From Vitrella brassicaformis CCMP3155 (lineage: Eukaryota; Protista; Chromerida), in contig CDMY01000964.1 of the NCBI GenBank assembly GCA_001179505.1, positions 168,704 through 232,703 of the forward strand: 64,000 bases of DNA, read 5' to 3'. The notes below the pieces were generated by a model. The model was not told the DNA's origin. It was given only the letters and a program-made list of their open reading frames with translations, and ran no database searches. The position numbers were made by a program, and so were the translations under genes. Shown piece after piece: positions 1 to 64,000 of this stretch; the first letter of the stretch is position 1, and each line of letters begins with the position of its first letter.

Positions 1-1561
1 AGGATGTTGTTGATCTTGACAATGGTCGATATCATGTGCACATAGGCCAGGGGCAGCGGGCAAGTGATGGCCCTCAATATCACGGCGGCCCCGTCGCGCC
101 CCCGGGCTGCCGTGGCGTAGAGCGTGTTGACGATGGGCGGCCCGGGCAGTTTCTTCTGCTGGTCGAAATGGGCGATGATGGCAGTCACCCACGCCCAGAT
201 GCAGCACGGCACACGATACTCCACCTCTTCACGCAGGATGTCTTACGATGCACAGAGAGAGATGGGTACAGAGGAACACGGTGCAGCGCATTCTTACCGT
301 GTTCCTTTGCCGTTAGGAGTCTGCGATCGACGAGGTCGTCGAATCTCCCTTCGCTGCGGGACGAGAAGATGCACGCGAGCGATGCGCGGCCGTAGCGGAC
401 CACACTGCACACACCAAGAGAGCCAGAGAGAGAGATAGAGGTTGGATGTATTTGTGGTGCGCCTGTGAGTCAGCGACTTGTGTATGAGTCTTTTGTCCTG
501 TTCCGCCACGCCCCCGCCGTAGCTCTTGACATATGTGTTGAGTAGGAAGCTCAGCTGACACGTGGCACCCCATATCTGCCCAATGCCCTCGGTCCGGATG
601 TTCCACCTACACAACACAAACCACAGAGGCGGCCGACTGAATGAATGCGGCAAAGCGATTCGATTCACCATCTGCTGATGTTAAAGTTGGTGAAAAGTCC
701 CACGATGAAAGCTGTGAGCCCAGTCCATGATGTGTGTGTTCACGACGGACTCACCATCCATTGAAAATGGTGGACACATAACATACCGCTCATGGTGCAG
801 AGGAACGTGGCGACGGACTTGACGGCGTTGGACTTGTCCTCCAGCCCCTCGTTCTTGTCGCCAGCCACAGACAGGTACATCGTCACCACGAAGAACACTA
901 TGGCGTAGTACAAAGCAGCCTCTATCCTAAACACACACACCAAAGACACCAACACAGACAGCATCATGATGCACACAGACACACAGACAGACAGACACCC
1001 ACATACACACACACTCATCATTGCATTGCAATGCGTAGGCTCGCGGCGAGAGAGAAGGCCTCCCCCCTCCCCCCTCCCTGCCCCTACCCCTACCCCACCC
1101 ACAGCACACCGCACGCACACATTGCAGACACACTGGGGTACCAGATGTGTGGCGAGGTGAGTGCGGTGCCAGTGAATCAGAAGATGCCCCAGAATGAGGT
1201 GAGCTCCCCCAGCTCGTAGGGCCGGAACTCCTTCTCCTCGTCCGCACCCACATACGTCTCCTCCTCTTCCATCGGCTCAACACCGGGGGGCAGACCTGCA
1301 GGCACCAGATACATCCATCCCATCAAGCAATGCTTCCTCATTATATGCAGGGGTGCTGTTGTGTTAATTGTTGCACTGCACACCTGGAGGGGCAGCGGGA
1401 GGGGCCGTGTCACCGCCCTCCGTTGCAGTGGGTGGCTGCCCGGCTGCTGCAGCAGCGGCTGCTGCAGCAGCGGCTGCTGCAGCAGCGGCTGCTGCTGGGG
1501 GCTGCTGGGCTTGCTGCTCACCGCCTTGCAGTAGGGGCTTGTTCTCTTCGGGGGCCGACAT
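1..1561 (-). CDS. Bestrophin-family (RFP-TM-like) anion channel, multi-exon, 3' end outside window; in-frame TGA at codon 99
   Basis: Exons 1561-1384, 1295-1142, ~927-787, ~712-670, ~602-.. splice at GT-AG to MSAPEENKPLLQ..(polyAla)..ELTSFWGIF*FTGTALTSPHIWIEAALYYAIVFFVV..FLCTMSAFIVGLFTNFNISRWWNIRTEGIGQIWG. This resembles the bestrophin FxxGxxxxxxxxRWWxxR..G motif and N-terminal FRWxGS-like motif (recalled, not searched). Confidence 0.75.
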
Positions 1562-1695
1562 TTCGGAGAGAAGGGAGGGAAGGGAAAAATGCCCCCGATT
1601 CGGACGCTTTTGGGGCCAGCTCAACGGCCAGGTTCAATGAACAACAAACCGACCAAGCCAACCAAGGTCATACTATACATCGTCCGTCCGTCATA

Positions 1696-4600
1696 TTATA
1701 TCCATTTCTCATCGGGCCTGCCCGGGTCGCCGCTGACATGAATCCGATACATGCAGTAGTAGATGAACACACACATGCCCAGCATGTAACCCAGGCCGAT
1801 GTACTCGCTCCGCTGCCGAATCGCAAACTCGCGGTACTGCACCGGCAGCAGCACGCCGTCCTTGCCGTCGATCGACGAGGGGTTGTACGGTCGCTCTGTG
1901 TTGATGATCTCGTCCAGCTCGGAGCCACTCGTCAGTAACAAGGCGCCCTCGGGAGCACGCTGCACACAGAACAGACACAGAGAGAGAGCGGGGGATTTGC
2001 GTGTGTGGGTGTCTGTCTGTGTAGGTGTGTGTGGGGGAGGAGGGAGGGGGTTGGGTAGGTACCTGGTTGCGTGTCAGCAGGGGTGTGGTGCCGTGTATGA
2101 GCAGGCTCCTGACGGAGATCTCTTTCTGCTCCTTGTCCAACACGTCTCTGTAGCTCTTGTCGAGGAACTGGATCATGTCTTTGATGCGCAGAAACTTGGA
2201 CGCAGTCTTGCCCCTCTCTATCCCCCTGCACCAGACACACACATGGAGAGAGACAGAATGCCCGGCGGCGTAAGATGGCCGACCCGACGCACCTCCGGAT
2301 TTCTTCGTTCTTGGTTTGGAAGTAGTCCTTGTCAGTGACGATTCTCCTGGGGATGCGCAGGTCCTCGACCACCTTCTCCACAACCCCCTCCCGCCCCTTG
2401 CTGCGGAAACTGATGTAGATCCGCTCACGCGCCCACAGATCCTTCAAGATCGTGTTGGCCGTCTCCTACACACACACACAGACACACAATCGCATTTCCC
2501 TCCAGAGACCAACCGTGTGTGGACGTGTGTGGATGGGTTGGTGTGTGGGTGAGCTACTCGCCATGGCGTCGGGGATGTTGCTGGCAATAACCCCCTTGGG
2601 GCCGCGCTTCAGCCACCCCGCCACATAGAGGCCCCCGATAATCTGACGGAAGAAAAGAGAGAGAGAGAGAGAGAGAGGGAAGGTGTACGTGCGCACACAC
2701 GCGTCCACCCACACCCACACCCACACGCACCTGAAAAGGTGACTGGTAGGCGAGCTCAACTCGCCCCTCATGATGGCACACGCTGCCGTCCTCCTCTGAC
2801 AGTATCAGCCCCGGCACCGCGTCGTGCTTGAAGCCCACCGACTTGATGATAAGGTTGCTCTGGACATACTCAGGCTCGGCGTCGGGGCCATCCAATGGCA
2901 CGGCACGCTGCCGGCCTGGCTCTCCCTGAACACAGGACGCATCACACACACACACACACACAAACGAATGCATGAATGGATGGATAGATTTCTGTGAGCC
3001 CGTGGTGTGTCGTGGTTGTGGGCGGTGTGGCTGAGCTGACTTCTAGCCGGTTTCGCCTGAGTTCGATGCCATCGGCGCGCCATGGCTCTGCGGCGTGTGG
3101 GGTGATCCTTACGGGCGAGGTAAGAAACCGCAGCTGGATGATCTTTTTGTCGGTGATCTCGCGACGGTCCCACTGCACACACGCAGAGCAGATGAATAAG
3201 ATAAATGAATGCATCTATGCAGCCATATGCCTTGTCTGTCCAGACAGCCGCGGCGAAGTGGAGTGGGTACGTTCGTTACGTTTTTCATCATGGTTTCGAT
3301 GATGGGCATCATGCGCTGTTTGCCCCTGTTGCCCTCCATCTCCTTCTTTGACGCGTCGTTCATGTTCGCCTCGTACTCCTGCACCCACTCATCCATCCAT
3401 CCATCCATGTGTGGCAACCCACCCAACCAGGGCAGGGCACACTCATGGTGCCTGCCGTGCTTTGCTGACCGCTGGATCAACAATGGGCAGAACACCGTCA
3501 AGCTGAGTCAGCTGCACACACAACACACACAGACAGGAAGGAGGGCCTCTCTTGACCCCGGAGCAAGGTACTGGTAGTGTTGTGTACTCCCGCCCGCAGC
3601 GCACGGACACATCACATACCTCTCTGAGCTCCTTGTTGGTCCACGCGGCCTGCACCACGCCCCGCCTGCCAACGACGTGCACCCACCGGATGGCACTCTG
3701 GCGCAAAGCGCTCTCGGCCAAGTCGCTGATGTCCGTCTTTTCCAACTCCTACCGCACACACATACACACGGATGGATGGATGGATGTCGATGTGCTGTGG
3801 TGTGTGCACACACCGAGATTTTCCTGGTGAGGACGCGGGCGCAGTCGAGAGCCACGTTGCCGTGCCTGCACACACATGGATGGAGTGGATGGATGGATGG
3901 TATGTGCACGCCACGCCCATCATGACTGACTTACCCGATGACGACGGCCTCTTCGCTCGAGGTGAGGTCAGGCTGCACTGAGAAGGCCTCGGGGTGACCG
4001 TTGTACCAAAACACGAACCGACGGGCGGACAAGACGCCTGACATAAGATAGATAAGGGAGGGCAGCACAGCACAGCACATGTGTGTGTGACGGCACGGGC
4101 CTGTCTGTCTGTGTGTATGTATGTGTCTGTTCCTGACCTTCCAGATCCTCGCCGTCCAGGCCGAGCATTTTGTCCTCTGCCAGACAGACAGACAGACAGA
4201 CAGAAAGCACACACATGGGACACACCAGAGAACCCATGCGTACAGGTGAGGCTCTCTCTCTGTGTGTCTGCTGTGCTCGTCCGCTTTGCGTACTTTGGCA
4301 GCCGTAAGCGAGCACGACGACGTGGTACCACTCCCTCAGCTGGTTGATGCCCACCTCCTTTTGCTGCACTCATCCACCCATCCATCCATTCACCGCACCA
4401 AACCAAGCACACACACATACAGACGGCATTACGCATCAACGCGCGTGTCCAAATGTGTGCCCGTCCATTTCCGTGTTCCGCGGACCAATTCAATGTTGCC
4501 AAAATACCGCACACGCGGATTGTTCATCACCTGGCGGAAGGATGCACACACACACACACAGACACACAGACACACAGACACTGATTGCCTGGCTGGCTGG

Positions 4601-5241
4601 CCGGCATACACACCCACCTCTTCGAAGTCGTTCATGACGTTTTTGACCTCTGGGTGGTCTGGCGCCACGCCATACCTCACCAAACCGCCAGGCATCGGCA
4701 GCTTCTCGATGATGTCAATCTAGAACACAGACACACAGACAGACAGACGCAGATCTGTTTGGTGGCTAGCCGGCTGGGCTCATCGTCCTCCTTCACTCAC
4801 TGACTCACTCACTGACCTGCATCATTTCCTCCTTCTTGAGCAGGTACTTGGCCGTGTAGAACCCCGCCGGCCTGCAGACAATGCCAAACAAACAAACATG
4901 ACCGGAACGAATCAATCAATCAATCAGCCAAATGAATGAGGCTCTCTCTGTCTGGGTAGGTGTAGGTGTGTGTGTTTCTCTTCTCTCTCTCACCCAGCGC
5001 CGACGATGCAGACATTGTAGTCGTCCCACCTAAAGCTGCCCTCCCGCACCTCATCCTCCCACGGCAACACCGTCTGGCGCGGCTGCGGCTCGGACGGCGG
5101 CTGATGCTTCTCCTGGAAGTGCTGCAGCTGGGAGAACCGCCGCACACGAGAGATGAATGGCCGGGGAGGAGGGACGGGCGGCGCAGATGGAAGGCTGCAC
5201 AGTGGCAGGACGGGCCTCGCGCGTGTCACCGAACGCCACAT
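1696..5241 (-). CDS. FDXR: NADPH:adrenodoxin/ferredoxin oxidoreductase (mitochondrial type) with C-terminal membrane extension
   Basis: Exons give [18 protein letters not shown] (FAD-binding), [33 protein letters not shown] (NADP-binding), [25 protein letters not shown]. The Arg/Ser-rich N-terminus [10 protein letters not shown] is consistent with a mitochondrial presequence. Confidence 0.92.
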
Positions 5242-5445
5242 TGCTTCTGCGAATCACGCGAAAGCAGCAGCGGTTTCAGGGAGCACCGAAAGGTTTGCAA
5301 GCTCAAACTCTGAGCTAAGCTCGCAGATACAGGAAGGGGAAAATGCAGCGGGGCGGCTAATGTGAGGCGCGTACGCCCTGCCGGAAGACGGTGATTCATT
5401 TCCAGTCACTCCCGATGAGAGATCAGCAAAACAGCTGTTTGTGAG
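5242..5445. promoter_or_regulatory. Short bidirectional promoter (FDXR/TMEM234) containing AAGCTCGC
   Basis: About 200 bp between divergent ATGs; AAGCTCGC at 5317-5324. The same 8-mer recurs in other divergent intergenics. Confidence 0.5.
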
Positions 5446-6015
5446 ATGAGGGCGGCGTTCCTGCTGGTGGGTGCCCTATGGGGCGTCACGTCACCCTTCC
5501 TGCGGTGCAATGATGCACACGACACCAGCCCGCAAGAAGACAACATTCTCAAGAGCACGATGAGGCTGCTCACAAACACAAAGGTGGGATAGTCGTACGT
5601 AACGTGTATCTGTATGTGTGTCTGTGTTTGTCTGTTCATTCAGTTCATCGTGCCATATCTGCTGAACCAGGTGGGCAGTGTGCTCTACTACTTCCTACTG
5701 AGAGACTACGGTCAGCACCACAGACAGAATCCCAACACTGGTGTGTGCCATGCATTCACACTTGTGTGCGTGTGTGTGCAGAGTTGTCCGTGGCTGTGCC
5801 GCTGGCCAACAGTCTTTCCTTTCTGTTCACGTGCATCACTGAGGTCTGCCTTGACACACAGCTCGTGCAGACATTCACTGACCCAGGTAGGTCCGCAGAG
5901 CACAGAGCAGAGCAGAGCAGCCACTCATGTGCGTGTTGTACTGCTTGTATGTTCAGTCGGTCTTGTTGGCGCATTGTTGATCGTCACGGGAGCTGCCGTG
6001 TGTCTGCAAACCTGA
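5446..6015 (+). CDS. TMEM234: TMEM234/UPF0546-family small membrane protein
   Basis: Spliced product MRAAFLLVGALWGVTSPFLR..K|FIVPYLLNQVGSVLYYFLLRDY|ELSVAVPLANSLSFLFT..|VGLVGALLIVTGAAVCLQT*. The LVxALWGxT and PxLLNQxGSxLYY motifs are characteristic of the family. Confidence 0.85.
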
Positions 6016-6048
6016 CGGCCGCCGGCTTAGCTGCGCTGACTGATTGGA

Positions 6049-7106
6049 TTGGTGCCGATCTATGGCGTATTCGCTGCCCGTGGAGCTGTGGCGTGTGCGT
6101 GTCGTGGCATGCCTCCCCCTGCCCGATGCGGCACTCTCCGCAGCACCTCTTGGGCCCTCGGCACATCCATCGTCAATGTAGCTCTGCTGCTGGAGCGCAT
6201 CGACGCCCTCCTCGCCCGCCAGCTCACCGGTGTCATCGGTGTCGACCGCACTTATGCACCCCTCCCGCCCACCAGCCTTCTCGCCTTGGGGGTGCGTTTG
6301 GCGACCTCCTTGTTGCGGTGCTACGTTTGTACAGTCACTTTGCGCGTCGACTGAGGCTCTTACTGCCGCCGCCTCTGAGCGGCTTCAGCTACTTGATGCG
6401 GGCGGCGTATGTGCTGGAGCAGGGCAGCAACGAGTGGCGGGCGACGGGGTGGTTCATCCGCTTGGCTGTCGTCTGTCGGCTGACACCTGCCACCGGGCTG
6501 CCTCTGGTGCTGTCGGCTGATTTGGTATGCCCATCTGCAGAGCAAGGCGGCCTTTCACTGATTGCCTTTCGCCATGGCCATCTACAGCCTATTCGGTCAC
6601 CTACTGAGCTACCTGGGGGCCAGCCTTAGCCTCGCCGTGCGGCAAGGCGGCAGCGGGGCTTGCCGGGTCGGAAAGAGTGACTGGTTTTTGTGCTTCCGTT
6701 AGGTCATCTCATCGTCATTCCTGCTGACCATAGTGTGTGCCAGGTGGTCGGGTGAAGTGCCGCAGAAAAGACCGGTGCTGGAAGCATCCATCGGCCGTGA
6801 CGACAGCCGTCACCGCTCTCTGCTGACGGCCGAGGACATTCGGGAGAATGATCGTGGCATCGTTGTGACTATCGAGGTGACTATCGTGATGTGATTCTGA
6901 GTGGCTACCGGCCCAACGAGACGATTGCCGCCGGTTTGCGTGTGGGGGAAGGCTTCATGTCGCTGCTCACGACCGAGCCACCTGCCGCTGATCGGTCCCA
7001 GCCGCTCGCCGTCCGCTTTCCGGTGTCAATGCCCCTGTGGCGGCGTGTGCTGCGGCCATTCAAGCTGGAGAGCGATGTCATTGAGAGGGGAGAGGTGCTG
7101 CGGTGA
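6049..7106 (+). pseudogene. Intronless, frameshifted copy of an uncharacterised lineage-specific gene family
   Basis: A microsatellite-free ~1.1-kb block. Protein-like segments (IVNVALLLERIDALLARQ; VLEQGSNEWRATGWFIRLA; AMAIYSLFGHLLSY; DVILSGYRPNETIAAGLRV..FPVSMPLWRRVLRPFKLESDVIERG) lie in different frames with stops between them. Confidence 0.5.
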
Positions 7107-7389
7107 GTGGTGGTTGCCGATAGTAGCTGGCTTCGCGTCTGAGAGAGAGCATCTGCTCAATCGGACTCGTTTGCGATGTGTGAGAGAGACTGCGTTATAT
7201 GTTTCATTGCTCAACGCTTCGCTAAGTACGGCTTGCTGGCTTGGGGGCAATGTATTACATTGGACAGTACGTCGTCCAGACCAGAGGCACATATCGAAAC
7301 TCGTTGCTTCGTATGCATCACGTGATGCACATGCCGTCTGAATATAAAATGTAGTCAGCGATGACTGACTGTTGATACCATGCATCTTC

Positions 7390-9545
7390 TCAGTGTCTGT
7401 GCTCGGAGTGTTGAGGACATACTCGAAACCTTGAAGCCCCTTGACCCGACACGAACGCAGCAGCAGCAACACCAGCGGCCAGCAGCAGTGCGCTGGTGTT
7501 GTTGCGGTCGCTGCATTGGTGTGTGTCGCTCCAGTCGTGAGAGGCAGCTTGGACAGGCACAACAGGACGACACGAAGCAAAGCGAGAGCAGAGAGTGGAG
7601 AGGGCGGGAGAGAAGTGGAAAAGGTGCATGAATGGCACTGGACGTCCTGGTCTTTCGAAGAACACTGCATCCGTGAATTCAAGCAGACAGAGACCCCAAA
7701 CACAACACACAGACACACGTCCGCCATGCGAGATTCCTACACGCACACAGCAAAAAAGAAACACAAAGAGAGACGCATGGCAGACAGGAAGGCCCATGCA
7801 TTTCCACACTCACCTGCTTGTCGTGCGTGTATGTGGGGTGGCGGGTTCACATGCCGAGCGACTCTGAACTCGTTCCGGCCGCTGTTGTGGTGGTATGCTG
7901 GTGGTCCAGCTGTAGTATGCATTCATAGGGACAGATGGTTGTGTGTATATGCCCATGTGACCAGCCACCTACCGGTGCCGTCTTGCAACCGTCTCGAACA
8001 GTGATAGTGAATGTCGTCTCACCCTAACACACACGGCATGGGTGTAGATCGTCTCTCTCTCTCTCTCTCTCTTTGCTCTCCTACCTTGGCCTCGTCATGG
8101 TGCACTGTTGCTGCGAGCAAGTCCGTACCATCTCCATCAGACATAGCCTCTAAGTGAGTGAATTGAATGTGTAGACAGACCGTTAAACTAGTTGAACACC
8201 CACCTGGTTGTGGTGTGTTTGTGTTGCTAAGGGGATTAAGAATGTGGCGCCGGCTGCTGTAGTGGTGGTGCTCTGGTGCTCCATAGCAGCTGCAATCTCC
8301 ATGGATAAGGACAGATGGCTGTGTGTGTATGCCCATATGACCCAGCCAGCTACCGGTGCCGTCTTGTCATCCCGAATCGTGACGTGAAGTGTGGTCTCGC
8401 CCTGCACACACAGAGACGTACTTGGGTGTAGACTGCTTGCTGGTCTGCCTTTGTGTCCGTCTCGCTCTCTCTCTTTGCTGACCTACCTTTGTCTCGTCCC
8501 GCTCCGTGGAAGTGTGTATGACTTCATCGATCTCAAGTTGCTCGACCATGGCTTCCAACGCCTTCACCTTCAAACACATTCGAATGAACCGTCAGATCAA
8601 TGTGGTGAGGTAGGGAGAGAGGGACGTACTATCTTCTCAGCCGTAGTGCGAGTGTGTGGTGGAGTGTTAACGATGCCCACGGTGGTGGTGCCGCCCAGCT
8701 CGGGGTCGACCGGCTGAGCGGTCATCATCCCCGTCAGGAACAGGTGACGACCGATCACCTGGAACTGCACGAACACAGACACACACACACACACACACAC
8801 AGACAGACAGAGAGAGGGAGAGGAAGGAAAGTGGTGGACAACTGTTTGTGGGTGTGTGGGTAGGGGTGGGGGGGGGGCTGACCCTGAGTTGCCCCATGGC
8901 CTTCCTGACGGCACAGTTGAGATACTGGATGTTCTCCTGGTCCAGCGCACCCTCTGTTGCAGACACACATTGATGGACGAAGGGACAGCAACAAGAGAGG
9001 GACACACACAGAGAGAAAGAGACGTGTACCCACGTGTGTGCGTTATCTCCCCCATTCTCCCCTGCCCTGCCCTCCGTACGCATGTCGATGGTATGCCTGG
9101 CGATGAAGTTGATCGTCTGAGGCGCCCCCGTCTGCAGTCCAAGAGACACAATGACCGACACACACACACACACAGATCCTCCCATCCCCTCCCAGCCCCC
9201 AACCCCACCCCCACACCCCGCACTCACGTCAGTGGTTTGTGGGAGCGTCACGGAAGCCGTGTGGTTCGGCTGTATGTTGGTGTCGACCTTGCCAAACGTG
9301 TTCATGCCCTGGTACAGCAGCGCACCCCCAAACGCATTCAAACTCTGCAATATCTGACATGAGAAAAGCGGGAACACACCAGGGCAAAAAAGGCCCCCCG
9401 CCCGGCCGGACCATGCATCTTCTTGTGCGGAGAGATCCCCCACTGGCCATCATCTGTGTTGTACCTGCTCAGTGTTTCGGTAGATCAGCGCCCGCTGCGG
9501 CCCGAGGGCGTTCACGGGCGGGTCAAACTCTGCACCACAACCACC
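7390..9545 (-). CDS. Hypothetical multi-exon protein; N-terminal part resembles the Piwi/Argonaute N domain, followed by duplicated exon modules
   Basis: GT-AG exons with consistent phases: EFDPPVNALGPQRALIYRNTEQ|ILQSLNAFGGALLYQGMNTFGK..|TGAPQTINFIARHTIDM|QGALDQENIQYLNCAVRKAMGQLR|FQVIGRHLFLTG..|VKALEAMVEQLE... Start codon and 3' end unresolved. The family call is pattern recognition only. Confidence 0.5.
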
Positions 9546-9988
9546 ACAACCCCACACAAACGCAGCGCAATACGGCGCGTATGGAGACCTTCTCAACGAC
9601 TTATCCTACGGGATGCCGACTAAAGGGGAGGCAACAGCTCCAGTGACTTCGTGTGTGCTGCCTACCGGAGCCTGCAGGCGCCTGTTCCGGACTTGCCCGG
9701 CTATATTTGTGATATCATTGGGGCTGTTCCTATACCTGTAGACAGCGTTCACCTCAGCGGGTTCCAAGCGATACCAAGGCACAAGGATGGGTGGTTGAAA
9801 GCCGGCATTCAAGAGCACCCGCCGCGCCAGCAGTCTCTTTCGAATACAGAACAACAGGCGTGAGGGGCTCTTTACAGGCGAAGGAAAGTGCGTGAAATGC
9901 GTTTGACCCAATCGAGACAGCGTCGCAGAATTCTCGCCGCCCGTAAATCCTTCGGCGTGAATCCTTCGGCCTCCCCTTCGTCTACAGA

Positions 9989-11913
9989 ATGGACGACGAT
10001 GAGTGGGATGGTGGGGACACTGCTGGTGGCGTAGAGTCGGATTTGTCGCGAGCGACGCTGGCGGGCCGCAACTGGCGACAAATGGACCACCTCAAGGGCA
10101 AGGAGGTCTTCGTAGGTACGCAGGTGATCAAATGGATGGGTGGATGGATGGATGGATGGATCCATCACACACGCAGCAGGGCGGAAAGCAACCACACCAT
10201 CCACACGCACACAGCTGGACGGGGTGTGCTGGTGTGCGCATCCATCCATCAGGTGTGGATGAGGCGGGCAGGGGTCCTGTGTTGGGTCCGATGGTGTACT
10301 CGGCGTTCTTCTGCCTCACAGGCAGCGAGCAGCGCCTCAAAGACCTCAGAGTAGATGGTACGCTACGCTATCCACATCGATCACATTGGATGGATGCAAT
10401 TGGGTGGATGCATCTGTGTACTCTACGTGTCTGTCTGTGTGCCTATAGATTCCAAGAAGCTGACAGAGGCGGACCGTGAGCGCATATTTGGGGAGTTCCA
10501 CACAGACGATATGCAGCACCACCACTGCGGGTGGGTGCGGCACACAAGACGCGGCCATTCCTGTGTATCTGTGTGTGTGTGTGTGTGTGTGTGAATGGGT
10601 TGTGTCGTGTTGCTATGTACCATGCGGTGCAGGTGGCTCGTCCGCCCACTGTGGCCGCAATATCTGAGCGCCAAACAGCTGTCCAAAACGTATGTACCAC
10701 CGAGAAACGAAACACACACATGGATGGATGGAGAAAGGGCTCTGTGTGGGTGTGGGTGTGGGTGTGTATACTACCTGCAGGTGTCACATGAACTTGAATG
10801 AGTTGTCCAAGGGCACCGTGATGGACATGCTGCAGGAGGCACTCGACGCCGGACTGGAGATCAAACACGTAACGTACACACGCACTCGTCAAGTACGGCC
10901 ATGGCCGACCCGACCCGGACACAATGGATGGATGGATGAATGGATGGATGGATGTGCGTCTGTCTGTCTGTCTGTCTGTGTGCAGGTGTATGTTGACACG
11001 GTGGGCCATGCGGTAGCGTACCAGAAGCAGCTCACCGCCAGGTTCCCGTCTCTGCACGGAAATATCACGGTAGGTACACACGCAGAGAAGAGAGAGGCCA
11101 CGCCACAGACACATCCGTTTGCCTTTCTTGCCACCCACTCACTCTTTGGTGCATTCATGTCATGGATCGGACGCCTGCAGGTGACCGACAAGGCCGACTC
11201 AAAATATGTGGTGGTCGGTGCTGCGTCCATCGCTGCCAAGGTGCGCGTGTGTGAGGGTGTGTGGGTGTGGCCGGCCACATGCCATGCCTCCTCACGCGCA
11301 CATTACTACCCCCAATGCCACACAGGTGTCTCGCGATCTGCTACTGCGCCATTGGGTGCCGGAGGAGCCTTCCAAGCGAGACGGGGACGGTGAGTATGGC
11401 TCTGGCTACCCTGGGGACAGCACCACCAAACAGTGGCTGCAGGACAACTACCACCCGGTGCGCGTGCGCTTTGGTGTGTGTGTGGGTGGGGGGAGGGATG
11501 GATGGATGTGTGTGTGGATGTGTGTGTGTTTAGGTGTTCGGCTTCCCCAGCCTGGCGCGTTTCTCATGGGGCACGGTGCAGAAGCTGCTGGAGGACAACA
11601 ACGGCCCCGCACTTGAATGGTCCATCCCACCCACCCACCACCCCTCGTGTGTGTGTGTGTGTGTCCATCTCTCTCTCTCTCTCTCTCCGTATGTGTGTGT
11701 GTGTGTGTGTGTAGGTGTGACGACCAGGATGATGAAGACCCCTCCCAGACACACATGACGCAGTTCCTCATATCCGCACCGCAGGACAAGAAGAACACAA
11801 GCCAGACCAAGAAGGGGCCCAAGAGGGGTCCCAGGGGTGGGGGAGAGGTGATGAAGCGCAGCGGGTTCTTCACTGCACGGCACATGAGCATCGTTACAGA
11901 CAGTGAGTGGTGA
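9989..11913 (+). CDS. RNASEH2A: Ribonuclease H2 catalytic subunit A
   Basis: GVDEAGRGPVLGPMVY, DSKKL, VYVDTVG, KADSKYVVVGAASIAAKV, GSGYPGD, FGFPSLARFSW motifs in consecutive exons. Confidence 0.96.
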
Positions 11914-12725
11914 GGGGTATATGGGTGCTGGCTGCATGGCATGTGGGCTGGGCTGCCTGGGGTGGGTGGATGGCAACACATACATCTAGATAATGAATCG
12001 GAGGCCGGCGTGTCGGTGGGCTGGTGTAGGCTCATTTGGTCTCACAGCGTTGATGAGGCCAAATGACACACAGAGAGACAGACAATGACACACACACAGA
12101 CACACAGACACACAGACAGACAGACAGCTGTGCACGCACACACAAACACGCATTCACTCACGGACGAGTCCATCCCTTCGCACGTCACAAGTGACGTACT
12201 GCTCCACACGGCGAGGCTGACCATGCAATGCACTCACCTCACCGCTGATCAAGATGACAGACAGCACGAGTCCATTCACTGGCCCCTCCAGCTCACTGAC
12301 CAGCAGCCGCCTTACTCCTTTATCCATGAGACACACACAGTCGGTACACACAGATTCTCTCCTTCTCTACACTACACTAGGCAGCCATCTGCTCAAGGGC
12401 GGGAGGGGCAAAAACACCTGAGGTCTCTCCCTCCGTCATCCATTTACCCTGGGTGTGGCTGCTGTTGTGTTGTGTGGTGTGTGGTGCCAGGCCGCGTGAC
12501 GCCCCTGTTGTCCGTGTGCAGGACCCTCCGCCATGAGCAAGACACATGGGAGACCCAGCACTCCGGCCAGAGGCGTGACACACAGCACAGCACAGCACTC
12601 CAGCGGCAGCAGCCAACACTGGTGTGTCCCGCCACCTCATCAGCCATGGGTCTACACGCCATCCCCCATCTAGCTATAGCTATATGCCAGCCAGCCAGCC
12701 AGCCATCTGTCTGTCTGTCTGTCTA

Positions 12726-15251
12726 CTATGATTGTGTGGCCACCGGCTGCTTGGTGAACTGTGTGGCGAGTATGTGCATGAGGTCCTTGAGCAGCGTTGG
12801 GTGCCGGTCCAGCTTGCTGAAGCCCTCCGTCTTGGACACAGCACGGTAGTGCTTGGCAGCGAACCGAAGACCTGCACGCCACGGCACGGGAGGGACACGC
12901 ACAGTCGTCTCTCCCGCTACGCCCCTCTCTCTCTCTCTGTGTGTGTGTACATTGTTTCTTGAGGGTTTCTGTGCCGTGTAGCGACGCCTCTATGAGCAGG
13001 TGTGCGACGTTCTGCACAGACAACTCCTGCACCAACGCCTCGCCGCAACGCTCACGCAAACCCTGCAGACACATCGACCCCCACCACCACACACACACAG
13101 ACGACACACGACACACAGAGATACAGAGGAAGCGTGTGTCTTGTGTGTGTGTTTTGTGTGTACGTGTATATTGAATCTATTGGCGGCTTTGAGGATGTCG
13201 ACTACGGTGGCGTGGGGGAACGGACTGGCCTCCAACTCCTTGCAACTGACACACATCACCACACATCACCACACCAACACATATCACTCCATCCATCCAC
13301 CCCCCATCCCTCTCGCCCTCTCACCTATCGCAGTAGATGTATCTCAGAAGGACTTTGAGGATGTTCGGGCTGACGTCGCTCACAACCAGCCGCTGCTGCT
13401 GCTGGGAAGGCACCTCACCGCCCACACCCACACCAACCTGCCCACCACCACCACCAGCACTGCTAGCAGCAGCAGCTGCTGCTGCTGCAGCAGCCGCTAT
13501 GCCCTCAGTTGACGACTGTGAGGTGGATGCCCGCAGCGCCGACAACATGTTGCGAAACACCTGACACACACAGACGGACGGACGGACGGACGGACGGACG
13601 GATGGATGGATGGACAGGCAGACCTGCCTCTCTGGGTGTGCATTTGCCCCCACACACATACCGTCGATCTGGCGGCGAGAATGCACCGGTGCGCGGGGAT
13701 GTCCTCGTTGTTGCAAACCAACACCACATCTGCCACACACACAACACACAACACACCGACAGGCGCAATACATACCAGCCATCCCTCCGCACACACACAC
13801 CCAACTCTCGCTCACCAGAGTGCATGGTGCTTCCCGTGTCGATGAGGCTCCCCAAATCGTTGCCGAGCGCCTTGCCCTGCACGCCGCCGGCCATGTCGCT
13901 ACACGCCTTTGCCAGCGCCCTTGGCTCCTCGTGTTCGCTCTGTGGTATGGTGCGCATCTCGCAGTAGATGGTCATGCGGTCGTTGAACAAGACGTCGTCC
14001 AGCTGGTCGGCTGACAGAAACTCAGAGAAGCCACGGTTGGACTCTGCAGATACATGGATGGATGGATGGATGGATGGGGGACAAGGGAGGAGGGAGTGTG
14101 TTGTGTGATGGGGCTTGCCTTTGCCCTCCTGGTGCGAGAACTTGCGAACGCGGGTCTGCATCATGGTCGAGTCAACTGACAATGCACCCACCACACAGAC
14201 ACACACACAGAGAGAGAGAGATGCATGCATCACCCTATCTACGCCACCCTCCCTCTCCCTCCCTCCCTCTCTCACTCTCATTCTGGTCGTTGTCGAGGCA
14301 GGCGAAGTGAGCACTGGCGACCACCTCCACCTCCTGCGGCGACACCAAATGGCAGAACAGGCTCACCGGCCGCTCCTCGTTGTTGGCCGGAGGCGGTGGC
14401 TGCCCCCCTGCCCCTCCTAGATGCATCAACCAACCAAAACGAAGATATCCCCAATACGAGAGAAGCTTGCTTTGCTTGCCTGCTGCGTTGGCGTCCTGTC
14501 GGTCCTCGCCCGCCGGCCACAGACAGAGGCGCCACCGGCCCGTCATCTGGTCGCTCCCGAAGGGCGGCGAGAACACACGATTGTCGTCTCCAACTGACAC
14601 ACACATGACAGACACACGGCAGACAGACAGACAGAGGGACACGTGTATGTGTGTGTGTATGTGTGTGGGGGGGGCGTGGGGGAAACGGGGGAGAGGGTAC
14701 TGACTTTGCTCTGCCATTGCTCGCGCCCTGAGGATGCTGCACCGTTGACGTGCGACGAAAAGGGATGGATGGATGGATGGATGGATGGATGTAGGCACAT
14801 AGGCACAAAGGCACATGGGATGCACAGACACACATACTCGTTCGTATACTCACTCACCTGAAGTTGCGGATCTCCCAGGTGTACTTGAGAATGACCTCCT
14901 TGGTCTCCGTCACCTGAACGAAAGAACGAACGAACGCACCAACGCACCAACGCCAAGAATGCATCCACTCCACGTCACGTACGAATGCATGGGGGTGCGC
15001 TGCGCGCGTGTGTGTGTTGTCCCGTGCTGTGGGTGTTTAGCTTACGCAGTCGGTGACCTTCCTCTTCTTGACCGGCGGCACCTCCGTACCTACACACCAC
15101 AAAAGCCAAAGGATTGTCATGCCAAAGGATGGGATGCCATGCATGTGGCCCACCCAGTGGATGCCTGACCTTGGCCCTGCGGTGTGCCGTTGGGCGTGCC
15201 GCCGGCGCTGTTGGTGACGCCCACGCTGCTGATCTCCATGGGAGTGCTCAT
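12726..15251 (-). CDS. MATH + BTB/POZ (+BACK-like) protein, SPOP/BPM-type CUL3 adaptor
   Basis: MATH: KYTWEIRNF, VFSPPF, WRLCLWP, NRGFSEFL..LFNDRMTIYCEM. BTB: DVVLVCNNEDIPAHRCILAARSTVFRNML, VSDVSPNILKVLLRYIY. C-terminal GLRERCGEALVQELSVQNV..LKKQCLRFAAKHY..TEGFSKL..TQS*. Confidence 0.9.
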
Positions 15252-15641
15252 CCTTCTGTTCTGTGTCTGCTGGATCTTCCTACGCCTACTGTGCGTGTAG
15301 CTGTGCGCTGTTGTTATTCCCTTCCTCCCAAATGCTATCGATCGAGCCAGCACGCTACACGGACAGGCACACAGCGCGCCGCTGACACACGCACTCACTT
15401 ACCCTCCTCGGAAAACGATGCGAGATCAGGGACAAGCTCGCTTGTTTGTGAGGATTCCCTGAAACCGCTGCTGTGAGGATTCAGCGGGCGCTTTCCGAGG
15501 GCGTGAAGTGGTGTAGGAGGCGAGGCGAAGGCGTTTTCAGCTGTGATCTGCTCACTCATCGACCGCATCTAGACACGCGCTGACCCTCAGTCAGCAACAC
15601 TCTGCAGAAGAAGGAGCCGCAGGCTGACAGACAAGAAAGAA

Positions 15642-18398
15642 ATGGCGAAAGAGGTGCAGACGATGCACCAGTGGATGACAGCGGAGCTGGGCCGCATAAT
15701 CGGTAACACAGACACAGCTCAGACAGAACAGACAGACAGACAGACAGACAGACAGGCAGGCAGACAGACACAGAGAGGGAGGGAGGGAGGCAGACACAGA
15801 GAGGGAGGGAGGCTGGGCATGAATGCATTAATTCATTGACACGCACAAGAAGCAGACTGAGTGTGCGTCTGTGTGTCGGGACGCCCTGTGGGGTGTATGT
15901 GTCTGTGTGTTTGTGTCATGGTACCCATGTAATATCATCAGGTGTCGCCGACGAGATGGTGGTAGAGAACGTGGCCACGTACACGAATGAGGCCGAGCTG
16001 CGCGACTTCCTCGAGGCCTTCACAGAGGAGGGACACGCACGCACCGAGATCGCCGCCTTCGTCAAGGAGCTCTTCAGACGGAAGAGAAGGACACCGCCAG
16101 CCGGTCAACAGAACGGGAGTGTGCCTGGTGAGAAGAGAGAGGGAAACAAGAGAGAAGACGTGACGGACGTGAGAATGAATCTTCTCTGTCTGCGTGTGGA
16201 TGTATGTGCCCTTGTCAGCCCCGCCACCCCCACCCCCCGCAGCAGCAGCAGCAGCAGCAGCAGAGGGCCCGGTCCCTCCACCATCAGCGCCATCAGTGCA
16301 CCAGACGGTAAACTATCCCAGCGGCTTCGTCCCTCCCCCTTCCAAGAAACCCCCGCCAAATGTGCTGCCCTCCGACGACCATGACCACCCCCAGCTGCCC
16401 GTTTCTCCCACAACGCACCCCTCCAAACAGCACAAGAAGGGCAAGAAGATCATGCAGTCCGCTATCGGCCATGACTCATCCGCCATCGCGACAGAGAGGA
16501 CACAGAGAAAGGGCAAAGCCGGCGGGGGCGGTGCTGATCAGCAGCGGCTGATGTGCGACTGCCAGGCGCGGGAGCACGAGCTGGTGGGCAACTGTCTGGC
16601 GTGCGGCAAGATCGTGTGTGCGCAGGAGGGGCCGGGTGTGTGTCTGTTTTGTGGGAGGTATGAGGTGCGCGGGAAGGGCCTGGTGGGGAAGTATCTCACG
16701 ACTGGCACTAGTGACGGTGGTGGGGGTGGTGGGGGCGATATGGCGCCTGGCGATGCGGATCTGTATGATGGGCGGAGCGGTGAGGAGAGGGACAAGATCG
16801 ACAAGGCCATCAAACTCAGAGACCAAATCATGGAACAAGGTCCGTGGGGCGGGGCGGTAGGGGGGTGGGATGCACACACATGCAAGATGGTCTGTTTGTC
16901 TCTCTCTCTCTCTCTCTCTGCGTTTCCGTGTGTGTGTCCAGCGCGCAACAAGTCGGTGTTGACAAAAGTGTACGACGACCAGAGTGACTGGTACAGCGCC
17001 GCCAACGACCCATGGCTCACGCGCGAGCAAAGGCTCAAGGCCATACAGAAACAAAAAGAGCTCGAAGACCGAAAACGACAAGAGCAACGTAACCAACACC
17101 CCCCTCCCCCCAACACACACACACACACACACACACTTTGTCCCCATGTGTGTCTGCAGGGAGGGTCAACGTCAACTTCGATTTCGCCGGGCGCCGCATC
17201 ACAGAGGCCGACTCCACCATCGAGCAGGACAACAAGGCCGCCCTGGACGCCTTTGACGATGAAGTCCGCCAGCCGCAGTCCTCCTCTGCCAACCAGAGGA
17301 TCAAGGCGGTCTACGAGCAGCTTGAGGAGGACCGGCGGCTGTTCATGGAGACGCTGCAGTCGCGGATGAGGGCCTTTAACACTGGCACCTGGGTGGAGAG
17401 GGAGGGGAGGGAGGGGGAGGCGGAGGGGGGGAGGAAAATGAGATATGGGGGAGTCGAGACACGGACCGATGTCGAGGTCAGCAGCTTTAGAATACACCTT
17501 CAGACGTACACGCACATACTCTCTCTCTGTGTGTGTGTGTGTGTGTGTGTCTGCAGGAGATGCTTGACGAGCTGGACGTTGCACGCCGCGAGAGGGCAGC
17601 AGAGGAGGCAGCAGCGGCAGCGGCAGAGGCAGCAGAAGCAGAGGCAAGACAGCGCCAGCTCGACCAACACCACGAGCAGCAAGAGGCAGAATCCGCCCTC
17701 TCCGCAGCACCACCAAGCCGCTACACAGACGTCACTGACCGGGGCGTGTGTCTGTCGATGCACCAGCCGTGGGCCTCTCTGCTTGTGGCCGGCTTCAAGC
17801 GAGTCGAGGGACGGTCATGGCCCACAGAGCACAGAGGCAGGCTGTGGGTCCACGCCACGGTCAAGGATCCGCTCCCGGCGCTCACAGAGCAGCTGCTGGC
17901 CCACTACAGCGACATGTATGGCGGGAACCACGCCCCATTGCCAAGCAGCTTCCCCACGGGCATGGTGCTTGGGTGTGTCGATCTGGAAGAGTGCATTACA
18001 CAGGTGGGTGGGTCAGTGTAGTGTGTGTTGATGCGGGTCGATGAGTTGGTGTGTGTGTGTTTGTTAGGAAGAGTGGCAGATTCGTTTGGCGGCTGATCCT
18101 TCTCTGCCGAGGGAGGAGAATGAGAGCGCGTTCCTCTTTGTGTGCAGCAACCCCAGACAGCTGCTCATTCCACATCGCGTAAGTGGGTGGGGTGGTGGTG
18201 GGGCGACCATCCATCCATCCATCCATCCATCCACACATAGACAGACACAGGGCTGTGACGCGTTAATATGTACAGATGTCCGGCGACCACAAGCTATGGA
18301 AGCTGCCGCAAGACAAGCTCAAGCACCTGCAGAAGGCTCTCAGGCCAGTCAAGTGGCCACCACCCCTCCCACCTTCTGATAATAATGCCCCCACCCCC
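15642..18398 (+). CDS. TRIP4: Activating signal cointegrator 1 (ASC-1/TRIP4; C2HC5 zinc finger + ASCH domain); frame open into the N-gap, probably continuous with the downstream AlkB
   Basis: CDCQAREHELVGNCLACGKIVCAQEGPGVCLFCG (zf-C2HC5); MHQPWASLLVAGFKRVEGRSWPTEHRGRLWVHAT and PTGMVLGCVDL (ASCH). Last exon MSGDHKLWKLP..PVKWPPPLPPSDNNAPTP has no stop before the gap at 18399. Confidence 0.92.
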
Positions 18399-18698
18399 NN
18401 NNNNNNNNNNNNNNNNNNNNNNNNNNNNNNNNNNNNNNNNNNNNNNNNNNNNNNNNNNNNNNNNNNNNNNNNNNNNNNNNNNNNNNNNNNNNNNNNNNNN
18501 NNNNNNNNNNNNNNNNNNNNNNNNNNNNNNNNNNNNNNNNNNNNNNNNNNNNNNNNNNNNNNNNNNNNNNNNNNNNNNNNNNNNNNNNNNNNNNNNNNNN
18601 NNNNNNNNNNNNNNNNNNNNNNNNNNNNNNNNNNNNNNNNNNNNNNNNNNNNNNNNNNNNNNNNNNNNNNNNNNNNNNNNNNNNNNNNNNNNNNNNNN
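18399..18698. other. Assembly gap, 300 N (same size at 35174-35473, 36185-36484, 37561-37860, 41208-41507)
   Basis: All five gaps are exactly 300 N, so this is a placeholder length rather than a measured distance. Confidence 0.95.
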
Positions 18699-19968
18699 AC
18701 CCCCTCCCCGCCCACACACAACGGCCTCACCACAGAGATGGCCCAGAACGGCCCACACGAGCCAGATGACGCATCGCCACGAGAGAGGGAGAGGCGGGGC
18801 GGTCGTCTGCAGCTGGTCAAGGAGCCATTTGAGCGGGTTGCCGTCGGTTTTGACCTCTGGCCGACGGGTGAAGGTGCTGAGGATGGTAGTGGTAGTGGGG
18901 GTGGCGGAGGTGAGAAGCGGATGGTGCAGGTGGGCAAGACCAAGTTCGCCAAAGGCGACACCGATGACGGGGTACGTCAGGGCACGCCACACACACCCGA
19001 ACACGCACACACGAACCCAGTGCGTGTCCATCATATGTGTGTGCATGCTGCAGCTAGTCGTGTTGCGTGACGGGATGGTGCTGCTTCGCGAGTACATGGA
19101 CCTCCCCACTCAGCAGAGGATCATTGACACGGTGCGGGAGATGGGCGTCGGCAAGGGCGGCTTCTACACACCCACTTACGAGGCCAAGAAGCAGGGCGAC
19201 CAAAAGGTCTGTCGACCCTTCCCCCCGAACACCCGCAGCCACCCACATACCCCTTTCTCTCTCCGCGTGTGTGCAGTCGTCATTACACTTGCGGATGTTG
19301 TGTCTTGGCAAGCACTGGAACGCCCAGGAGCGTCGGTACGAGACGGAGCGGACAGACGTGGATGGGCTGCCGGTGCACGAGCTGCCAGCCGTCCTCAAGG
19401 ACCTCTACGCGCCTGTCATCAAGGAGACCATTGACAAGCTCAAGAGGTGACTGACTTGTCGACACCCCGGACCACATATGGTCGTGTGTGCATGTGTATG
19501 TGTGTAGGAACAAGAGTCGGTCCAAGTATGCGTGTGGGTCGTTGATAAAGGTGCCGGTCGTCCCGCCTGACATCGCCCTGTGCAACTTCTACTCACACGG
19601 CGGCCGGCTGGGGCTGCACCAAGACCAAGAGGAGAGCGAGGAGTCAAAACGACTCGGTACACACATGGCAAACACACCCACCCATACACCCTTCCAACAT
19701 CTATGCGCCTCTCTCTCCATCAGGCTGCCCGGTCGTCTCTCTGTCCATCGGTGACTCGTGCGACTTCTTCTACTGCGAGAGCCGCCCGTCAGATGACATG
19801 TTTGGGGCGAAGGAGCAGCGTGTTCGCCTCAACTCGGGAGATTTGCTTATCTTCGGCGGCGCGTCGAGGATGATCTACCACGCGGTTGGGCAGATCCACG
19901 CGCACTCGGCGCCGTTTGGGCTGAGAATGAGGGAGGGGAGGCTCAATGTGACGCTGAGGAAGTACTGA
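18699..19968 (+). CDS. AlkB-family 2OG-Fe(II) dioxygenase of the ALKBH1/bacterial AlkB type
   Basis: LRDGMVLLREY..GGFYTP, LHLRMLCLGKHW, PDIALCNFY..GRLGLHQDQEES (HxD), PVVSLSIGDS, SGDLLIFGGASRMIYHAV (distal His), GRLNVTLRKY* (RxxxxxR). All iron and 2OG ligands are present. Confidence 0.92.
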
Positions 19969-20510
19969 GGGAGAGAGGGTGTGATGTGATGGTGTGATGT
20001 GGGTGGCAACTTTATCATTCGTGAGTGAACGAATTAATTCAATGGCAAGAGTACGCCCATATCATATAGATGTCACGCACGCACCCACGCACAGAGAGGT
20101 AGATCGATCGCGTTTCGAAGCCAAACGTCCCCGTGTGCCCTCTGACCGGCAGGCATGAGCGCACTGTCAGATGCCGCTCACAACAAACATCACGCGACAG
20201 ACACCCACAACAAATAGAGAAGAGACCTACGAGACAGACACCAACAGGCAATGTGGCCACCACGTCAACATGGTCGGTCGCGTCTCTTGCACACCGTCCC
20301 GTCCACGAAAAACACAGCTGCCGGCCTGTCTGGGCTGGCTTGTACGACAAACGCACCCAACCGATGACATCCCAACAGACAGACAGACAGGCCGCAGCAA
20401 AAATAGCAGTACAGCAGCAAAGCAAAGCAGGAAGAATGTGTGCGCCGACTATGCGCTTGGATAAAACACACCAACACATATAGATATACTTCCGCAGAAC
20501 ACGCGGATGG

Positions 20511-21946
20511 TCACTTGGTGAAGATCTGCGGCACTGCGGCCGTGTCTGGCCCTGTCGCGACCTGATGGACAGGGGCAGCCACGCTGGCCGGCTGAGCCTG
20601 TCCACGCCTGCTTTCTTGGTACCCGACGACGTGCCTATCACGCACACACACACACACACAAGGCTGAGCCCTCCGAAAAAGGCGAGCTGTTTGTGTGCCT
20701 GCCCACGCCTGTTTTGTCTCTCTGCATGACCTACCGGTATTCCTGCATGGCGCTGCATGGCCAGCACAGCAAGACGACGCACCGATCACCGCAGCCGTCG
20801 CTCGCCTCGATGTCGTAATGGCTGACAGAAGCGCAGACACACATACACACAGAGTATACTCAGACAGACACGCAGACCCCCTCACTTGTCTGCGTGTGAT
20901 GGGCTCACATCTAGCTGACCTTCTGAGCTCCGTCCGATAGCGGCGGTAGATTCTGAACATGCCGATGCCGACAACAGGGGGCATTATGCACAGGATCCAG
21001 AGTCTCGACAGCTCGTCGGGCGGGGTTAGGCACAAAGCCCAGATGACGAAACCCCAGAAGGCCAGCGGGATGCCGCACAGCAGCAGCACACCCCACCACA
21101 GCGACCTCAGACCCGCACCCGCCATCGCCCGGGCCTACACACGCATTCAGATACGTGCACTCGTAGCATGGTGTGGTGTGTGTGTGGGGGGTGGGATCAT
21201 TATACCTTCAGGTAGCCCAGAATGGGTGCGAAGAGCCATCCGACGGTTCCCAGCAAGACATCCGGCATACGGGAGAAGCAGCTGAACAGACCGACGTTCC
21301 ACCGACCTACACACACGTCCATCCATCAATCCATCCATCCATTTATCGAGAAAGGCAGGCAGTCCTCGGTACATGTGTACCCGTGGGAGTCCGTTGCCCA
21401 CTGCTCTGTGCCGGTCTGACGGCCCAGTCTTCCGCAGGTGCCGTATATTTGGTGCCTGGGGCTACCTCTCGAATGTACAGCTTGTTGCCTTTGAAGACCT
21501 GGTTGTTGAGCTCGCGGACGGCACGCTGCGCCTCCTCAGCACTCTCATACTCACACACACTGACACACACACACCAATCACATCAGAAGTGTGTGCCCCT
21601 CTTTGTCCTGTCTGTCTGTCTGTCTGTCTTGACCATGCTCCGATGGGGCCTTGCTCATATCGCGACCTCAAAATCTGCACCCTCGTCGCAGGGCACCTCA
21701 TGTGTTTCGCAACTTCCTCCTGCGCAGAACGGGGCCATTTGGGAACGGGGTCATGAACAAAGTGCGCAGGTCTGTCTGTCTGTCTGTCTGTCTGTGTGTC
21801 TATACCTGTGTCGCCGTCTTGGGCAGGTGCTGCACGAACACCTTCCTCTCAGCATTCGTGATACCGTCATCGGCCGTCTCGGCAGCCGCCTCTCTCATGG
21901 CACCGATGGTACCGCGGCCGCCGCCCAAGATCTCAGCCAGCTCCAT
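20511..21946 (-). CDS. RRM + PLAC8-domain fusion protein, copy A
   Basis: Spliced: RKVFVQHLPKTATQ|EEVAKHM..GPIGA|CVCEYESAEEAQRAVRELNNQVFKGNKLYIRE..TPT G|RWNVGLFSCF..ILGYLK|ARAMAG..YRTELRS|HYDIEASDGCGDRCVVLLCWPCSAMQEYR|HVVG..PQIFTK*. All junctions are GT-AG and in phase. The start codon is tentative. Confidence 0.75.
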
Positions 21947-22515
21947 CACTGCGGCAGCCTGCGGGTGGAGGTGGTTCAGAGAGACGATGCGATAGATGTG
22001 TCAGAGGTCGAGAAGGCGGTAAGTAAGACGAGAAAGTAAAAGGCAGGAGAGAGAGAGAGTCCCATTCCCATGCCTGTATAGCTCGCAGACCTTGAGGAGG
22101 GATTGATCCCATCCATGATCTCATTGATGAATCAACACGTGCTCATCTGCAGCAGTCCCATGAGTATGCAGTACTTAAAGGCAAGCAAGCAAATCCATCG
22201 TCGTCTGCAAGGCCTTCTATGGACGAATTAATTCACTCACTGGCCATGCGCGCGTCACATCAACACACACAGCGTCACCGGACAGGCCCCCACACACAGG
22301 ACACACAGCATGCAGCAAAAAAGCTCCGTCTGTATGCAAAAAGTGTGTGTGTCTGTTGCACACCCCATGCCGCACACCAACATGATGCGCTAGCTATACT
22401 GCCAGACAGATAAAAAGACACGCGTGGTGTTCAGACACGTGTGTGATTGCAATGCCATCTAAATGTCCGTCTTTGGAAAAAGACCGAAGGAACGGTCATT
22501 CAGATTGATTAACGG

Positions 22516-22640
22516 CTAAGTAAAGAGCTGCGGCGTCCCCTGTGTTTGTGGCACTCGCCCGGACTGATAGACAGGTGCGGCCACTTGAGGTGCTTGAGCC
22601 GCTCCACTTGTGTGCCCTTGACCTCCCCAGAAGACGTGCC

Positions 22641-22677
<37 letters not shown>

Positions 22678-24101
22678 CTGAGCCCTCCGAAAGAGGCCAG
22701 TGTCCCTACCTACCTACCGGTATTCCTGCATGGCACTGCATGGCCAGCACAGCAAGACGACCCAACAATCGCCGCAGCCGTCGCTCGCCTCGATGTCGTA
22801 ATGGCTATGAGTGGATACACACACAGACGCACACACACACACACACACACACATGGTACACCAGACAGACATACAAACCAGAGCGATGAGCCTGCCTGCC
22901 TGGTGTGACTGACTGACCTTCGGAGTTTGCTCCGATAGTTACGGTAGAGGCCACACATGAAGAAGCCGACAATGAGAGGCGCCAGTAGGGACAGACACCT
23001 GAGGTGTGCCTCTCTCCTGGAGAAGAAGATGGTGAAGATGGTGACGTAGAGCCACAGGGGCATGATGCAAAAGTAGAGCACACCCCACCGCACGTCCATG
23101 ACGCCCGCGCCCGCCACCGCCCGCGCCTACACACATAACCCCATTGAAGGTGCAGTGCACTCATGGCATGGCCATCATGGAGCTGTCTGTCTGTCTGTCT
23201 GTCTGTGGGATCGTCGTCTGCTCTGTACTCGATGGACAGACAGACATACCGACATACCGACATACCGACATACCTTGAGGTAGCCTCTGCAGAAAAAACG
23301 ACAGACAGACAAACCAGGGCGTGTTTGCTTAGTGTAGTGTATTTGGTGGATGCATCCATCGCTTCTTACAGAATGGGTGCGAAGAGCCATCCGACGGTTC
23401 CCAGCATACAGGTGGGCAAATGTGAGAAGCAGCTGAACAGACCGACGTTCCACCGACTTATAGCACACCCATCCATCCATCCATCCATCCATAGATAGAT
23501 AGATAGAGGCAGCGAATGTCAGTCGTCACACAACCGTCCTCTTTGGCTGCACACGGTCCGTATGAGTACCTCTGCCAGTCCGTCTCGCATTGCTCCGGCC
23601 GTCACGGTGTCGGGAGGAAGGGACAAGGCGGAATGGAATGCACGCGCCTGTGGCTGCACGGACTTCCGAAGGGGCCGTCGTGGTGTCAGCTTGACGCCCG
23701 GCAGGAAGAGCGCGAATGTAGAGCTTGTTGCCTTTGAAGACCTGGTTGTTGAGCTCGCGGACGGCACGCTGCGCCTCCTCAACACTCTCATACTCACACA
23801 CACTGACACACACACAGAGAAAGAGATAGAGAAAGAAATACGAAGTTACAGAAACCAAGCAGTGTAATTGCCCGACCTCCCCGGTCTGGCTGTTAGTCTG
23901 TCTGTCTGTCTTTGCTGTGTGGCCTGCTCACGCAGATGAGATGATTTTGAGGATCTTTAGCCTCACGACTTGGCCTGCGTGGCCCATGTGTTCAGCGAGC
24001 TCCGCCTGCGTGGCCGTCCTGGGCACGTGTTGCAGCCATAATCTGCCACCCCCGCCACATGCCAAGAGGCGTGCCAGGACTGTGGAGAGGGCTGCGCCCA
24101 T
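22516..24101 (-). CDS. RRM + PLAC8-domain gene, copy B (tandem paralogue; RRM-to-PLAC8 junction 1 nt out of phase as assembled)
   Basis: RLWLQHVPRTATQAELAEHM..SS|AVCEYESVEEAQRAVRELNNQVFKGNKLYIR; WNVGLFSCF..API|LGYLK|ARAVAG..YRSKLRS|HYDIEASDGCGDCWVVLLCWPCSAMQEYR|..PQLFT*. Confidence 0.65.
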
Positions 24102-24683
24102 GAGGGGAGATGTGAGTGGATGTAGAGAGAGGACCGCTGTCGTTGCCCGTGAAGGCAACAGATGAGCCGGAGGGACGGTAGAGTTCAGACGATCGCCATG
24201 TATGTGCTGTGCGTGCGGGTCGTGGGCGGGGATCTGTGGATGGCCGGGTAGGTGATGCGATGCAGCAGAGGTAGGTGGACAAGGCGACGGCTTGATTCCC
24301 CGATAACGCGGCCGCCGCGGTCTCTCTCGAGAAATTAATTACAAGTCCTTCTCTCCGAGCATAGCTTCTCCATCGCTGTTTGTTTGGCTGAGCCATGAGC
24401 TGCATAGCGCTCCAAAGCGGCACATGCCGGTGGAGGCATCCGTAACAAATCATCATCATTTTTTCGGTAGAAAAGCCGAGATCTCAGTGCTGCCTGCAGA
24501 GCTGTACACCATGTTGCCTGAACGTACGGCTGTGCATCAAAGGAACAAGGGATCGCGCATCTAAGCTCGCAAGAGGAAACGAAGGGGAGGGAAAGAGGAG
24601 GGGGAGAGCGGAAGCTACTGCTGAAGTGAAAAGCAATTTATCCTCTGCTGATCGATTCATCGTTGTTGAAGGCAGATCAGAGG

Positions 24684-25229
24684 ATGCCTCAGGCTGGAAA
24701 AGGTGGCATCATCCTTTATGATGGCGTGTGCAACCTCTGCAACGCAGGCAACACAGCCACACACATCGAAAGCCAGCAGCACGCGGGCAGGCAGCCCTCT
24801 CATGTTTTTGTGTGTGATTGGCTTTCAGGCATCTGGTACGTGATTCGGCGTGACCCTCAGAAGCTGCTGCACTTCTGCAGCGTGCAGACAAGGAAGGGCG
24901 AGGAGCTCGCGGCGTCCGTCAAGCTGCGACAGGCCGACCTGCTGCGGCGCTTTGCCTTCATCGACCACGACACTGGCAAGGTCTACCGCGCCTCAACGGC
25001 CGCCCTGCATGTGGCCAAATACCTGCCCTACCCGGAGAAGCTGGCATACAATCTGCTGGTTATCCCTGAGGGCATCCGCGACTTCGTGTACGACGCCGTC
25101 GCTGCCTCGAGGTACCCGGTGTTTGGTCGGACGGACGTCTGTCAGCGGCCGACGCCCGATGTGCTGGACCGTTTTGAGGACCGGGATGAGCTCGAGAAGG
25201 AGGGCAAGGCCTCACGCGTGTGGAAGTGA
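24684..25229 (+). CDS. DCC-family (DUF393) thiol-disulfide oxidoreductase
   Basis: IILYDGVCNLCNAG|IWYVIRRD (DxxCxxC motif) after removing an 81-nt GC-AG intron at 24748-24828; later IRDFVYDAVAASRYPVFGRTDVC. Confidence 0.88.
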   Translation: MPQAGKGGIILYDGVCNLCNAGNTATHIESQQHAGRQPSHVFVCDWLSGIWYVIRRDPQKLLHFCSVQTRKGEELAASVKLRQADLLRRFAFIDHDTGKVYRASTAALHVAKYLPYPEKLAYNLLVIPEGIRDFVYDAVAASRYPVFGRTDVCQRPTPDVLDRFEDRDELEKEGKASRVWK

Positions 25230-25767
25230 GTGGGCATATGGATGGGAGCATGGAGAGGCCGAGAGAGGGAGACAGACAGCCAGCCACCGGTTTGTTTCCT
25301 TGGTAGGGGTAGGTAGGTAGAGTAGAGCCCCTATGGGACGGACGGACGCATTGATTGGTGCCCTAGCTGACTGACAGCGTGTGTGAATAGACAAGCTTAT
25401 GGGACGGGACAGCTGCCTGCAGTGGCTAGAGGGACGTAGGCGAAGGAAGAGTTTTTCTGTGGATGAATGTAAAGTGAGATGGGCCGTGGGGAAGACTGAC
25501 TGATCTGATTGATGGCACTGTGCGTCTGTGTGTGACGGCTGTCCCATTGGTGTGTTATTCATTGAGGCCTGGCGAGACGTATTACGTACGATAAATCCTG
25601 TCTGTTTTGACAAATAATCTTGGTTGGACGAATGAAAGCCAAGCCTGTCCACCGAACAAACAAACGAGAGCCCGCCTCTCTATCGCCACACGTACGTGAG
25701 GTCCCGATAAACCAGCACACAGACCCACCCACCATCCGTCCATCGACACGCGCCCTCCATCATTCGC

Positions 25768-28700
25768 TCATGCGGTGATGAAGTGGACGCGGAACTTCTC
25801 TTGCTGCTCCTTCAGATCCTCAGCCTGACCACACCACACCGCACACATGCGACAGACACAAACCAATGACTGACACACAACGGCGCAGCCAGCCAGCCAG
25901 GGCAGCCAAGCCACTTCATCGCACGCACTTTTTCCCTTCTGTCGAGGAAGAATATGATGGCACCGACGATCAACAGACACGTCACCGTCGCCTGATCCAT
26001 CATGCAGAACAGACACAACACACAAGAGAGGTGACCTCCTGCTGCCACCCCTTTCGCATGCACCACACCCGCAGACGCACGCACGCACCAGCAGGATGAA
26101 AAGGAACTTCTTGGACGGGCTGACGGACAGCTCAATCGACCAGCTGACGGGACGTCCACACACCCACACGCACGTATCGTATCCAGATCCGTCAAGGGGA
26201 GCATCATATTGTGGGTGGGGTGGTCAGGTCACTTACTCTGAGGACACCGCCTGAGGGTAGGGCCTGACGATGACCTGTGTGTTGGGAATGAGCGAGGTCC
26301 ACATGCGGCTGCGGGTGCGCTCATTCAGCGGCAGGCCCATGAAGAACTCCTCTATGTAGTTGTTGGTCCGACCCAAACTGGCACACATTATATAATAACA
26401 ACGAAAACCACAAGGGCGCGGCGCATAGAATGGAAGCAGTCCGTAAGTGGGTGTGGAGTGCGTGCCGCTTCTCTGACCCAAAGAATACGAATGGGAGCCC
26501 CAGCGGCGTGTGTGCCGACTGGGGCAGCTGTGCGGCCTGCTTGGGCGTCTTGACGCCATTCAGATCCGTCACCGTTATCTTGAACGACGGACCTGCACAC
26601 AAGACAAGCCCAAAGTCTTGTGTGCCCGCACTTGAAGTAAATGAGCGTGCGTGGTTTTTGCTGATGACCGTGGTAGCTGACGCCGTATGGTTTCGGCTTG
26701 GCGATGGACGGGCCGGGAGGGGGGCAATTGACCGCACAAACGGGATTCAGACCTGCGAACCAACACATAAGACACATAACAGGGAGGACTGTTGACGGAT
26801 GATGAAGAGCGGCGGGCGGTTGACCGGGTGGCTGGCCGACAGACAGACATACCGGTCGATTTGAGGAAGAAGACATCGGCGTCTGCTTTCTGCTCGAAGA
26901 CCTGCAGGACGCTCTGCACCATTTTGCCGTTCTTGACCTTCTTGCCAAAACCAATCACATCCAATATGCCCTGCACACACACACAGAGGGATGACAGCAC
27001 ACACACACGTCATCGCACAGCAGACGTCCGGAGCGTGTGTCGCGTGTCCCGTCTGTGTGTGTCTGTGTGTCTCTTTGTATGTGTGTGAGATCCTTACATC
27101 TTCGCCCACGTCGAAGAAAGCCGCCCCGTCGGCAGTGACCTCGTCCCCACCAAGTGACAGCTCGTAGGCCTTCTTGAACTTGCGAAGCGGAGACGCCCCC
27201 TGTGCAGCGCAGTGCAGGCACACACGTAGACCCACAGCAACATGCACACCATCCACACCATCCACCACGTACCCCACCCATCCCATCCCCCCTTCTCGTC
27301 TCGTCTCACGTCGTCTGATGTGGGGTAGTTTTTGAAGAAACGGATCTTGGCGGGCTGGTCTGCGGCCTGGACCGTGCCGATGAGGTCGGGGTAGCCGTCC
27401 AGGTCGAAGTCGCCCACACGCAGAGTGACGGGGGTGCGGAAGTCGCCCGTGAAGGTGAGCTTGGGGTCGTCGGTGTCCGATACCAACGCAGACACGGTGA
27501 AGTCGCGACTGTCCGCTGACATGGAGGGACACACATCATATGCACCCGCAGAGAGGGAGGAGGGAGGACCACAGCTGACACGGTTGTGGTGGTGTGTGTG
27601 TGTGTGTGTGTGGTCCGGTTGTTTCTTCTTTCGTACCAGCGAATGAGGAGACGGCGAAGCCCAGGTCCTTCTGGCAAAGGGCTCCCTGTGGCCGGCAGTC
27701 ACGGGCTGCGCACATGGACAGACAGACAGACACGCCGAGCAGAGGATAGGCATGTGTGTGTGTGTGCCTGCCTGCCTGCCTGCCTGCCTGCCCGTCTTCC
27801 TACACTTCTTGATCCACATGCTCGGACACATCTGCTGCTGCCGGTTGGCTGCACACCACACATGCAGTGCGGCCACACGCAGACCACAATCTAATCTGCA
27901 GCATGCCCCCCAGAACCCGAGGCCCCGCCCCGTGTGTGTGTGTGTGTGTGTGCCGCCCCACCCCACCGGTCATGTAGATGACGTTGTTGGAGGGCACACA
28001 GCAGTCGTCGCATGAGAACTTGTCGCGAGTGCACGAGGGGAAGGCGATGTCGATAGTGCCGTCGGCATTGAAGTCGGCAAACATCAGCTGACCCGCACCT
28101 TAGTGACACACACACACACACACCCCGATACATACGAAGAAAAGGTAGGCCTTCTGTGCGTGTCTGCTCACCCTCGGGCAGCAGCGTTGGCTCCTTTTGT
28201 CTGTGCCGACGGTATATTGCATCCTCTGGATGGACAAATAAATGGATCGATCAGACAGCAGAGCACAGCAACCACATTCACATCGATCTGGCTGATGTCA
28301 CGTCACTGGTGTGTGTGTGTGTGTGTGAAGAGATGAGATGAGATGCGTACGGTTTTTCTTGTCGGTCTTCTCATGCAGCCATATTTCCAGCTCCCGCTGG
28401 CCGCCATGATTGGGCGACTGGACATCCTGCACACTCACAGGCAGTCAGGGAGAGGGACAGAGAGAGATGTAGACCAGACATGCAGGCAGTCGAGGAGCGC
28501 AGAGGGGCTCAGCTCACGAAGACAATGTCGGCCTCGCAGTCGCCATCGATGTCGACAAAGGCGCTGCTGTGTGGGCTGGCGATGACCCCCACCCCCCCTC
28601 CCTTGTCCATGCGATCGTCGTGGATGTACTCGTAGTAGAGGTCCTCCCACAGACGGTACTCAAACAGGTCCCCCTTGTGGGGCTCGTCGTCCTCACACAC

Positions 28701-29642
28701 ATTCCTCTTGCTGCGGTTGATCCACACAAACCGCTGCGGCGATTCGCCCCTCTCCTTCTTGACGGTCTGGCCGAGGAGGTCAGGTTTGCCGTCGCTGTTG
28801 ATGTCGACGATGAAGGGCTGCACGGAGGACTCGTTAGCCGACTGCCACACGAGCTTGGGGTCGGCCTCGGCATCCCTCGTCTGACACCATGCCTTGACGC
28901 GATAACTGATGGATGAATGGATGGATGGATGACGCGCACACGGACATACAGGGGTGGATGGATGGATCTATGGCGCACGGTGGGTGCGTGCAAGTGTGTG
29001 TGTCTGCTCACGCAGTGGAGTCATCGTTGAATTCGACCTGTCCGAAGATGCCAAACAGGTCCAGCCGGCCATCCATGTTCCAGTCAGTGGCTATCACCTG
29101 CACACAATCAGTACACACATGCACACATTCATGCCACCCATCCCCTCTCCCTCCCTCCCTCCCTCTCCTTGACACACCGTCTGCAGGTCCTTGTCCGTGT
29201 CGACGCCCGGCCCCGCCCTGAACTTCTGCCGTCCGTCGTCCCACATGCTCACAGTCAGCCGCGGCTCCAGCGGCTTGCTCGTCTTGTCAAACACTATCAG
29301 GTCCAGGAACTTGTCGCTGTCCCAGTCCCCAAACGCCTTGAGCTCACCCAGCTTGTTGCTGCCCACATCACGCCGGTCCCACGACACCAACTCACACTGA
29401 CCGTGCCGCAGGCAGTGGATGAGAAGCAGCAAGCAAGAGGCGATGAACAGGCGGGAACGGCGGGAGCGGCGGGGTGGGGATTGGTGGCGGATTTGTGACA
29501 AGGGACGGGAGGCGGTCATCAGTCTGTCGTCTGCCGCGGCTGACGTGGCTGCATCTGATGGCTGACGCGCTGGAACAAATCTCTCTCTCCTTCTGCGCAA
29601 AGAATTGCGCAAACACTCGTTGATTTCCATGGTTTCTCTCAT
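25768..29642 (-). CDS. ITFG1: ITFG1/LINKIN/TIP-family FG-GAP repeat type-I membrane protein
   Basis: Multiple FG-GAP Ca-binding repeats (AFGDWDSDKFLD, DWNMDGRLD, VDINSDGKPD, VDIDGDCEAD, ADFNADGTID, GDFDLDGYPD), LGRTNNYIEEF, LIPNTQVIV, C-terminal TM CLLIVGAIIFFL followed by the tail DRREK..EKFRVHFITA*. Confidence 0.88.
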
Positions 29643-29967
29643 CCGACGCTGCTGACAGGCCAACCGCACCCTATCAAACACGGAAATCACCAAATTGCGT
29701 TGCTTCCGCTGTCCCTGCGAGCTTACAAATAGGGTGTAGGGTAAGGGTTCTAAACCCTGCGCCATCTCTCTGTCCAGTCCAGTCGTCTGACGGCTCCGAC
29801 GAGAGGCAGCGCGAGGGAAGAGGTCGAAGACTCATTGCGTCATCCGACTCATGCCGTTCGGGTCGGTAGGTTCAAACAAAATTCAATCGCAGTCATGCAC
29901 ACAGCGGTTGATGCGTGTTTGGCGTCCTCCTCTTCAGGTAGTGGGGGCCTGAGTGAGTCACTCCGTC

Positions 29968-31323
29968 ATGGTCATGTCAGTCATCAGCAGCCGAAGCAGC
30001 GACGTGGACTCCCCCTCCATCAACGGTGAGGCAGTCCGCTGCATTTTTCGTGACTCGCGAGTCCTGCTGCTCGAGGCCAAGGACATCGGCAGCCTCAGAA
30101 TGGCGGCCCGCTACCACAGCCTCGTCGACTTCCCTCCCGCCGCCCTCCGCACATGCCTCACCCAGTCGCTGCACCGCAAACGGCTCGCCGACGGGTCCCG
30201 GCTCAACACCGTGCTGGCTTTTGGGCCATCGATGTCAGGGTCGCGTGTGCTGCTGGCGGCCATGTGGCTGGTGGAGGACCAGAGTTGGGACGAAGTGGCC
30301 GACATACTGCGGCTAGCCAGCCAGTGTGGCCGCTGTACGCTGCCCGTCATGCTCACGGCAGACGATGTCAACACACATACAAACAAGACGGTAGGCGGAC
30401 TGATGGTTCTCAATCGCTGTGTGGTGTGGTGACACGTTGTGTGCGCAGGTGTTTTTGGCCGCTCCGCGTGTGTTGGCTTAGCTGAAGATGGTCGGCGGTC
30501 ACATCAGCTTCGGCAATGGCGCGACCTTCGAAATGTTCCAGCACCGCAACACACTGCGGGCCATCAAGGACGAGGTCGGCTATGAAGTGACCATCGACCC
30601 GCGACTCCATGCCGGCCATCCTTACCAGCAGCACCGACAGCCGCATGACCCCCCAGCCAGCAGCAGCATCACATATTTTCCGCTCGACGGCTTGCGGCCG
30701 CTGACCCCCGCTCTTAACTTTTCGTCCGTTTCGTCTTTTGCCAAGAACGCCATCATCTGCCACTTCAAGGACACTCACCAGATTCACACCTGCACCACCG
30801 AGTCCTCCATCGACAAGTGAGGCGGGACGTGACTCTGTGTGGGCATTGCCACGACACACGAGTGTATCTATGTTATGTGTGTGTCCTTTACTATTCAGGC
30901 ATGCCGACAACGGCCGGCTGAGCACCATTATGACACAGTCCCCCCACATGCCAGTGGGGGGATGCACCACAACGGTGTCAAGCTGCGCATCTGGCGTCAG
31001 ATCTTACTATCGTCTTGTCGTGTTGACCAACGCCAGCCATCCGTTCGTCGCATGGATCAGCTTCATTCTTTACTGGAACGGTCAGCCCAGCATGGACGGG
31101 GACAGGGGGGCCGACAAACCCATACACACAAACACGCAGCACTCACTCTCGCCGGCTGTCTGTGCTGTCCTGTGATTCCTTCGCAGTGGGTGTAGTTATC
31201 GAGACAAGCGAGCCGGCTGTGTGTGGCGTAGGTCGCGCCTTCAAGGACCGCTTCCCGCGGACCACTCGGCTTGCGCGAGTGGTGCTGGGGGCTGTCATCT
31301 CAGCTATGGTCTTCGACCGATAG
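29968..31323 (+). CDS. Hypothetical protein of an uncharacterised lineage-specific family
   Basis: Long codon-like exons. An intron at ~30816-30899 joins SIDK to HADNGRLSTIMTQSPH in frame. Last exon ..AFKDRFPRTTRLARVVLGAVISAMVFDR*. No recognised domain. Confidence 0.6.
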
Positions 31324-32189
31324 AAGAGGACTGAGGTGACGGCTGACACAAGCAGGAGATGAGGTGAGGTCAATGTGCGCGTTCAGTGGGCTGCGATGCA
31401 ACGTTGTGGCTGTTGTTGGGCGAGGGGGGAAACGGCGAGTTGGCTGCCATCTGTATGTGCGTTTGTTTGCCGTACCAGCTCGTGGATGTGTGTTGTGTAG
31501 ACCACATTGCTCGGTAAATACATGTCTGCGAGGCTTTCTCTAAGCAAGGGGCAGAACGATCTGCTGCAGGGATGCAGACCACATTCACCCATCGCCATAT
31601 GTGTGTGTTATCGATTTGTGTGAATGTATGTGGAGACGGTACCGGTGTGTGTGGTTGAACTCGCTGTATGTCTTTTGATACACACATGGCGTGACGCATC
31701 AGATTAGGTCGTGAGATGAGCGGTGGGAGGTGTGACTGACGTGGTGAGGTGCGATGAGTGGGGTGGTGTGTGCCGCCGTTCCGGCCGTTTGCTATTTATT
31801 CCACAAAGCAGCACAGAGGAGCTGACCGACAGACAACGAACGACCGTCCCTAACCGTTTCATGCTCTTCTTTTGTCCTTGTCTCTCTCCCCATCCCTCCC
31901 CCAAGTACACACAGCGCCGCCCACACGCATATTGAGGCAGACAGACAGACTGACAGCCGGCCAATTGCACCACACACACACACACACACGGAAAAGCGTG
32001 AAACTGCGGTCCGGTCAACTCAGAAAGTGTCATGGGGCCATTCCTTCACTGATCCGTCCATCTCTTTCCATCTCTTCTCAAATCAAGTGGTCAATTTTGG
32101 CGGCTCCTCCGTTCAAAAGAAACTCTTACACGCACTCACCCCTCCACCCATGGCCCTGCCTCTCAATTATCGGCCGTCTCAATCCCTCA

Positions 32190-32872
32190 ATTGAAGTGGT
32201 TGGCATACCCGAGATCTGACGATTGCCACACACACCACACACACATGAAAGCACAGCGTCTCAACACGTGTGTGGCTGTTCTGCTGCCTACCGGCCACTC
32301 ACTTCCCCCAGTAGCAGCCCCAGAGCCCCACCCCGCAGCTCTTCTTGTTGCCCCCTGCACGCCACACCAGACCACGCCACCGAGCGACAAGAGAGATATG
32401 CCGTCCGTCCATACACGAGTGGCTGGCTACTGTACCACGTCAGTCATCACATGGATGTGTTTGTTGCATGCATGCAGTGCACCCTCCTCCCTCTCCCATG
32501 GTACATACATACAGTACCAGAGCGGCGTACGGGCGAGGGCATGGGCGAAGGGTAGTACCACTGCGTCGTCACCCGCGGCGCTGGAGGGGGCGTGATGCGG
32601 CTCACCCGGGGAGACACGCCGTGCGCGTGGTATGCGGCGGCGGGTGGGTACTGGTGGACGTTGGCGTTCAAATACGGACGATACACGGCCGTGGCTGTGG
32701 CTGTCGTGGGCTGCTGGGGCGGCGGTGGCAGCACCGTCGGCGTGTGTGTGGGTGGCATGGCGGCCGGCGACTGCGGGATGAATGGGCGGAGGAAGGGCGA
32801 GTTGACTGACAAGGGAAAAGACATCACACACGTCACCATTGAATGCATCAATCCCTCCAGTCAGTCCACTTG

Positions 32873-32910
<38 letters not shown>

Positions 32911-35900
32911 GGTATATGGCGTACCAGTGCTCGTCATGCCGTTTGTCGCGTTGGGCTGCGACGGCGCCGGCGCCACGACGGCAGGGCGCACCACAGATGG
33001 AGTAGCTGCACAGCACAGCACACCATGACCCAGCCCAACACGTACACGTCCGACGGCTCACTCATTCTCTCATTGCCTTCCTGTCCTCGCTGTGCGTCGC
33101 CTACCGATCTTGGGGTTGACGTTGAGTGCCGCAAACGGCACAGGTGACGGCTGGTGGTGGTGGTGGTAGTACGTCGACTGCTGGGGCTGAGCAATGCGCG
33201 CAGCCTGGACCACCGGGCGAAGCACATGAGCTGGGCTATCGGTGTGCTGCACCACAGGGGCCGTCTCGCGGGCGGCGTGTGGGGCCGCAGACGGGGGATC
33301 CACACGTCTCGACGCATCAACTCTGATGGATTCCATCCACACAGAAGGGAATGGGTGTCATTATGTATGTGTATCTGTGGCGCCTCTCTCACCTCGCTGA
33401 CACGGGCGCCTCGGCAAATGGGCGTCTGCTGGTGGCGGCATTGCTGATCGAGAGAGGCGCCACCGTGACGGAGCCCCCACCAACACCAGCACCAGCACCA
33501 GCATCCAATCTGCCACCTGTAAGCGAGACAATGCACAACGGAGTGCTTTCCAACAAAGTGAAGGTCGCGATTTGTCTTGTTCTTACCGAATGGCTGTGGC
33601 TGTGCGCAGTTCGCTGCGAGCGGAGCGGGTCCGCGCGCCTTGGGGCGGGCCGTGTTCATCACTCTTGCCCCACCGGCAACTTTAACGACCTGGGATTCGT
33701 CGCTGCCTAGCAGGTCGCGCATCGCGGCAGAGAGCGACGGGCCGCCCGCGGGCTCTCCAGCTGGCTGCTCGCTGGTGCGTGGGCGGGGTGCGGGCGACGG
33801 GCGGTCCTCCTCCCCTTCCTCGACCACACGCGGTGTCTCCTCGGCCAAAGCGGGACGCAGCTCCAAGGCTTCGTCTGTGTCGCTCGCCGCCTCGCCTCCA
33901 CATAGCTCGCCTGGCAGCCCACCAACACCAACGCCCCCACCCACCCTCACGACCTGGGATTCGTCGACGTCTAGCAGGGCGCGCATCTTGGCAGAGGGCT
34001 CCCCAGCTGGCTGCTCTCGTCCGTCTGCGATGTGATGCGGCTGTGGGATGGGGGCCGACCCAGGGGAGCCCGACAGCTGACAGAGCAGAGAACGTATTAA
34101 TTAACAGGTCGATAGACAAACATGTTTGCTGGCTGAAGCCATCAAGTCGATCAGTCTGTATGCATCTCACTGACTCAGTGACTCACTAGCTAACTTTATG
34201 TATCAGTGACTTACGTACGTACGTACCTGTAGAGGCGGTGAGTACATGTGTGTGACGTTGTCACCGCCACCTTGGCCCGTCACCTGCGCCATCACCGGTG
34301 GACGTGTCTGCACGCCCCTGGCCGTGCTGGGGGCGCTGGCGTAGGTGGCCACGTGGGGAGGCACCACAGAGTAGCCCGTCGGCGGCAGGAGGGGCATTAA
34401 GCTCGGCGGAATTGAGGCACCAGCATGGGACCGGAAGGTCCCAGTAGCCGCAGGCTGCTTGGGGAAGCAGCAGGGCGAGAAGCTGCAGCAGGGCGAGAGG
34501 CTCGGCTGCTGCTCCAGCTGCTGGTGATGGCCACGGTGTGCCCGATCTGCGGCGAATGGACCGTAGGCCACAGACCGCTGGCAAACACAGACAGACAGAC
34601 ACAGACAGCAGACTGACATGACTGACATGAAATGTCTCTCTCTGTGAGTGAGTTGGTCGTCTGTCTTAACTGCTCACATTTCCTCTGATGGGCGGTGTGC
34701 GGGGCGAGTCGACGCCCGACGGCGGCTGTGTGTGAGTGGCGGGACGGCCAGTGGCCGGCACGGCTTTGGACCGGGGGTCGTTGTTGTTGTTGGTGGCGCG
34801 GGCGTGGATACCTCCGCCGTACGATTGGGCGACGGAGGACGGGATGGCTCCACCCGGAAGACCAGCAGCTGAGGGAGGGCAGCAAACAAACGGAGGGAGG
34901 GAGAGGAGGAAGGAAGAAGGGCCGTGCGTGCCTGACACTGTCAAGGCCTGGCTGCGCTGCGCTGCGGTGTGGCGTGTCGTACCCTGCATGAGTTTCTGGC
35001 GGTAGCAGTGACGACGCTTGTCAAGCAGGTAGAACCTGAGTGAGTGGAAAGGAAAGACCACACCAACAGGGGCAGAGAATGTCTGTCAGCAGCAGTGTCG
35101 GTGTTTCTTTCGTGTGAGTGTGGCTTACGTTGTGGTGACGCCGTTGTGTTTGTTCTGCTGCAGCTGTGAAACGNNNNNNNNNNNNNNNNNNNNNNNNNNN
35201 NNNNNNNNNNNNNNNNNNNNNNNNNNNNNNNNNNNNNNNNNNNNNNNNNNNNNNNNNNNNNNNNNNNNNNNNNNNNNNNNNNNNNNNNNNNNNNNNNNNN
35301 NNNNNNNNNNNNNNNNNNNNNNNNNNNNNNNNNNNNNNNNNNNNNNNNNNNNNNNNNNNNNNNNNNNNNNNNNNNNNNNNNNNNNNNNNNNNNNNNNNNN
35401 NNNNNNNNNNNNNNNNNNNNNNNNNNNNNNNNNNNNNNNNNNNNNNNNNNNNNNNNNNNNNNNNNNNNNNNNNCAGAGACAGAGAGACATGGATGCCTGC
35501 GTGTGTGTGTGTGTGTGTCTATGTCTTGCCTGAATCAGTTCGAGCTCCCTCCAGTTGCGGCACCGCTCACAGGACGCCAACCAGGAAAAGAACCGGGAAA
35601 CTAGCTGCAGAGAAATGACAGATGAGATATGACAGGCACTCTCCCATCCGGCGACACACAGACAGACACACAGACAGACACATGTGGTACCTCGCAGGAT
35701 GAGGAGTGTCCCCCCTCCGACAAACGCGGCGGCCGCTCGGGGTCCATGACCTGGAAGTGCTGATACCTGCACACACACACACACGCACATGCGCCCACAT
35801 CACTTGCTGTCTGTCTGTCTGTCTGGTCCCTCCCCTCAGTCCCTCCCTCACTCACCAAGGGTGCTGACGGATCTGGTGGATTTGGAGACGTTGTTCGGGC

Positions 35901-38900
35901 CGCGGATGAGATCGGCAGCTCCTTCAGATACACAACGGGGCAGCTGATCGATCGAAGACACGTAAGTAAGCATTTACCATTCATCCAGTGAGTCAGTCCA
36001 GTGTGTGAAGCATGTGATGCATGGGATGTGACGTCTGCTTTCGTGTGGATACCTCGTAGTCGCCTTTTGAGTATCTTGCCGTAGAGCCTGGCCGTGTCGC
36101 GGTCCTCGAAGGGCAGGTGGCCGCATATCATTGCGTACAACACCACTCTGCAGTCAATGCAATGCACCCACAACACAACACAACNNNNNNNNNNNNNNNN
36201 NNNNNNNNNNNNNNNNNNNNNNNNNNNNNNNNNNNNNNNNNNNNNNNNNNNNNNNNNNNNNNNNNNNNNNNNNNNNNNNNNNNNNNNNNNNNNNNNNNNN
36301 NNNNNNNNNNNNNNNNNNNNNNNNNNNNNNNNNNNNNNNNNNNNNNNNNNNNNNNNNNNNNNNNNNNNNNNNNNNNNNNNNNNNNNNNNNNNNNNNNNNN
36401 NNNNNNNNNNNNNNNNNNNNNNNNNNNNNNNNNNNNNNNNNNNNNNNNNNNNNNNNNNNNNNNNNNNNNNNNNNNNNNNNNNNNGCAGCAGTGTCGGTGT
36501 TTCTTTCGTGTGAGTGTGGCTTACGTTGTGGTGACGCCGTTGTGTTTGTTCTGCTGCAGCTGTGAAACGATGTCCCGCCGGCTGAGCTTCCACAGACGCG
36601 CACACTCGTCCAGGACCTCATCGTCCAACTGCACCGCATCCCATCGACAGACACACCCAGAGACAGAGAGACATGGATGCCTGCGTGTGTGTGTGTGTGT
36701 GTCTATGTCTTGCCTGAATCAGTTCGAGCTCCCTCCAGTTGCGGCACCGCTCACAGGACGCCAACCAGGAAAAGAACCGGGAAACTAGCTGCAGAGAAAT
36801 GACAGATGAGATATGACAGGCACTCTCCCATCCGGCGACACACAGACAGACACACAGACAGACACATGTGGTACCTCGCAGGATGAGGAGTGTCCCCCCT
36901 CCGACAAACGCGGCGGCCGCTCGGGGTCCATGACCTGGAAGTGCTGATACCTGCACACACACACACACGCACATGCGCCCACATCACTTGCTGTCTGTCT
37001 GTCTGTCTGGTCCCTCCCCTCAGTCCCTCCCTCACTCACCAAGGGTGCTGACGGATCTGGTGGATTTGGAGACGTTGTTCGGGCCGCGGATGAGATCGGC
37101 AGCTCCTTCAGATACACAACGGGGCAGCTGATCGATCGAAGACACGTAAGTAAGCACAAACCATTCATCCAGTGAGTCAGTCCAGTGTGTGAAGCATGTG
37201 ATGCATGGGATGTGACGTCTGCTTTCGTGTGGATACCTCGTAGTCGCCTTTGAGTATCTTGCCGTAGAGCCTGGCCGTGTCGCGGTCCTCGAAGGGCAGG
37301 TGGCCGCATATCATTGCGTACAACACCACTCTGCAATGCACCCACAACACAACACAACACAACACAGACATGCACGCATTCATTGTGTGATGGATGCGAT
37401 GCCACGCCACGCGTGTCTGTCTGTCGCTGGTCTGTCTGTCAACTCACCCGCACGACCACACGTCGCTGCCGCCGGGCTCGTAGTGATGGCCTGCCAGCAT
37501 CTGCATGACAACACAACACACCATTCGTTAACTAACGACCAAGAGAGCTTTGGGTGAGGANNNNNNNNNNNNNNNNNNNNNNNNNNNNNNNNNNNNNNNN
37601 NNNNNNNNNNNNNNNNNNNNNNNNNNNNNNNNNNNNNNNNNNNNNNNNNNNNNNNNNNNNNNNNNNNNNNNNNNNNNNNNNNNNNNNNNNNNNNNNNNNN
37701 NNNNNNNNNNNNNNNNNNNNNNNNNNNNNNNNNNNNNNNNNNNNNNNNNNNNNNNNNNNNNNNNNNNNNNNNNNNNNNNNNNNNNNNNNNNNNNNNNNNN
37801 NNNNNNNNNNNNNNNNNNNNNNNNNNNNNNNNNNNNNNNNNNNNNNNNNNNNNNNNNNNNGTTTGTTCTGCTGCAGCTGTGAAACGATGTCCCGCCGGCT
37901 GAGCTTCCACAGACGCGCACACTCGTCCAGGACCTCATCGTCCAACTGCACCGCATCCCATCGACAGACACACACAGAGACAGAGAGACATGGATGCCTG
38001 CGTGTGTGTGTGTGTGTGTCTATGTCTTGCCTGAATCAGTTCGAGCTCCCTCCAGTTGCGGCACCGCTCACAGGACGCCAACCAGGAAAAGAACCGGGAA
38101 ACTAGCTGCAGAGAAATGACAGATGAGATATGACAGGCACTCTCCCATCCGGCGACACACAGACAGACACACAGACAGACACATGTGGTACCTCGCAGGA
38201 TGAGGAGTGTCCCCCCTCCGACAAACGCGGCGGCCGCTCGGGGTCCATGACCTGGAAGTGCTGATACCTGCACACACACACACACGCACATGCGCCCACA
38301 TCACTTGCTGTCTGTCTGTCTGTCTGTCTGGTCCCTCCCCTCAGTCCCTCCCTCACTCACCAAGGGTGCTGACGGATCTGGTGGATTTGGAGACGTTGTT
38401 CGGGCCTCACCGTGAGCATGCCGCGGATGAGATCGGCAGCTCCTTCAGATACACAACGGGGCAGCTGATCGATCGAAGACACGTAAGTAAGCATTTACCA
38501 TTCATCCAGTGAGTCAGTCCAGTGTGTGAAGCATGTGATGCATGGGATGTGACGTCTGCTTTCGTGTGGATACCTCGTAGTCGCCTTTTGAGTATCTTGC
38601 CGTAGAGCCTGGCCGTGTCGCGGTCCTCGAAGGGCAGGTGGCCGCATATCATTGCGTACAACACCACTCTGCAGTCAATGCAATGCACCCACAACACAAC
38701 ACAACACAGACATGCAGACATGCACGCATTCATTGTGTGATGGATGCGATGCCACGCCACGCGTGTCTGTCTGTCGCTGGTCTGTCTGTCAACTCACCCG
38801 CACGACCACACGTCGCTGCCGCCGGGCTCGTAGTGATGGCCTGCCAGCATCTGCATGACAACACAACACACCATTCGTTAACTAACGACCAAGAGAGCTT

Positions 38901-40073
38901 TGGGTGAGGAGGAGGAATGCACGTGTGTGTGTGTGTGTGTGTGTGTCTGTGTGTCGTCAGTGTCTCACCTCGGGCGCGGCGTACTGGGGCGAGCCACACG
39001 CCGTCTTGAGCGACTGACCGGCCTGCACTCACACACATGCACAGAGAGACAGAAGATGATACCGCACCCCACCCAGATGTGTGTGCGTGCGCGGACAGCT
39101 GATGCATGGAGGCATGCACGTGTGTATGTTCCCCCTCCCTCCCTCACTCACGTGGTATGTATTCGATAGTCCGAAATCCACGACCTTGATGTCGCGATAC
39201 TCATCCAGCAGAAGGTTCTCGGCCTTGAGGTCCCTGACAGACAGCACCAACACAACAGAGGAGCGAGCGACAGACAGACAGACAGAGGCACTGCAGTGGC
39301 ATTCCCACTCACAGGAGGGGACACACCTCCCTCCCTCCCTCCCTCCCTTCAAAACACCACACCCACCTGTGCGCCACGCCCATGCGATGCAGCTTCTCGA
39401 CGCCGGCGAGGATCTGCTGGAGGAACTTGCAGGCCTCCCTGTCCGTCAGCCCGCGGTGCGCGTTGATGTAGTCGAAGAGCTCGCCGCCCGACGCATACTC
39501 CATGATCAGCAGCAACTGGTCGTGTGTCTGCAGAATCTGATAGACGCACAGAACAAGACAGAGTGGATGGATGGATGGATGGATGGCGAGGTGAGTGCGG
39601 TACCTACCTCGTACAGCTGGATGACATGTGGGTGTCGGATTCTCAGCAGAATGCTGATCTCCCGCACGACCCGGGTCCAGTCCTCGTCGCCCTTGATCTT
39701 GTCTTTCTCTAGTATCTTGATGGCAACCTTCTCGCCTGGACACCAACCAACAAAACACACACAGCACGCACATCCAACACACACCAATTTGCCCAGCCCA
39801 GCTCAGAGTCTTTTGTCTTTCTCACTCACTCGTCCTTGTGTGGGTCCCGAGCCTGACTTTGCCAAAGGTGCCTTCGCCGATCGTCGCTCCGAGGACGTAG
39901 TCGCCAACCTTCTTGACTTGGTGCTGGCTGCTCGCGGCATTCCCCTCACCACTTGGCCGGCTTGCTGGGCTCCAGCCGTCGACGTTGGCACGCTCACGGG
40001 TCGGGGCGGGAGGGATGACCGGCACCGAAGGGTCGGTCACACGCGCTGTCAGGCCGGGCGACTCGTCCACCAT
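32190..40073 (-). CDS. SNF1/AMPK-related Ser/Thr kinase (kinase + UBA-like + long low-complexity tail); internal exon block triplicated in the assembly; 3' end approximate
   Basis: YVLGATIGEGTFGKVRLG, VAIKILEK, IMEYASGGELFDYI, HR|DLKAENLLLD, VVDFGLSN, TACGSPSYAAPE, DVWSCG, LPFED; UBA-like SQLQQNKHNGVTT|TFYLLDK. Confidence 0.85.
35090..38910 (-). repeat. Three near-identical ~1.4-kb copies of the kinase subdomain IX-UBA exon block, separated by N-gaps
   Basis: Blocks 35090-36184, 36485-37560 and 37861-38910 share the same exon and intron sequence, e.g. gtttgttctgctgcagctgtgaaacg and ggtcctcgaagggcaggtggccgcatatcattgcgtacaacaccact. Confidence 0.9.
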
Positions 40074-40309
40074 CACCACAGGAAGCTAGCAGTAGCGAGA
40101 CCAACCGAGTTGAACCGACCGAGTCTGACTGATGCGATGAATCGCCGACCGAGCTCACGAGAAGGAGTCAAATGACGTGACGCCTCTGGCGGGCTGTTGT
40201 CGAGCAAGGGGGATGGGCGACTGGGCCACTGAGGCAAATGAGAAGCGATGGATGAATCAACCGATGGGAATCCTCCAAGCACCAGCAGATGGGTGCAACA
40301 CAGGCGGCT

Positions 40310-40407
40310 GCTGGTCCTTAGACACCAGTGGGCTCAAACGAAAGGATAGAAGCTGCGCGCTGGTCCTTAGACACCAGTGGGCTCAAACGAAAGGATAGAA
40401 GCTGCGC
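40310..40407. repeat. Perfect 2 x 49-bp tandem duplication
   Basis: gctggtccttagacaccagtgggctcaaacgaaaggatagaagctgcgc at 40310-40358 and 40359-40407. Confidence 0.95.
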
Positions 40408-40698
40408 TCTCGGCGAGTGCCGATCCGAGGTCCCTCGGCATGGAATGTCGCAGCTTGGCGTGGTTGGGGATCTACTCCACGGTGGGAAGACCTCATCATT
40501 CCGTCATTCCCTGGCGTGGGAGTCGTCCGGAGGCCTACTGGCCTTCTGCTGGAAATCTGTTTCACGCAAGCAATTGCCCTAACCCAAACAGAGGGTTCGA
40601 GATTCGGAGACAGAGTTTTTTTCCGTTTCTTTCTCCAGTCCCATCCTTCAATATCAGCCTCAGGACGCGAGTCGCCTGATCTATCCATCTACCTGACC

Positions 40699-42420
40699 AT
40701 GGCCGCACGTCACGTGTGCCTCCCAGCACCTCCCGGTGCCGCACCATCAGCCCGCATGACCGTCCCTTCGGCCGGGGCGAGTCACTGTGGTGAGGCGGAC
40801 GAGGCGAGCAGCGAGCACCACCGAGTGACGAAGGTTGGCGACTACTGTACGTCCTCGGAGATACGATTGGCGAAGGCACTTTTGGCCTAGTCAGGCTGGG
40901 GACCCATACCAAGACGAGTGAGTGAGAAAGGGGATGGATTGTGGGCTGGGCTGGCATTCTGGTGTGTGTGTTGTGTCTGTGTGTTGTGTGTGTGTCTGTG
41001 CTGTTGGTTAGCTGCTGTTCAGATGAAAAGGTAGGTGGCCATCAAGCTCCACAACTCCATCGGACTCACCGAGAGGGAGGCGTTTCTTTAAGTTCCTGCA
41101 CCAGCCGAGAGCTGAACGCTCCACCAGACGGGCGTCGCTCTCAGGTGTGTGGAAGGGAGGGAGGGGAGAAGGGGTGGCTTGTGTCTCTTTCTTCTCTCTC
41201 TTGTCACNNNNNNNNNNNNNNNNNNNNNNNNNNNNNNNNNNNNNNNNNNNNNNNNNNNNNNNNNNNNNNNNNNNNNNNNNNNNNNNNNNNNNNNNNNNNN
41301 NNNNNNNNNNNNNNNNNNNNNNNNNNNNNNNNNNNNNNNNNNNNNNNNNNNNNNNNNNNNNNNNNNNNNNNNNNNNNNNNNNNNNNNNNNNNNNNNNNNN
41401 NNNNNNNNNNNNNNNNNNNNNNNNNNNNNNNNNNNNNNNNNNNNNNNNNNNNNNNNNNNNNNNNNNNNNNNNNNNNNNNNNNNNNNNNNNNNNNNNNNNN
41501 NNNNNNNGCCAGAGGTGAGACACGCCACACACAGACACGTGTGTACTCGCAGGCAGCCATGGACCTGATGCCCACTTGTTGGTCTTCGTGTGTGTTGTCT
41601 TGTAGATGCTCGCTGGTCTGGCCTACGAGCCCTCCAGATGCGACGTCTGGTCGTGTGGGTGAGCGGACAGACCAGCGAATAATCGACACAGACTGCATGC
41701 ACGTCTGTGTTTGTTGCACTGTGGGTGCAGGGTGGTTCTGTATACGATGGTCTGCGGCCACTTGCCCTTCCAGCACCCCGACAAGGCCGCGCTGCACGAT
41801 AGGATACGACGAGGCGACTACGAGGTGTGAATATTCACACACGACTTCGCATGCCATGATCGAATGAGTAAGGCAACATTCATTAAGATCGTGGACTTTA
41901 ATTAATTTGTCCAATACATACCAGGTGAGAGAGGGAGGGAGGGTACCCACAGCCCACCCGTATCCTCTTCTTTCTCTCTCTCTCTCTCTCTCTGTGGTTT
42001 TGTCTGTGCAGGCCGGTCAGTTGCTCAAGACGTCGTGCGGGTCGCCGACTTATGCCGCACCCGAGGTGAGACACACCACACACAGACATGCATTCCTCCT
42101 CACCCGATGCTCACTTGGCCATTCACGTGTGTTGTGTTGTGTTGTCTTGCCTTGCAGATGATCGCTGGCCGTCAGTACGTGCCCGCCGTGTGCGATGATG
42201 TGTGGTCGTGCGGGTGAACCAGCCAAGCAGCCCAGCCCGCATTGCCTTACACAACGCATACCAGACACGTCTGTGTCTGTCTGTGTCCTGTTGTGCCGTG
42301 TTGTGTTGTGAATGGGATGCATTGCAGGATAATTCTCCACGCGCTGGTATGCGGGCACCTGCCCTTTGAAGACCCCAGCACGGCAACCTCTACCGAAAGA
42401 TACTCAGTGGCGACTCGACA
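40699..42420 (+). pseudogene. Degenerate inverted copy of the SNF1/AMPK-type kinase
   Basis: KVGDY followed by a 5-nt insertion that frameshifts VLGDTIGEGTFG; large deletions; DFG replaced (GACTTT-AATTAAT-TTGTCCAATAC); intact remnants LKTSCGSPTYAAPE, DDVWSCG and CGHLPFED. Confidence 0.85.
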
Positions 42421-42923
42421 GACAGGCAGGCAGGCCGGCAGGCCAGCGACTGACTCATCGGCGGGGGAGCCCAAGATCGCTGCCTACACTTTATATTCGA
42501 CGGCAGAGACATGATGGCTGGACGCATGTGTGCATATATGTACTCATGTGTGTGTGCGTGTGACGGGACCTTTGAGTACATTTGATTGATGCTACAACGG
42601 ACCACTTAATCAACCATTGCTGCAGGTGAAGAATGACGTACATACGCACGTGTTGACGGCACAGAGCCATCCCATGGGAATGAGCTCTTGGCTCATAGAA
42701 ATGACACAGGGAAGGAAGGAGTTCACAGCAGCCAGCCACAGCCTCGGCTAAGTAGGACACTCCCGGCATAAAAAGACATGCGTACATAATACACAACGCA
42801 TGCTCAGTGGGGCTCGGCCGGCCTTTCTGGCACATCCATCCATCAACACATTTAGCGAGCGGGGCCAGGCGGGCCATCACATGATACATACATGTGCCTG
42901 GGAACCGACCCCTAGCTGAGTGG

Positions 42924-45900
42924 CTAGAGTGCCGTGGGGATGTATCGGCTCGTGCGCTCGCCATTCCTGATGATCTCCCTGCACATACACAAGACACACA
43001 AACAGACACAAAGACATTCACACACGTTTCCGTTGCCGTCCATCCCATCCCATCCATGCATCCCTCATGTCCCTGTCTGTCTGACCGTGCGATTTCCGCT
43101 CGTGTGTAGAGCAGCCGCAGGTTGTCGTTCATGTTGGGGTTGAAGGTCATCGGCCGCCCCCGCGCCAAGTGCTGGTCAGTCTCCCCGTGGCGGTCCACAT
43201 ACGGAACGTCAGTAAACGCATTCCTATACACACAGAGAGACAGAGAAGCAGACATCAACCCATGCAGACAGGCAGCGTGTGTGTGTGTTGTGTCGTTACT
43301 TGGGTGCGTCGACGAGCAGCAGGAGTGCCTTGTGTGTGAGGAAGAAGACGCCCTGGCCGTTGCCGCATGTCCGCGCGTGGCGGGTGCACTCACCCTGACA
43401 TCACAATCAGCACACGACAGACCAACCAAACCATCCACCGCTCCATCCATCCGGCTGTCCATCCATCAATATCTCTTGCCTCTTCGAATCTCCGTTGGTC
43501 GTGTTCTCTGAGGTTGACGGCCACCACACACCCACACAGCAGACACAAAGCCGGCTCCTCAGGCAACTTCCCGCACTGGACAGGATACCCACACAGACAC
43601 CCACGACACGACACACCCGATCATTGCAAGGAAGTGCCCACATGTATCTCCCCCCTCCCTCCCGTGCAGTGCTCAGCTGGCGTACAATGGCGCTTTTGCG
43701 TCCATAGGTCATGCGGATGACCTCGACATACGTCTTGGGCAGGTGACAGAACTTGACGGGCTCGATGCGGTCCACCTGGGGCGGCACCACCGACACGCCA
43801 TACCGACGCCAGTGCCGCGCACCCGACGGCCGCAGCTCGGGGTGCCACATGACGTTGACGGCCTGCCGCAGGAGGGAGGGGTCGAGGCAGTCATCGAGCG
43901 TCTGGGGCATCCCCAGCACCTGCGCCAAAGCCGTGAACCGTTGAGCTGCGGCGTTAGACAGAAACGCTACACGATTTCTGCACACATAGGGGAGGGAGGG
44001 AGGAACAGAGAAACAGAGGCAAGCACGTGTGTAGAGGGGTGTGTGTGTTCGGATGTATCTCTTTCCTGTCTGACTCACTTGTCTGTGTCGTGGAGTTGCC
44101 ACAGACACGAGACGATCCAGCATGCGATTTGCATGAAGGACGAGAGGCTCTCGTGCAGCTGCTGCTGGAACAGCTCCCACAGCGCCGCACGCCCAGCCAC
44201 ACGCTCGGCCTCACTGCCGTACCACAGCAGCCTCGACACACCCTCCCTCCCCCCGCCACAGGTGCTGAGGAAGTCGAAGACCGAGAAGCACAGCTGCTGC
44301 AGCCCCTCCTCACACCTGACGTCGGCCGTGCCGTCCATCTGCGTCTCGGAAATGTGCGGCCTGGCCTGCCGCAGCACCCGCAGCAGCTCGTCCATCACGC
44401 GCCCCTCTTGCTCACTCCACTTCCTCCCCGGCACCTTTGACCCACTGTCAGGCGGCCGCTCGCCCCCCCACTCCTTTGCAAGCCTTTCGACTGTCTCCTC
44501 GGCTATCGGCGTCAATGTGCGCGCCCTGGATGAGTGGAATGGGTCCATGATCGACGACCTGTCGTCCGGCCGCCCCTCAGCGGTCAGCCCCAGCCACGAC
44601 AGGCCCAGCGCGGCGTCGTCATCGAGCTTTCCGTTGTGGGCTGTGTCATCCAGAGCACGTGTGAAAAGCTGACGGGCCAGGTCGTAGTTGAGGGCCATCT
44701 GCAGGCAGACGTCGCGCGTGTTGGGCGCCTGGGTGGCTCGGCCGTGCGGGGCGCCGAGGAGGTAGTCTGCAGGGATGAGGAAGGAGGGGTCCTTGGCCGC
44801 CCTTTCCCTCTCCTTGAGCAGCCTCTCCAGCTGTGTTTGCCGCTGGGTGGTCGCCGCCCCGATGATGACCTCGTTGAGCACCTGCATGGCGCGGACCGTC
44901 ATGAGCTGCCGGATGGCCTCCCTCATCTGGCCCGGAGAGGTCATCTTGCCGGCCACGAAGGAGCTCATGAGGGCCCGCCTGACATCGCACCCCCATGGCG
45001 TGAAGGGGACGTCTGTGTAGCCGTCGCTGCCGTCATCGTCGGAGCGTGGACTGAGGGGCTCTAGAGTGGCGCCTGGGGGGATGTGAGCGGGGAGGGCATC
45101 GGTGAAGGGGACGTGATCGACCTCATCCAATTGGGGCGGAGTGCTGGGGTGGGTCAAGGTCGGCGGCTGGTGCTCACCCGCCCCCTCCACACCATGCTCA
45201 TCCTCCATCAACTCCTCAGGCACCATGTCCATCCTGTCCCCGGCCGCTGGCGGGTGCGGGGCGGCGGCAGCCGCCTGCTGCTGCGGCCGCTGCTCCTCCT
45301 CTGTCGCCTTGCTTGGCGGCCTCCCGGCCTCTTCCCGCGTGTCGCACACCTGCGGGAAGAAAGGGTTGAGGATGCGCTTGTCCCTCCAGAAGTCGACTGA
45401 GAAGTAGTCGTCGCTCAGGATGGGCGTGAACTCCTCGCCCGCTGCCACGGCCCACCAGTGGGCCGTCAGCCGGTACAGCAGTGCATTGCGGATGAGCGTG
45501 ACGTACAGGGGGACGGGTGGGACTGAGAGGGCGATCTGGTTGGGCCGCAGGGCGGCGGAGATGAGCAGCTCGTAGTAGGCCGCCCAGCTGACGTGCGTCA
45601 TGCCCTCCCAGCAGGTGTGGGCCAGCACGAGGTGGGGGTGCTGTGGGTCGGCGACCTTGCCGCGGGAGCAGGTCTCTGGCTGGTCGAAGGAGTCTGTCCA
45701 GCACTTGTATGCGTCCTCTCGTGTGGTTGGGGGGAGGCTGGGCTGCGTCTGGGCGTCAGGGACCATGATGTAGCCGTCAGGCTTCACACGGATGTCCTGG
45801 TCGGGATGCAAACTGACACACAACAGACAGACAGCATGGAGGATTAATGAGAACAGATCATTCCCCATCTCCCTCTCTCCCCTTCCCTTCGTGTGCGTCG

Positions 45901-46663
45901 GTGCGTCTCCCCTACCAGTCGAGGTAGTGTAGGTGTGAGTATCTGCCCAGCTCCCTCCTGAGCACCTGCCCAAGGAGAAAGAGGTACCGATCATCGCCCT
46001 CGAAGCACCTCTCGGCGTCGTCGAGTGCCACGACCTCCGTCTCGTCGGTCTTGCCAAACTGCTCCCCGATCTTGTCCTCCGTCCCGCCCACCCAATCCAG
46101 CGCTCTCAGCCCCTCCACCGGGTGGTCATTCTCCTGGTCGGGGTGGTCATCCGACGCCGGGGAGTGGTCCTCGTCCAGGTCGAGCATGGAGTGGTCCCCC
46201 GGGCCGCTGCGGTCGCTCGGAGAGCCGTCTGTCTCGTCTTGCTGCATGGCTGGAAGGCCTTGAGAGGTGAGCTGCTCGATCCGCTCCTCGCTGGCCTGCA
46301 CCGTCAACGGCTCCGCCCTCGCTCGCCGCTCATCGGACGTCAATGGCCGCGAAGAGTCCTGATCACGCTCCTTGGCGAATCGCAGCCGCACGTGGCTGTC
46401 CGGGGGAGGGGGCGGGGGTGCGCCGTCGATGTCCATGGCTGCTGGGCCGTCTGTGTCTGTGGGCGGTGGGTGGGGAGGCCGGTGTGGACGCCACATGAGT
46501 GTCTGGGTGTTGAACGAGTCGGGGTGTACGATGTATGAGAGGGGGAGGTAGGGGAGGCGGATGTTGGACAGGGCGCGGCACATCGGGCAGGGGAACTCCC
46601 CCATCTCAACAGACACAAAGAAGAACTCCCCAGTCTTTATAGATGCACACACACAAAGACACA

Positions 46664-46697
<34 letters not shown>

Positions 46698-48080
46698 CAG
46701 ACATATACAAGTCTGGTTGTCGTCCCTCCTTGTGCTTCATTCGGTGGCTGACTTACTTCGTGTCTCTGTTTGACGTTGAGCAGGTGCTGTCCAAGGCAGG
46801 ACAGATGCCCAACATGGCCGCATGTGGTGATAGCCGGACACCTCCACGGCATCGCCCTCTTCCCCCTCTTGGCCACCCGCGGCAGCACGTCACTCACGCT
46901 CACCGACGCCAGGAGGGCCAAGGGCGACTCGGGCGTCCCCTTCTCCCTGCACAGGCAGCAGATGAGGTCGTCGTCCTTCTCCAGGAGCCGCTCGTCTGGA
47001 GCCTCCAGGGTGTCGTTCATGGCGTCCTCGTCTTCATCATCGAGGTCTTGCTCGTCCTCGAGCAGATGGGAGAAGTTCTGCTGCACCTTAACGAAGTTGG
47101 CCAACATTTGCGCCTGCCGCTGCTTGGCCGTGTCCATCCTCGCCTTGCGCGATGAGGCAGCGGGGCCCAGCGGCTTGGCGGCTCCCTCGGGGGCGTTGTT
47201 GTCCTTCAGCCGACCGTGCCAGCTCACAACCCTGTGCAAAAGAAGCGGCACGAGACGAGACACACATGGGTGTGGGTGTGGGTGTGGGTGTGGGTGTGGT
47301 TTTGATTACCTACCTCGGCAGCAGGACTTTGAGGCACCTCTGATGGAAGTCTGCCCCCTCCATGTGTTCCATAAGGTAGCTCAGGGTCTCTATCAGCTGA
47401 TCCACATGCCCAGCCGTCAGCCGGTCAAGCACCACAGACCGCGCACTCACCCCGCCCTCCCCCTCTCCACCCCCATCCCGCCACTCTCGTGTCGCACTCC
47501 GAGTGCTCTCCGCTCCGGGCCCGTCCATGGCGGCGACCGACAGCATCAGCTCCTCATCTCCGCCCTTGGGCTCCGAGGGGTCCGGTTTGGGAGCGAGGGG
47601 CGGGGAGGGGTCGAACGTCAGAGGGGGAGAGGTGAAGGGTGCGTTAGAGTTGGGGCATGCGAATGCCGACGACGGTGAGAGTGAGCGGATGGGAAGGGGA
47701 GATGCGTCGGGGGGTATGCGGGTGGGGAGCTTCTGCCTTGTGTGGAGGGGGTTCTGCGTGTTGTGGAGGCTGTCCAGGATCTTCAGGATGGACGCGAACA
47801 AGGGGTCGGCGTGGGGGTGGTCACCATGAGCACGATGCGCCTCTGAAGCCAAGCAACAACAACAAAAGAGAAAACACCCAGAAAAGATCATTGCGTGATG
47901 TGTGTGACTGCGCGGGCGGTCCGCACCTTCTGCGCCGTGTTTCTTCCTCATTTTGATGAGAGCTTTGACGCGTGCGTCGAGTGTGTCCAGGATGAGGTCG
48001 AGCAGCAGGGTGTCCTTGAACGAGTCGGCTATCAAGTCGCGCACATAGTCATACTCCATACTCATCCCAGAATCAAACCT

Positions 48081-48113
<33 letters not shown>

Positions 48114-51100
48114 CAGGCTCTCCCCTTTCACTGTTGCCCCCTCACCTAACCACCCCGCCCACCTTGTAGGTCCGATGAGTGTGGCGTGTTTCTGCTTCAT
48201 GGCGGTTTCCTCCAGGTTCTGGAGGTCCTGCCGATTGCCCACCGCCCAGAACGTGTCCACCAGCGCCCATGCAGCAGGCTTCAGCCGATACACAGACCGG
48301 CCCCCTCCCCCTGGACTCGCATCCACACCACTTGCAGCCGCCGCAGCACTGCTGGCTGCTGGTGCGGCATCTTGGTCGCTCTCCTCTTCGATCAGCGGTG
48401 GCTGTGCCTGGCTTGCAGCGGTCGGCTGCTGCGCGGCAGTGGACCGCTGCACGTCGGCAACCTCCTCGAGCAGCATCTCGAAATCGGGGTGGTGCCGGGC
48501 GGACCTGTGTGACGGACGGGCGGCACGGAGAGAAGAGAGCAGACACAATGAGGGATGGTGTGTGAGGGAGGGCGTGGGGCATCTGTACTTGGGGATTGCG
48601 ATTTCGACGTGCGAGTATGGGAGAGGATTAAGAGCGAGCCTCTGCACAATGTAGCGCTTGATGACGCTCCCGATGCGCTCGCGGAAGTCCGTTGGGCGGG
48701 TCTTGCGCGGACACGAACAGATCTGCATCCATCACACACCAGCACTTCAGAATGTGGTCCGTGTGTGTCTATGTCTGTGTCTGTGTGTGTGTTGGTGGCC
48801 CCACCCCCCAGTCCTTCCTGACCTCTATGTAGAAAGCCTCGTTGAGAAGTCTCATGACAAGGCTCCAGAAGAAGTTCATTCTGAAGGCGTCGCTCACGGC
48901 CTTGCTGTCGAACTCACCGCCCCTATCGTCGCCCCCGTCCGGGTCGCCAATGTCGTCAATGTCCACATCCAAATCATCCTGGCCCTCATCCCTCCCGCCG
49001 GACCCGGCTGACGCTGACGCTGACGCTGCTGCTGCTGCTGGTGGCGCTGTTGCGCCCTCATGTGATCGGATGCGCTTGACGGTGGGTGCCCCGCGCACCT
49101 TGACGCGATACTTGTGCTCCAGCAGCTTCTGCCACCACTGCCTGCATTGCAAACAAACAGATACATACATACAGCACACTCATGCACTGCAGGTACACGT
49201 GACGTGATGTCTACGATGGGGGGTCGGGGACGTCCGTGTCGCCCACCCACCTGATGGCCTGGAATCTCGCCCGCGTCTCGGACCTGGCACTGGAGAGCTG
49301 GACGACTAGATGGCGCTCGCGCGGGGGCTCGCCATCTACCCTTGTGGCCCCGTCTGCCGCGGCTGCAGGTAGCGGAGAGGCTGCCGGTGATGAGAGCGCC
49401 TCGGCCTTCCTCTGGGCTGCCTCGGCCAAACTCTGGTCGATCAACCACACACATATAGCAGAGGAGAGACGACAGATGGAATCGGCGTGGGTCTGACCCG
49501 TTGCCCGTTGCCAGTGAGTCCCTTATCTGCCCGATACCGCCCACCTTGCTCAGGAACGAGTGTTTGAATATGCTGAAGGGGCTGCCGAGGTGGATGCCGC
49601 CCTCCCGGCGAGAGGACGAGTCGCGCGCCAGCGCCTTGCGCTTCTTCTGCAGCTCACGGCTCCTCTTGCGCTGCGACGGGCCCTTCTTGTCCTCATCGCC
49701 ATCGCCGCCCCCCTGGTCGTGGTCGCCGTCCCCTTCGTCCCGCAGGTCGACCGACGATGGTGTGAGGTCGAAGCAGCACCCCCATAACATGCTCAAAGGG
49801 TCGAGCGCCCCGCTCCACTGCTGATGGAACTGCTGCCGGTAGGTCGGGGAGGCGCCGCCGTCAGCTGCTTCGCCATCCGCCATCTCCACATCGCCCTCGC
49901 CGCTCGGGAAGGGGGAGGGTCTGTCGAGTGTGGGTGGGGGAGTGGTTGGCGGGGGCAGCGGCGGGTGGCCGAGGAGCGTGACGGCGAACTGGGTGAGGTT
50001 GATGTCCAGCCTGTGGAGGCCGTCCTTCTCGAGGTACCTCCTTCTCTGGTCGCGCATGGTCTCCCCGTTGCGCACCCAGTAGCCCTCCTGGATCTCGGCC
50101 GCAAACCGCAACACGCCCACACAGTGACGGATGATACGCTGCATTGCAGCGAATCGAATCGACAGACACGGACAAACAACGTCCCAGATGGACGCACAAG
50201 GCACCACCCAGATTCCCCAGCGTCACTCACTCACTCACTCACTCACCGTGAGCACGTCAGGTGTGAAGAGGCACCTGAGGCCGTCTAGCTTGACCTCGCG
50301 CGTGACGGGGATGGGCGGCCCCTCTGAGGGCGGGAGTGCGTTGTGTGGAGTGGACAGGGGGCCGGTGAGTGTCCTGAGCACCTGGTGGTAGTCGAGGCTG
50401 CTCGCCAGGAACCGCAGCAACGGGATGTGGAAGGACGCCTTGTCGGACGTGTTGTACAATCTGCACACACAGGCAGTGTGTCTGTCTGTGTGTGGCATGG
50501 ATGGGTGTGTGGGTCGGTGTTGCTTTGCTTACGGTGGGAGTTTGAGGAGTGTGTCGACGAGGTCGCTGTAGAAGGCCAACGCGGAGACGTTCTCAACCAC
50601 TTCGGGACGCTTGCAGTGCTCAAACTGACAAAGAGCCACACACACAAATGGGGATCGACATGCCATGCACGTGTGTGTGTGTGTGTGTGTGTTGTGTCTG
50701 TGTGAGTTTAGGGCCGTACGAATGGCTGGAAGGTGCTGTTGATGAGTTGGACTTCGAGCGGGAAGCTGACCTCGTATCTGAGGTTCTCGTACGGGATGTG
50801 GTCATCCTTGTAGCGCTATCCGACCGATACACACACACATGCAGACGCACAGACGCATGGCATCCATCCATTATTGTGGTGTGATGCATATGGTTGATGT
50901 ATGTATGTATCTGCCTGCGTACGTCTTGGAGGTTCATGCGATTAAAGAGAGTCAGACAGTCGAAGAAGGCCTGCAAAGCAAAAGGTAGGTATCCAGGACA
51001 CACACCTATTACGTGAATGTGTGTGTGTGTTGCCGATGGCTTTTCTGTCTCACGTACCTGTCGTGTCTCATAATCCTCCAAGGCGTAGGCACACACGTCA

Positions 51101-53739
51101 CGATGGTTCAACAGATACCTGCACACAACGGAACACTCGTGGCCATCCGCCTGCCTCCCTCTCTCTGTTTGTGTGTGTGTCCTCACTTACTGTAGGTCTG
51201 TCATGAGCCGCATCGCTGTGCCCTGCCCGTGAGTACGCTCCGGCTGCACTGTCTGACGGATGAATGAATGAATGAATGAATGAGTGAAGGGACAGATAAT
51301 TAACATATATAGCCGGGGAGGGGAGGGAAGGCCAAATGCGCACCGCACACACCGCACCAGCCACTCACAGTTGATTTGGTGTCTGTCATTCGTTGATTGA
51401 TTGATTGACTCGCTCACCTCAGTGCGTTTGTCGATCTCGTAGTGGCTCCTCAGCGCCGTCAACACCGTCCTAATCGATGGATAGATGGGTACATGGACAG
51501 ATGGATGGATGAGCCATGAAGCAAACAATCAGTGAGTGTGCAGTGCAGTGCATGTCACTGCGTGAGGTGCCGCCAGCTCACTCACTTGACGAAGCCGTCA
51601 TGCACCAGCATTATCGCCTGCAGGCATCCGTCAAGGAGATGGACATGACACGGGTCGCCCTTCGACATGCCATGCTAGACCGTGTGTATGTGTATGTGTA
51701 TTGTGTGTGTGTGTGACCAGTTCTGCGACGGTGAACATCTGGACGCTCAGCCCGTGTAGCGATGAGTCAAGGGCGTTGCTCTCTGACGGATGGACGGACG
51801 ACACACACAGACAGACATGCCCACCTCAAGGAATGGTCGGTGGGGCGGTGGATCGCCGTACCGACGAGCTTCCTGTAGTTGTGGGCGAAGATCTTGCAGA
51901 AACGCCTGATGAACAAACCCATGCATTGATTGCATCGATGGATGGATGGCCGACGTCTGTGTGTGGATTTGTGCGCAGGAGAGAGTAATGTGTACCTCTT
52001 GAAGTTCGGTGAGATCATGAGAGCCAAGTAGAAGTTGTGCATCATCTGACGCAGACACACAGACACACCCATCAGAACCACACGATTGCCACCATCCATC
52101 CATCGATCCATCTGCACGGCAGGCCACCAGGCCCATTGCATTCATCCTGTCTTCTCGCGCACCGCACCCTCTGCTCGTGAGAAGTCAGCGTGTCATGTCT
52201 GACGCACACAGACAGCACCATCGAGCACAAAAGCCTTCCTTCTGTGTCGTCCCTCTTTCTGTCCACTCCGCTCACTTGTGTATCCATCTCTGCAGGCGCT
52301 CGTCAGTGAGGGTGCAGCAGATCTGATAACGGAAACCGAAACCTGAAGACACGCACTCACAGACGCATGGATGGATGGATGGCAGCGTAGCTGTTCTGTG
52401 TGAGTGTGTTGCAAGTAGGTAGGTAGCTTACAGACGCCCGAGATGGACTGCAGCCACTCGATGATCTTGCTGAACGCCACCCTCCTCTTGCTGTCCTCCT
52501 TGTCGCCCAGAAATACTAATGCACACACACGCACATATGGACAGGGAGAGAGAGAGGCGGTGTGGGTCCTTCCCTTCCTGCTCACTTGAGTCTGCGTAAG
52601 CCACCAGGTCAGCGATTCTCGACCGAGAAACCTTCCTAATCTGCACACATCCATCCATCCATCCATTCATCCAGCCAGCCAGCCAGCCAGCCATCCAGCC
52701 ATCCAGAGAATCAATCAACGATGACAGCTCGTCTGACTCCCATCCACCATTTCTCCGCTCACTCACCTTCGTGGGCACCATTTCCAGTGACCCAGGCCCT
52801 GCACCAGCAAAGCCCCACACTCATGCAGCTTCTTGTCCCCTGCCTGTGTCTGTCGTGTCGGCCCGTGCCCCATCCCTACCTACCGTCCATCTCAGGCGTG
52901 ATGCCCTGATGGAAGCGGCAGAAACCACGCGGGTTCCACGACTGACATACAGAGAGAGAGACAGACAGACAGGTGATGTACTCATTAGTGCACTGGTTGA
53001 CAGCCAATGCATTTGTTATCGTGGCTTACGCTTGCATCGCCGCAATCACAGCAGCCGCCATGGGTCATGCTCTGCATACACACACACACGTGGAGTTCGT
53101 CCGTGTGTGCTTGCGAGTCCAGCTGAGCTGCAGGCGGTGCGTACAATTCGCCAATTGTGTCCCTCGTGGTTGCCGTTGAAGAAACCTATCGACGGGCAGG
53201 CAATCACGACAGTTGCGTGAATCAATCAATCAATCGGCGAGTGCCGTGATAATATATCCAGCCTACATGGTGCGCAGATAGCACACGTCGGGTCCGCCTG
53301 GCAGTCATAACCTGCCGATGAACACACACACACACAGCCAACACACGGATACATTCTGTGTGTGTGTGTGTGTGTGATCTGGTCTGATGACACACATTTG
53401 AAGCAAATCTCGTTTTTGCCCCATACGGCCCCGCAGATGCCCGAGTTGCCCTGCGCTGCCTTGAGAGTCCGCTCCACTGCCTTAATCCTCTCCAACGTCT
53501 GCTCGCCGTACAACTCCTGCACACAAAACAACACGTCAGCCCATGAGTCTTAGATCACCGTGTTTGTGGCAGCCATGACTGTCACTCGCCTGCGTGAGTC
53601 CCCTGATGGCCTCGTCAGCCGTACAGACGTCCCCGTTGAAGAGCAGCTGGACGCTGAGGCCTCCCTCCTCGCCGCCCACCTCGTCCTCGCCGTCCACCCT
53701 GCCATCTGCCGCAGAACTTGCTGAGCCACACGAATTCAT
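42924..53739 (-). CDS. UBR1: UBR1/PRT6-type N-end-rule E3 ubiquitin ligase (UBR box, RING-H2, C-terminal Cys-rich domain)
   Basis: UBR box GICGAVWGKNEICFKC..CQADPTCAICAPC..GGCCDCGD; RING ICCLCRE..ITTCGHVGHLSC..GEFPCPMCRALSNIRLP; C-terminal PALCLLCG..HARTCGNGQGVFF..PYVDRHGETD..RGRP..IPTAL*. Confidence 0.92.
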
Positions 53740-53906
53740 CGAACGCCACCTGCGATCTCCAGCTCCACCCCGCAAAGGCCTTCACACGCCATCCTTCCGA
53801 CGAAACCTGCGAGCTTGGGAGAGGGATCGCGAGCTTTCTTTCCGATCAGAGCAACACAAGTACCCATCGCAAACCCTGTAGACACTGCACGAGCGACCAG
53901 GTTACG
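53740..53906. promoter_or_regulatory. Short bidirectional promoter (UBR1 / SUMO-like-RING) with two GCGAGCTT copies
   Basis: 167 bp between divergent ATGs; GCGAGCTT (reverse complement of AAGCTCGC) at 53809-53816 and 53829-53836. Confidence 0.5.
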
Positions 53907-56900
53907 ATGGCGGGTGGCGACGACGGCCAAGCAGAGGAACAGGACCACCTGACCTTGAAGGTGAGGCATCCAGACGTGGACAGAAGGAAGGCCAGGCGTT
54001 CACGGTGTGCAGGTGAAGAGTGTGGATGGCGGACGGGACGACTCCTTTTACAAAATCAGGTATGTTATATAAGAGATCTCTCTCATCGGGGGAGGGCAGA
54101 GCCGCGAGATCTCCCGCGTGTGTCGAATCTCTTTATCCCAGGAGAACGGCTCCCCTTGCGAGGCTCATGGGTGCGTACGAAAAGCAACACGGACTGAACC
54201 CGGCCTCCATCAGGTGTGTATGCTGAAACAAACAGCCCTTCAGTACCCTTCAGCCAGCCGCAATTGAATTGCGGATCGTGTGTGTTTGCGTGATGCTTGC
54301 CAGGTACCTGTTTGACGGCGAGCACATCCGCTCGGACAGCACCCCCGCTGACATGGGGATGGAGCATGGAGACGTCATTGACGCTTTCGACGCCGTGCCA
54401 TGGCCCGCCCGGGGTGGGGTGGGTGCACACACAAACACACGGACCAATAGTGATTGATTGGTGGGCCGGGTGGGTTACAGGCGAAGGGGAGGCACCAGCG
54501 GCACCAGGAAACAAAAAGAGGAACAACAAGAGGGCCAAGGTGAGCGGGCAGCAGCCGTCATCACATCACGCGCCTGCTCATGCACATTCTGTGTGTAGAA
54601 ACTGTTCCAGCAGGAGGGCGGCGGCGAGGGGGAGGGGGAGATGGAGGCGATTGTCAAGGACAGCAGAGTGGAGCAGGTCGAGCCAGCGCAGGCAGCAGCT
54701 GCGTTCAAGGCCGCCACAGAGAAGGTCAGTCTCTCACCCTCCTTCTTTTCATCCATTCATCCATCCATGCTTCTGTCTGCCCATGCGTCCATGGTTCATC
54801 GCTGTGTTCCTGCAGATGCGTATTCAGTACGTGTTGAGTCACATAGTGGAGCCTCCTCTGACAGAGAGCAACGAGGACCTGGCTGGGGAGGGCCGCATAC
54901 CACGCGAGATGCTTGAGGACTTCTTCTCAAAAATTTTGGAGGCCATCGTCTGCACGGTATGCATGTCATCGATACTGCGGAGGATGGATCGATAGAGATA
55001 TAGTGTGTTGTGTGTGTTATGTGGTGTGTGAGCAGGACGAGTACGCAGCCAAGGTGATGGAGTGCGTCTCGTATGAGGTGCCGCCACTGGACAGCGGCCG
55101 CCCGCCCATCTGGAAGGCGGAGGTGCCATGCGGCAGACAGCTGGTCGGCAAACAGCTTCAGCCCACACTCACGTCCAAATCGGTAGGTTGACATGCCTAC
55201 ACCGACCCACCCATCCACCCCCCTCTGCATCCGACCCGGGGCAATGTCGTCTGTCTGTTGTCTGCGTCATTCGTAAAGATCCATGTGGAGGTAGAGCGGT
55301 GTCCCTTTGTAGCGCATGGGGAAGTGCCAGTGTACGACAAAGGGGCGGTCAAGCGGGCGCTGGCCGCACTTCTGATGGAGCAACACGATGCCGTCGGTTC
55401 GTGAGCAACACACACGCCGTGCCCTCTGATGGACTGACTGAGCTAAATGCGTTGTGCTTTGCATCCTTATGGGTACAGTTGAGGCTAGTGACAGCCTGCC
55501 GGCTTGTGCCGAGGTGAGCACCCGTGCCGACCAATGGTATCCAAGAGCTCTCGGTGTCGCGTCGATACGTGTGATCTTCGTCAGGCCCAGCCTTCCGAGC
55601 CCAGCACACACGACGATGGCACTGGCGAGTGAGTGCTGTATGCTGTCCCTCAACCTCCTCTTTTGATGTGTGTGTGGTGTGGCCGGCCAGGGAGGCTCGG
55701 AGGCTGCGTGAGGTCAACAAGCAGGTGATGCAGAAACTGCAGCGCGCGTGTGAGGAGAACAAGGTGCTCAAGGATCAGTTGGCCTTTTCAGAGAAACTGT
55801 TCCGGTAAGCAGTGTGTGGGGATGATACACATACATAGTGCGGCCGGCCCATTCACCCATGGATGGTCCGTGTGTAACTGTCTGTTGGAGGTCAGGGATG
55901 ATCAAGACGAGACAGACAGGCTGGCGTAATTACACTGCACCATTCATTCTGTCACATTGATCTACGTCTTGCTCTCATGCTGTCAGAAGGGAGCTCACCA
56001 AGCGGTCTAACGAAATCACCAAGCACAAGAACGAAATCGCCAAGCAGGAGGACAGGTAACGGGTGGATGCACACACAAGACAGACAGACAGACAGACAGG
56101 CAGCTGGCTGTATTCACGGGCGGGCGTGTGTGTATGGTTGCAGGCTGAAGCAGAGTGAGAAGGCCCGCAAGCAGCTCGAGGCGGCCAACCGCGACAAGGA
56201 CAAAGACATCAAAAGGTAGGGCCTCGAGTGGATGCACGGCGCCCATTGCCTCAACCCCGTTCCCCTTTGGTATGTATGCCGTCTGTCCTGCCCTGTCCTG
56301 TCAGCAAGGAAGAGCACCATCGCCGGCAGCTACACGAAGAGCGCCAACGTAGCGAAACGTATGTCAACAGCCAGGCAGGCAGGCAGGCAGGCAGCATGAG
56401 CATGACGGGCGCTGTTCTTCTTGTTTGGGCCTGCATGGAGATAGCCAAGTCCGAATGGCAGCACCACAAGCCCACAGGCAGGCCGATCGTTGTCTTGTGC
56501 ATGTCAGGTTGCGAGACTCTATGGGGCCACTCGAGGCGGAGCTGATTAGCCTGCGAGAGAGTGATAGCGGCCACGTCAAGGAGAAGACATCACTCCAAGA
56601 GACTATCGCCAAGTGCGTATGGGTGTCGGCAATAGCCTCAGGCTCACTCCTGGCTCATGCATGTTGGTGTCAGGCTGGAGGCGAGCAAGCAGTCGCTCGA
56701 GACGAAACTCACACACCTCCGCAGCCACCAGATAGACAAGTGAGCACCTACCTAGGTACATGGCCATCCATCAATTCATCTTAGCGCACACCTTTTCTCC
56801 CTTTGCTATTTCCATCAGTTTGAGGGCGTTGCTGACGTCGTCTGAGACCGAGCAGGAGCTCTCCCACGTCGTCAAGACCCTCAAGGACAAGCAGGCGGCC

Positions 56901-57367
56901 ATGATCGACGACGAGCTGCCGCAGGTACACCGCCTCATCAGGGAGGCCGAGAGCCGACTGGAGGCCGCACACAAGAGGGCCATGGAGCAGCGTGAGGCCG
57001 ACCGCCAGGCTGCCGTAGAGCTACAGCTGCAGCAGGCGGCACGTGAGGCGCGGGAGACCATCCAGAAGGCCAGGGAGGAGGGGCGGGAGGACGTCCTTAA
57101 CTGCGCCATCTGCAACGATGAGGAGAAACGCATCATGATTAGACCATGCGTAAGCACACAGTACTTACCACATCATGCCCGCACATAAGACGACACGCAT
57201 ACCTGCCGTCGATCCCTTTCCTCTGTGTGTGTGTGGCGTGGCATCAGGGCCATCTGTGTATGTGCAGAGGGTGCTACAACGACCTTATGGGAAAGCCTCT
57301 AGCAGACCGCCTCTGCCCCGTGTGTAGACAGAACGTCGGGGGCCACGTCAATGTGTTTTTGCAGTGA
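53907..57367 (+). CDS. SUMO-like domain + long coiled coil + C-terminal C3HC4 RING protein (putative E3)
   Basis: Exons HLTLK|VKSVDGGRDDSFYKIR|RTAPLARLMGAYEKQHGLNPASIR|YLFDGEHIRSDSTPADMGMEHGDVIDAF (SUMO/Rad60-SLD pattern); heptad-rich exons 55.7-57.1 kb; CAICNDEEKRIMIRPC|GHLCMCRGC..CPVCRQNVGGHVNVFLQ*. Some central junctions were inferred. Confidence 0.75.
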
Positions 57368-58084
57368 GGCAGGCGGGCCATCTAGTACAGTGCCATCGAC
57401 TGAGGGGAGGGGTGATGTGCGTCTTGATAGTGAGGGCATGAAGGAGGGATGATGGCTGCCTGGCTGGCCCTCGACGTAAGTAAGTGGCTTCGTGTATATA
57501 TATGTGTGTGGACCGGACCTTTTGTTGATCGTGGCGTGGTGTGTTTCTCTCTTGTGCGTGCGTGGATGCCAGCCTGCTGTGTACATAACATACACACGCT
57601 GAATGCGGGGGGGATGGGCGGTGCGGTGCATCGATGCATAGATCAGTGCATGAAAGAGGCGGTGGCTCTTATTTGGTGACTGACTTTATTTACGATGCAT
57701 ATCGATCTGCGTGTGTGTATGCCTTGCTCCTGTCTGTGAGAACATTCCTTCATTGGCAGCCCAGCCAACAGGGAGGGGACGGAGGAAAATTGACGGTCTT
57801 AAGAATATCCATCCATGTATTCCTCTCAACACGGATGTTGGTCTCGCGTGGATACATAAATGGGGACACTCATCAAATCGTTCAACCACCCAGCGCACCT
57901 CACGTTCATCCACGACAAGTGTGTGGATGGGATGGATCGGATGGGGGGATGCATGGGCAGACAGATGGCGAGGACGCACTCGCGCAGGCACATCGTCCAA
58001 CATCCGCCCGAAAAATCGGCACTCAGCCACACACGATAAAGCACACAAATACAGACAGCTCTCTGGCTCATGTATATTTCCTCT

Positions 58085-59436
58085 CTACAAGGCCTTCAGG
58101 TGCCCGACAAAAGTGTCCCCATACGTCTTGACGAAGGCCCACCAGCCGCCATGCACCACCACCTCGGCCATCTCCCCCGCCTCCCTCGGCGGCAGCAAAC
58201 TCATCGTGTGCGCGTTGCGGGGCAGCGGGCGGGCATCCGCACCGCCCGCCACACTCACACTCTCCCATCGCCATGGGTCCGTGTCGGTCCGGAGAAGAAA
58301 AGCCTCATCCAGAGGCTGCAGACCCTCCATCTCGCCTTCCTGACCGGGTCTCTCAGCGCCGCCCCACATGAGCACCCCGTTGTCGACCTTGACCATGGCC
58401 GTGGAGCAGCAGGGCCCTGGCCCCTGGCCCTCTATCTTACTGGTCATGTCGGTCCACTTGTTGTCCTGCAGGTCGATGGTCCACACGTCGTTGAGGAAGC
58501 CGCCTCGCTGCGGGGCGCCGCCGAATATCAGCAGGGTGCGGTCGTCCAAAGCAACCATGCTGTGCAGACCGCGGCTCGCCGGCGGAGAGGCACCACTCGG
58601 GGAAGAGATCTGTGCGCGAGCAAGATGGAGAGATGGTGTTCAAGAGGATCCGTGTGTGAGTGTGGCCGAATCATGTACCGGCAGCTTTTCGACGGTCTCG
58701 TTCTGTGTGTCGATGACCAGGATGTCGTCAAGAGACCTGACAAGAGATGGCGCATGGTGTAGTGTGCATACCATTGCTGCGGCGCGTGTGTGTTGGTAGG
58801 TACCTGTGTGTGTGTAGGTAGATTTTCTTGCCGATGACGGCGGCCTGAAAGCGCGATATCGGCTGCAGCTGCTCCTGCAAGCCGGGGTGAGACGACCACC
58901 TGACGAAGAGCAAAAGAAAGACAAAGCGTAGGACAGGTGCATGAGTGCGTGTCAGCTCACTCACTTGTATGTGTTGAGATCGAGCGTCCAGACGTCATTC
59001 AAGATGGTGCTGGGACCTGCAACACACACAGGGCGATGCAATGCACGCAGCACTTGCGGTCTCGCCTTCCTTTCTTGTGCAGCCCGACCCTCTGCGCCTG
59101 ACGGGTTCCAGCCGCCGATGAGCCACATCTTGTCATCCACTACAACTGACACATACCATACACACACAGAGAAACCATCCATCTGCCCATCAGTGCAGTG
59201 CATCCACCGCACCGCATCTCCCCCCAACCACTCACTCACCGGTCTGCGCCACGAGTCGCGGCTGCGGCACGTCCCCCTCATAGGCTATCTGCTTCCACTC
59301 GTCCTTGTCGACAGAGTAGAGCCAGCCCTCGTTGGTCACTTCACGCTTCGGCACCTGGCCCATGGGCCCGCGGTCCTCCATTAGCGACTCATCCTCCGTG
59401 TACCCGCCAAACACCAACACGTCATACTCGTGACCT

Positions 59437-59474
<38 letters not shown>

Positions 59475-59881
59475 ACACAGACACAAGGAGAGAGGCTCAT
59501 CGATGCCGTGTCATGATGCATTATCTGTGTGTACCTTTGGGCAGAGTGACGGCGCAGTGTCCCGATCTGGGCAGGGTGGGGCTGCTGGTGATGCCTTTCG
59601 CCTCCCACGTCAGCTCCACAGTCGGGGCTGCCATCGTGCATGGGCGAGAATGACGTGCGTGGCGACGACGCGATGAGAGGAAGGATGAAGTCGCACGAGG
59701 GGAGGAGAGGAAAGACGGCGGCTGAACACACACAGGCACAGAGCACAACCATGCATGTAGAATGCCTGACAGACTGTGGAGATGATTCAGGGTGTGAAAA
59801 GCTTACGTGTTGTCGGTGTGTGGCGCTGACGGCCTTTGCTGCGGGGATGCTGAGGACGAAGATGAGATTTGCGAAGATCAT
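58085..59881 (-). CDS. Kelch-repeat beta-propeller protein with putative bipartite (signal + transit) N-terminal leader
   Basis: PRSGHCAV, VLVFGGY, MWLIGGW, ILNDVWTLDL, LLIFGGA..FLNDVWTIDL, PRNAHTMS, VVHGGW. The leader exon at 59881-59807 splices in phase 0 to PPSFLSSPRATSSFLSSRRRHARHSRPCTMAAP. Confidence 0.88.
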
Positions 59882-60141
59882 TGCGGCTTGTCCTCGACCA
59901 ATTGAGCTCGCAATCGTCCAGGAAGTTGTTTGGCAATGGAGTGAGCAGCCTGACAGCAGGGAAGGAGTCGCCTTTGCTGTGAGCAGCAAGATCTTGCACC
60001 CATCCACCCCCCTCTTCCATCCACATCAGTCGTGAGCAACAAAGAGGCAGAACAGGCTTCGGGCAGCGTCACAGTTCCCTGTTATGGTGCGTGTATGTGT
60101 GTGCACATCGTCAGTCAGTCAGGCAAGAGAGAGAGTCCAGG

Positions 60142-61934
60142 ATGCCCCGTTGGCATGACCCGTGGTTCGAGCTGCGTCGGTGGGTGCCGGTCATCGCCGG
60201 GATGGTGTATTGTCTCACCATCGGGTGTATGCACTGCTTCGGCAACATCACGCCCTACATCACCTCCTACATGCGCACCATCGGCGGCGAGGAGGTCCGC
60301 TACAAGGACAGCCACTGGATCTACTCAACGGCAGGCATCTCACAGGGCGTCTTCGGCTTCCTCGGAGGCATCCTCGAGCAGAAGGTCGGGCCGCGCATCG
60401 CAGCTGTCGTCGCCGGGTGGATCATGTCGATCGGCATCCTGGCGTCCTACTTCACCATGACCTCCTTCTACGGCCTCGTGCTCAGCTATGGCGTCATATT
60501 CGGCATCGGCTGTGGGCTGGCCTACCCCATCCCCCTCTCTGTGGCACTCAAGTGGCACCCCGACAACAAGGGCCTCGTCAGCGGACTCATCTTCGTCGCC
60601 AGGGGGCTGTCGGTCTTCCTTCTGACGCCGCTGCAGACGGCCTTCGTGAACCCCCTGAACCTCTCCCCTGACTTCGGGCCATTTCCCGAGTCGTCGCCGA
60701 AGGAGACCTACTTCACGGACACGGGTGTGCTGGAGAGGGTGCCGCTGCTGTTCCTCCTCATGGGGGCCCTGTTCGTGGTCATGCAGGCCGGCAGCGCCCT
60801 CTTCATGGGCAACCCCGCTGAGGTACATGTGATCCATCGCACGCACGAGGATGGGTGCATCGCATCCACCTGCAGGGGGATGCCCGCGTGTGCGCTTGTG
60901 TGTCAGGATGACCCCGATTTGGCAGCGTGTCTGGATGTGTCGCGCAAGAAGCAGCAGGCGCTGACAAAGGGCAAGGGCGGCGGGGATGCGGCGGCGGCGC
61001 GTGCGGCGGTTGGGCAGACGATCCACCCCGAGGACATCCCCATCCTCCCCATCCACAAGATGGTCTTCACATACCAGTTCTGGACCATCTGGCTCATCAT
61101 GTTCTTCAACTGGCAGGTACCTGAACACACACACACGTCCGCACATCGGTCGTACTGGCCAATTGCCTGTGTGGATGCTCTCTGCAGGCAATATCATTCG
61201 TCAACGGCTTTTGGAAGATCATTGGTCAGACAGACATGGGTCTGGACGACGTGACGCTGGCACTGCTGGGGTCGGTTGCGGCGGTGACCAACTCGCTGGG
61301 CCGTGTGGTGTGGGGCATGGCTGGGGACCGGTTCGGTTTCAAGACGACCATGATGGCCATCTGCGTGTCGTTTTGGTTCTTCCTCATCACACTGCCGCTG
61401 TGCCACACCGACACGCTGGCTTTGTACGGCATTGTGGGCATGAACACTCTGGTCATGTACTACATCTGGATCAATGTCATCAAGATCATCGACGGCGGGT
61501 GAGCTGACCGCACCGGGAAGGAGGGAGATAATTGCAACGTCCATATCCTGTGCGTCTGGCGTGTGTGGTGTAGTGCGTTTACGATCTTCCCTCCGGTGAC
61601 GAGTGACATCTTTGGCAAGAGGAACTTCGGCCCCGTATTCGGCCTCCTCTTCACAGCAAGGGCTACCAGCTCACTGGTCAGAACGCGAGAAACCCATACA
61701 CGCAGCCAGCATGACATACACAAACACACCACAACTGTCTGGCTTCTTTGCCTCGTTCAGGTTGGTTCGTCCATCTGTTCGCTTCTGTACGACGGCAAGA
61801 CGGTGGACCTGACGGGCATGTGTCTGCTGATGTCGTCGTGCTTCATCGTGTCGGCAGTGCTCACGCTGTCCTTCAAAGTCAGCCCGATCCCAGTGCCACC
61901 TGGATATCACCCACTCAGGACACGCACACGATGA
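60142..61934 (+). CDS. Major facilitator superfamily transporter, oxalate:formate antiporter (OFA)/monocarboxylate-like
   Basis: About 12 hydrophobic segments; GCMHCFGNITPYITSY, GILEQKVGPR (motif A), YGVIFGIGCGLAY, KWHPDNKGLVSG, NSLGRVVWGMAGDRFGFK, PPVTSDIFGKRNFGPVFG. Confidence 0.88.
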
Positions 61935-62249
61935 ATGAACGAATGAGTAAAGGCAGGAAACACCCACACACACACTCTCTCTCTCATCGGCTTGCGGTGG
62001 GCGGCTCTGCTGTCATTGATTGTACATAAGTGTAATGGTTGGTGCTGCTCGGCTCGCCCGCTGACACCAAGACAGACAGACAGACAGAGACGAAGGGAGA
62101 GGAGTGCTGGCCGCTGCATTTTTCGACCCAGCAAGCTCACAGATGGTGGCGGCGGATGGATGTGTGTGTGTGTGTGTGTGTGGAGTGGAGTGGAGGGATG
62201 GGTGTCCGTTGTCTGTAAGTAAAGGCAGTTTCAAGCGTTAGGTCTATCT

Positions 62250-64000
62250 AGAGAGATGGATCGACTGAGAGCAGCTAAGTGAAATGGATCGATGTGTACA
62301 GATATTTAGCCGTTGCAAATGAGAGCAGCAGCAGAAGAGAGATTCACCATGCATCTGAGGCAGGTCTTTCCTCTGATGGATGACGTGTTCGTCTGGAGTG
62401 GGTCCATCAAGCAGCACCATCACAGCCGATGAGTGTCTGCTCGACGGGCTCGTGGCGGTTGGAGCAACACACACATCGAAGGGGAAAGGCCCATCCAGCA
62501 TGCTGTGCTTGCTGCATGGAGACAGACACGCTCATCGTATCAATTCAGTCGAACCATACGTAGCGGTGAGTGAGTCCACCCACACCTACACGCGTTGGTC
62601 GGTATTCACTCATGCCACCACCACACAACATATATAAAATGTAAGCAGCGATTGATTGACACAAAGGGGGCTGTGGAAGCACCAGGGCTGGCGAACTCGA
62701 CAACGGGGCAGTGTTGTCTGCAGATGGGCCGGGCATTCCTCATGCACGTAAGCTCACCTAATTTGGTCGCTCTCGACGCTGTCTCCACAGCAACCTTCCA
62801 CCATCTGCAAGTCGAGTCATCGTGCCTCTGCCGTCTGATATAAAATGTAGGCAGTGATAAATCGGCGGCTCGCTCCAGTCGCCCGGATGCTGGTACATAC
62901 CTGCATCCAGCCATCCATCCATCCGTCCAGCGGTCCTTCCAGGTTGGCTCTGACTTGTGTCTCTTACAGATGCGCTGGCGACGGACGATGGGCTGTGCTG
63001 ACCTGTCGTACCAACGGTTGAAGTTGCTCAGGATCTGCGCCACACACACACATGTACCATGTACTCATCGATGAGTCGCTGGCCGGCCTGCCTGCGTGTC
63101 TGTCGAGTGGATCACTATGGGTGCTTTGTGATTCCCTCGATGGTGATGCGAAATTGCGGTATGACCGTCAGCATCCGTCTGATCAGACTTGCAGCACCTG
63201 GAGAAAAACAGCGCGGCCTCTGATCGAAGACACGCACCAATCAGCCATCCAATGAGTGACATACAATCCATTCGTCATGGCATGCGAAGTCGTGTGTGAA
63301 TATTCACACTCGTTGCTCCATCAGAGACCCAGCGGGGCAGCTGATCGCGTAAGCACCAACCAACCATCCTTTCATCCAGTGAGTGAAGTGAGCATGTGAT
63401 TTGATACCTCGAAGTCGCCCCTGAGAATCTTTCCGTACAGCTTGGCCGTGTCGTCGCGGTCCTCGAAGGGCAGGTGCCCGCATATTAGGGCGTGGAGAGT
63501 TATCCTGCAATGCATCCCATCCACAACACAACACGGCATAACAGCACACAGACAGACACAGACGTGTCTGGTATGCGTTCTGTAAGGCAATGCGGGCTGG
63601 GCTGCTTGGCTGGTTCACCCGCACGACCACACATCATCGCACACGGCGGGCACGTACTGACGGCCAGCGATCATCTGCAAGGCAAGACAACACAACACAA
63701 CACACGTGAATGGCCAAGTGAGCATCGGGTGAGGAGGAATGCATGTCTGTGTGTGGTGTGTCTCACCTCGGGTGCGGCATAAGTCGGCGACCCGCACGAC
63801 GTCTTGAGCAACTGACCGGCCTGAAACAGACAAAACCACAGAGAGAGAGAGAGAGAGAGAAGAGGATACGGGTGGGCTGTGGGTACCCTCCCTCCCTCTC
63901 TCACCTCGTATGTATTGGACAAATTGATTAAAGTCCACGATCTTAATGAATGTTGCCTTACTCATTCGATCATGGCATGCGAAGTCGTGTGTGAATATTC
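62250..64000 (-). pseudogene. Second degenerate SNF1/AMPK-type kinase copy (continues beyond the window)
   Basis: LKTSCGSPTYAAPE, DDVWSCG, CGHLPFEDRDDTAKLYGKILRGDFE, LIRRMLTVIPQFRITIEGITKHP; DFG destroyed (GACTTT-AATCAAT-TTGTCC). 63460-64000 is a near-identical reverse complement of 41829-42372. Confidence 0.82.

Follow-up and report, generated by a model that had tools for sequence, protein, structure and literature searches.

Does the plus-strand stretch at 15642–19968 on contig CDMY01000964 of Vitrella brassicaformis CCMP3155 hold two neighbouring genes or a single fused one? Within the window (the whole 64,000-nucleotide stretch of DNA analysed; all positions refer to it), a TRIP4 side, an N gap and an AlkB side lie head to tail, and a sequence-only reading had proposed that the gap conceals one zinc finger-ASCH-AlkB polypeptide. 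Our results suggest that the locus is in all probability one gene with a fused TRIP4-AlkB reading frame, because dinoflagellates, apicomplexans and plants carry the same fusion within one protein.

All searches of the Vitrella gene were run exon by exon (Table 1). Four read sets were examined: X1, X2 and X7 look like DNA, and X3 is RNA. Spliced RNA contigs of X3 back seven introns; on the AlkB side they skip 18972–19053, 19207–19276, 19447–19507 and 19657–19723, all bounded by GT..AG. On the TRIP4 side, X3 record 18 has 149 letters between 16837 and 17160, which is compatible with the 147-nt exon E4, and the E3 acceptor (16218/16219) was inferred from frame and an AG. The AlkB side ends in a TGA stop at 19966–19968. 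Both UTRs are long in the RNA contigs, with a minimum of 188 nt on the 5' side and of about 750 nt on the 3' side: record 20 of X3 is 1744 nt long and has reached only letter 1126 at window position 20100.

Table 1. Exons and other features of the TRIP4-AlkB locus in window positions, with the evidence for each.
Feature	Position	Strand	Evidence
TRIP4 exon E1, start ATG at 15642	15642..15702	+	X3 RNA joint 15701->15941, GT..AG; sequence reading
TRIP4 exon E2, N-terminal TRI4_N-like region	15942..16127	+	X3 contig piece 15941-16127; fusion profile positions 30-80, E 1e-8
TRIP4 exon E3, zf-C2HC5 zinc finger	16219..16839	+	PF06221 E 3.4e-12
TRIP4 exon E4, TRIP4_3rd domain	16942..17088	+	PF23134 E 1.1e-6
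TRIP4 exon E5, lasso/linker region	17160..17392	+	X3 record 18 piece 17160-17389; profile positions 272-312
TRIP4 exon E6, ASCH domain, octapeptide GFKRVEGR	17557..18003	+	PF04266 E 4.8e-9; X3 joint 18001->18066; fusion profile 157 bits
TRIP4 exon E7, ASCH continued	18068..18178	+	X3 joints both sides; profile positions 532-567
Exon E8, ASCH end (HKLWKL...LRPVKW), then proline-rich tail, open to gap	18276..18398	+	X3 joint 18178->18276; profile positions 569-606
Assembly gap, 300 N placeholder	18399..18698	.	N run
Exon A1, low-complexity linker, conserved FDLWP motif	18699..18971	+	X3 record 20 spliced at 18971
AlkB exon A2, dioxygenase fold start	19054..19206	+	X3 joints; profile positions 652-697, E 3e-14
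AlkB exon A3	19277..19446	+	X3 joints; profile positions 697-750
AlkB exon A4, iron ligands H-x-D (LHQD)	19508..19656	+	PF13532 E 3.2e-6; X3 joints
AlkB exon A5, second His (YHAV), R-x5-R (RLNVTLR)	19724..19968	+	PF13532 E 4.9e-18; 5XEG E 8e-13
3' UTR, at least about 750 nt	19969..20718	+	X3 record 20; end coordinate extrapolated

The TRIP4 side carries three domains above their Pfam cut-offs: (i) the zf-C2HC5 zinc finger (46.6 bits against 25.8), for which this is the one locus in the Vitrella genome; (ii) the TRIP4 third domain on E4 (29.4 against 27.7 bits); and (iii) an ASCH domain (37.3 against 21.2 bits) whose E6 octapeptide fits the GxKxxExR definition of ASCH (bioRxiv 10.64898/2026.02.27.708502). 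Pfam TRI4_N is weak on E2 (11.9 bits, E 0.23), and the fusion profile covers the same exon. Human TRIP4/ASC-1 (yeast Rqt4), a subunit of the ASC-1/RQT complex, likewise combines zf-C2HC5, TRIP4_3rd and a C-terminal ASCH with the octapeptide, and the folded ASCH of a Hematodinium homologue resembles 9KYK/8YFI (TM 0.79–0.86, 40–42% identity). Unlike the fused genes, human TRIP4 has no catalytic partner in cis; it ends about 20 residues past its KIWKL motif. Exon E8 extends at least 9 residues beyond the end point of 70 of the 101 unfused TRIP4s and is proline-rich there, like the linkers of the homologues. The genome also contains two dual-Sec63 helicase loci.

Beyond the gap, the open frame splices through A1 and four further exons into a complete AlkB module, as the sequence-only reading had it. 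Exon A5 scores 66.5 bits against the 2OG-FeII_Oxy_2 cut-off of 31.2, and A4 scores 27.9 bits; the translations hold the full set of Fe(II) ligands (H-x-D...H) and the 2-oxoglutarate ligands. There are four AlkB loci in the genome, and the fused-type module is matched by this one only (105.6, 44.6, 37.6 and 32.4 bits against at most 10.8). By sequence, and by the predicted fold of the Hematodinium homologue, which stands in for the Vitrella protein (AlkB part at pLDDT 80–95), the module appears to be closest to rice OsALKBH1, then to E. coli AlkB, with mammalian ALKBH1 a poor match. OsALKBH1 (5XEG/5XOI, called rice ALKBH1 in the literature; PMC8118384) is the closest solved AlkB, at E 2.8e-45 to the AlkB module of the fused protein P0124, and E 8e-13 to exon A5; against the folded homologue it reaches TM 0.88 at 33% identity (TM 0.88 also for 5XOI taken singly). 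The E. coli enzyme reaches TM 0.86. Human and mouse ALKBH1 give TM 0.38–0.48 and 15–18% identity, with a phmmer E of 8e-7 for mammalian ALKBH1 against the P0124 module. ALKBH3 is distant (8JNK/8JNR, TM 0.63–0.64, 15% identity), and phmmer returned no ALKBH3 match at E 1e-3. The proposal of an ALKBH1-like rather than ALKBH3-like partner holds with a qualification: the resemblance is to the rice enzyme, and mammalian ALKBH1 is a poor match. OsALKBH1 is reportedly a DNA 6mA demethylase (Zhou et al. 2018).

We then compared the locus with single-chain relatives. At least 13 proteins of other eukaryotes unite zf-C2HC5, TRIP4_3rd, ASCH and AlkB in one chain, among them those of Hematodinium (P0151/P0187), Digyalum oweni (P0032/P0177), Lankesteria (P0063), an MMETSP transcriptome (P0078), Durusdinium trenchii (CAK9102336.1, partial) and environmental samples (P0087/P0178, P0116, P0121 and P0124). 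Among them are complete fused transcript ORFs from Hematodinium (GEMP01) and Digyalum (GHVL01) and environmental ORFs without interruption. The Vitrella locus shares the domain order and the disordered, often proline-rich linker of these proteins, and 12 window exons align to the 875-position fusion profile, all in collinear order; on it E8 reaches 606 and A2 begins at 652. Identity to the fused homologues is 45–57% over ASCH and 39–51% over the last AlkB exon. Exon A1 encodes GFDLWPTG, with FDLWP 37 residues ahead of the AlkB core; the homologues place the motif 37–45 residues ahead of it, as DLWP in P0078, P0087, P0116, P0121 and P0187, DIWP in P0124 and DIYP in P0177. There are differences: the homologues are single chains, whereas an unread gap interrupts the Vitrella linker, and the H-x-D iron ligands, retained as HQD in Vitrella, are replaced by HQG in P0087/P0178. 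From KW to DLWP the Vitrella linker measures at least 63 residues, at the long end of the homologues' range.

When the ASCH exon was placed in a tree with 160 homologues, resolution was poor and the fused proteins gave no single supported clade; the window sequence falls with P0001, and among full-length rows the fused Digyalum proteins come closest to it. Unfused TRIP4s also occur among the related sequences (P0034 and P0179/P0180). The sequence-only reading took the fusion to be undescribed, and the literature says otherwise: a 2026 preprint mentions a eukaryotic ASCH fused to an AlkB-related dioxygenase (bioRxiv 10.64898/2026.08.01.741249), and Ginkgo GbALKBH1B has a zf-C2HC5 (PMC13296198). 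An ESM Atlas cluster, mostly of Streptophyta, also combines AlkB, TRIP4_3rd and zf-C2HC5, the three domains by which plant fusions are known here; the rice crystal protein is the dioxygenase alone. Fusions of this kind are thus already known, and the Vitrella gene is in all probability a new member of a little-studied family.

The decision between one gene and two lies in the gap. E8 (MSGDHKLWKL...APTP, frame 0) runs into the N without a stop, as first reported, and 18699–18971 is stop-free in the same nominal frame, which is shared on both sides because 300 is divisible by three. The 300 N are a placeholder and no measure of the true gap size, in agreement with the sequence-only reading: each of the five N gaps of the window has a length of exactly 300 N; at the 35174–35473 gap, the flanks match 36485–36569 and 36658–37057, leaving 88 nt between them; and the genome paper counts 931,689 N and 4177 contigs in 1064 scaffolds, or ~299 N per gap (PMC4501334). 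No gap-spanning read or contig was found in X1, X2, X3 or X7. The right-flank contigs of X1, X2 and X3 (18699 onward) all end 4–11 nt inside the gap, the RNA contig (record 20) starting 4 nt upstream of 18699 and the DNA contigs ending at 11 and 6 nt; the X3 contig on E8 (record 19) ends at 18366. Because the RNA and DNA contigs end at nearly the same place, the AlkB-side RNA contig seems to have been cut off by the assembly there and not to mark where transcription starts. The gap probably hides further C-rich, proline-coding linker, and assemblies would break there because it falls within C-rich linker-coding sequence. Both flanks are single-copy in the genome, so that no alternative contig fills the gap.

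Other sources stop short of it. The contig of a close environmental relative (L003, ENA ERZ893784; mean column identity 90% in the alignment) stops within a (CATC)n repeat of intron 7. An exact 32-mer of A1 and a protein-pattern scan found no match in JGI metagenome contigs. ORFs with E8 and/or A1 (147–467 and 50–159 residues) were absent from the collections searched, a result of little weight because Vitrella's own and near-identical proteins seemingly are missing from these collections. A loose end at 18361 (X3, X7), considered as a second gap-edge context, is merely an 18-nt chance match to G000:C243. The single polypeptide first proposed thus has strong comparative support, from fused relatives, collinear exons and the linker motif, and no bridging read, contig or protein.

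A secondary fission is the best-surviving alternative, though an unlikely one: an ancestral fusion would have split, the gap holding a TRIP4 stop, 3' end, promoter and 5' UTR, and a separate 316-residue AlkB would begin at the in-frame Met at 18738, 13 codons past the gap. The position of this Met is one point in its favour, as is the occurrence of unfused TRIP4s among the relatives. RNA contig depth in X3 also rises over the gap, from 15–31 on the TRIP4 side to 71 on the AlkB side. Such a rise could come from an AlkB transcript that is separate or made in addition, or from nothing more than 3' bias; it is ambiguous, since depth differs by a factor of two even within TRIP4. The Vitrella genome is compact (median spacing of genes 92 bp; PMC4501334), which makes a short intergenic stretch in the gap conceivable; against this, given the long UTRs at the locus, fission would need several hundred bases there. 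Furthermore, the AlkB RNA contig reaches at least 43 nt upstream of Met 18738 and ends where the DNA contigs end, E8 already enters a stop-free, linker-like proline tract, and the DLWP linker motif is kept.

More doubtful still is a spurious gap, in which the flanks overlap by ACCCCC and collapse to the in-frame linker ...DNNAPTPSPPTHN... as the sequence-only reading had it. The hexamer is indeed the longest suffix/prefix overlap of the flanks and preserves the frame, and another 300-N gap in the window represents just 88 nt; however, a C/A 6-mer in a C-rich tract is expected by chance. The collapsed sequence would be unique at k=31 and contigs ought therefore to pass through it, yet record 19 stops before the gap, and the original assembly, X1, X2 and X3 all end within 4–11 nt of 18699. 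Such convergent ends suggest a tract that resists assembly, and speak against an overlap of 6 nt. That the two contigs are falsely scaffolded and not true neighbours is barely credible: the gap with no bridging contig is all that speaks for it, while the sole TRIP4 and the sole fused-type AlkB of a 72.7-Mb genome share the strand, order and orientation of the fused family and are each open toward the gap.

The fused gene that we favour would yield a chain of 972 residues or more, made up of a TRI4_N-like region, zf-C2HC5, the TRIP4 third domain, ASCH, a disordered proline-rich DLWP linker and AlkB. TRIP4-only or AlkB-only isoforms may accompany the fused form; Hematodinium has such an isoform, of 522 residues. 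If human TRIP4-ASCC3 (PMC10076317) is taken as the model, the fused protein probably serves to dealkylate nucleic acid where it leaves the ASCC3/Slh1 helicase, with the AlkB module tethered behind ASCH. The zinc finger would provide the docking contact with the helicase's C-terminal cassette, and ASCH would sit at the nucleic-acid exit; the tethered AlkB, with its Fe(II) and 2-oxoglutarate ligands intact, would oxidatively dealkylate bases on the emerging single strand, be it mRNA from collided ribosomes or ssDNA. In the human ASCC3-ALKBH3 module, too, an AlkB dioxygenase is functionally linked with the ASCC helicase complex. The analogy is not straightforward, because human TRIP4 and ALKBH3 compete in vitro for ASCC3 in mutually exclusive binding, and TRIP4 knockout gives no MMS sensitisation (PMC10076317). 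Human ALKBH3, a protein in its own right and only distantly related as an AlkB (TM 0.63, 15% identity), excludes TRIP4 from ASCC3, whereas in Vitrella TRIP4 and AlkB are proposed as one gene.

A natural fusion is classic 'Rosetta stone' evidence of joint action by two proteins, and the link of ASC-1/RQT to AlkB-type repair is debated in human cells. That Myzozoa and plants both have TRIP4 and an AlkB in a single chain suggests that the coupling is old. Tentatively, TRIP4-AlkB might be a subunit of old origin, widely retained in dinoflagellates, apicomplexans, chromerids and plants, that hard-wires oxidative dealkylation to the helicase exit, with the human TRIP4/ALKBH3 competition as its split version and DLWP as a docking element for helicase or ribosome. 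The fusion may also join two base-'eraser' activities, because recent preprints report that ASCH domains, including that of TRIP4, reduce tRNA ac4C. For Vitrella, the practical gain is that the gene model is corrected and that gap closure has a defined target; for the family, the fused proteins are tractable for asking which substrate leaves the helicase exit. If the hard-wired coupling is true, these lineages would rescue collided ribosomes and repair alkylated mRNA (or ssDNA) in one and the same reaction.

The gene model, based on a reading of the window sequence and on spliced RNA contigs (set X3), places eight TRIP4/ASC-1 exons (E1–E8) before a 300-N gap at 18399–18698 and five AlkB exons (A1–A5) after it. 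Seven GT..AG introns are spliced out of the X3 contigs, with the joints exactly at modelled exon borders. Searches with the window's own sequence were made exon by exon: Pfam detected zf-C2HC5, TRIP4_3rd and ASCH on the TRIP4 side, and 2OG-FeII_Oxy_2 in A4 and A5.

Exons of the TRIP4 and AlkB parts (forward strand) and their placement on the 875-position fusion profile
Exon	Window positions	Feature	Profile positions
E1	15642-15702	TRIP4	
E2	15942-16127	TRIP4	30-80
E3	16219-16839	TRIP4; acceptor inferred	85-164
E4	16942-17088	TRIP4; X3 record 18 pieces fit borders	222-267
E5	17160-17392	TRIP4; E5/E6 junction inferred	272-312
E6	17557-18003	TRIP4; ASCH exon	404-531
E7	18068-18178	TRIP4	532-567
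E8	18276-18398	TRIP4; open at gap	569-606
A1	18699-18971	AlkB side; open at gap	
A2	19054-19206	AlkB	652-697
A3	19277-19446	AlkB	697-750
A4	19508-19656	AlkB	763-794
A5	19724-19968	AlkB; ends with TGA	800-875

All four sequence observations of the sequence-only reading hold: E8 reaches 18398 without a stop, the open frame after the gap splices into a complete AlkB, and ACCCCC occurs on both flanks, but this overlap is just 6 nt of C-rich sequence. The 300 N are a placeholder, as proposed. Because all five gaps within the window are exactly 300 N, and the CCMP3155 assembly has 931,689 N in 4177 contigs (∼299 N per gap; PMC4501334), the gap length is uninformative, and the two sides share an "in frame" status because 300 is divisible by 3. 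Microsatellites ((CAGA)n/(GGGA)n, (GCA)n encoding poly-Ala, (CT)n and (CATC)n) lie in introns and exon 3 at 15718–15816, 16216–16272, 16886–16931 and 18197–18240, and public short-read contigs end at each of them. An environmental metagenome contig (k147_3867159, ENA ERZ893784; positions 1700–3671) has a copy of this TRIP4 gene that shares its introns and matches window 16256–18212 at 90% mean column identity (88–97% at protein level in the ASCH exon). It breaks off within the intron 7 (CATC)n repeat, and its sequence indicates a second, uncultured Vitrella-like organism. Elsewhere in the window (34774–38378), three copies of one segment alternate with three 300-N gaps; the sequence that flanks a gap on its right, at 35474, reappears with 99–100% identity at 36658 and 37975, and the assembly may be collapsed or expanded there.

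With the ASCH exon as the sole query, a search of 1.84 billion representative proteins yielded TRIP4 homologues, many with 300–400 residues C-terminal to ASCH. Among ∼181 fetched homologues, 13 are fused: Pfam finds zf-C2HC5, TRIP4_3rd, ASCH and 2OG-FeII_Oxy_2 together on a single chain in P0032, P0078, P0087, P0116, P0121, P0124 and P0151, and the same architecture in the partial P0101, while a local profile adds P0041, P0063, P0177, P0178 and P0187. Sources include the apicomplexan Digyalum oweni (TSA GHVL01), Durusdinium trenchii (CAK9102336.1), Lankesteria, an MMETSP culture and Hematodinium (TSA GEMP01, recognised through PMC6642578). P0121 and P0178 come from environmental contigs, each as an uninterrupted ORF, and the latter occurs in three samples. 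The zinc finger–ASCH–AlkB architecture proposed in the sequence-only reading exists as a single chain in relatives, including Digyalum, Hematodinium and Durusdinium. Since the chromerid branch lies between those of dinoflagellates and core apicomplexans, Vitrella is bracketed by lineages with the fused state. Six TRIP4 homologues (P0035 from Blabericola, P0044, P0059, P0143, P0119 and P0039) have 200–350 post-ASCH residues without a Pfam AlkB match, and for P0035 and P0086 the match to the fusion profile ends at about position 744; such long tails may be remnants of a degenerate AlkB or some other C-terminal module.

On a profile built from nine fused proteins, the 12 window exons are all collinear. 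A1 corresponds to a poorly conserved linker, yet contains GFDLWPTG; DLWP (DIWP/DIYP in two sequences) occurs in every fused homologue's linker except Hematodinium form P0151, 37–45 residues ahead of the first AlkB strand. These linkers, like Vitrella's, are low-complexity and often proline-rich. The Vitrella genome has one zf-C2HC5 locus and four AlkB loci, of which only that in the window matches the fused AlkB module (the others are C343:20601-21164, C385:363390-364170 and C862:6751-7134). The sole TRIP4 and sole fusion-type AlkB are therefore adjacent, in family order, on the same strand and both open to the gap, which leaves a choice between a gene still fused and one split exactly in the linker. 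From this arrangement, we consider that the two are probably still fused.

A split of an ancestral fusion within the linker is unlikely. X3 contig depth (15, 31 and 20 along TRIP4 vs 71 on AlkB) is compatible with 3′ bias or an extra AlkB transcript and mildly favours separate or additional transcripts. However, 70 of 101 unfused TRIP4s end −9 to +12 residues around profile position 600, whereas Vitrella E8 is still open at about +9. RNA reaches both gap edges (the left-flank X3 contig ends at 18366). At the right edge, where the original assembly stops, the X3 RNA contig and the contigs of two independent DNA sets also end, having run 11 nt (X1), ∼6 nt (X2) and 4 nt (X3) into the gap. This common stop argues against a transcription start there and for a sequence that short reads cannot assemble, the simplest candidate being a further C-rich, proline-coding tract as on both edges. 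It also argues against simple joining at the shared ACCCCC, as once proposed, because a joint of that kind would be unique at k=31 and contigs should traverse it. No X1, X2, X7 (unspliced, DNA-like) or X3 contig crosses the gap; the probable single polypeptide is supported by comparison, through its architecture in relatives and the collinear window exons. Each flank occurs once in the genome (72,700,666 bases, 1064 contigs); a loose end at 18361 was rejected as an 18-nt chance match. No bridging sequence turned up in searches of proteins and metagenomes, which carries little weight because the collections apparently lack Vitrella's own proteins.

The sequence-only reading knew of no description of such a fusion, but an August 2026 preprint reports eukaryotic TRIP4-clade ASCH domains fused to an AlkB-related dioxygenase (bioRxiv 10.64898/2026.08.01.741249) and a Ginkgo survey lists GbALKBH1B with zf-C2HC5 (PMC13296198). 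An ESM Atlas cluster of 54 proteins, most of them from streptophytes, also combines AlkB, TRIP4_3rd and zf-C2HC5 (a lead, score 0.82). The fusion is absent from an earlier review covering the contexts of ASCH and AlkB (PMC4738411), and our full-text literature search found no functional study of it. This makes the Vitrella locus a new, as yet unproven case of a known but uncharacterised architecture.

Vitrella ASCH retains the octapeptide, as GFKRVEGR, and Vitrella AlkB retains H-x-D...H and R-x5-R. The Lys and Glu of this octapeptide are reportedly required for human TRIP4 ASCH to lower tRNA ac4C (bioRxiv 10.64898/2026.02.27.708502). In P0087 and P0178, HQG replaces the iron-binding H-x-D (HQD in others), which may leave their dioxygenase inactive. 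Among solved structures, rice OsALKBH1 is the closest (E 8e-13 with A5; 2.8e-45 with the P0124 module). As a proxy for the Vitrella protein, a Hematodinium homologue folded from ASCH to the C-terminus (11-row alignment) gave confident ASCH (pLDDT 73–89) and AlkB (80–95) domains, separated by a disordered linker in which DLWP forms a small island (pLDDT at least 50); the pTM of the whole model is 0.54. By Foldseek, this proxy resembles OsALKBH1 (TM 0.88), E. coli AlkB (0.86) and human TRIP4 ASCH (0.79–0.86) more than ALKBH2/3 (∼0.62) or mammalian ALKBH1 (0.38–0.48). The module is therefore ALKBH1-like in the plant sense only, and the earlier "not ALKBH3-like" is borne out.

Hematodinium expresses three transcript forms of one gene (TSA GEMP01): fused P0187 (764 residues), fused P0151 (737 residues, minus 27 bearing DLWP) and P0186, a complete ORF of 522 residues identical to P0187 through residue 501 and then divergent. 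This organism therefore has both fused and TRIP4-only messages, and the three forms suggest that splicing at the fusion junction is regulated; by analogy, both may also occur side by side in Vitrella. In the human ASCC3–TRIP4 structure, the zinc finger sits on the C-terminal helicase cassette, placing ASCH at the DNA exit, and ALKBH3 competes with TRIP4 for ASCC3 binding (PMC10076317), whereas the fused family carries AlkB on TRIP4 itself. The Vitrella genome contains two loci for dual-Sec63 helicases of the Brr2 and ASCC3/Slh1 type. By analogy with the human complex, a TRIP4 with its own AlkB behind ASCH would hand the emerging single strand directly to the dealkylase.
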